Assembly (NCBI GenBank): GCA_951406725.2 | Contig: OX597820.1 | Location: forward strand, 111,104,001-111,168,000 | DNA length: 64,000 nucleotides | Direction: 5' to 3' | From: Octopus vulgaris | Lineage: Eukaryota | Shown: positions 1 through 64,000 of the stretch, piece by piece | Layout: every line of letters starts with the position of its first letter | How positions within the stretch are numbered: the stretch's first letter is position 1 | Made by a program: the position numbers and the translations under genes | The notes under the pieces: generated by a model | The model's input: only the letters and a program-made list of their open reading frames with translations | The model's database searches: none | Told to the model about the DNA's origin: nothing

Positions 1-1619
1 AGCGATGAGTTTCATTTACATATTTAGTCTTTTGTCGACATCAGTGACAACTTGAAAATATAGCATTGAGGTAGATTCTAAAACATACCAAAGACTTTTG
101 ATTGTTTTCATAAAATGTTTCATGCAGCTTTAAAGTAATTTTATAATCTGGTGCTTGAACATATTTTTGTTGCAGTCACGTGCTTATTTTTTAATGTCCT
201 TCCGAAAATAGATCTGTAAAATTATGGTTCTTTATTTTGTAAAGACCGAATAAAATCACCTCTCTGCTTGTACTTTAAAAGTTGGCATAAACTCATTTTG
301 TCTCATAATTTCTGCTCCAAATTATATCATTTGAAAATTATAGCTGTGGATGTAATGTTTGTTTTTCTACTCTTTTTTTTTTTACAAATATTTTGGATTT
401 ATAGTGGTACTGAAAACGAAATCCAATTATAAATTGTGGCCGCTCAATTAGAGACAAACAGACCTTAGCATTAGAGCCTCACGTACCGATTTATTCTTTA
501 TCCTACCAACACACCAACACTCCTGTCACATGTCTTACACGTCGAGTCCAGAGATGCAATTTCTTTCAAATGTATCATCATGATTAGGATCATAATTAAA
601 TGCAGTTTCTCCGTGCTTTTTCCTCAAATTTTTTATTTGTAAGATTCTATTGTTTTTAAATTTTATTTCTCAGTCTATTTCAACCTTTTGTGTTGTCTTT
701 TTCTTTCTGTCTTTCTTCGTTTTTACAATGTTATTTGTTTGTCTTTTTCATTTTCCTGAGTATTTTCATTTCTATAATTTTCCCTCTTTCTGTGCCATTT
801 TATTTCTCCATTTTGTTCTCGTTTCTTCCCCACATACTCACTCATTTTTTTCAACCTCATTTTCTATCCGTTTTACTTTTTATTTTCTCAGTATAACGCT
901 TTGTCACCTTTTGAAGTTTCATTCCTTTCCTCTGTCTTTTTCACTCTTTTACGGTAATAATTATTTGTTTACTTTTCTCTCATGCTCATGAACGCTCATG
1001 AGAAAGAGATCATCATAGTGGTCTTTTATAGTTTGACAACTAAATAATACAGACATGTTCCATTCCAGGAGTACTCGACTATTTATAGTGAACTGAGAAA
1101 CAATTTCAAAGCAATTCTTGTGATTAATCTGATTTAGCATGCTACAATTCATTAATTGCTACCAATAAAACATTACCCGACTGATATAACTTTACGAATA
1201 CTGCATTGCGCTACTAGGAATAAATGAGTGAAAACCCCCCGGTTGTTAAGTACATAATGTACGATTTTTTTCATGTATGATAGTAATTGATATTGTTATG
1301 AAATAAGAATCATGAGATCCTGAAAAAATTAATGATTATTCATATGGATTTTAAATTAAATCTGTCCAAGAAATAAGTTAATTTGATTTTGTTGAATATT
1401 TTTCAATGAATTTAATGCATACTTTATCTTAAATGTACGTTCAAGATGGCGGAAAAAGTATGATTGACATTATCCCCAACCATGAATAATAAGGTTCAAA
1501 ACAAACAACTGTAACGTTGGACACTTGCATATTTGTTCTGCGTTCACTTGACACTTACGAGGCATTACAACGAAAATTTTAATTTCTAGCGAAAGAATTA
1601 TAAAATGAATATAACAGCT

Positions 1620-1969
1620 TGTGTGTGTTGATGTTGAGCGAAGCGGTCTTCTATAGTGAGAGAAGTCCAAAACGTGGTTCTTTGCTATTCGTAAGACCCG
1701 CAGAAGAGAGAGCAGGTCAACCCCCGACACCGAGAATGCGCATCCAGGCTCAGCGGTTGCGTAAGAAGTCGGGGACAAGAAACAGGAAGAAAGAGTGAGA
1801 GAAAGTTGGAGCGGAAGAGTACAACAGGGGTCACCACCACCCCCTGTCGGAGCCTCGTGGAGCTTTAGGTGTTTTCGGTCCATAAACACACACAACGCCC
1901 GGTCTGGGAATCGAAACCGCGATCCTCCGACCGCGAGTCCGCTACCCTAACCATTGGGCCATTGCGCCT

Positions 1970-1970
<1 letters not shown>
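1620..1970 (-). mobile_element. tRNA-derived SINE, family A (copy 1)
   Basis: Minus strand starts GAGGCGCAATGGCCCAATGGTTAGGG...GGTTTCGATTCCCAGACC (A-box and B-box like). 1778-1970 aligns with 13150-13343. Left boundary approximate. Confidence 0.8.

Positions 1971-1973
<3 letters not shown>

Positions 1974-2061
<88 letters not shown>
1974..2061. repeat. (GT)n microsatellite
   Basis: Pure dinucleotide run. Confidence 0.95.
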
Positions 2062-2063
<2 letters not shown>

Positions 2064-2620
2064 CTAAATTAGATGTTCCATTATGCAATTGCTACGACGA
2101 ACATTCTTTAGAAACTAAACTATTTATCTCTCATAAATTATGCATTTACAGGGGGGATAACTGTAATACACCTGTAACTGCAAAGATTAGGGCTTTCTTC
2201 TTTTCTTCTTTTTTTTATATCATATTCTCCGACTTATAAAGTGTTCCTTGCTAAAACTTCTCCACATGAAAATTCTTCGTGTATTTATTCTTGGTTAACG
2301 AAATCAAGTTAATTTAAGTTACATTTAAGTGACGTGCTCACTTTGAAGTGGTATATCTCACTATGAAACGACACGTCCTCGTTTAAAAATCAATGTATTT
2401 GCACTTTGAAATTATGATTTCAGTTTATTGTGTAAAATACAATTACATATTGATAACCTATATCAATATGTATCGATGTAATAGTTATTAATGGGAAAAT
2501 TGTCAATTACTAACCACATAGAGATGTAACCTCTATATAACAGTAACCGATATAAATGTTGATTGGTTGGCTGGCTGGTTTGTTGGTTGGTTGGTTGATT
2601 TCTCCAGTCACGCTTTACAT

Positions 2621-2901
2621 CAGTAGTCCCCAAACTTTTTTGGGCTGCCGCCCCCTCAACACTCAGGCCACATTCCTAGCGCCGACACCTCAACAAACCA
2701 TCACAAACATAGACTTCTTTCTGAAGCAAATTCAAAGCAACTGTATTTCACAAATAAATCCATTATTTTGTTGTTTTTAACCCATTATCATCCCAATTTT
2801 TACATAAATTATACTCCATTAGCGCCTCACTTTTCTTCAACGCCCCCTTGGAACTTTCCACCGCCCCCAGTGGGCAATATCGCCCACTTTGGGAAGCACC
2901 G
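2621..2901. mobile_element. hAT (Charlie-like) MITE
   Basis: Termini CAGTAGTCCCCAAAC ... TTTGGGAAGCACCG are imperfect inverted repeats. Exact 8-bp target-site duplication CTTTACAT at 2613-2620 and 2902-2909; 8-bp TSDs are diagnostic of hAT. Confidence 0.85.
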
Positions 2902-3290
2902 CTTTACATCGTACAAAGAAACAAGGAGAAAGGGTAAAACAGATACAAAAAGTTAAGTTAAGAGTGCATATACTAGACTTCGTGGCAGGAGAAGCAGAGG
3001 GAGTGACAGAGTAATTATGAGAGGAGTTATACAAATGAGACATTTGTTTTAATTAATCTTATTTTAAGGTAATAAATATTTTTCTTTTGAAAAGTAGTAT
3101 TCGTTTCGTTAATTTCAATAAGCACAAAGGAATTTAATTTCCTGACATTACCCATGGTGGTAAAGTTATGTTTGCAAAGTTACCTATCATATGATGGGTA
3201 ACACTCTAGTATATATATAATAGTTGTGTAAACAACAATCAAATACTGACCACATATAGAGATACTAGCTATAAATACAAAATACAGTCA

Positions 3291-3700
3291 AAGGAGGCGA
3301 GCTGGCAGAAGCGATAGCACACCGGGAGAAATGCTGGGCGTTATTTCGTCTGCCGCTACGTTCTGAGTTCAAATTCCGCCGAGGTCGACAAGGCCTTTCA
3401 TCCTTTCGGGGTCGATTAAATAAGTACCTGTTACGCACTTGGGTCGATATAATCGACTTAATCCGTTTGTCTGTCCTTGTTTGTCCTCTCTGTGTATAGC
3501 CCCTTGTGAGTAGTAAAGAAATAGGTATTTCGTTCTGAGTTCAAATTCCACCGAGGTCGACTTTGCCTTTCATCCCTTCGGGGTCGATTAAATAAGTACC
3601 AGTTAATCACTGGGGTTGATGTAATCGACTTAAGCCACTTGTCTGTCCTTGTTTGTCCCCTCTATGTTTAGCCCCCTGTGAGCCATAAAGAAATAAATAC
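3291..3700 (+). mobile_element. tRNA-derived SINE, family B (full copy plus tandem 3' partial)
   Basis: GGCGAGCTGGCAGAA head, GAGTTCAAATTCC B-box, body GTCGACTTTGCCTTTCATCCTTTCGGGGTCGATTAAATAAGTACC repeated at about 3360 and 3530; same sequence recurs at about 14015, 44105, 49765 and 61355. Confidence 0.85.
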
Positions 3701-3940
3701 AGTCAAATAATTGACGCACCATGATGAAGAAGCTAAGAAGTTTGATTCACAACCACAAGATCTCGGGTTACTTTCTCCACCCGGGGTGTTGAGCTAGTGT
3801 CATTTGCCTCAGCTCTGGTCGTTTCAAGCCTTGATAATGACATTGGGTAGACAGAAATTGTTCGGGTGCCCTTTTCTTTGGATGTTTTTTTGTTGTTTTT
3901 TTTTTGTATTTTTGTATTCATCTTCACTAATAAATGGAAC

Positions 3941-4890
3941 ATGCTTTGCAGACGACAATTTCATATGGGATCGAAGAAATGGAAGAAATTATGTTATATT
4001 TTCTTCATAAGTGAAAATAGTGTTTTTGTCATTAGAGTCTCGAAGAAGAATGGAATTAATAATTATACCTCTGACTTAAAGTCCATATTTATCACATACA
4101 GAGTCAGACTGATTCTGTTTGAAAGTTACGTAAAAGGTACACGCAACTATGTCAATGATTCAATGAACAGATAGACAAATTGACCGTATAATTGATCATT
4201 CATCGTTGAAAACAACGGAGATCCATTTACAGTAATATACTGTCCGATATAATAGATATGATATTGTAAAATATAGTGAAATACGAAGCACATATCATGG
4301 CCTGTAGTGTATGCTAAGAGATGAATTCTAAGTAGGTGTTATTTATTCTTAGTAGTTTCTGATAGAAGACACTGATCTAATCTATGAAACAAAGGAAGGT
4401 GATAAATCTGTACTACCTTATTTATTTATTTTTATTGTTGGATGTGCTGTATATGAGAAATTGCGGTCGTAGTAATAGTAGTAGTCCATAATAAATAATG
4501 TTTGGTAGATAGTTGAACATATAAAATAACGTTGTTTCGTGATTGTCGATACGAAATCTTTTCTTACCTACCTGAATGGCTTAGCAAGATTGAGATATTA
4601 AAATAGCATTCACCGACGCAATGTTCAACTCATTTTTTATTCAATTCAATAATATTTTGTGTTGCTTATTATATATACTTTAAGTCAGAGTATATTTGTT
4701 TTAATTCACTACTGCTATCTTAAACTTAAATCAAACTTGCACGAGATTATAGAAAAACGGACTCAAAAATGTGATATTACTTCCATTCTTCTTCGAGATT
4801 CTAATGACAAAAATAAAATTTTCACTTCTGAAGAAAACAGAACAATTTCTTCTATTTCTTCGATTCCATACGAAACTGTCGTCTGAAAAC
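3941..4890. repeat. Diverged inverted repeat pair (about 3941-4062 and 4770-4890) with decayed hammerhead-like motif
   Basis: Arms are reverse complements by eye. Right arm reads ttttca-CTTCTGA...GAAAC-TGTC-GTC-tgaaaa at 4819-4889. Confidence 0.6.
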
Positions 4891-5651
4891 AGTCTCCCGA
4901 GATAGACAATTTGTTAGGTTGTCAAGCATGTAAATAACACCATTTATTGTCTTTCATTTGACGAATCTTTGGCGTATATTTAATAGTCAAGATAAGAAGA
5001 ATGCAAGACAAAAACATTCAAAGAAAAATATTCTTAATGCACCGAATAAATTGTCTGTTTTTAATCTGGAAACTCTGCATCAAATGACTGATTTGGAAAG
5101 ACGAACAAATAAAACAGTGAGATAGGAAAATTTGGATGTTCAGTTCAAAGAAATTTTTTCTTAGGTATTTGCATTTAGGAGACGTTTCTCGAACAAGTGA
5201 ATATTTGGCCAATAACGCTATCATTTACATATCATTTCTATTCTCATTATACATGACAAAGAATTCATATAATTTACTATTTTTGTTATTGTTGTTGTTG
5301 TTGCTACTGATGCTGCTGTTGTTATTGTTGTTGTTTAAGCTCAGCTTGCATGTAATGTCTACGTTCCTGAGATGTTGGTACGATAATAAATTATGGATTA
5401 GGTTTTTAACGATTTTATTTTATATGTGAACAATTCTGCCCATTATGTGTATGTGAGACAGTCTGAATGAGTGAATGTATACCTGAGTGTTTGTATATGA
5501 TGGTTTAGGTGTGTGTCTCTGTGTGTATATATATGTGTATGTAAGTATATATGTATGTGTGTATATTTATATATACATATATATATAATAAAAAGTGACA
5601 ACAAAAGAATGATACCTCGATATTTAATAAAGAGAGGACTATTTATATATG

Positions 5652-5985
5652 TATAATTTAAGACAATCAGTAAGTTATTATTATAGTACTCGGAGTTCCG
5701 AATGTCGGAGCGAAGAACTGCGATGCATTCTCGTCGGCTAAACCGTTGAATAACAGGGAAGTTATTCTAAAAGGTAGGGAAAAGAAAAAAGAAAAATAGA
5801 TAAAAGATAAAAAATACACGCAACCATATTCTCACAATACATAGACATTAAATCTCATGCGTTCATAACGTCTACATACGTACACACTCACACAAACATG
5901 TATATGTACATGCACATACACACATATCCACACACATATACACAAAGGTATCTGCATGCATACATTCACTCCCTCATATACGTAT
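5652..5985 (-). mobile_element. PLE-like terminal repeat fragment with degenerate hammerhead (inverted partner at 7150-7630)
   Basis: Minus strand 5740-5684: tag-CCGACGA-GAATG...CATTC-GGAA-CTCCGAG-TA-cta. Region is the reverse complement of 7150-7630. Confidence 0.65.
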
Positions 5986-6010
5986 GTACATATATACATA
6001 TACATACACA

Positions 6011-6108
<98 letters not shown>

Positions 6109-6109
<1 letters not shown>

Positions 6110-6899
6110 TAGCAGCATAGCCCGGCGTTGGCCGGGTATGTAAGAGCCCCTAGTAGGCAACGACTAATCCCAATCTAGTCCTTTCCCTATAGGGAACGAA
6201 GGCGCATGTGTAGGTTGCAATGTCTTCTCTTCACTCCCAAATAACTATCAAACAGCTATCGATAATTCAACCCAACCAATTCCTACCAGGAAGAAATTAC
6301 ATTCGAGACTTTACCCCCAACACCGCCACTTCTGCTAATAGCTGCTGCAGCCGCAAGTTATTCGAATACTTTTTTTGTTTACACTTTCTTTATAACTACC
6401 ACCCCAAACGTTTTACCTTAAATTTTTGACGTACCCTAAGGGTCCTCGGACGCTACTTGAAAACTCTTGGTTTATTGTAAACCGCTTTTGTCGTGTGCAT
6501 CAAAAAACCTTTTACATTCGTTTGTTCAGTTTGGTTACTTTTGACTTTTTCGTTGTTGTCATTCACATTGCTGCCCGCTTTTTTGCCGTTTTTGTACATT
6601 TTTATACATTTTGGGATACTTACCCCACGTATTCCAAGAGTTACAAAGGTCGAGTTGCGTCCCCTAGACAGTCTGTAGAAAATGTGTTGCATATAAAAAG
6701 CTTAGATTCTCGACCCATATCGAATTTATCGATTTTTTTTTCAGAACTGGGGGAACTTTTCAAAATTTTCGCTGCGTTAGTTTTGAATTATGACATTGGG
6801 CTACGTGTGTGTCAAGTTTCATCAGAATCGGTTGAAAGCCGTGGTCAGGGTGAGGGTACAACCTGACAGACACACAGACACACAGACAGACAAACTGCC

Positions 6900-6905
<6 letters not shown>
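6109..6905 (-). mobile_element. Non-autonomous Helitron-like element
   Basis: Minus-strand 3' end has GC hairpin CCCGGCCAACGCCGGG (6121-6136) about 10 nt before terminal CTAG (6109-6112). The 5' part has a (GTCT)n tract. Inserted in (TA)n; same 3' architecture as 50455-50839. Confidence 0.75.
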
Positions 6906-6956
<51 letters not shown>

Positions 6957-7149
6957 TTTATATACGTATATATACACATATATATACATATATGTCCTCC
7001 TATCACACACCTACACCTGCACATATACAAACATGCATATCCGTACAAATGAAGGGGACTTCTGCATGAAAGTCACACTTATGCACCGGACAGTCTTACA
7101 CTCATATACATACATATACGCATACATATATATACATATGTATAAATGT

Positions 7150-7213
7150 CTAAATATGTATGTATGCATGCAGACACCTCTGTGTATATGAGGATGAAGT
7201 TGAGTGCACATAT

Positions 7214-7277
<64 letters not shown>

Positions 7278-7630
7278 GTGTGTATATGTGTGTTGATATG
7301 TGTGAACGTATGAGTACGTACATGCACATATATGTTTGTGTGTGTATGTGCATGTACAATACACATTTGTGTGAGTGTGTAGGTATGTAAACGTTATGAA
7401 CGCAGGAGGTTTTATGTCTATGTATTGTGAGAATATGGATGCGTGTATTTTTATCTTTTATCTATTTTTTTCTTTTTTCCTACCTATTAGAGTAACTTCC
7501 ATTTTATTCAACGGTTTTTCATAGCCTCTATTATCATTAATAACCGACGAGAATGTATCATAGCTCTTCGCTCCGACATTCCATACTCCGAGTACTATAA
7601 TGACAACTTACTGATTGTCCTGAATTATAT
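7150..7630 (+). mobile_element. PLE-like terminal repeat fragment, second copy
   Basis: Reverse complement of 5652-5985; more decayed hammerhead relic at 7541-7598 (CCGACGA-GAATG..CATTC-CATAC-TCCGA-GTA-cta). Confidence 0.6.
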
Positions 7631-7639
7631 ATATATATA

Positions 7640-8062
7640 CGAGCAGGCGTGGCTGTGTAGTAAAAAGCTTGGTTCCCAACCATATGGTTCCAAGTCCAGT
7701 CCCACTGACTGGCGCCTTGAGCACGTGTCTTCTAGCAAAGCCTCGGGCCGACCAAAGACTTGTGAGCAGATTTGGTAAACGGAAACTAAAAGACGCCTAT
7801 CGTGTATTTACATACACGTATGTGTATGTGTGTGTGTGTGTCTTTGTGTCTATGTTTTTACCCCATCATCGCTTGAAAATCAATATTGGTGTGTTTACAT
7901 CTCCGAAACTTAACTGTTTGGTAAAAAAAAAACCGATAAAATAATTACTAGGCGTTAAAAATAATTTTTGGGGTGGAATTGGTCAACAAAAACACTTGGG
8001 GCGGTGCTCCACCATGGCTGCAGTCAAATGACTGAAACAAGTAAAAGAATAAAAGAATATAA
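7640..8062 (+). mobile_element. tRNA-derived SINE, family C (CORE-like)
   Basis: GCAGGCGTGGCTGTGT head, CCTTGAGCACGTGTCTT core-like motif, internal (TG)n, tail ending CAAATGACTGAAACAAGTAAAAGAATAAAAGAA; at least 10 copies in the window. Confidence 0.85.
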
Positions 8063-8154
<92 letters not shown>

Positions 8155-8534
8155 CAAATGACAAAGACGGAAAATGGAATATACAAGAAACTTTATTGCT
8201 CGCAACGATCATTTCGACGTATCTTGCATCGATCCCTGACGGGTGGGATAGTGTATGACTAGTTGTGGTGCATCCCTCTGTGCAGACGCATCTCCTTAGA
8301 TGATGTTATAAGGGGTGCTTCGTTAAATAAACTCCGTTTCGTCCCGTTTAAGTACAGAATGGCGCTAGTGACAGTATGTTTAAGCTATTGTATAATAAGG
8401 ACTCCATTTGTTCGACGAAAGCTTTCAATGCAGTATCCCATGGCAGTAGTCCAATGACTGAAAAAGATAAAGAACACGCTCACTCACACAGAAATATGTG
8501 ATTTCATGTGTACATCAGTGTGTGTGCGTGTGTG

Positions 8535-8599
<65 letters not shown>

Positions 8600-8601
<2 letters not shown>

Positions 8602-8772
8602 GCCATGATAGATCATTAGCCACTACACACATTTTTCTCTCCTTTTTCTGTGGAAGAGCGTAGGCTCGAAACGTTAAAGACTTTTTCAATTCCCGAGCGC
8701 TATACTAATACATCTGTTTGTTTTCTACACCACCTGTCTTCGTCTTTTGTTTCCTTCGTGAATTCTCCCTAT
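8600..8772 (+). mobile_element. Solo Penelope pseudo-LTR fragment with hammerhead motif (8643-8680)
   Basis: Aligns with the 3' end of the PLE at 27500-27712; ttttt-CTGTGGAA-GAGC-GTAG-GCTC-GAAAC-GTT-aaaga; flanked by (TA)n. Confidence 0.75.
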
Positions 8773-8780
8773 ATATATAT

Positions 8781-9200
8781 AGGTGCAGGAGTGGCTGTGT
8801 GGTAAGTAGTTTGCTTACCAACCACATGGTTCCGGGTTCAGTCCTACTGTGTGGCACCTTGGTCAAGTGTCTTCTACTATAGCCTCGGACCGACCAAAGC
8901 CTTGAGTGGATTTGATAGACGGAAACTAGAAGAAAGCCGCCGCATATGTGTATGTGTGTGTATACACATGCATGTGTTTGTGTATCTGTATTTGTCACCC
9001 CAACATCGCTTGACAACCGATGCTGGTGTGTTTACGTCCCCATAACTTAACGGTTCGGCAAAAAATACCGATAGAATAAGTACTAAGCTTACAAAGAATA
9101 AGTCAAAGAATAAGTCAAATTGCTCGACTAAAGGCAGTGCTCCTGCATAGCCACCGTCAAATGACTGAATTAAGTAAATTAGTAAAAGAATAAAAGAATG
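8781..9200 (+). mobile_element. SINE family C copy
   Basis: GGTGCAGGAGTGGCTGTGTGGTAAG...GGTTCAGTCC...GGCACCTTGGTCAAGTGTCTT; homologous to 7640-8062. Confidence 0.85.
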
Positions 9201-9290
9201 TATATTTCGATGTTGTATTTAGTTTTCAAGATACTTTATGTGAATTCGTGTGTTGAAGTATATTTTATTGTGTCTGGGGAGAGTCATTCT

Positions 9291-9573
9291 CTTTTAGTGC
9301 CTTATTACTTAATACACTCACCGGTTCGATTTCCACTCATTTACTTTATTTTTTTCTAAAATTTTCGTTGCATCTTGCATGCAACTTTTTCAATAGTCGT
9401 TGCGTCTTGCAACCTTTTCAATTTTCGTTGAGTCTTGCAATCTTTTCAATTGTCGTTGACTTTCAACGACTATTAAAAGGTTGCCAGTCGCAACGAAAAT
9501 TTAAGAAAAAACAAATAAATAGATTAGTGGAAATCGAACCGGTGTGTGTGTTAAGTAATAAGGCACTAAAAGA
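9291..9573. repeat. Fold-back repeat with internal ~28-bp tandem; same family as 28200-28332
   Basis: TTTTAGTGCCTTATTACTTAA...CCGGTTCGATTTCCACT is mirrored at about 9463-9573; TCGTTGCGTCTTGCAACCTTTTCAA is repeated about 3 times on the left arm. Confidence 0.8.
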
Positions 9574-9743
9574 CACAGCAATACACACACACATACATTT
9601 AATACATATATATATGTATGTAAGTATGTATGTATATATATACATTCATATATGTGTTTGTGTGTAAGGATGTATGTCTGAGTGAGTGTGTATATATATA
9701 TATATATATATACATGCGCTCATATTTATACATACATATATAT

Positions 9744-9799
<56 letters not shown>

Positions 9800-10416
9800 A
9801 TACACACGTTCTCACACCTGACACCTGCCATGTAAATAGACATCTTATTCGATATCCTACATTTTTCTATTCCTTTCACATTTGCGTTGTTTTACCTGTA
9901 TATAAAGAGATGTGTAAAATATTTATGTGTATACAAACGTAAAACGGCGATACTATGATAATTTATCTCAGAGAAACTTCTCAAGTAGACTTGTTTTATT
10001 AAAAAAAAACACAGAAAGCTTGCCCAGAATTTCATCGGTGTATTGTCAGATACCATTGTTTCGATCTGATTTTGTCTCTTCAGTGATGAATACCTATGGA
10101 CATTCTGAGCTAAACCGAAAAATATTCGTTCCGATTCGGTAAACAAAATATTCAATGGCTTGTGCGAAAAGTAATCAGGCTAAGGCTAAAATGAAATCAA
10201 GATCCACATTTCAAACAACATTAGATTAAAATAACAACGTGTATAGCATATGTAATGTATATAGAAGCGTAGAACGACACTAACCGTAATATTTCATTTA
10301 GCTTTTAACACCCAAGTTCTTCGAGAACAAATACACCCATACACACACACATTTATAGGTATCCCCAATACCCGTGTAAATATGTATGTACCTGTGTAGA
10401 TATATATATGTATGTG

Positions 10417-10461
<45 letters not shown>

Positions 10462-11612
10462 CATGTGTGTGTATAAGAAGATATGTATGGGTGTGTATAT
10501 GTGTGCATGTATGGACATGTTTTCTTTGACATTAATGTAAGTTTCTCCTTCCTTTGCAGGACTCAAGCCGGTCATGAACAAAGCTTTTTCGTTTTAGTCA
10601 AGACAGTTATTAGCGTTTGTGGATTCCTCAATTAATGTGAGCTTATATGTAGATGTGACTGTGGAAAAATTGTGTCATAAAACAAGTATGCTTTAGTACA
10701 CAAGTGTGTGTGTTTGTACTTGTGTTTTGTGTGTGTGTGTGCATGTGTTTGCTTCTTTACTATTTCAGTGTTAGTATTCTCTGTGTGCGTCTGCATGTGT
10801 ATGTGAGTATTCCATTTGAAATTGTGATTTGGGGTATATATTCAGTGCATACAAGTACCTCAAATGAAGAATCTCTAGAAGGGTTTACAAATTTTCAGAG
10901 ATCTTGATTTTCTGAGATCCTAAATTTTCAGAGATCCTGAACATTTCTAGGTTTTATTTCACATTTTTTATTACGTTACACAGTACACCTGTGACAATAG
11001 ATAAATACAAATATCTTTAGCTTGGATATTCAAGCAGATTATCAATAGTTCAACAAAGTCGTTCTTTTTTCACAGCCGTCAGGCAGCTGATCTCTTTAAC
11101 AGCGCTAGACTCTTTTCTGGTCCCAAACAACAATATCTGGTCTATTGTTCTTACATCAGATTCCTGTTTTTATTTCAGCGTTTCATCAGTATTCTTCATT
11201 TTCCAAGGTGTTCATACATTGTAGTGCTGGTGTGTCTTTAGTATAACGTTAGGACAATTGCTCCTGACTAAATAATAGTAGAGTGTTATGGAAACAACGC
11301 ATGCGTGCATATACGCAAGTAAAAGTACGTATATATTTGTGTATATGTATATGTTTAACTTGGTCTTAACTTGGTCCTTACTCGGTTCGTTTGGTCCCTT
11401 TTTAACAGCAACCACAAACTGCATGTGTCATTTCACCTCCAGCAATAAAGAGAAATCTCTATATTTTTTCCATAACTGTTATCTCTGAAGAGCGCAGGCT
11501 GTTATCTAACACACCGTTGAATCCCTAGTGTGAAACCGATTGGTAATCCTGGCTGAAATGGATATATAATACTTTACGCTTCAATCGATATATGTGTGTG
11601 TCTGTGTAAATA

Positions 11613-11649
<37 letters not shown>

Positions 11650-11654
11650 TCACA

Positions 11655-11707
<53 letters not shown>

Positions 11708-11858
11708 GTATATGTATATATATAAATCTGATATCATTTCGCAATCCAACCACTTTGCTAGTTCTTGTTCAAATGACTTCAAATTTTGACATCTTGTGTA
11801 GAAACAGGTCAAAATTTTATGTTTAATGTTTGATATGTTTATCTTTTGAGGTATAGAA

Positions 11859-12722
11859 ATGGCATTCACTGGAAGAGAAAAGGCGTTTTGTGTGTTATAG
11901 TATGCTCGAACACAGTCGAAAAAGACTGTGCAGCGTGCATTTGTGAGAGAGTTCTCTAAAAAGTCACCAACGGCAATGTGGATTTGGACAAGGCACAAAA
12001 AATTGAAAGAGGAAGGCTGTCTGTGCATGGCAAAAGGATTTGGACGACCACTAACATCGGAAGAGATGGTCAGCGGGTTCGCCAAAAATTCTTGTGAAGC
12101 CCCAAGAAGTCCATAACAAGAACTAGTCTGGAAACCCAGATTCCTCCAACGACAGTTTGGCACGTCTTGAGGAAACGCTTGCTAATGAAACCATACAAGC
12201 TGCAGCTCAATCAGGTCATAACGGCAGATGACAAGCAAAAGCGCAAACAATTCTGTGTTCATATGCAAGAGAAACTTGAACAGCCGAGTTCAAGGAACGT
12301 CTTGTTTTCAGTGATGAGATCACATTTCATACGAATGGCAAAGTCAATAAGTATAATGTTCGCATTTGGGGCGAGGAAAATCCCCATAACACAGCTGAGC
12401 ATGAGAGGGACTCACCAAAAGTGAATGTGTTCTGCACCATCTCCAAGAAGCATCTTCATGGCCCGTTTTTCTTTGAGGGGTAATGTGACCGGCGATGTTT
12501 ATCTGCAAATGCTTCAGAACTGGCTAAGGAATGAGCTCATTGCAAACGAACATGAAGATTCCATTTTTCAAAAGGTTTGGGCTCCACCTCATTGGAAGCT
12601 CATTATGCAGGCTTATCTCAATGATAATCTGCGAGGGAGATGGATCGGGTGTGCTGGTGATGTTGAAACGGCCGCCACGTTCACCTGACCTGACACCTTG
12701 CAATTTTTTTTCAATTGGATAA
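11859..12722 (+). pseudogene. Decayed Tc1/mariner-superfamily transposase (DUF4817 HTH; rosa-like)
   Basis: Across frameshifts and stops: MAFTGREKAFCV..VQRAFVREF..GRP..SPKKS..KPYKLQL..FSDE..NGKVNKYNVRIWG..HGPFFF..YLQML..RWIG..PPRSPDLTPCNFF. Confidence 0.85.
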
Positions 12723-12957
12723 ATGAAATTTAATTAGTTTAAATATTTCCAAATGCATATAAATATTACTTGCTGCCGTTAGACATCCTAAAATACTGTT
12801 AAAAGGTTTACAAATTGAAAATATAGAAGTCCAGAAAATGCTTATGGGTAATGGGCAATCCTATACTCCCGTTGAATACTTTATACATACATGCATATAT
12901 ATTTGTGTGTTTGTGTATGTATGTATGATATGTATATACATAAAGATACACATATAT

Positions 12958-13343
12958 GGATGGAAGCACTCCGTCGGTTTCGACGACGAGGGTTCCGGTT
13001 GATCCAAATCAACGGAACAGCCTGCTCGTGAAATTAACGTGTAAGTGGCTGAGCACTCCACACACACGTGTACCCTTAACGTAGTTCTCGGGGATATTCA
13101 GCGTGACACAGAGAGTGACAAGGCCGGCCCTTTGAAATACAGGTACAACAGAAACAGGAAGTAAGAGTGAGAGAAAGTTGTGGTGAAAGAGTACAGCAGG
13201 GATCACCACCATCCCCTGCCGGAGCCTCGTGGAGCTTTTAGGTGTTTTCGCTCAATAAACACTCACAACGCCCGGTCTGGGAATCGAAACCGCGATCCTA
13301 TGACCGCGAGTCCGCTGCCCTAACCACTGTGCCATTGCGCCTC
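12958..13343 (-). mobile_element. SINE family A (copy 2, different distal segment)
   Basis: 13150-13343 matches 1778-1970 including the tRNA-like head; 12958-13149 is unrelated to the corresponding part of copy 1. Confidence 0.8.
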
Positions 13344-13389
13344 ACACATATATATATACAGATAAGGAAATAATTATTCCTGTTCCTGC

Positions 13390-13535
13390 TGTTTTCATCT
13401 ACCAAATACACTCACAAGACTTTGGTCGGCCCGAGGTTATAGTAGAAGACACTCGCCCAATGTGTCACGCAGTGGGACTGAACCCGGAACCATGTAGTCG
13501 GGAAGAGAGATTATCACACAGCCACGCCTGCGCCT
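13390..13535 (-). mobile_element. SINE family C, 5' half
   Basis: Reverse complement of the family C head and core (AGGCGCAGGCGTGGCTGTGTG...GGTTCAGTCCCACTGCG). Confidence 0.8.
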
Positions 13536-13690
13536 AAATAAATATATAGAGAGAGAGGGAGAGAGAGAGAAGGAGATCCATGTGTCGAATTCTGTACCTG
13601 CAATTATAGAAACAAGTGATATGTATACATGTGGGTTCACATACACTCGCATATACGCATATACGCGCGCGCACACACATACACAGGTAT

Positions 13691-13725
<35 letters not shown>

Positions 13726-14014
13726 ATGAAGTATTTTCTTTCAGCAGTATAATGGCTGATGTGCTAGAATTTATGTTTATATTTCAATGGAGTAACATGA
13801 GTGGTTTAAAGTAAACGCAATTCGCCATTGTAACCTGTTACTTTGAAGGCGAGGCTAATTGTTCCCTCAAGTTGGAATTTGAAACTAAACCAGTAATTGG
13901 TGTGGCTTCCTTCTTCTCTATCAAACAAATATCCACACCGCCGCCGCCACCATCGCAGTTACCTCATCTTTACCTTTACTGCATTCGTAATTCATCTACG
14001 ATATATTGTTAATG

Positions 14015-14250
14015 TGATGAGCTGGCAGAACGGTTAGCACACCGGGCGAAATGCGTAGCTGTATTTTGTCTGCCGTTACGTTCTGAGTTTAAATTCCGCC
14101 GAGGTCGACTTTGCCTTTCATCCTTTCGGGGTCGATTAAATAAGTACCAGTTACGCACTGGGGTCGATATAATCGACTTAATCCGTTTGTCTGACCTTGT
14201 TTGTCCTCTCTGTGTTTAGCCCCTTGTGGGTAGTAAAGAAATAGGTATTT
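14015..14250 (+). mobile_element. SINE family B copy
   Basis: Near identical to 3291-3530. Confidence 0.85.
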
Positions 14251-14440
14251 TTCAGGGTCTTTGCTTTCTGGATTTAAACACTGCTGAAGTCAAATTTACC
14301 TTTAATCTTTTCGTGATCGACAAAATAAAGTACCAGTCAAGTACTGTGTATACACACTCACATATCTATAAATATATACGTGAACATATATAAATATATG
14401 TTTATAAAAATATTCACACACACACACACGTGTGTATGTA

Positions 14441-14478
<38 letters not shown>

Positions 14479-14845
14479 CACACTCACATATTTATACATA
14501 TATACGCGCACATAAACATACACTTATTTAGATATAAAGCAATGATGTGATGATATGTGTATATATGTGTGTGTGTGTGTGTGTATGAAACGCGGGGTAG
14601 ATAAAACAGGGGACAGCTGATGAAAGGATTGTTCTTTATGTTGCCTGTCTCGTTTCTCTGTTTGTTTCTTTCTTTTTCCGAATAAAAGATCGTTTTCCAT
14701 GTTTTTGTTTTTTATGTTCCCGTTTCTCATTTTGTTCACATTTTTTATGTCTTGTACCCATATATGCATGTATATATACATATATATGTAGGTATGTACA
14801 TATATGTATGTATATATGCATATGTATTCATATATATTATTTATA

Positions 14846-16449
<1,604 letters not shown>

Positions 16450-16682
16450 GGGTAAAATTAATTAATTAATAATTAATAATTCCAAGTAGTGATTCGGTAT
16501 GTAAAAGAGTTGTTTCTTACAGTAGAAGAAATAGCTAGTTTTTTTTTTGGGGGGGGGGGGCTGCTATTTCTAAAGTTCGGTGTGCGGTGAAGTAAATTAT
16601 TTTGCCTAACCCTTATTATAATATATATATACATATAAATGTATGTATGTATGCATGTATATATGTATGCATGTATGCATGC

Positions 16683-16715
<33 letters not shown>

Positions 16716-17254
16716 TGTATGTATGTATGTATAAATATATGTAAACAAATATCTATACACTTATACTATATGCACTCACATTTGCATATGAGCATATACA
16801 TATATTAGATGGAAAAATGCGAGCATGAAAAGTCATATTCTTCAGATTATAAACTTGGAAAAGTACAGGACAAGTTATTACACCTGTAAAAGTATAGGAC
16901 AAGCTATTACTTGTAGTAATGTAAAGAATAAGAAACTTTTTACTTAAAGAATGCCAGTTCTTCTAATTTATCACTCTTTACAGTATTCATCTTCTAAATT
17001 TATTGTACAAAAAAGTTCAGCTAATATGTAAGTTTTTCTAATTAGTCACTTTTTTCTGTATTTAAGGTAGTAAATTAGCCAAATTCTACTTAAATAAGTA
17101 CAGTGTTATTTGTAAACTATAATAAAATAATTTTTAATATTCAAAATGTAATTTTAGCTGCAATATTTTACGTAAAAAATTTCTTGTTCTTTACTTTACT
17201 GAAGGATTAAAATTAGTCAATAAAAGAATAAAAGAATATATTTATATATTATTC

Positions 17255-17352
17255 TATTCTTTTATTTGTTTCAGTCATTTTACTGCGACCATACTGGAGC
17301 ACCGCCTTTAGTCGAACAAATTGACCCCAGGACTTATTCTTTCTAAGCCTAG
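17255..17352 (-). mobile_element. SINE family C, 3' tail fragment
   Basis: Reverse complement of GGCGGTGCTCCAGTATGGTCGCAG..AAATGACTGAAACAA. Confidence 0.75.
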
Positions 17353-17378
17353 TATACATACATACATACATACATACA

Positions 17379-17409
<31 letters not shown>

Positions 17410-17655
17410 GCGCGCGCGTGTGTGTGTGTGGGTGTGTGTGTATGTGTGTATGTGTATGTATATATATATATATTAATGTTTGCTTTTATCTTCAGTTATA
17501 ATTAAAAGCAAATCTTACATTAATATAATAGGTTACTCCAAACTTTTGTAGAGTACAAATTCATTATTCTTATACAAGAATGGTGTTGACAGTGACTTTG
17601 AAGTCTCGCCCAGCTAAGTCATCGTGGCTAATGTACATACATATGTATGTAAGTT

Positions 17656-17687
<32 letters not shown>

Positions 17688-19305
17688 TGTATGTATGTAT
17701 GTATGTATGTATGTATGTATGTATGTATGTATGTATGTATGTATGTATGTATGTATTCTAATTTATAAACGATTGTTGTTATTATCTATTTCTTTGTCTG
17801 CACTGACAGAACTGACGATTCTAACGGCGTTCCAGTCATTTCCTTCCCGCCTATTATAGACAGTACATTCTGCAATGTGCACACCAACTGCGTAGGCGAT
17901 ACCTTATTTCTCGAAGTATTAATAGGTACTATGGTAAGACACATTCCACCTAAATGTTATTAAATATAAAGCGGGTGGCATAATTCACTGTTGTAAACAC
18001 GAAGAGTTTTATGGCATTGGTCCGTGGTGACTTTTGCTGAATGTAAATGTTTTTTTCAAGGAAAAGCTACTTAAGCGAAACCATCGTCTTAAGTAGAAAC
18101 GGGGATTCATTTTCCTGGTGCTTAACATTTTAGGAAATTGAGTTAAGCAGCAGTAGCAATGACAGCAGTAGCAATGGCAGCGTAGCAATGGCAGCAGTAG
18201 CAATGGCAGTAGTAGCAATGGCAGTAGTAGCAATGGCAGCAGTAGCAGCAGCCTGTGGGAGTTTAGGGTTTATTGAAACTACCTCACAAAACTTGCCAAT
18301 GACATAAATATGGCAATCACCCGTAGACCAATAAATAAGTTTCTAACACGCTGAACAGCGATGCGATTTCAACATTCGATCAAAGCATCATGACGATAAA
18401 ATCTTTAATCATGGGTACATTATATCAGAGTTATCCTTTGGCTAAACAACAACCACAGCAGCAGCAACATTCCTGGAAATAATACTTTCTTTAGTGTTGA
18501 CTTCATGTCCCCAGCGGTGTGTTGACGTTTGTGTTATTAGTGTAGCCTAAACTAGTTCGACACCTCAACGATTTGTGATCGAATCCAGTAGACACTTTTG
18601 ATTTTTAGTTCTCAATTTTCCATAAGAACAAGTACCAGTGATGTCTAGTTCCAGGTTAGGCTCCACTGAGCTAATCTATGATCAAAGGTATTCCAGTCAT
18701 GACCATTCTGTCATTTTAGCCGTATGTGTAATAAGGACTACATTTTCTAACGGCGTTCTAGCTGTGGCTCTTTCGCCTTTTTTTTATATGCATGGAAATC
18801 TGGACTATATAAACAAACAACTTTCAGGGTGTGACTCTCCCGTCTTTTTCTTATATACAAGGAACCAACAAAAGAAACCCACGACCACATTTTCCAACGT
18901 GTCTTACCTAAAGGAGTGGGAAGGGGTTTGAGAAAGATCCAACTTTTATTTCTAGTTGAATCCATCAAAAAGAATAGAAATAAAGAAGACGAAAGAAGGA
19001 GAAATGAAATAGAAGAAAAAGAAGTAAGAAGAATGGGGAAGAAGGTAAGAAAGAAAGAATTATCAGTGTTACGTTAATTACAATTATACGCATCGATGTG
19101 AGCATGCGCGAAAACTGATGTAGTGAAGACAACGAAAGAAATGGAAATCAACAACAGCGACAACAACAACAACAACAGAAAAGACGAAAGCGAAACTACG
19201 TAAACATGGTACAATTAAAGTGTAAATAATATTGATTTCTTAAGGATAAGGACACACCATAATGTGAAAATAATGTCAACTAAAGGATGGTGGGATCACA
19301 ACCGC

Positions 19306-19329
19306 AACAGCAGCAGCAGCAGCAGTAGC

Positions 19330-19387
<58 letters not shown>

Positions 19388-19860
19388 GTAGTAGTAGTAG
19401 GAGGAGGAGGAGGAGGAGGGTTGTAGTAATTGTCGTAGAGGAGGAAGAAAAGAAGGAGGAGGAATGGGAGTAGGAATAGGTGAGGTGGAGGTAGTGGTCA
19501 TGGGGGTGCTGGTAATGACGCTGGTGCTAGTGCTGGTACTGGGGTGGAGATGATGTTACTGGAAGAGGAAGAATTTCGATTGAAGACTTTATTACGTGAA
19601 CAAATGTTCCGGAACCCTGCCACCGCCACCACCGCCACCACCGCCACCACCACCACCAACAACAACAACCTGAACTATCGTAATCATTATTATTTTACCA
19701 TAATCAGCACCACTATCATCACAAAAGAAGCACCAACCACAACAACAACCACGTCTGCCACCATCATTATCACACCTACTATTCATATCCTTACAAATAT
19801 CCCCACCACAGCCACAAATACCATCACCACCACCACCACCACTGCTACCACTACTATTAC
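19306..19860. repeat. Compound trinucleotide low-complexity region (AGC, AGT, AGG, GGT, ACC)
   Basis: Adjacent imperfect trinucleotide runs. Confidence 0.85.
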
Positions 19861-20359
19861 CTCAGCCTCAATTAGCAAAAATATATGGCTGCCATTTCAG
19901 ATGAAGTGATTAATATCGATTACGGTGAAGTAGGCAGAGGTCAACTGTTCATTGGAATACGAATATATTGCATAATTAAGTTATCGTTAACATAGTTAAC
20001 GTTGGGAACTTCCAAAAAATAACTGAAAATAATTGTGGTGAGGAAGAAATAGTATTAATCAATGACTCATTCTATGATACATTTATTATAGTAAGTAAAG
20101 AGGACACTTTTGGTTATATTATGACCTCATCAGCAAAATATAATATTCACCTTTTATTTTTGACTAGATTTGGAAGCACTTTATTTTGACTTGGCACAAA
20201 AGCCCTTTCTTTTTCATTATGCGCGAACGCATACGCGCGCGCGCGCACACACACACACATATTTTTATGCATATATCTGTATATGTATCTATGTATATGT
20301 ATGCATGCATGTATGTATATATATATATATATACATGTGTAGATTTCAGTATATATGTA

Positions 20360-20409
<50 letters not shown>

Positions 20410-20413
<4 letters not shown>

Positions 20414-20608
20414 TGTATTTTTACCTTGTTAACAATTAACACGGAAAAAATAAATAAATAGTTACCAGGGTAGCAAAAAATCTCACAAGTAAAGAGGTTG
20501 TAACTCATTGTTTATAAAGGTAGAAACTTCGGGTTTACGTGGAATTTTTTGTATAATATATGAATAAATAAATGGAGTTTAACGCAGGTAAACTCCATTT
20601 ATTTATTC

Positions 20609-20612
<4 letters not shown>
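20410..20612 (-). mobile_element. Insert related to 50862-51040, ending in a 24-bp snap-back hairpin
   Basis: Shares GGGTAGCAAA, GTGGAATTTTT and AATGGAGTT with 50862-51040; hairpin ATATGAATAAATAAATGGAGTTTA-acgcagg-TAAACTCCATTTATTTATTCATAT. Confidence 0.6.
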
Positions 20613-20639
<27 letters not shown>

Positions 20640-21654
20640 TATGTATGGTATGTACTCATGTACTAGGTACATATGATATATGTGTATATATATACATATA
20701 AATCATCTTGCCCCCTCCCCTCTCACTCCTTTCATGCTACTTACACCTGCTGATTTCTATCAGTCCTTTCTATCGTTCGCTTTCTTGTAAAATTGTCACT
20801 AGCCATACACATTCACTTTTTTATATTTCGATCGAAACTCTTTTTGTAATTTTCTGGTATGCTATTCTCTGATCGTTTTTGTTTCGTTAATATTATCTAT
20901 TCATCAGTGTTTATGGTGCCTGGTACCAGTCTTTGTCTCTGTCCTGTGTATTTTCAGTTTTAAAACTTGACTTTATTTTGCTTTGTCTTTTACGCTAGCA
21001 CTTTCCAGACTAGCGTTTCCAAGCTTTTTCACCGCATCGAAATTCTAATGACTCTGGATAAAACGGTGGCTGAGGAAATATATGTTTATATACATCATTC
21101 GTAGATGCTATAAAAAACCTAAGAAGACCAAAAGGACGATTAAAGGGTGAAATGGAAAATTGTGGACAACAGGATCAACGGCATTTGAAGCGTGTGCTAA
21201 GATCATGAGGGGTAAAATTTCTTAGTTTAAATATCAGGTATTTCTCTGTAGATCTTCACCGATTAAAAGAACAACATAGTGGACAGAGATGTGTCCGCGT
21301 GAGTTAAATTGACGATATACATTTATTTCCTGTGCGTTAATACAAAGATCTAATAAGTGCACCAGAAACGTCTCTTCCATATGACGATACGCTTCGCCTA
21401 AGTATTTAAGATAGCTTGAGGGAAAAATTAGATAAGGACCAAATGTTTTTGCTAGCCCTCACGGAATGACGAGGCCCATGCCATTGACATTTAAACTGAA
21501 GAAACTTTGTGAGTGTGAGTTAACGATTAAAGGAAACATTATTTTCAGAGAGACAGCTCCAGAAGTTTGCATTATGGTAGTGTAGATGACATGTAGAATG
21601 GTTCGGAGCATTTTTAGTTCTGAGAATCAAAATTCGTAGTAATAAAAAGTGACA

Positions 21655-21686
21655 AAGAAAGAAAGAAAGAAAGAAAGAATGAATGA

Positions 21687-21730
<44 letters not shown>

Positions 21731-21823
21731 ATGAAAGAAAAAAAAGAGAGTAAGAAAGAAAGAGAGAAAGAAAGAAAGAAAGAGAGAGAGTAAGAAAGAA
21801 AGAAATAAAGAAAGAAAGAGAGT

Positions 21824-21859
<36 letters not shown>

Positions 21860-21863
21860 GAGT

Positions 21864-21911
<48 letters not shown>

Positions 21912-21943
21912 GAGTAAGAAAGAAAGAAAGAAAGAAAGAGAGT

Positions 21944-21987
<44 letters not shown>

Positions 21988-21991
21988 GAGT

Positions 21992-22051
<60 letters not shown>

Positions 22052-22151
22052 GAGAAAGAAAGAATGAAAGAAAGAGAGTAAGAAAGAAAGAATGAAAGAA
22101 AGAGAGTAAGAAAGAAAGAAATAAAGAAAGAGAGAAAAAGAGAAAGAGAGT

Positions 22152-22195
<44 letters not shown>

Positions 22196-22258
22196 ATGAA
22201 AGAAAGAGAGTAAGAAAGAAGAATGAAAGAAAGAGAGTAAGAAAGAAAGAGAGAGAAA

Positions 22259-22318
<60 letters not shown>

Positions 22319-22380
22319 GAGTAAGAAAGAAAGAAAGAAAAAAGAAAGAGAGTAGGAAAGAAAGAAAGAAAGAAAGAAAG

Positions 22381-22411
<31 letters not shown>

Positions 22412-22415
22412 GAGT

Positions 22416-22463
<48 letters not shown>

Positions 22464-22495
22464 GAGAAGAAAGAAAGAAAGAAAGAAAGAAAGAG

Positions 22496-22526
<31 letters not shown>

Positions 22527-22624
22527 GAGAAAGAAAGAAAGAAAGAAAGAGAGTAAGAAAGAAAGAAAGAAAGAAAGAGAAAGAAAGAAAGAAAGAAAGA
22601 AAGAGAGAAAGAAAGAAAGAGAGT

Positions 22625-22676
<52 letters not shown>

Positions 22677-22714
22677 GAGTAAGAAAGAAAGAAAGAAAGA
22701 AAAGAAAGAAAGAG

Positions 22715-22757
<43 letters not shown>

Positions 22758-22846
22758 GAGTAAGAAAGAGAGAAAGAAAGAAAGAATGAATGAATGAAAG
22801 AGAGAAAGAAAGAAAGACTGAAAGAAAGAAAGAAAGAAAGAAAGAG

Positions 22847-22877
<31 letters not shown>

Positions 22878-22982
22878 GAGTAAGAAAGAAAGAAATAAAG
22901 AAAGAGAGAAAGAGAGAAAGAGAGTAAAAAAGAAAGAAATAAAGAAAGAGAGAAAGAGAGTAAGAAAGAAAGAAAGAAAGAG

Positions 22983-23025
<43 letters not shown>

Positions 23026-23110
23026 GAGTAAGTAAGAAAGAAAGAAAGAAAGAAAGAAAGAACGAAAGAAATAAAGAAAGAAGGAAAGAAAGAAAGAGAG
23101 AAATGAAATG
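21655..23110 (+). repeat. About 1.45-kb (GAAA)n polypurine tract with recurrent GAGAGTAA variants
   Basis: Directly visible. Confidence 0.95.
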
Positions 23111-23365
23111 AAGAAAAGTTGTATTACTATTTTCTGATTTCCTTATATTTTTCTGTCTCAGCCTGCTGCTATATCTCTTTCACTCTCTCCCCACTCTCTC
23201 TCCCTCTCTCTCTTTCTCTCCTCCTTCTCTCTCTCTCCTTCTTCTCTCTTTCTACCTCTCTCTTCCTCTGGCACGTACGCCAATATTTAACGAAATTAGG
23301 ATCCTAGTCATACTCACCCATACACATAATACGTGTTACACCCAAACACACACAACACGCACACA

Positions 23366-23401
<36 letters not shown>

Positions 23402-23547
23402 GATAGCACAGACATGTGTGCGCAATGGTTTCATCAGAAATCGCAAAAACAGAGAGTCATTCTCCCGATCGTCCGTTCTCTCGTTTTTTCTCTGACATGT
23501 GCAACAGCATCGCACAGAAATATCTTCTTTACAGTCATAAGTACACG

Positions 23548-23586
<39 letters not shown>

Positions 23587-23962
23587 TGCATGCATCTGAA
23601 ATCGTGACCATTGTTGCGTCGTTGTCCCGAACCGACACTTTTCCTTTTCTGTAATGCACATCAATATTTATCGAAATAAAAGAGCTCTTACTCACACCCA
23701 TTCATTTTCTTACACAGACGGTCCTCTTCCAGCTTCGGAAGACTCGAATCATTCTATGACTTCTCTCCTCCTCTTCCTCCTCCTCTTCCTCCTCCTCTTC
23801 CTCCTCCTCCTCCTCCTCCTCATCATCATCATTATCACTATCATCATCGTTATCGTCGCCATTATCTTCTTCTTCTTCCTCCTCCTCCTATTTTATGTAT
23901 TTCATATTCAGGAATTTATACATGTATATATAAATACGCACACGCACACACACACACAAATT

Positions 23963-24021
<59 letters not shown>

Positions 24022-24023
<2 letters not shown>

Positions 24024-24242
24024 AGTTAATCCAAACATGAAAACACAAAGAGAAGACACAACAACGCGAGGACGTGGAACAAATATAGTATTATTGGACG
24101 CTCAGGAAAGAAGGAAAGAAGGAGGGTTTAACGTTTCGAGCGGAGCTCTTCGTCGGAAACATAGGAAAAGGAAAGGTCCAGAGAAGGGAAGACAGGGGAA
24201 AAAAAATCGCCAACGGTACAGACGCGGTCACATTTTGAATGA

Positions 24243-24245
<3 letters not shown>
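24022..24245 (-). mobile_element. Solo Penelope-type pseudo-LTR, family P2, with hammerhead (24126-24160)
   Basis: Minus: gttt-CCGACGAA-GAGC-TCC-GCTC-GAAAC-GTT-aaac; homologous to 39125-39245, 49258-49460 and 57900-58100; between (TA)n tracts. Confidence 0.8.
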
Positions 24246-24281
<36 letters not shown>

Positions 24282-24300
24282 AACACACACACATATATGT

Positions 24301-24349
<49 letters not shown>

Positions 24350-24452
24350 CCTTCTCCCCTCCCGATAGGCTCCATCCACCCACACCTAACCCCACTGCCC
24401 CTCCCTACAACCCCTTCTCCCCTCCCGATAGTCTCCATCCACCTACACCTAA

Positions 24453-27104
24453 CCCTACTGCCCCCCCCAACCACCCCCACACACCTCCCCAATCCCTCCC
24501 CCTCAGACCTCCACGAGACCTACCACCCCTCCTACTTCTATTCCACCCACCCCTTCTCCACTTCCGTCTGTTGTTACCATTCCCTCCGATCTTCCCCTCT
24601 CTGCGGCTGAACGCTCAGTCCTTGGTAGGGGTCTGCGTTTCATCCCCCTCACTCCATCCTGTAAGGTATTCCAGACGCGAGTTGATGTCCACAGCTTTGT
24701 GCGCCGTGTCCGGTTGGGTGCGCATTACCACGACTCGCCACCCACACCCAACGAAGAGGACTGCTTCACTGGCCTGGGCCGCCGACCATCCCCGTGGACG
24801 CCTGCCCCTGGCCAGATCCTAGCAGTGGTTCTTTTCGCGGGCGCTTGTCAGCGTGCATTGGAGCGGTTCAACTTCTCCAGGCGCCAACGCCGCCTCAACA
24901 TCTCCCCGGCTGAGCTCTTGGCTCTTCGTTCCCTTCAACGGCGCGCTGACATTATCATCAAACCGGCTGACAAGGGTGGAGCTGTAGTGGTGTGGCGCGC
25001 GGACCTCTATAGGGCCGAGGCTTTCCGCCAACTCAATGACACCTCCTTCTATTCCCCTCTGCCCTCTAACCCCACACGTAGCTACCAACAGACGGTATCC
25101 TCTACTGTCCACGACCTCATCTCGTCCTCCCGTCTCCCCCGCACCGCATCCAACCTAATTGTGCGAACCCCACGTACCCCCACCATTTACTTCCTCCCCA
25201 AAATCCACAAACCCAACAACCCTGGCCGCCCCATCGTCTCCGCCTGTAACTGCCCCACGGAGCTCATCTCTAAATACCTCGACCGTGTCCTTGCCCCCCT
25301 AGTGGCATCTCTTCCCTCCCACATCCACGATACCAACCATGCTCTCCGGCTTTTCAACTCTTTCTCCTTTCCTCCCGGCTCCTCCAAAATCCTTTTTACT
25401 ATGGACATCCAAAGCCTCTATACTGTTATCCCTCACCACGAAGGACTGCAGGCCCTTCGACACTTTCTTGACCTCCGCTCTAACCCTGTACCTGACACCT
25501 CCACACTCATTCGTCTGGCCGAACTTGTCCTTACTCTGAACTGCTTCTCGTTCGCGGGCGAGTTCTACCATCAGGTCTCGGGAGTGGCCATGGGAACGCG
25601 AATGGGCCCCAACTATGTGAACCTGTTCGTTGGCTATGTTGAGGCCCAAATATTCTCTAATTTCCCTGGTCCCACTCCTGAACTATATGGTCGTTACATT
25701 GACGACATTATCGGTGCCACCTCACTCTCCCGCGAACATCTAGATTCCTTCCTCTCTTTCGTCCAATCTTTCCATCCAGCCCTCCACTTCACTTCCACTA
25801 TCTCCAACACCTCTGTCTCCTTCCTCGACATTTCGGTTAGCATTCTTCACTCCACTCTTACCACCTCCATTCCCTACAAACACACAGACTCACACTCATA
25901 CCTCAACTTCTCTTCCTCCCACCCAGAACACACCAAGCTTTCCATCCCCTATTCCCAATTCCTCCGTCTACGTAGGCTCTGTAGTGACGACCATGACTTT
26001 GAGACTCAGTCTCAACGTATGGCTCACCACTTCACCCTACGTGGATACCCCCTCACCACTATCCACACCGCCCTTGCCAGAGCACGGTCCGTGGACCGTG
26101 TATCTGCTCTCTCTCCCCGAACCCGCCCTGTAGTCTCCCGCCTCCCTTTTCCCCTCACTTACCACCCCACGACCCTACGTCTCCAACGCACCATTCTTCG
26201 AGCTTTCCGCCATCTCCAGTCCGACCCGTCCACTTCACACCTCTTCCCTAACCGACCCCTCCCCTCTTTCAAACGAGCCCACAACCTTCGAGACCTTTTG
26301 GTCCATAGCTCCTTCTCTGACCCTACCTCCCAACCCGGCTCGTTCCCCTGCTCCCGCCCACGTTGCCGCACTTGCCCTTACCTCTCCAACACCACCCGCC
26401 TCACTAGCACCCACCATCGACCCTATCCCATCATCCATTCCTTCACCTGCACCTCCAGCAATATTATCTATTGCATCTCTTGCTCTCTCTGCAATTCCTT
26501 GTACATCGGACAAACGGGACGCCGCTTGGCTGACCGGTTCGCGGAACACCTTCGTGACATCCACCTTGCGAACGACACACCGGTCTCACGCCATTTCCTC
26601 TCCACCGGTCACTCCTTGCAACACCTATCTGTGTTCGGTTTGTCCTTACACAGAGGCCATCCGGATTCCCGTTTGCGCCGTGAACAGGAATTAATCTTCT
26701 CTCTTCGCTCTTATACGCCATTTGGTCTCAACTCTCCCCCCTCTTCACCTATCCCTTCCCCCGACCCCTACTTCTTCAGTCCTTCATCCTTTCACCCCTA
26801 CTCCCCTTCCCTTCTTCCCTCTTTCTCCCTCCCTCCTTCCCTCTTCCCCTTCCCTCTGCTCCCTCACTCCCTCACTCCCCTTCTCTCTCCCCCTCTCCCT
26901 CTTTCCTCCTTCCTCCCCCCTCCTCCCCTTCCTTCTCCCCCTCCTCTCTCTCTCCCCCATCCTCTCCTCTTCCACCCTCTCCTCCCCCTCTTCTTCCCCT
27001 CCCCTTCTCTCCCCCCTCTTCTCCCCCTCCCCCTCTTCTCCTCACTACACCACACGACTTTACACATCACATCATATATGATGTGCCATACTAATACGTA
27101 CTAA
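24453..27104 (+). CDS. PLE reverse transcriptase plus GIY-YIG endonuclease (open frame; no native start in view)
   Basis: Frame is open from 24453 and includes LSAAERSVLGRGLRFIP upstream of the track's GTG start at 24699. Motifs: IIIKPADKG, LPKIHK..GRPIVS, DIQSLYT, GVAMG, RYIDD, FLDI, SIPYSQFLRLRRLCS, Cys linker CSRPRCRTC, IIYCISCSLC..YIGQT, EH, GLN. Confidence 0.88.
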   Translation, partial: PYCPPQPPPHTSPIPPPQTSTRPTTPPTSIPPTPSPLPSVVTIPSDLPLSAAERSVLGRGLRFIPLTPSCKVFQTRVDVHSFVRRVRLGAHYHDSPPTPNEEDCFTGLGRRPSPWTPAPGQILAVVLFAGACQRALERFNFSRRQRRLNISPAELLALRSLQRRADIIIKPADKGGAVVVWRADLYRAEAFRQLNDTSFYSPLPSNPTRSYQQTVSSTVHDLISSSRLPRTASNLIVRTPRTPTIYFLPKIHKPNNPGRPIVSACNCPTELISKYLDRVLAPLVASLPSHIHDTNHALRLFNSFSFPPGSSKILFTMDIQSLYTVIPHHEGLQALRHFLDLRSNPVPDTSTLIRLAELVLTLNCFSFAGEFYHQVSGVAMGTRMGPNYVNLFVGYVEAQIFSNFPGPTPELYGRYIDDIIGATSLSREHLDSFLSFVQSFHPALHFTSTISNTSVSFLDISVSILHSTLTTSIPYKHTDSHSYLNFSSSHPEHTKLSIPYSQFLRLRRLCSDDHDFETQSQRMAHHFTLRGYPLTTIHTALARARSVDRVSALSPRTRPVVSRLPFPLTYHPTTLRLQRTILRAFRHLQSDPSTSHLFPNRPLPSFKRAHNLRDLLVHSSFSDPTSQPGSFPCSRPRCRTCPYLSNTTRLTSTHHRPYPIIHSFTCTSSNIIYCISCSLCNSLYIGQTGRRLADRFAEHLRDIHLANDTPVSRHFLSTGHSLQHLSVFGLSLHRGHPDSRLRREQELIFSLRSYTPFGLNSPPSSPIPSPDPYFFSPSSFHPYSPSLLPSFSLPPSLFPFPLLPHSLTPLLSPPLPLSSFLPPPPLPSPPPLSLPHPLLFHPLLPLFFPSPSLPPLLPLPLFSSLHHTTLHITSYMMCHTNTY

Positions 27105-27575
27105 TACATACTAATACATACTAATACATACACCAACCCTATACATACACACGTCCAGACCCCTCATACGCACTTATACTCTCTCATACACACACACACA
27201 CTTATACATACTAATACGTACTAATACATACTAATACATACTAATACATACACCAACCCCATACATACGCACGTCCAGACCAATCCTACGCACTAATACT
27301 CTCTCATACACACACACACACACACACCCTTATACATACTAATACATACATCAACCCTATACATACACACGTCCAGACCCCTCCTACGCACTAATAGCTG
27401 GTCCTTCAACCCTATTATCAACCCTATTATCAACCCTATTATCTCCCCTTATTTCGCTCTCGCGTCTCATGTTTGATCTCTGACCTCTGGCCGAAATCAG
27501 ATCGCCATGTTGATTCGTTAGTTACTGCACGCATTTTTTTCTCTCCTTCTTTCTGTGTTTTTTTCTCTCTGTGTA

Positions 27576-27613
27576 TCTTTCTGTTGAAGAGCGTAGGCTC
27601 GAAACGTTAAAGA
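27576..27613 (+). ncRNA. Minimal type I hammerhead-like motif in the PLE terminal repeat
   Basis: Stem I tcttt/aaaga; core CTGTTGAA (A6 replaced by U); stem II GAGC/GCTC; GAAA; palindromic stem III ACGT; GUU triplet. Confidence 0.7.
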
Positions 27614-27710
27614 CTTGTTTTATTTATATTTCCTGAGCGCCATACTAATACAATTGTTCGTTTGTTTTCCACCTGCCTTCGTCTTTTGTCTATTTTCATA
27701 AAGCTTCCCG

Positions 27711-27804
<94 letters not shown>

Positions 27805-27808
<4 letters not shown>

Positions 27809-28332
27809 AGACTGATGGGAATATTATCAGCATGGACTTCGAGGGCTAGGTTGCTATTTAGTTAGATAACTTAGGAGTTAGTTATATGTTTACTTACTGA
27901 ATTAATTTACCGATACTGTTTTTGTACATAGGGTAAATGTGTTTCCTTTGTTGTAGAATTATGATTGAATGAATGTAGTGATATCTAAGGCATGTTTGTT
28001 CCCAAACAACATTTATTTTAGTGCTGCTGACACCGCCGGATTGAATGGTACTGCCCAGGTGTCGAAACCATAGTGATATCCGTGGGGCAGCTGATGATGG
28101 AGGTATGTTGAATTGATGGTATGACTGTTATTGTATGTGTGGAATAGTTTTATAAAACATCTGTTGGATATATATATATTTCGTTTTTGTATTTAGCTTG
28201 AGTCTAGGGAGAGTCATTCTTTTTTACTGCCTTATTACTTAACACACTCACCGGTTCGATTTCCACTCATTTACTTATTTATTTTTACTAAAATTTTCGT
28301 TGCGTCTTGCAACCTTTTCAATAGTCGTTGAC
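27805..28332 (+). mobile_element. Unclassified interspersed repeat after (TA)n, probably PLE terminal-repeat derived
   Basis: 28200-28332 aligns with 9270-9420; possible decayed hammerhead parts (CTGCTGACACC..GGTGTCGAAAC) near 28024-28075. Confidence 0.5.
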
Positions 28333-28682
28333 TCCGTCCGTTAACAGTTGCGTTCCTTTTGTTTGTTTGTGCGCATGTGTATGCGTCACTATGCATGTGT
28401 ATACACATATGTATGTATGTGTATGTGTATGTATGTGTGCGTATGCAAATATATATATATATATGTATGCATGTGTTACCCTTGTTTGTATGTATGTATG
28501 TATGTATTCTGCACATTCTTGTTTGTGTGTTTTTATGTATGTGTGTGTTTGTATGTGCGTGTGCGTATTTGTGTGTGTACTTCTGCCTTGTGTGTGCATG
28601 TTTGAGTGTGTGTATGTATATGGGTTTGTATGACTGTGTACGTGTGTCTGTTATGTAAGGATGTGTGTCTCCATATTTGTCC

Positions 28683-28723
<41 letters not shown>

Positions 28724-28910
28724 GTGTGTGTGTGTGTATATGGTCAAACACACACATCTACATAACAGCCCACTAACAACTCTACCTGTGTATACTGTGT
28801 ATATGTAAACTGTGGCTATTTGGGAATGATTGCCTTCTACGTATATTTCCTATTTGGAACTGGGGATGTTTCATTTACATATATATATTTATATTTATAA
28901 ATATATATAT

Positions 28911-28982
<72 letters not shown>

Positions 28983-29289
28983 CACACACACAAACACACA
29001 CACACGCACACACATATATATATATAATTGAAAAAGATTAGAGGGCTATACATTTATATGTTTCGGTTTTTGAAAAACTTTATCAAAAATATGTACGAAA
29101 ATGGAATATGTAGAGAGAAGAGAGCTATTAATAAAATTAAATTAAAATTAAGATTAATATTCATAGTTTACTTTCCTTTTTTCCTGCAAGAGCACATGGT
29201 CATTTCTGTTAGTTTTGGTGGCATGTTAAATTGAACTGTCTGTGACCACAACTTACTACTATCTGTGTTTGTAAATTAAATAGTGTGGT

Positions 29290-29430
29290 TGTAATGTATA
29301 ACCAGTAAATCCTGGTTCAAAGAAACTAATTTTTAGTCATAGTCCTGTACTTTATTCCGAATGACCGTTCTCTCTCTTCCTCTTCCTGTAAAATGCGCAT
29401 GCTCTTCATATCAATGTTATTTGCATAACA
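29290..29430 (-). mobile_element. Putative 3' LTR (141 bp) of the Gypsy element
   Basis: Minus strand: polypurine tract AGGAGGGGGTGAA immediately followed by TGTTATG...AATAAA...CATTACA (inverted termini TG...CA). Confidence 0.65.
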
Positions 29431-29462
29431 TTCACCCCCTCCTAGAAAAAGAAGGGAAAAAA

Positions 29463-31930
29463 TCATAGATCAAGCCTTTCCGGAGCTTTCCAAATCCTTT
29501 GTGATCGACACAGCTGAGGGGATTCTTCTTTTTGTTCTTGACGGTTATCTCTTGGAGGAGGGGAAATTTCAGTTGGTTCTCTGTCTGGCTGTTGAGCGAC
29601 AAATGTTTGGGTTAATCTTCCCTGGTGATGCCAATTGTTTTGTGGATACTGTGGTTTCGTGACCATCTTGATAATGAACGTGAGTGTATTGGAAGTTGGC
29701 TTCGATTAAATCAACTTGGTACACGATAGGGTCATACTTGTTAGTGTGATTGTTCCTTTGAACAAGCCAGGTTCTGGGTTAAGAAGCCATGTTGGCATAG
29801 ATGTTCCTGTTACTGAACGTCTTTGATAGTTAAAAAGACGTTCATGAGGAGTGGTGTTAGTGGACGTACAAAGTAGAGATCTGATTGAATGCAACGCATC
29901 TGGAAGAACTGTTTCACATGAAGATACTGGAAGGGCGCGGGTTTTCAAAGAGAGTAGTACTGACTTCCAAATAATACCATTATATATTTCTACTTGGTTG
30001 TTCCAAGTGGGATTGTATGGTGTCATCCTATTCATTGCAATGTCCTTACTGAGGAGCCATTCTCTCAGTCTTGTGGACATAAAGGCAGTTCCACGATCTG
30101 AATGTACATAACTGGGCATACCAAAAACTGAGAACAAATCTGTAAGACACTTTATTACAGTCTGAGCTGTGTCAGATACTGGATATCCAAACGGAAACCG
30201 AGAGTATTCGTCATCTATTGTTAGGAGATAAGAATGCTTCGTGGAAGAAATTGGACCTTTGAAATCGATAGAAGTTCGCTTGAAGGGCTGCATGGCCTTA
30301 ATTAAGTTAACTGAGTCTGGTTTATAATATTGTGGTTTCACTTCTTGACATGTAGAACAATGCCTACATATTTGTTTCACGTTCTCTAACGAATATGGAA
30401 GATTTCTACTGAGGACGAAATGATGAAGGCGTACTACACCAGGATGGCACAGTGCTGCATGTAACTCATAAAGTGAATTTGAACTAATTTCTGAACAGCG
30501 TACCCTTGTGAATGCATCCGGAGCGACGTTGCTGGATCATGGGCACTAATGAATATCATATGAGTATGGAGATAATGCAATGCGCCATCTCATAATGTTA
30601 TCATTTTTAATTTTGCTCGTCGCTTTATAATTATACATGAATGTAACAGAACGTTGATCAGTAATTAATGTAAAGTGTCTACCTAGAAGAAGGTGTCTCC
30701 AATAATGAAATGATTCGATAATTGCTTGGGTTTCCTTTTCAACTGAGGAGTGGTACTGTTCGCTACCTTGCAGCGTGCGAGAATGGAATGCGATTGGTCT
30801 TCCATCTGAATTTAGTGTCGCAGATATAACAAAATCCGAAGCATTCGTCTCAACAGTAAACGGAATGTTCTCATCTATTACTTGAATGGCAGCATTGGCT
30901 AGTTCTACCTTTAATGACTCAAAGGCTTTCACTTGTTGGCTGTTGAGAGGGAATTTTAATACGTTATTTAGAGGATATATTTTGTCCGAAAATTTGGAGA
31001 TCCACTTAGCATAATAAGAAAACATACCGACTATACGTTTTAATGATTTCTGGTCAGTTGGTGTAGAAAGATTTAGGAGTGGAGCAAGCCTTTCTGGGTC
31101 AGGGCTGAGGGTATTGTGTGAGATACGGTATCCAAGAAAGTCAAGAGTTGTTGAGTAAACGCGTTTGTCTTCATTTATGGTAAGCCCTTCACTTTTTGCT
31201 ACCATTTCAAATTTTACTAAATTTTTATCGTGGTCATTTTGATCTTTCCCACATATTGTTAAATTGTCTATGAATGGGAGCGTATCTCGCAGCTTGTATT
31301 TACTCTCGAAGTTTCACATGATAGTACTTCGGATTATTCAGTTTCACATGATAGTATTTCGGATTATTCAGAGTTAGTGAAACAGTGCAGTATCCCTTGG
31401 ATTCTGCAGAAAGAGATGCAGAAGCCATACCAATGACCTTCTTCAATTAGACCGTCTTGATGTTGTGTGTTCACTAGCTTCTCACTGATGAAGCTCTTCT
31501 CAGTGCTACTACTATCAACTAATGCTTCGGCTTTATAGCTATTGTTCAGTATAACCACGGAGGTTACTCGGAAGGGTGAACCTGCTGATGCTGATACTGC
31601 CAATGGCAAACCATATTTACCATTATCCTGTGTTAGAGTTGCTGCGTTGTTCCTACATAGTTTTCCAAAATGCCCTATTTTTTGGCATTTGTGACAGACT
31701 GCTTTCTAGGCAGGGTAGTGAGTGTGCAGGTGTCTGGAATAGCTACAAAACCAACATTGAGAGGGGTCTCCTTTTTGGGTCGCAGCAGAGTGTTTTCCTT
31801 CCTACTTTCCTTCCTACAATCTTGAAGTTGGCACCCTCAGAGTTTAGAAAGACACTGGAACTTCGTTGCGCCACATTTAGTGAATGTGCTTGATCATAAT
31901 CTGTACTGAGGTTGGCACTTTTGTTTTCTA
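29463..31930 (-). pseudogene. Decayed Ty3/Gypsy gag-pol (knuckle, protease, partial RT, RNase H, integrase)
   Basis: CHKCQKIGHFGKLC knuckle near 31655-31700; ALVDSSS protease; FIDN and LDFLGY RT; ETNASD..YSSVEKE-like and TDQ RNase H; IDFKGP, HSDRGTAF integrase. Order PR-RT-RH-INT; frameshifted with RT N-terminus deleted near 31310; 5' end cut by a SINE. Confidence 0.9.
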
Positions 31931-32069
31931 ATAGTCTTTGTTGTATCGGTCTCTTTTGCCGAACCGCTAAGTTACGGGGACGTAAACACATCAGCATCGG
32001 TTGTCAAGCGATGTTGGGGGGACAAACACAGACACACAAACAGACACACACAAACAGACACACACACAC

Positions 32070-32115
<46 letters not shown>

Positions 32116-32278
32116 GACGGGCTTCTTTCAGTTTCCGTATACCAAATCCACTCACAAGGCTTTGGTCGGCCCGAGGCTATAGTAGAAGACACTTGCCCAA
32201 GGTGCCACGCAGTGGGACTGAACCCGGAACTATGTGGTTCGTAAGCAAGCTACTTACCACACAGCCACTCCTACTCCT
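31930..32278 (-). mobile_element. SINE family C copy
   Basis: Reverse complement of family C head, core and part of tail. Confidence 0.85.
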
Positions 32279-32285
32279 ATATATA

Positions 32286-32321
<36 letters not shown>

Positions 32322-32344
32322 TGTATGTATGTATGTATTATGTA

Positions 32345-32582
32345 TGTATGTGTGTGTATATGTTTGTGTGTCTGTGTTTGTCTCCTCAACATCACTTGAC
32401 AACCGATACTGGTGTGGTTACGTCCCCATAACTTACCGGTTCGGCAAAAAAGACCGATAGAATAAGTACTAGGCTTACAAAGAATAAGTCCTGGAGTCGA
32501 TTTGTTTCGACTAAAGGCGGTGCTCCAGTATGGCCGCAGTCAAATGACTGAAACAAGTAAAAGAGTAAAGGAATAAAAGAAT
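32345..32582 (+). mobile_element. SINE family C, 3' half
   Basis: CTTGACAACCGATACTGG...GGCCGCAGTCAAATGACTGAAACAAGTAAAAGAG; inverted relative to 31930-32278. Confidence 0.85.
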
Positions 32583-32629
32583 ATATATGTGAGCGTATGT
32601 GTGTTTGTGTGAGTGCGTTTGTGTGTGTG

Positions 32630-33110
32630 TAGTCATGCGCATAATTATTGGCACCCCTTGTGAATTTCTCGCTGAAATTGATGTCTACGAAAATGCTTTT
32701 ATGTCACAATAATGTGAACAACGAAGACATAACTTTTGCCAAAGGAGAACATCTGGTGATGTCTTGTAGGGAAATCTCAGCAAATAAAAATTTCAAGCAC
32801 GGTTCAAAATTATTGGCACTTACATAACAATTTGATTACTGCGTTGCAAAATACACAGTATCAGATAATAGTGGTTACAATATCATGAGAAGGTTCTAAA
32901 ATACAAAACCTTCTAGAATAACACGTGGCAAGGCTACTTACATCACTTCCATAATCCATCTAATTTGAAGCAGCTGAAAGAATATGTGAGTGAAGAAATC
33001 CTCCTGACCCGTGCCTGAAGACTGGAGGAAGTTATTAAGCATAAAGGATACACTATCAATTGTTAATCATCGAATGTTGTAGAGGTGCCAATAATTTTGA
33101 ACCAATTATT
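32630..33110 (+). mobile_element. Internally deleted Tc1-like element (IR/DR type)
   Basis: AATTATTGGCAC at about 32644 and 32808, inverted copy GTGCCAATAATT at about 33085; transposase C-terminal relic EVIKHKGYTINC*. Right end uncertain. Confidence 0.6.
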
Positions 33111-33507
33111 TTGTTTTTCTGTTTTGCTAATTAAAAATAAATTGTTTTGGAAATTTAACTTTTGTTTGGTGTTCCTTAAACATTGGTGCACTTGGTTTTG
33201 TTAGTAAATGTCTAAAAGAAAATCTGGATAAGCTGGGGTTTTCAGAAAAAGAAATCAATCAACTGACTTGTACGTTACTAATACAATCTGCAAGTGAGAC
33301 AGTAGAAGTATGCAAGATTGTTCTCAAGTTTAAAATGTGACTTCGTTTTGTTATCTACATTCCAGTGATAGAGCTTCCTCAGGGGAAGAATTTAAATAAT
33401 TAAAAACATACATACAGATATACACGCCTGCCTACTAACTTACCTGCATGCATACATACATACATACATACATACATACACACACACACATACATACATA
33501 CATACAT

Positions 33508-33544
<37 letters not shown>

Positions 33545-36272
33545 TACATACATACATACATACATACATACGTACGTACATACAAATATACATACATACA
33601 TACATACATACATACATACATACATACATACATACATACATACATACATACATACATAGCTGTCGCTCGCAAGTGAGTATAACCTGGTGACATGTACCAC
33701 GCTTTCGTTAATTGTTTTAGATGCCTATTAAGATGTGAGCTGATATTGACACCCTCTCGGTCATCTCACCTTTGAACCAGTAAAACATTGAGAATATGAC
33801 ATTTGCCAAGGGAAAGGGGTGCACCAAAACATGGCCTATACAGAGTTTTCAATTGAAGGGACTAGAGCAACATGAAATGAAATGCCTTGCTCAAAAACAC
33901 AACGCGTCACCCGATCCAGGAACTGAACCAACGACTTTATGACCATGGGGTCAACGCCTTGACTACCAAGCCACACTCGTACAGGTATGTATATGTACAT
34001 ATTTATTTATATGTATATAAATAGTACCCATACGCGCGCATATATCAAAATTTTATTAGACACGAAACTTAAAGAATTTATGCCAATAATATAAGCAATT
34101 TATTCCAGACAATGGAGCCAAATACACAAAGACATTATTCCTCATAACAAGAGAGTTTTTATGCGAAGAAGACTAAACGTCTCAGATCACTTAAATAAGC
34201 AACTTAATAACAACGATGAGCTCCGCTTACAAAAAGGTATTTTTAGAGTCAAAAATTAAAACTCAAACTCTTTCACGAAGAGGAAAATGGGGAAAGAAGT
34301 TCCAGGGTAGTTGAAATTATAGAACGAACTCTAAGGCCTATGCAACAGATTCGGCTCACAAACTGCAATGGCCAAAATTACAAGTGAAGTATATTAACTC
34401 ACCTTATGAAATTCCAAAGTGTTTTCACTTTCATGGTGGGCAAAAAGCAAATGATATACACTTTCAACGATGTATGATTCACACACTGTTGTTTCAAGCT
34501 AATCCTGCTTCTATCGCACGTACCAAATTATTATTAAGCCTGTCGGCTGAGTGCAATATCAATGTTTCTTTTCATCACTTTTTCACTATATCAGCGACGG
34601 AGAATTTTGTCAGACCATACGGTTGCCAATGAATTCTTATCATCTACGAATCCCAAAGAGGCAGAGATGTGCATTTAACTATGCCACTACTGGACAATGT
34701 ATGTATGTATGTATGTATGTATGTATGTATGTGTGTATGTATGTATGTATGCATCTATATATGCATGTATGTATTCATGTACGCATGTGAGTATGTATGT
34801 ACGTACACATATGTATGTGTGTGTCTGCATATGTACATGTGTTTGTGCGTGTGTGTGTGTATGTGTGTATGTGTGCGTCTGTGTGTGCGTCTGTGTATGT
34901 GTGTGTGTATGTGTGTGTGTGTGCGCGCGCGCGTGTGTGTGACCTGCTCCTACCGCTTGCCAGCAAGTACTGATTAGTTTTCGTTTCCATAACCTTGCGA
35001 TTCGGCAAAAGAAAGCGAGAAAATAGGTACTAAACTTAAACGTAAGTATTGGAGGTAGATTTGCTCGACTGAAATCCTTTAAGTTGCTATTCCAGCATCT
35101 CCCACAGCCCAGGGACTGGAACGAGTAAAAGATACACTACCGTTGCACAATTTATCTCTTCTCTTTGAGTTTACATCCTCGATCAATCTTTTTCTCCCAC
35201 TATTCCTGTGAGGGTCCTGTGGGTAGAATCGTCAGGCACTCCTTCATAGGGTCCTATCAGAAACAACTGTCGATAGACTTTCCAGCTGGATTCCCAAGCG
35301 TGACCAACTGAGACGGGATATTATCCGATCAGGCGGATAAGAGTGGGGAAGTAACTTTGCTTTCTTAAAATGAACGAAAATAGGGATGGGTTCCCCTGCT
35401 CTAGAGATTCTAAGATCAGGCAGCAATATTTAAACTAAGCGTTGCTGTGGAAGCCTCATAACTCAGTGTATGCCCACAGGTCAGACTGTCATCCAACATA
35501 ATTTAATCTTTAATATTTAATGAATCTAAAATCTCCAAGTTATATTCCTGTACTTTTTTAACACGATTCGTCTAAAAGAGATGCTTTCTCGAGACGAACA
35601 TTGCTGTTTTCAAGGATATGTCTGCTTTAAGTATGATGCATAGATGGTTATGTATATATACATATATACATGTATATGTATACATACACACACACACACA
35701 CATACACACATACACAAACACACACACACACACACACTCGTACACAAAGCCATACATACATTATACAATACCTTTGAAAAGTGTTTAACATGTAACTCTA
35801 TAAGGTCATTCATTTTTAAATACCAATAAAGCAAATTTGCTTCGCGGATACAAATCAGCCCCTCACTGAGAATTTAAACTGAAAGAAATATAAAAAAGCA
35901 CATTCATGCGCACGTACACAAACGTACATTGACACGCTGCAGTAGAAATTTGTTAAAGCTCAACAGTTTGCCAACTTTCTTCCCGCCTTTCCTTCATATA
36001 AAACAAGACGTAGAGAGGCTCTGAATCGTAGTCATTGCATTTAGTTTCTTCGCTGTTGGGTTTACGTGACTCCTACTTTCAATAGCAACGTCTTCACTGA
36101 ATAGGATTCATACTTGGAAGACCGAAAAGGAGCAGTAGAGGGGCGAGGGGAAATGTGCAGTTGATATAAAGGAGGCGGTCGGGGTAGACTGAGCTTAAAT
36201 ATGGCGGCGAGTTACATTAGCGTTCTAAAGAATTAGTTCAGAACTCATATGGTTATCGATTTTTAGCTAGAT

Positions 36273-36646
<374 letters not shown>

Positions 36647-37899
36647 GCTTACGGGCTAACAATCATACAAAGATAGTTAAAGAACGGTAAAGAAAGAGAT
36701 TGTTGAAGTAATTCGGTGTCCATACACATATTCTTTAAACTATATACTTGTGATTGCATCATTATACATTTATGTACGTTTATGAGTATGTGTGCGTTTG
36801 TATGTGTCTGCGTGTGCACACGTACAAGTGTGTGTTTGCGTTTGCTATTTTATTTATAAGCTATATGTGTAAGAAAATATATATCAAAGCTTTAGCAGAA
36901 TACTATAGACTGGGTTATAATTTAATGTTTTGTGTAAGAGTCTAGCCAGATGATATGTTGTTATTTAACCCCAGGTCAATTCTAGTCGGCAAGACTTATT
37001 CATGATCAAAGGCATTTTGGCTGCAAATATTTCTTTTTATTTGTTTTTTATTTTTTGTTTCTATTTTCTATGGAGATTTTTTCCCTGGAAAATATGTCTA
37101 GAATTAAATTTCTTGTATATTATTCGTAATTTGTTTTGTTACCTTTAAGACGATATAGAATAATTCCAGGGTGATATAATGCACATATATATTGTAACTA
37201 CAAAGCACTGTAGAATATGTAGATATAAATATGATAGCTACAGAGGTAGTCTAGAATATGGACGCAGCTGATATATATGTGCGTGTGTGTGACAAATTCC
37301 TTTACCCAAACAATGCGTTGGATAGCATTCTTCTTCCACAGGAAGAGTAGTACAAATGATTCTCGTGAATTTTAGGATACACTGAAACATGAATTTAAAG
37401 CCACAGCCATATAGGTGCTTGTCTCCACAGTAACAAGCCAAGCGTTGGAAAAGCGGTTACGAAAAACCACGTGTTTACAAACCGATATTTTACAGCGTGT
37501 TTTCCTACTTGTACACATCTTTTTCTGTTCTTAAAACTATAAACTTTTTTTTATTTTCGCATTCAATTCATGTTGAATGCGTAGAACTACAAAATATGTT
37601 GTATACTCGTTTTTGTTTTTGTGCTTTGTGTTTTGGTCATTTTCACTTAAAACATGTGCTATCGTACAATGTTGACATTATCGTTTTGTTGTCTTATGAT
37701 TGCAGTCACTCGCAAAATGGCAGCTTCCAAATCCTGTTTTCTGACTGGGTAAAAATGCCCAAACTTTAAACCTCTGTGTAACATTTAATAATTTTGTTCT
37801 GGGAAAGTGAATTAGGACTTGAATTTCAGTGTGAAAAATCACATCAATACACCAAATTCGAAAATTTTCATTTAATTTTAAAATTTAAAAAGTGTAGCC

Positions 37900-38800
37900 A
37901 AACAGAAAAGATCCTTTATCATATTCCAGATCGAGTTTTTGGTTTCCTAGATGAGGTGGAAGGAGGTCTATATAAGGCTGACGTTCTCATCATATTAGAT
38001 AGGTGTAGTAAAATAGAAATTGGGAAATGTAAGAAACGACTATTTAAATTCTTCAAAACTTTCGGACTGTCAATTACTATAGAAAATAATTACCGTGAGG
38101 TAAATTATGTTGATATAACATTTAGTCTGGATACCGGATTATTTGAACCGTAACATAAATCGAACAAAAACCTAAGATGTATCAATAAAAAATCTAATCA
38201 CCTGCCCTCCGTCATAAACGGACTTATAAGCAATATATCCAATCAAATATCAAAGACTTTCGGTAAATGAGATAATATTTTACTTACATGCACATTATTA
38301 CAATGTAGCGTTAGGGAGGGCAGGTTATACTGAGAAAATTAAATATATACCTAATGATAATCTTATTGATGTATATAGCAACAATAATAACAGCTCTAAA
38401 CTACACTTTGGTAGAAGAAATTATAAACACGAAATCGATGAAGCTAATGATCTCAACTCACGAAATACTGAAAACGACACAATAAATAAAGTCAAAAGGG
38501 AAAATAGGGCTAATCTAAATATTAATTATAGGTATAACTGTAATTCCTTAGATAATGAGCCTACTACAAACTAAACTAGCTCTTATAGGATGAAGTGCAA
38601 AAATGCAATGTTTTATTGTATAATCCAATCTTCGGATTACAAGTATCGGTCAAGATCGCTAGGAACTTCTTTGCTGCATTTTCCAAGATCTCAAAATACC
38701 ACAAGATTTTCAACACACAGTGAAATTATCGTATGCAACATCTAAAATACTTAGAATACTACTTTCCTAAACTTAATAATAGAAAGATAAACCAGGAGTT
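37900..38800 (+). pseudogene. Decayed RT of a second PLE clade (Naiad-like)
   Basis: GGLYKAD (cf. GLYRDD), FKTFGLSITIENNYREVNYVDITFSL, then INKKSNHLPSVI (cf. SNHPP) after a stop. Confidence 0.7.
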
Positions 38801-39124
38801 AACTAACACAATTAGTGGAGGCGAAAGAGAGAAATGAACCTTCTCATAAGAACTGTAACACACACGTATATACTATACATATATACATGCATATATACAA
38901 ATAGAACTGGCTTTGGGAAAAATTAGAGACTAACGAAATCCTGCCACACAGCAACATTAAGCTTTGAAAAGGATTTCCCTCACAGCTGCAGTGGCCAGTC
39001 TGCGTTTCCCGTATCGAATTGAGTCAGCTGCCAGCAAACCAGCAATCGACGATAAACCTCTGTGTGTGTGTGTGTGTGTGCGTGCGCGCGCATGCGTGTA
39101 TGTATATATACATATATATATATA

Positions 39125-39245
39125 TAGTTAATTCAAACAAGAAAACACAGAAAAAAAAAGGGAAAAAACACCGCAACGCAGGACGTGGAACAAATAAAGT
39201 ATTATTGACGCTCAGGAAAGAAGGGAAGGAGGGTTTAACGTTTCG
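39125..39245 (-). mobile_element. Pseudo-LTR family P2, truncated
   Basis: Matches 24022-24138 and breaks inside the hammerhead motif. Confidence 0.7.
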
Positions 39246-39593
39246 ATATGCGGGTATTCTATATCAGATAATACAAAAATAACCTAATGAGTATATCTGA
39301 AAGTAAACTCATGGCATCAGTTTACACATCACGAAATAATACTTAAAGGATATAACCAAAATTACCAGCTGGGTATATAATGTACTTCATTAAGTATATC
39401 ATACTTTAGTTAATACATATTCTATTAATAAAGTTTTTTAGCTGGTTAATTAGGTCCTGTATATATTCTTTCCTGCTGTGAATAGGTATATCCTTTAAAG
39501 ATGACTTCCACTCTATTATCTCAATCCTACCTGAAAGATCCATTTCTGACATTTATAAGAGGTCCTATTAGTAGAACCAATTGTATGATTAAT

Positions 39594-39641
<48 letters not shown>

Positions 39642-40463
39642 CATATATATATATATATACATACACACACACATATATATATATTCACACATGCATATAT
39701 GCCCACGTACATGCACGTACGCATACACCCGCACGTACTCCGCCCCACCCTTCACACACGGACACACGTGTATACGTATATCTGCAGACACCTACACGCA
39801 CACATATACATGCACATTCCTGCATCTCGTTCGTTTTTCAAGCAGTAACTAATTGTTGGCATATATTATTATTGTTAATATACAGCTATATATCTGAACC
39901 TATATGAACATCAGTATCTGAACACAAGTGTAAGGATATGGTTTTTAACTCTCTAGATAATTCATATGTTACGTTAGTTTAGAGGCTGTACCTTTTAGTT
40001 TGCATACTTTAGTGACTCCCGGTTGCGCTCCAAAGCTATCATGTAGGAACATACATAAATAGAAATGTGTCCGAGCATAATCAACACAATAAAGTAAACT
40101 TTGTTCTCTTTAGTTAATCAGTCTGTTACGTTTTTCTAAAATGGCTATACTCTAGTTACCGTTGCGTTCTTCAAGTGTCCTATACGAACGAACCTAAATA
40201 CATATAGCGTTCTCATCTGGTCTTTCTTTAGTATAGGCTCCATGGTTGCAGTTCATGGGGTTTGTACTGTGTGAACAGGTGTTTAGCTGTATGCATGAAT
40301 CTGGACAGGCGTTCAGCAAATCTATTTATAATTCGCTCTTTTATCAATAATATTGACAGCGATTATTGTATGTATGTGTGTGTGTGCGTGTGTGTGTGCG
40401 TGCGTACGTGCGTGCGTGCGTGCGTGCGCGTGTGCGCGTGTGTGTGTGTGTGTGTGTTTTGTG

Positions 40464-40520
<57 letters not shown>

Positions 40521-41256
40521 GAACGTGTATCTTTTCGTAAAAACAGATTCTGTGTCTTTTTGTTGAAAGTAGGTTTTGTTGTTAAACGACATTATTTTAA
40601 GAAACTGTTCCCGGAGAAAGGGCATCGATCAGAATAGTTTAAGTAGTTATTTATACCACATCAATGATCGGATAGTCTTTCCTAACTTGGAAGCGAATAT
40701 AAATTAAATACAAGAAACTCGGATAGAACTATATTGGTTTGCGTAATTTGCATAACAGTGGATGTTAATATAAATGTATCCCGTTTTTGAAGTCCGACAT
40801 AGCGTTAGGTTAAATAGAAGAGTAAGATAAACTTATAAGTGCGTGTTTTATGAAATAATTTATTCACACCGTAAAAAACACGATAATATTGATTTATCTT
40901 GCTAGTTTCTGTTATTTTATAGGCGACGAATTCAGTTCTATTAGGGTTTGTGAATTCTATAAATGGAAACAAATTTCCAATGTCTCTGTGGACAGAAATG
41001 AGCAACGGAGCTCTCATGAGATTTTAATAAATGCTGAAATTAAACAGATCAATTTCTCTTTCTGTTGCCAGAAAAAGAAAAAAGTGGTTTAAGCCACAGT
41101 TTAACCTACATTTCTATCCAAGAAGATAGAAATGCACGTTTATTACAAATACATACTATTCAGTTTACCTAATATTTCTACTTAACTTAATGTTGTGTAG
41201 TGTTTACATCACACACACACAGACACACACGCACACACACATACATACACACATAC

Positions 41257-42447
41257 CAAGTTTTTTTATATTTTCACTGATGATTTTGGCGGCTTGTATC
41301 TCCATGTTATATCATTAATTTGATACAACTTGTTGTCCAATCGTTGCTCAATTGCTTATTCTTTATTTTCTTATATAACATACAAACATTAACTGTTTAT
41401 TATTTACAGCTTTGATAATAAGTGGTGAAAAAATTAGTTAGGGCCATCTTCATGTTACCCGAGGAAAAAATAAGACTGAGTGCGGGGACAACAACAAATG
41501 AAATTAATGATGTGGAAGGTCCAGGAACTGTCAACGAACGTGAGGGACAAAATTGGTTGAGAGGTTTCAAGGAAGGTGACACTAGCGTCGAAGATAAACT
41601 GAGATTAGGGAGACCTGTGGTGGAAGATGACGCATTGCTTGAGAAGGTTAAGCAACAGCGTAGCACAAGCACTCGTATGTTGTCAGCAGAAGTTTGACCT
41701 TCATAAGGCACCATCAATCAACACCTCCATAAGCTCGGCCTTGTGAACAGAGACAGTTGAGAAACTCTTCATGAACTGACCAACTCAAAAACGTGTGAGC
41801 TTTTGCAAACAACTGCTGCCAAATCCTCGAGATACCCGTTTTGGGTGTCGAGCTGTAACTGAGGATGAAAAATGAATCTATTTTTATAACCCGGCTAGGC
41901 TTCAAAACCTGTTGTCAAAGAAGGGTGGCTTGAACAGAAGGTGATGTTGCGTGTGTGGTATGATTTCGAATGGGAGTTGCACTCTGAGCTTATCCCAGGT
42001 GCTCATACTGTGAATGCTAACCTTTATGCTCAACAACTGCAGTGAGTATATAATGCTTTGAAATCCCTCTACCCGGCCTTGGCCTATCGAAGATGCGCAC
42101 TCCTACAGAATGACAATGCCCCAGTACACAATGCTAATGTGGCCAAGCGCAAACTTGAGGACCTTGAGGGGACTGGAAGTACTGCCTCACCCTGGCTACA
42201 TGCCAGACCTTGCACCATCAGGTTACCACCTTTTCCGAGCCATGACTGTTGCCTACAAGGATAGATGTTCAACAATGTTTACGAAATTGAAGAAGGCTAC
42301 AGGGAATTTTTTTGCCTCTAAACCAACTTCTGTTATAACAATAGCAACAGACAATAGAATATTATGCGATATGTTTTGATGAATAAACGCTTTTTGCATA
42401 TAACTTATTTGAGCTATTAATTAAATCTTAAAATACGGAAAAATTGT
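41257..42447 (+). pseudogene. Decayed mariner (DD34D-like) transposon
   Basis: WLRGFKEGDTSVEDKLRLGRP; VTEDEK*I; KVMLRVWYD; LLQNDNAPVH; VLPHPGYMPDLAPSGYHLF (cf. YSPDLAPSDYHLF). Multiple stops and frameshifts; ends approximate. Confidence 0.85.
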
Positions 42448-43079
42448 CACTCAATTGTGTACATACACATTACGCGCGCGCGCGTATACATACATACATA
42501 CACACACATACATACATACATACACACACACATACATACATACATACACACACATACATACATACATACATACATACATACATACACACACATATATACA
42601 TACATACATACATACACACACACACATACATACATACATACATACATACATACATACATACATACATACATACATACATACATACATACACACATATATA
42701 TACATACATACATACATACATACATACATACATACATACATACATACATACATACATGATATGTTGCAAACTCGTGTTGCCATCGACTGATCGAAAATCC
42801 CACCCATGTTTCCAGAGGTGAATTATTCAAACACCAAAGAATCCCTCTCAACACATGGCTATGATGCTCCCCCACTACTTCTGCTTGTGATCAGAGATGC
42901 ACATATCGTCAGCCACCAAGGGAAATGCTCAACTGGTTAAGGTCAAACAACTGACAAGCAAATCTGTGGCATTGAGCAGAATATTTGCTGCAGCCCATCT
43001 TTTATACCAAGACAAAACAATGTACATGATAACACTTCCAATCAGTTAAGATCAGAAGCCATGAGAGCCACTGGTACTG

Positions 43080-43629
43080 CATCGTCGTCCTCGTCGTTGT
43101 CCTTGTCGTCCACGTCATCGTCATCGTTGTCGTCGTTGTCGTCGTCCTCGCCCTCCTCGTTCTCGTCGTCGTCGTCCTCGTCGTCCTCGTCCACGTCGTC
43201 GTCGTCGTTCTCGTCGTCCTCGTCCTCGTCGTCCTCGTCGTCCTCGTCGTCCTCGTCGTCCTCGTCCCCGTCGTCCTCGTCCACGTCCTCGTCGTCGTCC
43301 TCGTCCACGTCCTCGTCGTCGTCGTCCTCGTCGTCCTCGTCGTCCTCGTCGTCCTCGTCCCCGTCGTCCTCGACCTCGTCGTCGTCGTCGTTCTCGTCGT
43401 CCTCGTCGTCGTCGTCCTCGTCGTCCTCGTCCTCGTCGTCGTCGTCCTCGTCGTCCTCGTCCTCGTCGTCGTCGTCGTCGTCCTCGTCATCATCGTCATC
43501 GTCATCGTCGTCGTCGTCGTCGTCGTCCTCGTCGTCCTCGTCGTCGTCCTCGTCGTCCTCGTCGTCGTCGTCCTCGTCGTCGTCGTCGTCGTCGTCCTCG
43601 TCCTCGTCGTCGTCGTCGTCGTCGTCGTC

Positions 43630-43662
<33 letters not shown>

Positions 43663-43714
43663 CTCGTCGTCGTCGTCGTCCTCGTCGTCGTCGTCCTCGT
43701 CGTCATCGTCGTCG

Positions 43715-43753
<39 letters not shown>

Positions 43754-43848
43754 TCGTCGTCCTCATCGTCGTCGTCATCGTCGTCATCGTCGTCGTCGTC
43801 GTCCACGTCGTCGTCCACGTCGTCGTCGTCGTCCTCGTCCTCGTCATC
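43080..43848. repeat. About 770-bp imperfect (TCG/TCC)n trinucleotide array
   Basis: Directly visible; 3-nt phase is kept throughout. Confidence 0.95.
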
Positions 43849-43849
43849 A

Positions 43850-44100
43850 GGTTTGACTCAGGTTCGGTCTTATTCCTGGTAGGATTTATGTGGCTAGTGG
43901 ATTACTATCTGTAGCCTTAGGTATCCACGAGATTTCACTTGCCCTTCAAGTGCCTAGAACCCTCCTGATAATCCTTGTTCTACAAGGCATTCTATTCCAA
44001 TCTCTTTCAGTCATTTGCTTACCGTTCCCAACGCTCCATTTATAGTTCTCATACTCCAAACTCTTCTCATTTCAAATTTCAAGGGATTGTATTTTTTTTA
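43850..44100 (-). mobile_element. 3' remnant of an R4/Dong-like LINE
   Basis: Minus-strand translation KKYNPLKFEMRRVWSMR..GALGTVSK resembles the endonuclease tail of the element at 15060-16380. Confidence 0.55.
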
Positions 44101-44104
44101 AATA

Positions 44105-44310
44105 ATAATCCTTTCTTCTGAAAGCACAAGGCTAGAAATTTGGGGGAGGGGCTGGTCAATTACATCGACCCCAATGTTTCACTGGTACTTAAAGAATGAA
44201 AAGCAAAGTCGACCTTGTTGGAATTCGAACTCAGAACGTAACGACGGGCGAAGTACCGCTCTGCATTTCGTCCAGCGTACTAAATGATTCTGCCATCTCA
44301 CCGCCTTAAT
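44105..44310 (-). mobile_element. SINE family B copy
   Basis: Reverse complement of the family B head and body. Confidence 0.75.
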
Positions 44311-44364
44311 AATACGTGTGTGTACCTTTTTATAATTCAACTTACCATGAAGATGTTGAGGACT

Positions 44365-44447
<83 letters not shown>

Positions 44448-44600
44448 TAATTTAAATAATTTGGGAAAACGAATTTCCAAATCAATAAGGTACAAGACTT
44501 TAGCATTACATGCATTTACATGTTGTACAGTGAAGTCTTACTTATCATATATTTGTATATCTATCTAGAAATATACAAAATAAATAATAGAAATCAAAAA

Positions 44601-44689
44601 TAATTCAGTTTTGGGGATTAATAGATATGCGGGTATTCTTTATTATCTTAAACAGAATATCCGCATATCTATTAATCCCAAAACTGAAT

Positions 44690-44691
<2 letters not shown>
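44601..44691. repeat. Snap-back hairpin (~38-bp arms) abutting (TA)n
   Basis: TAATTCAGTTTTGGGGATTAATAGATATGCGGGTATTCT / AGAATATCCGCATATCTATTAATCCCAAAACTGAATTA; GATATGCGGGTATTCT also occurs at about 39245. Confidence 0.85.
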
Positions 44692-44752
<61 letters not shown>

Positions 44753-44923
44753 TATACATACATACATACATACATATATATATATGTAATATAATATAAT
44801 AATAAGAGTAAATAATTTCTATAATGGTTTTTAAAAAACACCACAATTATTTACTGGTAGAATTCGGTATGTAAATATAGCCGATTAACGGTAGGAACTT
44901 CTGTAAAGTTCAGTATATATATT

Positions 44924-44995
44924 TTGTATATAAGAAAAAGGGACAGGCAACAGGTTGCGGCCAAGCAACCTGTTGCCTGTCCCTTTTTCTTATAT

Positions 44996-44999
<4 letters not shown>
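44924..44999. repeat. Perfect 35-bp hairpin with 6-nt loop abutting (TA)n
   Basis: TTGTATATAAGAAAAAGGGACAGGCAACAGGTTGC-ggccaa-GCAACCTGTTGCCTGTCCCTTTTTCTTATATACAA. Confidence 0.9.
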
Positions 45000-45052
<53 letters not shown>

Positions 45053-47310
45053 CATACATACATACATACATACATACATACATACATACATACATTATAA
45101 TGTGCATATATGAAGGAAAGAGAGAGAATGTGTGTGTGTGTGTGTGTGTGTGTTAAAGAGAGAGATGGTGCAGCGTGCTTGTATGTATTTATACATTCTT
45201 TTTCTGTTTTATTCTTTTCATTTCACCGTTAACTAAGGATTCTGTCACCAATTAAGCAACATGTGTATATACGTAACAAGGTCTATTGTTAGAATAGTAA
45301 ACTATATTCTTCATAGAAAAGAAAAGAAAGATAAAACGACACAAAAAAAAATGCTGACGATTACATTCTCTTCTTCAACGAAACTCTTTTCTTCCATTGC
45401 AAAGTTAAAATTTGGAAAACATTCAAAATATCTCTTGACAAGCTGAGAATAACGTTAGAAACTCAAACAAATAGATACTGAAAACATGATGAAGAAATGT
45501 ATGAAGGAACTTGACGACGTAGAATTGTGCCAATATAAAATAGCAAAATGGTTGAAACGAGAGAAGTTGCGAAATCTAAATGAAATATCACTGTTTTCAG
45601 ACACGTTCCACTTTGTTCAGTGTGAAATGTTTATCGGGATTTCATAAAAAAAAATATATCAGTTTCTTCAATTTACATATGTGAGTGAGTTGGGTGTGTG
45701 TTTATGTATGTATGTATATATGTGGGTGTATACATGCATACATGTATATGCGTGTATACACACACACACAGAGTCGTCAGTACTTTTTAGTATTTTTTAA
45801 AGTCTCTCACTTTCTCTTCTGCATCCTTTCATATTCTCCCTCTTTGTGTCTCCCTGTCTTTCCTTCCACTCTCTTTGTGTCTCTCTCACTCATTCTCTCT
45901 TTTCCCCTCTTTCGCTTCTTTCATCATTTTTTCCCTCCTCCTCTTCCTACATTATCATTTTTTCTCCCACTCATTCTTTTCCTTCCTAATCACTCTGCCA
46001 CTCTCCTTTTTTCCTTTTAATTATACCATTGTTCCCACCCAGGGGTTGATGGTACAAACTATAAAGTATAGGACAACACGGTTAACTGTAATCAGTTACG
46101 TCCCTTTACGATCCAAGTTTCAATTCCGACGTGCTCTATTTTAACTTTCATTATTTCGGGTCGACAAAATCAAATACTGGAGTCGATATTATTGATTCTT
46201 CTCTCCCACAAGATTGTGTTCTTGTGCCAAAATCTGAAATCAATATCTTTGTTCTCTTTCACTCAATCTTATATTTATATATTTCGTTTCTCTGCTTCAC
46301 TTCTTTCCTGTTATATCTTTTCTCTCTCACTTATTCTCAATTTACTCCAACTCTCTCTCTCACTCTGTTTATCTTCTTTCTCTCATTCACTCTCTATTTA
46401 GTTTCTCCTCTCTCTCTCTCCTTTTTACCTTTTTTCTCTATCTCAGTTTCATATATTTATTCTCTTTATGCGCCATCATTAATTTATTTCATTTTAATTA
46501 TCTCTCTCTATCTGCTCTTTTTCTCTATCTGCTCTTTTTCTCTCCCTTCTCTTTCTCCCCCTCTCTCTCTTTCTTTCACTGTTACTTCTATCTCTCTTAT
46601 TGTCTTTCATTAAATCAACCCTGCCTTTTTATTGTCATCGCTGGTCAAGACTTTCCCATTATCTTTCACCAGTTTGAGTTGTTCCACCTCTAACTTCATA
46701 AATAGCGTCCGTTCTTCTTGAATACTTGACTACATGATACATATAATTGACTGGGGTGACCAGTAGCTTTTGTCACATAGTTCCCTGATGCTGGTGAGTG
46801 TTGTTGTGTCTGGTTTAGTTGCTCTGAACCAACAAGTATGATCTGGAAAGTTTTATTGTATTCAAAAGTAATTGGAGAAGTTTTGACCCCAGTACTTGAC
46901 TATTATATATTTCACTGATTCCAGAATAATGAAAAACAAGTTTGATCTCAGGTGAATTTGATTTTACTGACAATAACAGTACCCCTCAGGTATTATATAG
47001 TTCTCATTTAAAGTTGTTTTTTTTCTTTAAACAATATTTTCTTACATTTTAGAAGCCTGATATAAAATTTGTCGGATGTCATGCCAAAAGATTTGATATT
47101 TTAAAGAAATATAATCTAGAGAGTTTCACATCTACTATTTGATCCACGCCAAAGTTACCGCATCAATATATATATATAATCTTTTCTACTCTAGGCACGA
47201 AATTTTGGGGGTCGGGACCAGTCAATTATAGCAACTCCAGTCCAATTATAGCAACTAATCGACTGGTCCCCTCCCCAAAAATTTCGGGCCTTGTGCCTAG
47301 AGTAGAAAAG

Positions 47311-47361
<51 letters not shown>

Positions 47362-47367
<6 letters not shown>

Positions 47368-48659
47368 AAAATAAGCAACAAGAATGAATCCGGTAATTTA
47401 GTACAATTGTTTCATACTACAAATAATATAGAATACAACCTAAAATGGGATATAGTTAGGAGGGCAAAACCTTATAGAAATTATAGAGTAGGCTGCCAAC
47501 TCAGTTCTATGGAAACCAATGAAATTTTAAAGTATCGAAGTAATAAAAAAAATCTACTAAATAATCGTCTAGAGTTAGGATGGTCTTGCATTCATTCAAC
47601 AATTAGAACTTTTAAATATTTTAAATAGAAATTTAAGGTTTTCCTACTTTTTCTAACTGTAACTTTTTAATATAATAATATGAGATATACTATACCAACC
47701 TCTAATTTACTTTTATAGTCAACTAAATTAACCTCACTTTAATCATGAAATTACATCTTTTCCCAAATCTATTCTAATTTTAACATTTAATACAATTCCC
47801 CCAGTTATAAAAAACGATACCTACTATAAATTAGATGAGGTTTTGTTCCCCTACCCTTTGTAAAAGAATTTAATTGACCTCTGGACATTGACCTAGATTT
47901 TTTCTCACCACATAAAAATAAATAGCTTTCTGTTCTAGTGATAACCTTGAATTCCCTTCATGTATTTTTTCTGCAACTAACTTAAACCCCTTTTACAGCT
48001 TTCTTTCGCATCCCCTTACCTAACTTCCTACAAAAAATTCTGATGGCTTTCAGTTGAAAGTAAGGTTTCGTCAGTTTAGTAGCTGACCTCCTATCTCATA
48101 GTTTCCTAAGAATTTAGTGATTCTTCTACACTGACCTAAATTTTTTGCCACCACATAAATAGATTGACCCTTTGTTCTAGTGACAATCTGTTCTTTTACA
48201 TCTCCTGAATTTTTCCCCTTCTTTTGTTCAACTAACTTGATTTCTTGACCTGCCCTTACCCCCATTCTTATAACTAAGGAAATTTTCTTACGACAATCAG
48301 TTGTGAGCAAAGTTTTGGTCAGGTTGGCATCCTAACTACACTACCTCATGTTCCTGAGATTCATATCTACATCTTTATCTGTATATTTACCTTCCCTAAG
48401 ATGTTATTAATTGATCTGAGAACTTTATATTATTGGAAAACCTATATAAAATTAGCTGAAGATTACTCGGCATATTAAATCTGCTGTAATATTTACAGCT
48501 TTTAATAAAATGTTGTAGTATGAAACAATTGTACTAAATTACCGGATTCATTCTTGTTGCTTATTTTTTATTATAATCACCCCGCATATTTTTATGGGTA
48601 ACACCATAAAAAAATTCTGGTGCATCTAAATTAAGTGCCATATTCATTTGAATCTAAAT

Positions 48660-48662
<3 letters not shown>
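47362..48662 (+). mobile_element. 5'-truncated Naiad-like PLE: inverted terminal fragment, endonuclease C-terminus, 3' UTR, hammerhead
   Basis: 47362-47422 is the reverse complement of about 48513-48570; LKWDIVRRAKPY..CQL..E..LLNNRLEL..CIH matches the GIY-YIG C-terminus of this PLE group; (TA)n on both sides. Confidence 0.75.
48452..48537 (+). ncRNA. Type I hammerhead ribozyme motif
   Basis: ttag-CTGAAGA-tTACT...AGTAt-GAAA-CAATTG-TA-ctaa; palindromic stem III ACAATTGT; predicted cleavage after GUA at 48533. Confidence 0.75.
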
Positions 48663-48698
<36 letters not shown>

Positions 48699-49182
48699 GC
48701 TACGTGTCTTTTGTGTGTGCGCGTGCGTGTAAACTTTTTGTAACACTTTAGCGTTTCAAGCTGTTGAATTTGTTCTAGTTTATAATATACTTTCTAAATC
48801 GTTCGACATGAGGCGGAGTTGTTCGGTTTATTTTTTGTATTTGTTTCATAATGCTTAATGAAATAGTTTTCTCAATTATTCAACAGTGTTTATACTCACT
48901 TTCTATAACAGCATCTCTACTCAGTGGTTCAAATTGTCTTTTCTGTTTGAAAGTTCATTCACCTTTCTTATCTTACATATAACAAAATGCAATGAATCGG
49001 TCTCTTTGGCTGATACAAAACAACAAACTGTGTGTGAGTGAGCAGAAAAAGGAGGGAGAGAGAAAAGGAGAGAATATAAATTTTTATCATTGATTATATT
49101 TATTTTATCATTATCACACACACACACACACATATAACAGGCTCCTTTCCCTTTCCGTATATATATTTATATATATATATCA

Positions 49183-49255
<73 letters not shown>

Positions 49256-49257
49256 AA

Positions 49258-49460
49258 ATAGTTAATCCAAACATGAACAAAGAGAAAACACAACAACGCG
49301 AGGACGTGGAACAAGTATAGTGTTATTGGACGCTCAGGAAAGGAAAGAAAGAAGGAGGATTTAATGTTTCGAGTGGAGCTCTTCGTCAGAAACATATCAA
49401 AAGGAAAGATCAAAGGAAGGGAAGACGGAGAAAGAAAATCGCCAACGATACATACGCGAC
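49258..49460 (-). mobile_element. Pseudo-LTR family P2 with hammerhead (49359-49393)
   Basis: Minus: gttt-CTGACGAA-GAGC-TCC-ACTC-GAAAC-ATT-aaat; aligns with 24022-24245. Confidence 0.8.
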
Positions 49461-49764
49461 ATACATATATATGCATGTATGTATATCTATGTGTGTGTGT
49501 GTGCGTGTGTGTGTGTATGTATGTATGTATGCATGTATGTATGCATGTATGTATGTGTGTGTATATGTATGAATGTATGTGTGTATTTGTGTGTATGTAT
49601 GTATGCATGTATGTATGCATGTATGTATGCCTGTATGTATGTATGTGTGTGTATGTATGTATGCATGCATGTATGTATGTATGTATGTATGTATGTATAC
49701 GTAAATTACCTGGACGATATTTTTAACCAAGACATTACAACTGTATTTTTGCAAATGCTTCAAT

Positions 49765-49950
49765 ACTTATTTCTTTACTACCCAAAGGGGATAAGCACAG
49801 AGAGGACAAACAAGGACAGACAAACGGATTAAGTCGATTACATCGACCCCAGGGCGTAACTGATTCTTAACTTATCGACCCCGAAAGGATGAAAGGCAAA
49901 GTCGACCTCGGCGGAATTTGAACTCAGAACGTAACGGCAGACGATATACC
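49765..49950 (-). mobile_element. SINE family B copy
   Basis: Reverse complement of about 14060-14250. Confidence 0.85.
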
Positions 49951-50356
49951 ACATATATTTACTCGATTGCTCACATTGATCAATAATTTTTCACATTGTT
50001 TTGATGCACCATTTTTTATCATTTATAGAACTGTCGGCATTTTTGATGACACGGATATACTAGTATATACAGAGTTTGATGCTGCAAGCTCTGTTTAAAC
50101 TAAAAAAATTTGATGTTAATTGAAGATGACAAGTTCTTCTGGCATGTTTCAAAAGTGTTACTTTGCAATTTATGTGCCACAAAAAGGTTGAGTGAAGCAG
50201 CAAAATTCATGAAAGAAAAACTGGAGTAGCAGGGCATCTTTTGCTTTTCTTTTTCTTTGTCTTCACACATTTGAGACATTTGAACGTTACGATTAATTCT
50301 CTTTACACTGTTATTTTTAACACACTCGTAAATATCAACTCAACTATAATAAGCTA

Positions 50357-50402
<46 letters not shown>

Positions 50403-50412
50403 ATATACATAC

Positions 50413-50454
<42 letters not shown>

Positions 50455-50462
<8 letters not shown>

Positions 50463-50839
50463 ACAAAAGTGAAGTTGTGTGTCTGTCTCCTACGATTTAG
50501 ATTCCTAACTACTCCCACATTTTGCGTTGCAGTTTAACCAAAACCGGGTATCTTATACTCGTGATTCATATCGAGCCCTTCTGGGTATTAGCGCGCGTCT
50601 ACGATGAGTCTACGATTTTAAAAAAAAATTTACCATCATTTTTTCCATTTTAATGCATTTTTTCGCTATTATATAAGGGAAGTAACTCTCTAAAAATGTC
50701 GACGATGAGTCAACGATTTTTAAGAAAATTTACCATAATATTTTTTCCATTTTTAATGCATTTTTTGGCTATAACTCTCTAAAAATGCTTTATAGTTATT
50801 TCCCTTACAAACCCGAGCAACGCCGGGCGATACTGCTAG
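50455..50839 (+). mobile_element. Non-autonomous Helitron-like element
   Basis: 3' hairpin CCCGAGCAACGCCGGG then CTAG (50836-50839) followed by T; 5' GTGTCTGTCT tract; internal ~100-bp tandem; in (TA)n. Confidence 0.75.
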
Positions 50840-50861
50840 TATATATATATATATATATATA

Positions 50862-51384
50862 TAATTGAGTAGTTGAATGAATTATCTTATTATGGATAAT
50901 TCGGTTAACCGATACCTGGGTAGCAAATTCACGTCAGAAAGCACAGTTGAAGCTACATGCCTAGGGCAGAGATCACGTGCTATCGTGTGGAAATTTTTGT
51001 GTTTTTTTAAATACAAATAAATGAAAGAATGGAGTTGAACGACGAAATTGGCGGGGTTCCTCTATTTTATTTTCGACATATGTTTCGAAGGCTGCATATT
51101 CCTGGTTTCGAGGGAGTGGGGGGTGCATTGTGCCACCTTCTCATCATTTTTGATGTCACTGCTTATAACAGCTATGGGCTCCGTGTGAGCAGTCATCTAA
51201 AAGTTTTTTTTGTGCATCTTGATGCTGACATAAGTTCCTTACTTTTCCTGATGAGAAGGCGGCATAGTGCACCCCTTGTTCCTTCGAAGTTGGGAGTGTG
51301 CAGCCTTCGAAGCATGTGTCGGGGGTGAAATGGAGGAATTTTGTTAGTTTCGTCGTTCAGCTCCATTCTTTCATTTATTTGTAT
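50862..51384 (+). mobile_element. Hammerhead-bearing fold-back insert with a 136-bp G.U-rich hairpin
   Basis: Arms 51011-51146 and 51249-51384 pair without gaps. Combined hammerhead consensus ttttc-CTGATGA-GAAGGC..GCCTTC-GAAA-CATATG-TC-gaaaa. (TA)n on both sides. Confidence 0.85.
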
Positions 51385-51394
51385 ATATATATAT

Positions 51395-51513
51395 AGGCGC
51401 AGGAGTAGCTTGTTTACCAACCACATGGTTCCGGGTTCAGTCCCACTGCGTGGCACCTTGGGCAAGTGTCTTCTACTATAGCCTCAGGCCGACCAAAGCC
51501 TTGCGAGTGGATT

Positions 51514-51544
<31 letters not shown>

Positions 51545-51770
51545 ATGTGTTTGTGTGTCTGTGTTTGTCCCCCTAGCATTGCTTGACAACCGATGCTGGT
51601 GTGTTTATGTCCCCGTTACTTAGCGGTTCGGCAAAAGAGACCGATAGAGTAAGTACTGGGCTTACAAAACAATAAGTCCCGGGGTCGAGTTGCTCTATTA
51701 AAGGCGGTGCTCCAGCATGGCCGCAGTCAAATGACTGAAACAAGTAAAAGAGTAAAAGAGAGTAAGAGTA
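51395..51770 (+). mobile_element. SINE family C copy
   Basis: GGCACCTTGGGCAAGTGTCTT core and full tail. Confidence 0.85.
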
Positions 51771-52009
51771 TGTAATTATGTTCTTACGTCTATTACAATT
51801 TGTGTAATTTGTTTTTATTTGTACGATTATTATTTATTCTCCATTACACGTGTTTCATTTCCTAATAGGAGTTACAAATTAGTACATATGGTAGAAAACA
51901 TACAAGATATCTGCCAGTGGAAATTCTTCAAACAGACAATAGCATAATTCTATTATTTAATTTTTTATCTGATAAATTTTTAATAGATGTCTTCTACTAC
52001 ATTTTAAAT

Positions 52010-52220
52010 TTTTTATTGTATTACTTGTTTCAGTCACTTGACTGCAGCCATGCTGGAGTACCGCTTTTTAGTCGAACATATCTATCCCGGGACTTTTTTT
52101 AAAAGCCTAGTACTTATTCTGTCAGTCTCTTTTATCGAACTGCTAGTATACATGAACGTAAGCACGCCAACACAGCTTGTCAAGCGGTGATGGGGGAACA
52201 AACACAGACACAAAGACGCA
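52010..52220 (-). mobile_element. SINE family C, 3' half
   Basis: Reverse complement of the family C tail. Confidence 0.75.
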
Positions 52221-52222
52221 CT

Positions 52223-52253
<31 letters not shown>

Positions 52254-52500
52254 ACACACATATATATATATATATATAGAATCTGAGGGGTTTAGTTCCC
52301 TGATAATCTGAACTAATAGGTACGCTGCGTAAGTGCTATAATTGGTCAACCGTTAGGTTTCAAGTTCACAGCTGAGGCTGGAACTAGGGATCCGTAGTAG
52401 GCTTCCGAGTCAGCATGTATATATTAAAGGATAATGGACAACAAAACCAAGGTAGAACGAGTATCTCAGGCCATTTAGAATATATATATATATATATATA

Positions 52501-53670
52501 TATATCAAATGTGAGGATAAAATTCTTTTCGAAAAAAAAATATTTTCTCGAAAAAAATTTTATCAATGGCCAACATATTAAAAAATACCTTTAACGGTTA
52601 AATTTATAAACAATTCATAAATGAGGGCAAAGGAAAAAAATTCTAATGCCAAATATGCCGAAAAATTGGACATATTGTCCATTAACCATATAATTTTTTC
52701 ACAATACGCACGCTACTCGAAAAAAGGTCGACAGAAATTCCTAAAAAATTCCATTATTACCATATCGGACCGATTTCAGAGTTAGCTACTAAGAGCCCTC
52801 TCTTCGTCAGTGATACATGTGGCAAAATAGATAAATGAGATACTTACTCATACCCATGGAAGAAGCAAATACTTCATGGGGTACTTAGTTGTGCCCATGA
52901 CTTACTATTTGCTTCTTCCATGGGTATGAGTAAGTATCTCATTTATTTCTTTTGCCACATGTATCACTGACGAAGAGAGGGCTCTTAGTCGCTAACTCTG
53001 AAAATTGGTCCGATATGGTAATAATGGAATTTTTTAGAAATTTCTGTCGACCTTTTTTCGAGTAGCGTGCGTATTGTGAAAAAATTATATGGTTAATGGA
53101 CAATATGTCCAATTTTTCGGCATATTTGGCATTAGAATTTTTTCCTTTGCCCTCATTTATGAATTGTTTATAAATTTAACCGTTAAAGGTATTTTTTAAT
53201 ATGCTGGCCATTGATAAAAATTTTTTCGAGAAAATATATATTTTTCGAAAAGAATTTTATCCTCACATTTGATATAAATTTAAGCGTTCACTTCCGAACT
53301 AACTAACTCACTCTGTGAGAGCCTCAGTTCAAATCGCACGTGCCTCGAATGGGCTGGAGTATTTCTATTTTGGATGTATTTGGGGTACTTAGTTGTGCCC
53401 ATGACTTAGTATTTGCTTCTTCCATGGGTATGAGTAAGTATCTCATTTATTTCTTTTGCCACATGTATCACTGACGAAGAGAGGGCTCTTAGTAGCTAAC
53501 TCTGAAATCGGTCCGATATGGTAATAATGGAATTTTTTAGAAATTTCTGTCGACCTTTTTTCGAGTAGCGTGCGTATTGTGAAAAAATTATATGGTTAAT
53601 GGACAATATGTCCAATTTTTCGGCATATTTGGCATTAGAATTTTTTTCCTTTGCCCTCATTTATGAATTG

Positions 53671-53672
<2 letters not shown>
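52501..53672 (+). mobile_element. ORF-less hammerhead element: ~775-bp palindrome plus 504-bp tandem (retrozyme-like)
   Basis: 52501-52871 is the reverse complement of 52906-53276; unit repeats from 52877 to 53381; hammerheads at 52758-52815 (-), 52962-53020 (+), 53466-53523 (+); (TA)n on both sides. Confidence 0.88.
53466..53523 (+). ncRNA. Type I hammerhead ribozyme motif
   Basis: tatca-CTGACGA-AGAG...CTCT-GAA-ATCGG-T-CCGAT-A-tggta; stems I, II and III all pair; predicted cleavage after AUA at 53518. Confidence 0.8.
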
Positions 53673-53700
<28 letters not shown>

Positions 53701-53705
<5 letters not shown>

Positions 53706-54246
53706 ATGGATATAATAAACAAACGTCTTAGTAGGTCGAACTACTTTATAAAACTCACACATTATCACATTTTTGAACATAAAAACATATTTAAAACAGA
53801 CAACCAGAATGTGAAACGTCCTTGTGGATAAATTTTCCTGATAAAAGGTTCATTGCTTGTTTGTTTCCTCAGTGCTTTGAATGCATTATTGAAATTTGGC
53901 GATGTCTTTTGAAACAGTCGTAGAAATGGCCTCCGAACAACGTTTTCTGGTTTTGTTTTATATTTTGATATTATTAAATTTTTATTCTTTTCAACCTTTT
54001 GGTTACCGTTTATATGCATTGATTTATTCCATGTTTTTTGCATCACACGGTTCTATCCGTACTGTTCTTGCAAGTTCTATCACCTTTTGTATGTGTCTAT
54101 ATATATGTATTCTTTAAGCTTTGGGGTTTTGTTGCTGAATGCCTAGACGTTTTAAATATGTATTTATGTTCAATAGTGTGATAATATGGGATTTTTTTAA
54201 AGTTCATTGACCAACTGAGACGCTTGTTTATTATATCCTTTTGAAT
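53701..54246 (+). mobile_element. Old fold-back insert with decayed hammerhead (53834-53926)
   Basis: 53701-53797 is inverted at about 54149-54246; tttc-CTGATAA-AAGG...CTTTT-GAAAC-AGTC-GTA-gaaa (G8 mutated). Confidence 0.6.
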
Positions 54247-54349
54247 TTGTTTTCTTTGTCTCGGTTTTATCTGAGCAGTTCTCCTTGCAGCCCTATATTC
54301 ATTTATTCGTTTTCTCTTGAATAAAAAAATTATAAAAGTTATATATATA

Positions 54350-54500
54350 TACGACGGGCTTCTTTCAGTTTCTGTCTACTAAATCTACTTACAAAGCCTT
54401 GGTCGGCTACAATAGAAGACACTTGCTCAAGGTGTCGCGCAGTGGGACTGAATCCAAAGCTGGAAAGCAAGATTCTTACCACACAGCCACGCCTCCGCCT
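54350..54500 (-). mobile_element. SINE family C, 5' half
   Basis: Reverse complement of head and core. Confidence 0.75.
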
Positions 54501-54772
54501 ATACATGCACCATTTCTTCTAGCAAATGAAACATGTGCAATGGTGGTGAATAAATAATGCCTAAATTTTTCCAATCTCCTGTTTATATACATACATACAT
54601 ATCTTTTAATGTTTATCTCTCAGTTTTTCAGTCATTAGACGGTGGTCATGCTGGGGCGATACGGTTTTTTATTTTGCTATATACATATATGTATTTGTGA
54701 GTATGTATGTATGTATGTATGTATGTATGTATGTATATTTTTGTATGTATATATTTCTCTCTCTCTCTCTCT

Positions 54773-54964
<192 letters not shown>

Positions 54965-55111
54965 GAAGAGAGCATAAGATGGGAGATTATAAAGTTAAAC
55001 ATGGCGTGAGGAAACGTGTGAATAGCGAGGAAAATTGATAAATGTATCTCCACACATACATCCATATAATCGATATACTTTGTATACTATGTATATATAT
55101 ATATATGTGTG

Positions 55112-55176
<65 letters not shown>

Positions 55177-55202
55177 ATATATATATATATATATATATAT
55201 AC

Positions 55203-55253
<51 letters not shown>

Positions 55254-55368
55254 CATATATATATATAGTATGTAAATTGTTTAGGCGTATGCATGCAAGT
55301 GTATGTATCTACGAATACACACACACATGCACATACACACAGACACACACATACACACACACACGTGA

Positions 55369-55444
<76 letters not shown>

Positions 55445-55895
55445 GTGTGAGCGTGTGTGTGTGTAGAAGGTTGAAAAGGAACGCACGAGTTGCTATATAT
55501 ATGGAAAAAGTCATCGAGACTTTTTCAACTATAAGTATGGAAAACAATTAAACTTTGGAAAAATTTAAATGAAAAGTTTCTTAAACGAATATTTGCATAG
55601 TATTCAAATACAAGTGGCATTTTCCTTGTTTCTGCCTGTATCTGTCTCTCTTGTTTACTCTTGTAGGTTCGAGGGCGTTGTGAATTCTAGAAGAAGAAGA
55701 AGAAGCACAAGAGGAGGAGGAGGAGGAAGAAGAAGAAGAAGAAGAAGAAAAAGAAGAAGAAGAAGAAGAAGAAGAAGAAGAAGAAGAAGAAGAAGAAGAA
55801 GACAATAATGCGGGAGTGCTATGATAGTAGTACGAAGTTTATATGGGCAAGTGCCCTGAAAGTACATATATATATATACACACATATATATATAC

Positions 55896-55940
<45 letters not shown>

Positions 55941-55967
55941 CATATATATATACATATATATATATAC

Positions 55968-56064
<97 letters not shown>

Positions 56065-56774
56065 TTTTGAATTATTACATTCAGGCAACGAGCCAATTTC
56101 TATTATTTCTTCAGTCTGGTGCCACAGAGTCCAAGTGTCAGAATCCAGCCTCTGAATCCGTTAACAAAAGGAAAAAATTATTTACTGAAATAAGACATGA
56201 AAATAAAGAAAACAAGGAATAGCAAACTGCAGACATAGTCTCGATACCAAGAAATTTGATCCGGTCAAAAAACAGAAGTCGGAAAAAAGTGTTTGTTTAA
56301 ATGAAGAAATAAATGAACAAATATATATATTTCCAATAACGATAAATATTTGGTAAATAATTACAATAACAGTGATAAAAATGTCCAAATTTTGCACAAC
56401 ATCACGAAGTTGATAAAGATGCAGTCGGTTTGTTTGATTCCAGTTCATGGCCGCTGTCAATCTTTTCTTTCTTTTTTTGTTTTGTTTTTTTATATAGAAA
56501 TGAAGGGAAAGCAATATCTTCGCTTTTGACAAGATCTCTTTACACACACAGACGCGCGCGTGCACGCACAAACGCGCGTGCACACGCACACACATCCACA
56601 CACACACACACACTCACACACACACGCACACACACACACACACACACACTCACACTTACTCATTCACACCACACAGACACACACTCATACACGTACACAC
56701 ACATACACACATACGCATACATAGCCATGTACATATATTCGTGTGTGCCTATATGTATAGATGGATAAGTAGAG

Positions 56775-56813
<39 letters not shown>

Positions 56814-56969
56814 TAGATAGATAGATTGATAGATAGATGGATGGATGGATGGATGGACTGATGGATTGATGGATTTATGGAAGGACGAAGGACTGATGGT
56901 CAGACAAATAAACAGACAGACAGGCAGACATACAGACATACATACAGACAGACAGACAGACAGACAGAC

Positions 56970-57043
<74 letters not shown>

Positions 57044-57366
57044 GGCATCTTAGCGTGGATATACTGTAGAAAGCCGCATAACTGCGATTTCAATCCCGAT
57101 AGAGCATTTCGTATTGACATATAGAGCTAACAAGCACTGTAGCATTATCAGTAGCAGACGAAAAGTGTCCAGCGGCAGCAGGAGAATGGCTAAATCTAGA
57201 TTTCTGCTTCCTTGCGTGTCATCAGTGGTAGGTATTCACTAGCAACTGTTTACTTAGACAAAAACAGTGATTAAGAAATCACTGGTGCTGCAAATAGCTG
57301 GGTGGAGTGGGTAAAAATTCGACATTACCGATAGAAGCAGTTTTAGTGTCCGTCGCTAATATAGAG

Positions 57367-57476
<110 letters not shown>

Positions 57477-57589
57477 CATACATACAAACATATATGTATG
57501 TGTGTGTATTCCAAGCTGTACGTATTGGTTTTGCTGTATGAACATATTGAAATATTGTGTAGGACAATATAGCATTAAAATGAAACAGT

Positions 57590-57830
57590 TCTCAAAGCCT
57601 TGCAAGTGGATTTGGTAGACGGAAACTACTGAGAACGAGCACATTGTGTGTGTTTGTGTGTGTGTGTGTGTCTGTGTGTATGTGTGTGTGTGTTAGATCA
57701 CACACCACTATCGTGTATCAACCGATGCTGGTTTGTATTAATGTCACCGTAACTTAGCGGTTCGGCAAAGTGACCGACAGGACAAGTACCGGAACCAAAA
57801 CCAAAATAATTAAGTACTATGATCGATTTT
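57590..57830 (+). mobile_element. SINE family C, partial
   Basis: AAAGCCTTGCAAGTGGATTTGGTAGACGGAAACT...AACTTAGCGGTTCGGCAAA. Confidence 0.75.
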
Positions 57831-57899
57831 ACTGTTCTATATTTAAGAGATGAGGAATTATGTACATTATTTACATTGTTACATTTCTAAATGTAACTA

Positions 57900-58100
57900 C
57901 ACGTGGACTGTTGGCGATTTTTCTTTCTCCTGCTTCCTTTTCCTTTTGGGCTTTCCTATGCTTCCTGTTTCTGAAGAAGAGCTATGCTCAAAACGTAAAA
58001 CAACCACTCTTTTCCTTCTCTAAGCGTCTTATTAATACTTTGCATGTGCCACGTCCTCACATTGTTGCGTTTTATCTTGTCTTTTTCTCTATTTTTTAAT
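57900..58100 (+). mobile_element. Pseudo-LTR family P2, diverged, with hammerhead relic (57967-58001)
   Basis: gttt-CTGAAGAA-GAGC-TAT-GCTC-AAAAC-GTA-aaac (G12 mutated); ends in (TA)n. Confidence 0.7.
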
Positions 58101-58174
58101 TATATATATATATATATATATGCAAACGGCGGTGCATCAGCATGGCCGCAGCTTTGAGCTGAAACTAGAAAAAA

Positions 58175-58234
<60 letters not shown>

Positions 58235-58241
58235 TGTATAT

Positions 58242-58309
<68 letters not shown>

Positions 58310-58396
58310 ATTTAGGGGTAAAAAAATCCACTAGGTGGATAGCCATATGCTAGAAGAAGATCACATACGATCTAACTACAAAGAAAGAATGTTCTC

Positions 58397-58731
58397 AGAG
58401 AAAATTCAGCGAACACCAGAACATAGGCGGGCAAGACAGATGAAAATTATATAAAAATCAAGAATTAATCGTATACCAGAACTCAGACATTTGAAATTAA
58501 CCCCAATGTAATCGGTAGAACTAAGCACGTGTCTGGTTTTATACAGAAAACTAGTGGTTAGTTTTACAAATTATATTGTTTTTGGAACGATCATACTGAT
58601 GAATCTACAGACGAAGGATTACGTAAGTGATTTATTCGGTAATAGACGAAACCGGTATATGATTAATTCTTGATTTTTATATAATTTTCATGTCTTGCCC
58701 GCCTATGTTCTGGTGTTCGCTGAATTTTCTA
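58397..58731 (+). mobile_element. Mini fold-back element with an intact hammerhead
   Basis: About 80-bp arms (58399-58477 and 58654-58730) nearly identical; hammerhead at 58590-58663. Confidence 0.8.
58590..58663 (+). ncRNA. Type I hammerhead ribozyme motif
   Basis: atcata-CTGATGA-aTCTA...TAGAc-GAA-ACCGGT-A-tatgat; 6-bp stem I, canonical core, palindromic stem III; predicted cleavage after GUA at 58657. Confidence 0.82.
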
Positions 58732-59139
58732 AGGATAAAACTGTTCTCTTCATCGCACTTTTAACTCAGTAGTAGCATTTAACATGCCCCGCTTCCTGCC
58801 AAATTTTCGAAAATAAAAAATCTAGAAAGAACTACTGAACATATAACATTTTAAACAAATAGACAGGGTTTCAAGCACATATATTTATAGATACAATTTG
58901 AAAAGCCACAGAAATATTGAAAACTTGAACTTAAATGACAAAACGGTGTCATTTAATAACGAAGTGCTAAAAGCAATTTTGATTCATCTTTTGCTAGCGT
59001 TGCAACTAAAGGGAAATTGCCGACATGAAACGTCTCCAGACAAAAACATATCTGTGAAAGCAGTTATGTAACAAAAGAGAGTACATTATTGAGAGTACAT
59101 TATTGAGAGTACATTATGATAAAGGAAAGAGAAACACTT

Positions 59140-59560
59140 TTTATCTTTTACTTGTTTCGGTCATTAGAATGTAGCCATGCAAGGGTACCACCATTCCTAG
59201 TCAAACGAATCAACTCCAGTACTTTTTTTAAGACAGGTACTTTTTCTATCAATCTCTTTTGCCGAACAGCTAATTTACAGGGACGTAAACACACCAACAC
59301 CGGTTGTCAAGCAGTGGTTGGAGTGGTAGGGATCAAACACAGGAACAAACACGCGCGCACAGACACACACATTTACACACACACACACACACACACATAC
59401 ACATATATGACGGACTTCTTTCAGTTTCTGTCTACCAAATCCACTCACAATGCTTTCGTCGACCCGAGAGTATAGTAGAAAACACTTGCCCGAAGCGGGA
59501 CTGAACCTAGAACCATGTGGTTGGAAACCAAGCTTTTTAACACATAGCCACGTTCCACCT
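59140..59560 (-). mobile_element. SINE family C copy
   Basis: Diverged full-length reverse-complement copy. Confidence 0.8.
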
Positions 59561-59929
59561 TTTAGTTGTTTTTTTTTTTAAGATTACCATTTGCTCTCGA
59601 TAGAGAAGCTGGCGGTAGCCTTGAATTTAGATTCAGGATGTACTGAACGACGCGAGCAAAATGAATTAAATTTGCCCCTTAGTTGTAGTAAGCCAATAAA
59701 AGAAAAACAACAAGAGAAAAAGTAATTTCCAAAAATTAAGGTTTTAATTTACATAAAATTGAATTTTCAATTCTAGCAGGAAAAAGCGGAATTTGATCAT
59801 TATTATGAAAGTGCTAACGGTGGACACGTTTCGGTCTCAACAGTCATCATGATGAAAGAGTTGTCTTCTCAAGTCAGCTTTTATCAGTGGAGGTAGATTT
59901 TTTCAAGGTTCAAAGGAAGTTAGTAAGGT

Positions 59930-60320
59930 AGTAGTGGTGGTGGTGGTGGTGATAGTGGTGGTGATGGTGGTGGTGGTAGTGGCGGTGGTGGTGGCTAAAT
60001 TGTGGTTAGTGAAAGTGATGAAGGCAGAGACGGTGATAAAAATGGTGGAAGTAGTGAAGGTGAGGAAAATAGTGATGGTGACGGCGGCGGTGGCGGCAGC
60101 GGTGGTAGCGGCGGTGACGGTGGTGTTGCTGGTGGTGGTGGTGGTGGTGGTGGTGGTGGTGGTGGTGGTGGTGGTGGTGGTGGTGTTGGTGTTGTTGTTG
60201 TTGGTGTTGGTGGTGGTGGTGGTGGTGGTGGTGGAGGTGGTGGTGGTGGAGGTGGTGGTGGAAGTGGCGCTGGAGGAGGCCGTATTTGCAGTGATGGTGG
60301 TGCTACTGGTGGTGGTTAAA
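59930..60320. repeat. (GGT)n low-complexity tract
   Basis: Directly visible. Confidence 0.9.
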
Positions 60321-60979
60321 GCAAAAGAAGAGTAAGGTGCGATGCAGTCGTGGTTGTGATGGTGGAGTGGTTGCCATGAAGGAGGAGGAGGGCTGTCGTT
60401 ATAATGTTGTGGTAATTTTGATGAATATAGGAGGCTAACAGAGAGAATTATAAGAATACAAAAAATGGGAAAGAAGAGGCGAAAACGAGGTTAATTCAGT
60501 CTACAATAAAACCAATAATTATTTCCAGTTCTTCTATCAACCCTAAACACATCTTCCCATCCCATTTCCACTCCATTTCCACCCTCTTTCCACACACAAT
60601 TTCGATATATATATATCAGGGGCTTTCATGACAATTTCCGATATTCTAAAGTGAGCTTCGTCAGTGTGTGTGGGGGGGGGAGGTGGGGGTGGAAGTCTGT
60701 GTGTGTGTGTGTGTGTCTGTGTTTGTGTCAGTCTGTGTGCGTCTGTGTGTGTGTGCGTGCGTGTATGTGTATGCGTGAATGTTTGTGCGTGCGTGTGTGT
60801 GCGTGTGCATTTGTGTGTGTATTTAGTTCACTTTTCATATTGCTCTTTTTTTCTTGTTCTTATTGGTAATGGTGCTAATGGTGGTGGTGGTGGTGGTGGT
60901 GTCAGAGCGTTATTTTTCATCGTGATCGATGTGTAATAATGTTATGACAAGAAGCAATAACACACATCTATATGAATAC

Positions 60980-61015
<36 letters not shown>

Positions 61016-61300
61016 CTGCAATTTCTAAAGAATACAGTCATATAAATCATTAAAAATATATGACTATTGTGACTCGTATACTTCTTTTTAATTTCCTCAT
61101 TTAGTGCTCATTCAGCCATCTTATGTCGTCGAGTCTCAAGCCATATACCAGCCTGGTACTACATAATACCTGATCTGGGTCTAAATAGCAATCAACCATA
61201 TATCACCAATTGCTTCGGTTTTTTTTTATCTCATTAAAATCGGCCAGGCATAATCTCATATTGCACATCTTATACTTCACAACCATACTTTATATGTTCC

Positions 61301-61354
<54 letters not shown>

Positions 61355-61358
<4 letters not shown>

Positions 61359-62000
61359 GGCTGCGAGCTGGTAAAAACGCTTAACGGTATTTCAGCCGTC
61401 CTTACGTTCTGAGTTCAAATTCCACCTAGGCCGACTTTGCCTTTCATTCTTTCGGGGTCGGTAAATTAAGAACCAGCTGAGCGCTGGGGTCGATGTAATC
61501 GACTGTTCCCATCCCCCAAATTTCAGGCCTCTTGCCTATTGTAGACAGGATTATTAGTATTATCATTATTAAGGCGGCGAGCTGACAGAATCATTTGCAC
61601 GCCGGGCGAAATGCTTAGCGGCATTTCGTCAGTCTTTACGTTCTGAACTCAAATGCCGCCGGGGTCGACTATACTTTTCATCCTACTGGTGTCAATAAAA
61701 TAAGTACCAGTTGAACTCTGATGTCCATGTAATTGACTTACCCATCCCCGAAATTGTACCAAAATTTAAAACCCTTATTATTAAAGTGGTGAGCTGGCAG
61801 AATCAGCAGCACAATGGACGAAATGCTTAGCGAGATTTCGTCCATCATTCTGAGTTCAAATTCCACTTAAATTAACTTTGGCTTTCATCCTTTCCGGTTA
61901 ATAAAATGAAGAATCAGTCAAATATTGTAATCGTTGTAATCGACTGCCATCTGTCCTTAAAAAAATTGCTAGCCTTGCATCAGAATTAGAAAGAACTATT
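61355..62000 (+). mobile_element. Three tandem SINE family B copies, each after a (TTA)n spacer
   Basis: GAGCTGG/GAGCTGA heads at about 61365, 61579 and 61791, each followed by the B-box and CTTTCATCC body. Confidence 0.8.
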
Positions 62001-62399
62001 GTTGCTGTCATTGCTTTTGTTAAAAATCTGGTAGAAATCACAAAGTAATGTTGTGACAAACAAATTTCCAAACAGAATTCAGTTAAACCCTTCCCCATGT
62101 TCGAGTAACTATTCTGCTGGAGTGAAATTTCTGCTTCCCTATTCTGAAGTTGATAAACTACGTATCAGTTATATTCAAAGGTGTATTCGATCTCTTCTGT
62201 TTGTAATTTACATATGTGATACTTTGTGTGAGATATGAAAAAAAAACTTTATTAAAGTGTAAATCTATTGGAGTCAAGAAATTGAATTAAATTAGTTTGC
62301 AGTAACTCGGTTAATGGAAAGGATAAACCAGTTTTAGTCTCAAGGCTTATTCAGTACTTGGGGCCTATTGCCCCAGAACCTAGGAAAAAAATTCAAGAT

Positions 62400-63900
62400 T
62401 TGAGTCTTTTATTCAAATTTTGTTCACTGCTCTTATTAACTTTTCAACAAACTTCACTACTTCCACTTCTACCCAAGTCGAAGACTAATTCTTCAAGTAG
62501 TCTTCCACTTGGATGAAATAGTTTTTGAAAATGCAAAGAACTGGATTGTGAGAGAAAGTTATTTCCACAGTCCTCCAGATTATTCCCCCATGGCCACAAG
62601 ACGATATATAACTACCTGTTCTCCCTTCTCAAAGGGAGATAGTGGGGTGATCTTCATGATAGACTTGACTGCTAAGCAGGATCTATTCTATGAATGCCAA
62701 CAGCTGCGAGATATATCTCCAGAAATCAGCAACGTTTGGACATAGAAGTGCCTGGAGGATATGTCATTGCTTTCCTGAAATAAGGCCAGCTGAGGTAACA
62801 GCTGAATATCTGTAGAGTTTATCTCGAACTAGCAATTTCGCTCAATAGCACTTTGCCAGACTTGCAATCGAGTTCAAAACTCAATCCAAGATACGGAAAG
62901 ACGTGTTTCTTTCCTGGGAGACAGATGAAGAAACTTCTCGGTCATTACAACCAGAATGCATGAGCGCACATCATTAACCTCATCCTCCTATGTCCTCCAC
63001 ATGGGTTGGTCACTCCTTGTCTGCTGCGATAGTCATCTTACAAGACCATATCTGGCAGACTATACAATTGTAGCAACTTATCTCTCGCAGAACTAAAGTG
63101 TACACCGTATCTCAGATGTCGTTATAGTCTAACAAGGTAAGCACTACCCATCTCTTCTAGCACTAGGCAAACTTTGGCTGGAAATTCGCACATATCTGCC
63201 GGGAATCGGATACCTGACGTCCATCGTGAGGCGTCAAATTGTTCTGTTTGGCTTCTTACAGTTTTCATTTCGTCCTGCCCTTGACCCTGCCCATTTTAGC
63301 TCGGACAATGCAATCTTTGTATTTTCGCGCCGAACAAACTTCTAAAAGATATGCTATAACCACCCACTCCTTCAATATACAATTTTCCCACGACACATTC
63401 TTTTTAAGCTTATTGGCTTATTTCTTTCTCTTTAAGAAGACATATCACTATTTGTTGGCCACTGATTCCGTCAATTCCCATTTAACCGGGAAATGTTCCT
63501 TATTTTAGTTGCCCAAGCAAATCACATACTTTTGCTCTAGATAGTCAACTACCTTGTAGTGTGAACATTTTATGCTATCTTTATCTCAATGCAGACCATA
63601 CAATTGAAAAATTTCATGTTGAGGAACAGTAAATGCACATCTCAAACTGATCTGGATGACAGTTACAACATCTACATGAGGAGATGGGGTGGTAATTTTT
63701 AGATTGTTAATCAAATATTCATTATTTCCAACCGACTCTAGATCACGTGGAGTTACGTAACCTTTTAATATGGTCATGTACGCGTAGAAAAATGGATAGG
63801 GTTTCTTATGTAAGGAGAAAAGTATCCGAGTAATTATGTTCTTAAGGGTTCCCAAAACGTTTCTGGAATACTTCTTAATTGTTCTTTTGGAACGTTTCTT
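62400..63900 (-). pseudogene. Highly decayed L1/Tx1-like LINE ORF2 C-terminal region
   Basis: Minus-strand fragments LLVRDKLYRY, LLCPNVADFWRYISQLL, SIMKITP, RLVAM..IWRT recall the zf-RVT region of Tx1-type elements; many stops; boundaries approximate. Confidence 0.55.
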
Positions 63901-64000
63901 GTAAATCTCTGTAGACTTTAGGTACGATCCCCATCAGAACCCTAACATAGTGGTAGTGGGGATCACCCAAACTCTTTGTTTGTTTGTTTGTTTGTTTTGT

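Follow-up and report, generated by a model that had tools for sequence, protein, structure and literature searches.

Results

A hairpin rich in G.U pairs inside a composite of repeats

The window, that is the whole stretch of 64,000 nucleotides analysed here, sits on contig C7 of the 2.8-Gb Octopus vulgaris genome, which has about 30 chromosome-scale contigs. The locus under study is a composite of three repeats (Table 1): a non-autonomous element that we take to be Helitron-like from its terminal features, a fold-back formed by inverted ends of a Penelope-like element (PLE), and a SINE.

Table 1 Features of the composite; positions are those of the window.
Feature	Position	Strand	Comment
Candidate 6-nt target-site duplication, left	50456..50461	+	End of a (CA)n(TA)n tract; low complexity, weak
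Copied unit: Helitron-like remnant, PLE fold-back and SINE	50462..51768	+	Putative 5'-transduced retrocopy, 1.3 kb
Non-autonomous Helitron-like element	50462..50839	+	3' hairpin and CTAG end kept; 5' TC end missing, present in two other copies
(TA)n tract into which the PLE originally inserted	50841..50861	.	Also at C30
Unpaired complete PLE 3' end (extension)	50862..51010	-	1 A-to-G change among 45 A
Left stem arm	51011..51146	+	Antisense to ribozyme; 13/48 A changed to G, in patches 51050-51056 and 51104-51130
Loop	51147..51248	+	PLE 3'-UTR segment with internal deletion; 0/21 A changed
Minimal type-I hammerhead motif	51243..51325	+	Read by eye from the sequence and unedited copies
Right stem arm	51249..51384	+	16/42 A changed to G; exact match in DNA run X1
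SINE	51396..51768	+ (sense)	Deletions in common with C30; tail repeats longer than at C30; one clear A-to-G change (51649)
Candidate target-site duplication, right	51769..51774	+	Same hexamer as 50456..50461

The two arms pair over 136 positions without a gap, in 106 Watson-Crick pairs, 29 G.U wobbles and a single A.C mismatch, exactly the counts of the initial annotation. The G lies on the right arm in 16 of the wobbles and on the left arm in 13. Such an excess of G.U over A.C is improbable by chance (binomial p = 6e-8). It was also said to differ from ordinary decay, and this is borne out by a control: 79 sequences (310 kb, window included) contain 88 inverted repeats whose G.U and A.C pairs balance in sum, at 433 vs 441, and the window hairpin is the most skewed of all. 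Balance was likewise seen in the other inverted repeats of the window (52506-53670, 5656-7625, 3945-4889, 31932-32471 and 51546-52220); the one at 52611-53670 is nearly perfect, with 235 of 238 positions paired. Locus L020 showed 37 G.U against 18 A.C beside 73 other mismatches; once simple repeats were masked, this skew was absent from the top-ranked repeats.

The hairpin derives from a Penelope-like element with a hammerhead motif

Two longer family copies (L099 and L024) carry reading frames for a reverse transcriptase (RT) and a GIY-YIG/CCHH endonuclease directly upstream of the same 3' end as the hairpin, and the family is therefore Penelope-like, as first proposed. Pfam recovers both domains in the family frames, RVT_1 at E = 0.0018 and GIY-YIG at E = 0.0022, each below the curated cut-off. 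One of these copies, at L099:5499-8400, is a near-complete PLE of the hairpin family: its RT and GIY-YIG coding is broken into three pieces, the hammerhead end comes after them, and an inverted copy lies upstream. Fold-backs are ordinary in this family: we saw at least 20 others, and only the A-to-G load of the window copy is unusual. PLEs are described as leaving inverted, 5'-truncated copies, as preferring (TA)n, and as able to move other RNAs (PMC8557442, available text).

The hammerhead motif consists of CUGAUGA at 51248, stem II, a GAAA changed to GAAG at 51309-51312, a palindromic helix III and a UC site at 51319-51320. It fits the PLE motif of PMC4209133, where, in the text available, these minimal type-I hammerheads are of low activity and thought to act as dimers. 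Rfam reported no family in the window at the gathering score; in five loci it gave 79 weak matches, none of them to a hammerhead. With or without the edits, the 136-bp stem encloses the ribozyme, and G.U pairing keeps the plus-strand stem closed.

All 29 wobbles are A-to-G changes private to one copy

The wobbles were polarised with copies of the PLE family, of which 30 were fetched and 40 scored out of 3,076 candidates from a genome search. For the 13 left-arm G sites, A is the base in 28-30 of the 30 copies. At 12 of the 16 right-arm sites, A is found in 27-28 of 28 segments, and at the remaining four in all 21 segments that are undeleted there. The family base being A at all 29 sites, the A-to-G polarity on the plus strand that the initial annotation had read from the ribozyme holds throughout, and both a C-to-T origin and mixed polarity are rejected. 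So is editing of APOBEC type, in which the sense strand shows G-to-A relative to the consensus: here the consensus has A and the window copy G.

The changes are private to the window copy, and intermediates are absent among the family copies seen. Besides the 29 A-to-G changes, the 272 nt of the arms hold one other private substitution. In the family background, 73 A-to-G and 53 T-to-C changes (126 together) occur in 15,993 aligned bases from 57 segments at 33 other loci, a rate at which about 2 changes are expected in 272 nt, against the 29 seen. A pair of C at 51062 with G at 51333 is common to the relative of the composite on contig C30, described below, and is therefore older than the editing.

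Overall, 29 of the 90 stem adenosines are changed, with a marked dependence on the 5' neighbour: 10/20 after U, 17/36 after A, 1/15 after C and 1/19 after G (p = 0.005 for G). The ADAR-type 5' bias noted at the outset is thus confirmed, and no 3' neighbour preference was found among the stem edits. Depletion of 5' G without a preference for 3' G is the invertebrate hyper-editing motif given in PMC5625713, whose available text places octopus among the two heaviest hyper-editors; 29 one-strand A-to-G changes with this bias fit that motif. Spectrum, strand, position and neighbour bias together point to an ADAR as the probable editing enzyme.

The initial annotation had predicted an A-to-G excess in the paired arms only, and none in the loop or the extension. 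This is mainly so: the loop has none and the extension one, far below the stem rate (stem vs extension, p = 2e-5). The composite outside the stem is not free of A-to-G changes, though, with private ones at 50724, 50941 and 51649. Further A/G-type differences lie at 50524, 51527 and 51529, where polarity is not assignable; given these three private and three non-polarised sites, the rest of the copied RNA may have been lightly edited. The loop itself may be an imperfect unedited control, possibly replaced later or drawn from another copy: it departs from the family four times in 102 nt and has a subfamily base unlike either C30 arm, and its junction is unique in the genome and differs from the C30 loop. 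Editing is also patchy, the outer, A-rich part of the left arm (51011-51049, 39 nt) being free of it. Patches with edits tend to fall by turns on one arm and the other, perhaps through heterogeneous editing.

In DNA run X1, possibly the source sample, a 153-nt contig of depth 25.6 matches 51244-51390 with zero differences, the single-copy flank bin having a depth of 22; an exact contig at flank-like depth speaks against misassembly of the right arm. Confirmation from genomic reads thus reaches one arm: among the matches listed for X1, no long piece crosses the left arm. Runs X3, X4 and X6 contain an exact 190-nt flank piece and, among the matches listed, no long piece over the edited arms; we read neither presence nor age from these three. 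Of the runs listed as containing the sequence, none is recorded as RNA.

Consequences for the ribozyme and the wider PLE family

The edits had been thought to destroy the sense ribozyme. GAAA-to-GAAG clearly falls in its core, but CATGTG, also counted as damage, is native in a related hammerhead family (L052, L053). This second hammerhead-bearing, PLE-like family, seen at L052:1466-1587 and on the reverse strand of L053, has compensating changes in stem I; endonuclease-like remains were read by eye upstream at L052.

Targeted, edit-specific probes of the genome found no other hyper-edited copy of the PLE family of the window hairpin. L052 and L053 were rejected as such, since they belong to the different hammerhead family and the probed bases are native there; the single changes of L056, L057 and L059, and the age and divergence of L054, led us to reject these as well. 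The suggestion that editing served as host defence did not survive: the stem sequesters the ribozyme regardless, the edited RNA was integrated, and a second hyper-edited PLE copy was not found by these probes. According to the accessible part of a review (PMC12925331), the restraint of L1 by ADAR1 appears to be editing-independent.

The copied unit ends in a SINE tail

Among the loci found, the composite recurs with the same ends only on contig C30 (L004). This relative has both (TA)n tracts, the Helitron-like piece, the fold-back and the SINE with the same private deletions, and its arms are unedited; among 18 loci with the same SINE 5' variant, it alone carries the composite. Outside arms and loop, window and C30 differ at 26 positions in about 894 nt, and in the 20 kb of C30 compared, homology ends at both borders of the unit. 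The window unit lacks the Helitron-like 5' end, which C30 keeps, and has extra SINE tail repeats. The loops differ, as does the subfamily base at 51241, and a query with the window loop junction returned no exact unedited source in the assembly.

Since the (TA)n tracts, the Helitron-like piece and the SINE are also present at C30, they belong to the copied unit. The initial annotation had the PLE fold-back transcript itself reverse-transcribed into the flanking (TA)n; this reading is not supported, both (TA)n tracts and their neighbours being common to the unedited C30 locus. The unit ends in a SINE tail, and the reverse transcriptase was therefore probably that of the LINE that moves this SINE, not that of the PLE. 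The edits lie on the SINE sense strand (+), and the complete PLE 3' end on the minus strand. Helitron transposition of the whole composite was rejected, given the missing 5' TC end and the end in the SINE tail. A read-through RNA primed at the SINE tail would amount to 5' transduction, described for SVA and L1 as the copying of upstream flank when transcription has started upstream (PMC4859970, as far as available). ARAGORN found no tRNA in three SINE loci.

A second edited hairpin and its unedited source

An inverted SINE pair on contig C22 (L086) has 154 Watson-Crick pairs, 47 G.U (21 left, 26 right), 6 A.C and one other mismatch. Its spacer has one close paralogue, on contig C2 (L096 and L097), which is unedited: the hairpin at this source counts 279 Watson-Crick pairs, 6 G.U and 14 A.C. 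The 2.2-kb C22 copy (L086:610-2801) begins inside an antisense SINE that continues at C2 and ends in the (GAT)n tail of another repeat; no target-site duplication was seen.

Relative to C2, A-to-G changes affect 21/65 adenosines of the left arm at C22 and 26/54 of the right arm where the partner is kept. In a right-arm stretch whose partner survives only at C2, they affect 17/30. In total, 64/149 adenosines are changed in the arms vs 4/294 outside, and of the adenosines with a 5' G, 5/26 are edited. Edits opposite a partner that was never copied were therefore made on the source transcript before insertion; as a matter of sequence comparison, the C22 and C2 loci establish that editing preceded insertion at C22.

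Two later insertions lie in the C2 source, one Helitron-like and 1.2 kb long, the other in the terminal repeat. At L086:1066-1822, a sense SINE follows an apparent 3' fragment of what we assume to be U6 snRNA, inside a short terminal-inverted-repeat element, presumably of hAT type, with an 8-bp duplication. A tail-to-tail SINE pair on the reverse strand of L061 (1435-2126), with 19 G.U against 4 A.C spread over both arms, may be a third edited hairpin.

Hypermutated SINE copies on the sense strand only

The genome was also searched with SINE probes, each forcing three A-to-G changes on the sense strand, and with comparable antisense probes. Two sense probes found 12 and 16 loci, 27 of them distinct; this is at least 27, as the probes cover four short sites and give no genome-wide rate. 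The two antisense probes found 0 and 0 loci. At sites not forced by the probes, the 27 loci have A-to-G at 252/1,891 vs T-to-C at 27/1,858, and unselected SINE segments (98) have 85/3,806 and 88/3,520, respectively. Individually, 15 of the 27 are hypermutated at p<0.002, the other 12 not being significant. The 5' neighbour bias recurs, with 26/441 adenosines edited after G vs 91/359 after U (p = 1e-8).

These loci represent several subfamily backgrounds with differing edits; some may have descended from one edited master. Many edited copies among L060-L087 start exactly at the SINE 5' end, so that, for some of them, the edited RNA may have been a unit-length transcript that paired in trans, or may have been joined at the upstream (TA)n by microhomology. 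In the same set, the last 80 nt of the SINE are under-edited (22/530 A, vs 7-33% in other segments), which may reflect selection for an intact recognition site for the reverse transcriptase.

Discussion

A proposed route from edited RNA to DNA

We propose the following course of events. A source locus related to C30 had accumulated a PLE 3' fold-back, a SINE and a Helitron-like element within one (TA)n tract, as the common composite shows. A plus-strand read-through RNA across all three would fold its inverted PLE ends into a 136-bp duplex, in which an ADAR would deaminate about a third of the adenosines on both arms. Since the SINE tail forms the end of this RNA, the enzyme of the LINE by which the SINE moves could prime there, read inosine as G and leave a 5'-truncated, 1.3-kb copy on C7. 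Used many times in the genome, the same route would yield SINE copies hypermutated A-to-G on the sense strand only. The mutations would be a by-product of heavy editing and active retrotransposition; nothing points to a function under selection.

We consider such a SINE-tail-primed retrocopy of an ADAR-edited read-through RNA the probable origin of the window copy, because the edited strand is sense for the SINE, the unit closes with the SINE tail, the Helitron 5' end is missing, the tail has extra repeats and a candidate duplication flanks the unit. Counting against it are the absence of an exact source, the different loop and 51241 base at C30, the weak duplication in the window and the patchiness of editing. 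Flank-like read depth and 3-4% divergence from relatives suggest that the events took place in the germline. The initial annotation had conceived of a heritable path from RNA editing to DNA, and other loci back it: the 27 sense-only SINE loci and the C22/C2 pair. With an edited fold-back RNA reverse-transcribed and the same marks in other repeats, RNA editing would so have left lasting mutations in DNA.

The composite might instead have been on C7 already, unedited, and have been rewritten in place, through palindrome break repair or gene conversion from cDNA of a hyper-edited transcript. That would still carry ADAR edits into DNA, and it would account for the want of an exact source locus and for a loop that differs from C30, as breakage and repair at the apex could produce. 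We think it unlikely: at C22 the edits lie opposite a partner missing there, which in-situ editing could not achieve, the sense-only hypermutated SINEs follow the priming strand, and the ends of the window unit resemble those of a retrocopy. It is less likely still that the PLE enzyme copied its own edited fold-back RNA into (TA)n, or mobilised the composite in trans. The hairpin is PLE-derived, and inverted copies, a preference for (TA)n and the ability to move RNAs other than their own are described for PLEs (PMC8557442, in the part available), but the flanks on both sides also exist at the unedited C30 locus, the PLE 3' end is on the strand opposite to the edits, and targeted probes gave no other edited copy of this PLE family.

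Polymerase eta prefers A or T 5' of its target A (WA sites). A patch of A-to-G errors of this type, made at the level of DNA, would suit the 27 of 29 changes that have a 5' A or T; equally, an ADAR might have acted on the DNA strand of an RNA:DNA hybrid, as ADAR does in model hybrids (PMC12925331, available text). Stem WA sites are changed at 27/56, however, while 168 WA sites elsewhere in the composite are unchanged; there is almost no other type of change or indel, and the strand is tied to SINE sense. The C22 edits, for which the pairing partner exists at the source alone, largely refute a DNA-level origin, which we hold to be very improbable. We give just as little credence to a functional RNA hairpin in which G.U pairs were selected, or to an assembly or sequencing artefact. 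The closed plus-strand stem would agree with the former, and confirmation by a DNA run covers the right arm only, but the 29 changes are private to one copy without intermediates among the copies seen, the neighbour bias is enzyme-like, and an accurate contig of flank-like depth reproduces the right arm without a difference. Even taken together, these DNA-level and selection or artefact readings have only a slight chance of being right.

Returning to the tail-primed retrocopy of edited RNA, we lean towards a wider reading, in which ADAR and retrotransposition act together as a standing germline mutator and many SINE copies and transduced hairpins across the genome are fossils of hyper-edited RNAs, marked strictly on the primed strand. 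If so, these fossils would record past germline ADAR activity and its specificity, and edited copies might seed new SINE variants.

Relation to known systems

Whether A-to-I edits find their way back into inherited DNA is an old question, to which the earlier answers that we found came only from retroviral isolates and induced events in cell culture. The octopus adds a clean natural case, a second one with its unedited source, and a class of strand-specific hypermutated SINEs. It offers a simple genome-scale test, in which A-to-G clusters are counted by strand and inverted repeats are examined for an excess of G.U, and, for a lineage known for extreme editing, a record of germline ADAR activity that can be dated. 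Edited retrocopies can also mislead RNA-editing calls and estimates of repeat age. In the open literature (subscription journals lying outside its scope), we found no report of natural, recurrent, apparently inherited ADAR-edited retrocopies in an animal genome, and the available portions of PMC9599045, PMC8466645, PMC5974252 and PMC4189041 contain nothing on edited copies re-entering the genome. The chemistry has precedent in cultured human cells and retroviral proviruses; its natural, recurrent footprint in a genome appears to be new, as far as published reports were found.

The hairpin in itself is familiar. Like the PLE 3' ends of PMC4209133 and PMC8557442, in the parts available, it is a fold-back with a (TA)n target and a minimal type-I hammerhead downstream of RT and GIY-YIG, and it is ordinary for its family except for the A-to-G load. 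As in the 5' transductions of SVA and L1 (available text of PMC4859970), upstream flank was carried along; in the octopus, however, an edited hairpin lies in the carried flank, and the priming element is a SINE of an invertebrate.

A close parallel comes from cultured human cells, where 3 of 235 L1-made pseudogene insertions had A-to-G clusters confined to inverted Alus (PMC11702581, bioRxiv 2024, as far as accessible). There too, clustered A-to-G changes in inverted repeats of reverse-transcribed RNA were fixed by a non-LTR reverse transcriptase. Those events were de novo, somatic and made under induced L1, whereas the octopus copies are natural, from an invertebrate, 3-4% diverged from their relatives and recurrent, and are mostly SINEs and 5'-transduced composites. 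In inverted repeats of an avian retrovirus nearly half of the adenosines became G, and such changes are attributed to ADAR before reverse transcription (via the available text of PMC12925331); these are exogenous viruses known from single isolates, while the octopus sequences are host repeats accumulated in a genome.

The main text of PMC4866542, one of two studies of APOBEC DNA editing in LTR retrotransposons (with PMC2873906), does not contain the term ADAR at all. As described in the accessible parts of both, that process likewise leaves persistent, strand-biased hypermutation of a single type, polarised against a consensus, and APOBEC-type editing is reported absent from 19 invertebrates. 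It differs in being G-to-A, through cytidine deamination of cDNA in vertebrate LTR elements, whereas the octopus changes are A-to-G, made on RNA, duplex-dependent and found in non-LTR elements. If the wider reading is correct, such scars would be to RNA editing what those of APOBEC in LTR elements of vertebrates are to DNA editing, and they could be read from the assembly of any invertebrate.

What the first reader, a model, noticed from the sequence alone, without database searches (positions are those of the whole stretch)
52501..53672. ORF-less 504-nt hammerhead-delimited unit in tandem plus inverted arrangement (retrozyme-like)
Seen: two sense hammerheads 504 bp apart (cores at 52967 and 53471) and a third antisense copy within a near-perfect ~775-bp palindrome; no ORF; few differences between copies; (TA)n flanks. 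The first sense copy has a damaged stem III. Established: animal non-LTR retrozymes are tandem non-coding units with type I hammerheads that release monomers able to circularise, and PLE insertions often carry an inverted 5' terminal segment. Inference: a young non-autonomous RNA replicon mobilised by PLE RT; read-through would yield both a ~500-nt monomer or circle and a ~370-bp dsRNA.
Basis: partly seen in the sequence, partly recalled or inferred. Interest (0 to 1): 0.72.

Follow-up and report, generated by a model that had tools for sequence, protein, structure and literature searches.

The report
Two-armed Penelope-pasted hammerhead retrozyme copy
This is one of thousands of scattered copies of a protein-less 500-base repeat that carries a conserved hammerhead-shaped, likely self-cutting RNA motif and sits in TA microsatellites as two back-to-back arms ending at two fixed sites, the same footprint that the genome's coding Penelope retrotransposons leave, so their enzyme likely pastes it; the kind (retrozyme) is known, and self-cutting and RNA circles remain untested.

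Summary
Observation confirmed: three type I hammerhead cores (52967+, 53471+, 52810-), a 776-bp palindrome, no ORF, (TA)n flanks. The 504-bp unit belongs to a dispersed family (3,293 exact hits of one 19-mer) with subfamilies 75-97% alike. Compensatory changes in all three ribozyme helices point to selection on the fold. Copies are circularly permuted partial tandems, truncated at variable 5' points, and end at two fixed sites 104 nt apart. Where both ends of a head-to-head insertion could be classed, one arm ended at each site in 57 of 57; coding Penelope-like elements (PLEs) here show the same one-sided tail in 4 of 4 readable cases. The unit was not found as the terminal repeat of a coding PLE, and no partner sharing its sequence was found. 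Verdict: a non-autonomous PLE of the animal non-LTR retrozyme kind. This copy is probably a dead end: its first ribozyme is mutated and lies inside the hairpin. Cleavage, expression and circles are untested. The kind is published, and this scan has noted it many times before, also in this genome.

The parts
52480..52505 (.). Left (TA)n run, the insertion target
   Evidence: TRF; 96 of 115 arm ends at sites A or B are followed by a TA run
52501..52880 (-). Inverted arm: unit positions 18-400, outer end at fixed site B (with tail); 3-nt deletion near the junction
52758..52815 (-). Hammerhead copy 3, intact core; predicted cleavage after 52763 on the minus strand
   Evidence: cleavage site from the established NUH rule, not assayed
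52877..52880 (.). 4-nt microhomology joining the two arms head to head; 13-nt loop follows at 52881-52893
   Evidence: read from the sequence
52877..53380 (+). Sense arm, one full 504-bp unit
52962..53020 (+). Hammerhead copy 1, mutated (extra A at GAAA, C>T in stem III, A>C at 52990 in the stem II extension); predicted cleavage after 53015
53016..53518 (+). Predicted 503-nt monomer between the two sense cleavage sites; strongly self-paired
   Evidence: MFE -139.9 kcal/mol, z -6.2, 0 of 100 shuffles as stable; release not tested
53173..53276 (+). 104-nt 'tail' between fixed 3' end site A (unit ~296) and site B (unit ~400); both sites end in a TATA-like word
53289..53342 (+). Candidate internal promoter words (CACTTCC Ets-like, GTTCRAATC B-box-like, CACGTG E-box); labels recalled, function untested
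   Evidence: present in most of 38 aligned rows, but the region is no better conserved than the rest of the unit; no tRNA called
53381..53676 (+). Sense arm, partial second unit (1-296), outer end at fixed site A (no tail)
53466..53523 (+). Hammerhead copy 2, intact type I: 5-bp stem I, 4+4-bp stem II with internal loop, 3-bp stem III with near-palindromic loop, AUA site ending at 53518
53673..53701 (.). Right (TA)n run
   Evidence: TRF

Best explanation
The element is one insertion of a ~500-nt non-coding repeat family with a covarying type I hammerhead, built as two head-to-head arms that end at two fixed unit sites in (TA)n, and it was most likely written by a Penelope-like (PLE) reverse transcriptase-endonuclease acting in trans on a tandem or circular RNA of the unit. 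Steps: (1) inferred: a tandem source copy is transcribed; (2) predicted, untested: the hammerheads cut the transcript into ~500-nt monomers, which may be circularised as in coral, mussel and axolotl retrozymes; (3) inferred from the footprint and from in vitro work on an anole PLE: a PLE protein nicks both strands of a (TA)n run and starts reverse transcription from both 3' ends, one at site A (unit ~296) and one at site B (unit ~400); (4) shown: arms run through the hammerhead site and the unit boundary, so the template was more than one linear cleaved monomer (circle, uncut multimer, or template jumps); (5) shown: arms stop at variable points and are joined head to head, here by a 4-nt microhomology. 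The copy in the window is likely a dead end for monomer release.
For: Family size: 258, 964, 960 and 3,293 exact hits for four motifs along the unit, reversed-pattern controls 0-2. Covariation: 7 of 16 pairs change on both sides, six of them in 13-25 of 59 distinct rows, in all three helices. Fixed ends: of 133 arm ends in the 77-locus sample, 56 fall at A, 59 at B, 18 elsewhere; head-to-head pairs are A+B in 39 of 39 classifiable cases (11 more had an unclassified end) and in 18 of 18 in a second set of 49 loci (8 more unclassified); never A+A or B+B. Coding RT+GIY-YIG PLEs of this genome end in (TA)n with a 37-47-nt tail, on one arm only in 4 of 4 readable inverted insertions (8 examined). 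66 of 115 arms read through the cleavage site, 33 cross the unit origin, 22 exceed 480 nt; one insertion holds about five units. Opposite arms of one insertion share a rare variant in 51 of 74 pairs, against 30 of 96 nearest neighbours from other insertions (pairs not independent). Frangieh et al. (PMC11167929, parts 1-3 of 4 read) show a PLE protein cutting and extending both strands at AT-rich DNA and starting at two internal RNA sites that define the tail; Craig et al. (PMC8557442, passages) describe partial tandems, inverted 5'-truncated copies and a tail often at one end only.
Against: No autonomous PLE sharing sequence with the unit was found in 138 coding PLE loci from about six families, 19 longer loci or ten terminal segments, so the partner is inferred from the footprint only. 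The tail (104 nt) is longer than the 30-40 nt described for PLEs and the 37-47 nt seen here. In isolation the intact hammerhead's lowest-energy fold pairs the core with stem III instead of the active fold (z -1.3); eight of nine Xenopus retrozyme dimers did not cleave in vitro (preprint 10.64898/2026.07.22.740005), and ribozyme cleavage was not needed for insertion by the anole PLE in vitro (PMC11167929). The three arms in the window share no rare variant. The five-unit insertion mixes units with and without a 28-nt deletion, which a single monomer circle cannot give.
Confidence: 0.82

Rival explanations
1. The unit is the terminal repeat (pLTR) of a coding PLE that I did not see, and the copies are its 5'-truncated remains.
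For: Hammerhead 160 nt upstream of the 3' end, tail and inversions are all pLTR features; most PLE insertions are 5'-truncated (PMC8557442). Only part of the genome's PLE diversity was sampled (searches score 150 candidates each).
Against: Upstream of the hammerhead the copies continue into the previous unit, never into an ORF: 33 of 115 arms cross the unit origin. PLE coding hits near unit copies occur at 8 places among 191 partly overlapping loci; the five inspected are set off by (TA)n and the other three lie more than 1 kb away. 25 single-orientation loci share no common upstream sequence.
Confidence: 0.07
2. Non-autonomous mini-PLE copied from uncut linear tandem transcripts; the hammerhead is a conserved protein-assisted or regulatory element and no circle is involved.
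For: Overlaps with the best explanation except for the template. The anole PLE uses unprocessed RNA (PMC11167929). Most arms are under 1.5 units; heterogeneous units in one array.
Against: A strongly self-paired monomer and a canonical, covarying ribozyme match retrozymes whose circles were shown (PMC7229834). Arm 5' ends are enriched just downstream of the cleavage site (15 of 85 in bin 140-159 against 3 of 139 in the two bins upstream; Fisher p 6e-5, post hoc), a hint that some templates were cut, although none ends exactly at the site and a stall at stem I would look the same.
Confidence: 0.4
3. DNA-level origin: a foldback/MITE-like or satellite repeat spread by DNA transposition or recombination, the hammerhead being incidental.
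For: Long inverted repeat flanked by TA resembles a foldback element; tandem units resemble a satellite.
Against: The two ends are different unit positions, not terminal inverted repeats; inner junctions vary from locus to locus; many copies are single 5'-truncated arms; compensatory changes keep the RNA structure.
Confidence: 0.03
4. The palindrome is an assembly artefact.
For: Inverted repeats next to microsatellites are hard to assemble; no long read over this locus was seen.
Against: Arms differ at 13 places; the same layout recurs at 50 of 77 loci with different junctions.
Confidence: 0.02

Closest known systems
Metazoan non-LTR retrozymes (Cervera and de la Pena 2020, PMC7229834, parts 2-4 of 6 read; Li, Clavereau and Pollet 2026, bioRxiv 10.64898/2026.07.22.740005, parts 1-3 of 5 read)
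   Same: Non-coding tandem unit, one type I hammerhead per unit, low GC (33.5%), strongly self-paired monomer, coexists with autonomous PLEs; proposed to be moved by PLEs.
   Different: 504 nt is above the 150-450 bp of the 2020 paper but inside the 51-972 bp range of the preprint. Mostly dispersed partial tandems rather than long arrays. No sequence link to a PLE pLTR was found, whereas the preprint found one for 21 of 57 Xenopus families' matches. The head-to-head A+B insertion form is not described in the parts I read. Circles and cleavage are not shown here.
Endonuclease-bearing Penelope-like elements (Craig et al. 2021, PMC8557442; Frangieh et al. 2024, PMC11167929; Cervera and de la Pena 2014, PMC4209133, part 1 of 4 read)
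   Same: Partial tandems, 5' truncation, inverted 5' copy, tail at one end, microsatellite target, hammerhead shortly before the 3' end.
   Different: No RT-GIY-YIG ORF; tail 104 nt rather than 30-47; a full-size canonical hammerhead rather than the minimal or variant motifs seen in this genome's coding PLEs.
Non-autonomous Chlamys PLEs such as MRC1 (passage in PMC8557442)
   Same: Non-coding PLE derivatives that form pLTRs and multicopy head-to-tail insertions.
   Different: Those generally resemble their autonomous family at the 3' end and their clade lacks canonical hammerheads; this one has a hammerhead and no identified parent.

Membership tests
Metazoan non-LTR retrozyme | Type I hammerhead in each unit | tested here: met
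   Core motif; 53 of 74 rows covering it have an intact core; covariation. No Rfam gathering-score hit.
Metazoan non-LTR retrozyme | Head-to-tail tandem units, two consecutive hammerheads | tested here: met
   Window sense arm has two, the first mutated; arrays of up to about four consecutive units; only 2 of 77 sampled loci have two intact ones in one arm.
Metazoan non-LTR retrozyme | No coding capacity, no LTR/PBS/PPT layout | tested here: met
   Longest ATG frame 41 codons; no PLE protein match at E<0.2; ends are permuted unit positions.
Metazoan non-LTR retrozyme | Highly self-paired monomer | tested here: met
   z -6.2; 66% paired as a circle.
Metazoan non-LTR retrozyme | Self-cleavage of the transcript | not testable with these tools
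   Only indirect: covariation and a surplus of 5' ends just past the site.
Metazoan non-LTR retrozyme | Monomeric linear and circular RNA in vivo | not testable with these tools
   Only contigs of runs not on record as RNA were offered.
Autonomous Penelope-like element | ORF with RT and GIY-YIG endonuclease between pLTRs | tested here: not met
PLE-mobilised (non-autonomous) element | Two fixed 3' ends with a tail on one side, inverted 5'-truncated copy, partial tandems, microsatellite target | tested here: met
   same footprint in coding PLEs of the genome
PLE-mobilised (non-autonomous) element | Sequence shared with the ends of an autonomous partner | tested here: inconclusive
   None found in about six sampled families; other clades and older families not sampled.
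Foldback/MITE DNA transposon | Matching terminal inverted repeats at both ends | tested here: not met
   Ends are at different unit sites (A and B); junctions vary.

The most novel reading that the evidence does not exclude
Each two-armed insertion was written from a single RNA molecule, a ribozyme-made circle, by an asymmetric PLE protein dimer in which one DNA strand always primes at site A and the other always at site B. That would be genomic evidence for the unproven circle-to-DNA step of retrozymes and an in vivo rule (57 of 57 pairs) that the in vitro anole PLE assay did not show, since it found no difference in start site between strands.
Probability: 0.35. Interest if true: 0.65.

Novelty: new member of a known kind. 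Interest (0 to 1): 0.42.

Why it matters
The link between animal retrozymes and PLEs is so far argued from co-occurrence and pLTR similarity. Here it is read from the insertion footprint in thousands of copies, and a 500-nt RNA with two defined start sites and a TA target is a compact substrate for testing how a PLE enzyme makes its tandem and inverted copies and whether a circle is the template. For a specialist this is a useful confirmation and a handy test system rather than a surprise; the scan has already recorded the same anatomy in this and other genomes.

Tried and rejected
Rfam scan of the window: no family at gathering score. RNA evidence: no RNA holder listed; contigs of three runs guessed to be RNA and one unlabelled run cover the unit in short pieces, which cannot show expression, strand, ends or circles and is not used as evidence. 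Partner search: unit profile against 138 coding PLE loci hit only 3, all separate insertions, two of them the loci the queries came from; 19 longer PLE loci gave one weak AT-rich hit (E 0.006); local alignment of ten PLE terminal segments scored no better than shuffles. Coding remnant in the unit: none. tRNA gene in the element: none. The surplus of arm 5' ends at unit position 1 (12 of 46) is taken as an artefact of the profile's boundary. A strict dimer-circle template for the five-unit array was considered and rejected: units 2 and 4 do not share the variants that unit 2 shares with the inverted unit. Literature: five searches listed no paper on this family; one octopus repeat-annotation paper (PMC13282606, term search only) has no 'hammerhead', 'ribozyme' or 'retrozyme' in its main text. 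Supplements, subscription papers and repeat libraries (Repbase, Dfam) were not seen and may hold the unit under another name. Host-gene context of the locus was not examined.

Full report
Observation. Three hammerhead cores lie at 52967 (+), 53471 (+) and 52810 (-), and the sense cores are 504 bp apart. The stretch 52501-53276 is a 776-bp palindrome whose arms differ by 10 substitutions and 3 indels; the two sense copies differ by 4 substitutions and 2 indels over about 296 bp. The element sits between two (TA)n runs and has no coding frame. Taking the unit as 52877-53380, the insertion is an inverted arm (unit 18-400) joined by a 4-nt microhomology to a sense arm (unit 1-504, then 1-296). The first sense hammerhead carries three changes that the other two copies lack: an extra A at GAAA, a C>T in stem III and an A>C in the stem II extension. 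Rfam gave no match at gathering score.

A large dispersed family. The window lies in a 2.8-Gb genome (G000). A search with the unit gave 127 matches from 40 of 2,762 candidates scored. Exact motif counts were 258 for the core of this subfamily, 964 for stem III, 960 just past the cleavage site and 3,293 for a 19-mer near the 3' end, with reversed-pattern controls of 0-2. The first 100 matches, all on contig C1, fall in 77 distinct loci, which I used as a sample not selected for the ribozyme or for length. Subfamilies range from about 97% down to 72-80% identity with the window's unit, with periods of about 444-508 bp.

The ribozyme is conserved as a structure. I aligned 63 of the 66 sample rows that span the hammerhead (three damaged rows left out) plus the two window sense copies. 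On a 16-pair type I structure, 97.3% of 936 cells pair, against 89.6% in shuffles and at most 48% when partners are slid; 7 pairs change on both sides, six of them in 13-25 of 59 distinct rows, in stems I, II and III. These are roughly six events between a few subfamilies, not dozens, and the structure was drawn from these sequences; but each switch (A-U to G-C, C-G to U-A) keeps the pair while the core stays fixed except at the free position 7. 53 of 74 rows keep an intact core. The 503-nt monomer between cleavage sites folds far better than shuffles (z -6.2). Against efficient cleavage as a monomer, the isolated motif's best fold pairs the core with stem III.

The insertion footprint is that of a Penelope-like element. 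Of 133 arm ends in the sample, 56 lie at site A (unit ~296), 59 at site B (unit ~400) and 18 elsewhere; 96 of the 115 A or B ends are followed by a TA run. Fifty of 77 loci are head-to-head pairs. Where both ends could be classed, all 39 were A+B; a second set of 49 loci, chosen by score or by ribozyme motif, gave 18 of 18; A+A and B+B were never seen, and 19 pairs had an unclassified end. The window's copy follows the rule. The genome holds several young coding PLE families with RT and GIY-YIG domains, one copy in the window itself at 24453-27104. They also end in (TA)n with an optional 37-47-nt tail, which is on one arm only in 4 of 4 readable inverted insertions out of 8 examined. Craig et al. 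(PMC8557442, passages) describe this layout for PLEs, and Frangieh et al. (PMC11167929, parts 1-3 of 4) show that a PLE protein cuts and extends both strands of AT-rich DNA and starts at two internal RNA sites that bound the tail.

Not a terminal repeat, partner not found. Upstream of the hammerhead the copies run into the previous unit or stop. PLE coding hits lie near unit copies at 8 places among 191 partly overlapping loci; the five inspected are set off by TA runs and three lie over 1 kb away. The unit profile found no homology at the ends of 138 coding PLE loci apart from 3 neighbouring insertions, nor in 19 longer loci or ten terminal segments. The partner is therefore inferred from the footprint, and unsampled PLE families remain possible.

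Template. 66 of 115 arms read through the cleavage site, 33 cross the unit origin and 22 exceed 480 nt; one insertion has about five units. A single cut linear monomer cannot give this; a circle, an uncut multimer or template jumping can. Opposite arms of one insertion share rare variants more often (51 of 74 pairs; 114 in 14,925 columns) than nearest neighbours from other insertions (30 of 96; 75 in 16,004), which favours one source for both arms; the pairs are not independent, the window's own arms share none, and 8 of 73 opposite-arm pairs are no closer than a quarter of unrelated copies. The five-unit array mixes units with and without a 28-nt deletion, so it did not come from one monomer circle. 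Arm 5' ends are more frequent just past the cleavage site (15 of 85) than just before it (3 of 139; p 6e-5, chosen after seeing the data); seven lie within about 3-5 nt of the site over both sets, none exactly at it, and a polymerase stall at stem I or a nearby palindrome would look alike. I count this as a hint only.

This copy. Read-through on either strand would fold the ~380-bp hairpin over hammerhead 1 (inference), which is also mutated, and the candidate promoter words lie downstream of it. So a monomer or circle from this locus is unlikely; long dsRNA on read-through is possible but untested. Only 2 of 77 loci have two intact hammerheads in one arm, so few copies could be sources.

Comparison and verdict. 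It works like, and by every sequence feature tested belongs with, the animal non-LTR retrozymes (PMC7229834); cleavage and circles, the experimental features of that family, could not be tested. A 2026 preprint (10.64898/2026.07.22.740005) already argues that such elements are non-autonomous PLE sequences. What the copies add is the footprint: a strict A+B pairing and a 104-nt tail. Earlier notes of this scan report the same anatomy for 490- and 492-nt units in this genome, possibly subfamilies of this family (not checked), and for other units and genomes; I reached the A+B rule before reading them, and they are not independent support. Those notes call the host a cephalopod; I did not test that. 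New member of a known kind; interest 0.42.

Noticed in passing
window 24453-27104 (+), 3' end near 27712: Coding PLE (RT + GIY-YIG, 883 stop-free codons) of a very young family: 150 scored copies 99% identical over 139 aa, 17,525 candidates. Its 3' region has a variant minimal hammerhead-like motif about 110 nt before the TA junction.
   Followed up: partly
L096-L125 (811-850-aa family), L253/L254 (753-782-aa family), L262/L290 (635-aa family), 3' UTRs: Hammerhead-like motifs with changed core pair 3-8 (U3-A8 in two families, A3-U8 in one) and a palindromic CCGG stem III, 65-140 nt before the 3' end; read by eye. U3-A8 is described in PMC4209133; A3-U8 not checked in print.
   Followed up: partly
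L093:6504-9072 (G000:C55): Largest insertion seen: about 1.3 inverted plus 3.9 sense units; units 1 and 3 of the sense arm share a 28-nt deletion that unit 2 and the inverted unit lack.
   Followed up: partly
window 53289-53342 and aligned rows: Ets-like, B-box-like and E-box words between site B and the hammerhead, kept in most subfamilies; possible internal promoter, untested.
   Followed up: partly
window 29706-31313 (-): Broken LTR-retrotransposon pol pieces (RT, RNase H, integrase).
   Followed up: no
window 15206-16141 (+): Frame with a zf-RVT match (LINE-type C-terminal fragment) next to trinucleotide runs.
   Followed up: no
window 35235 (-) and 11485 (+): Two further CTGANGA...GAAA motifs with a possible stem II, unrelated to the unit; may be other ribozyme repeats or chance.
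   Followed up: no
window 52280-52320 and 52375-52400: Short elements left of the insertion that read like antisense hammerhead-core words (two CTGA-containing stretches around short hairpins); not analysed.
   Followed up: no
L287 (G000:C30): A GIY-YIG match unlike the PLE endonucleases, probably a host structure-specific nuclease exon (label recalled).
   Followed up: no
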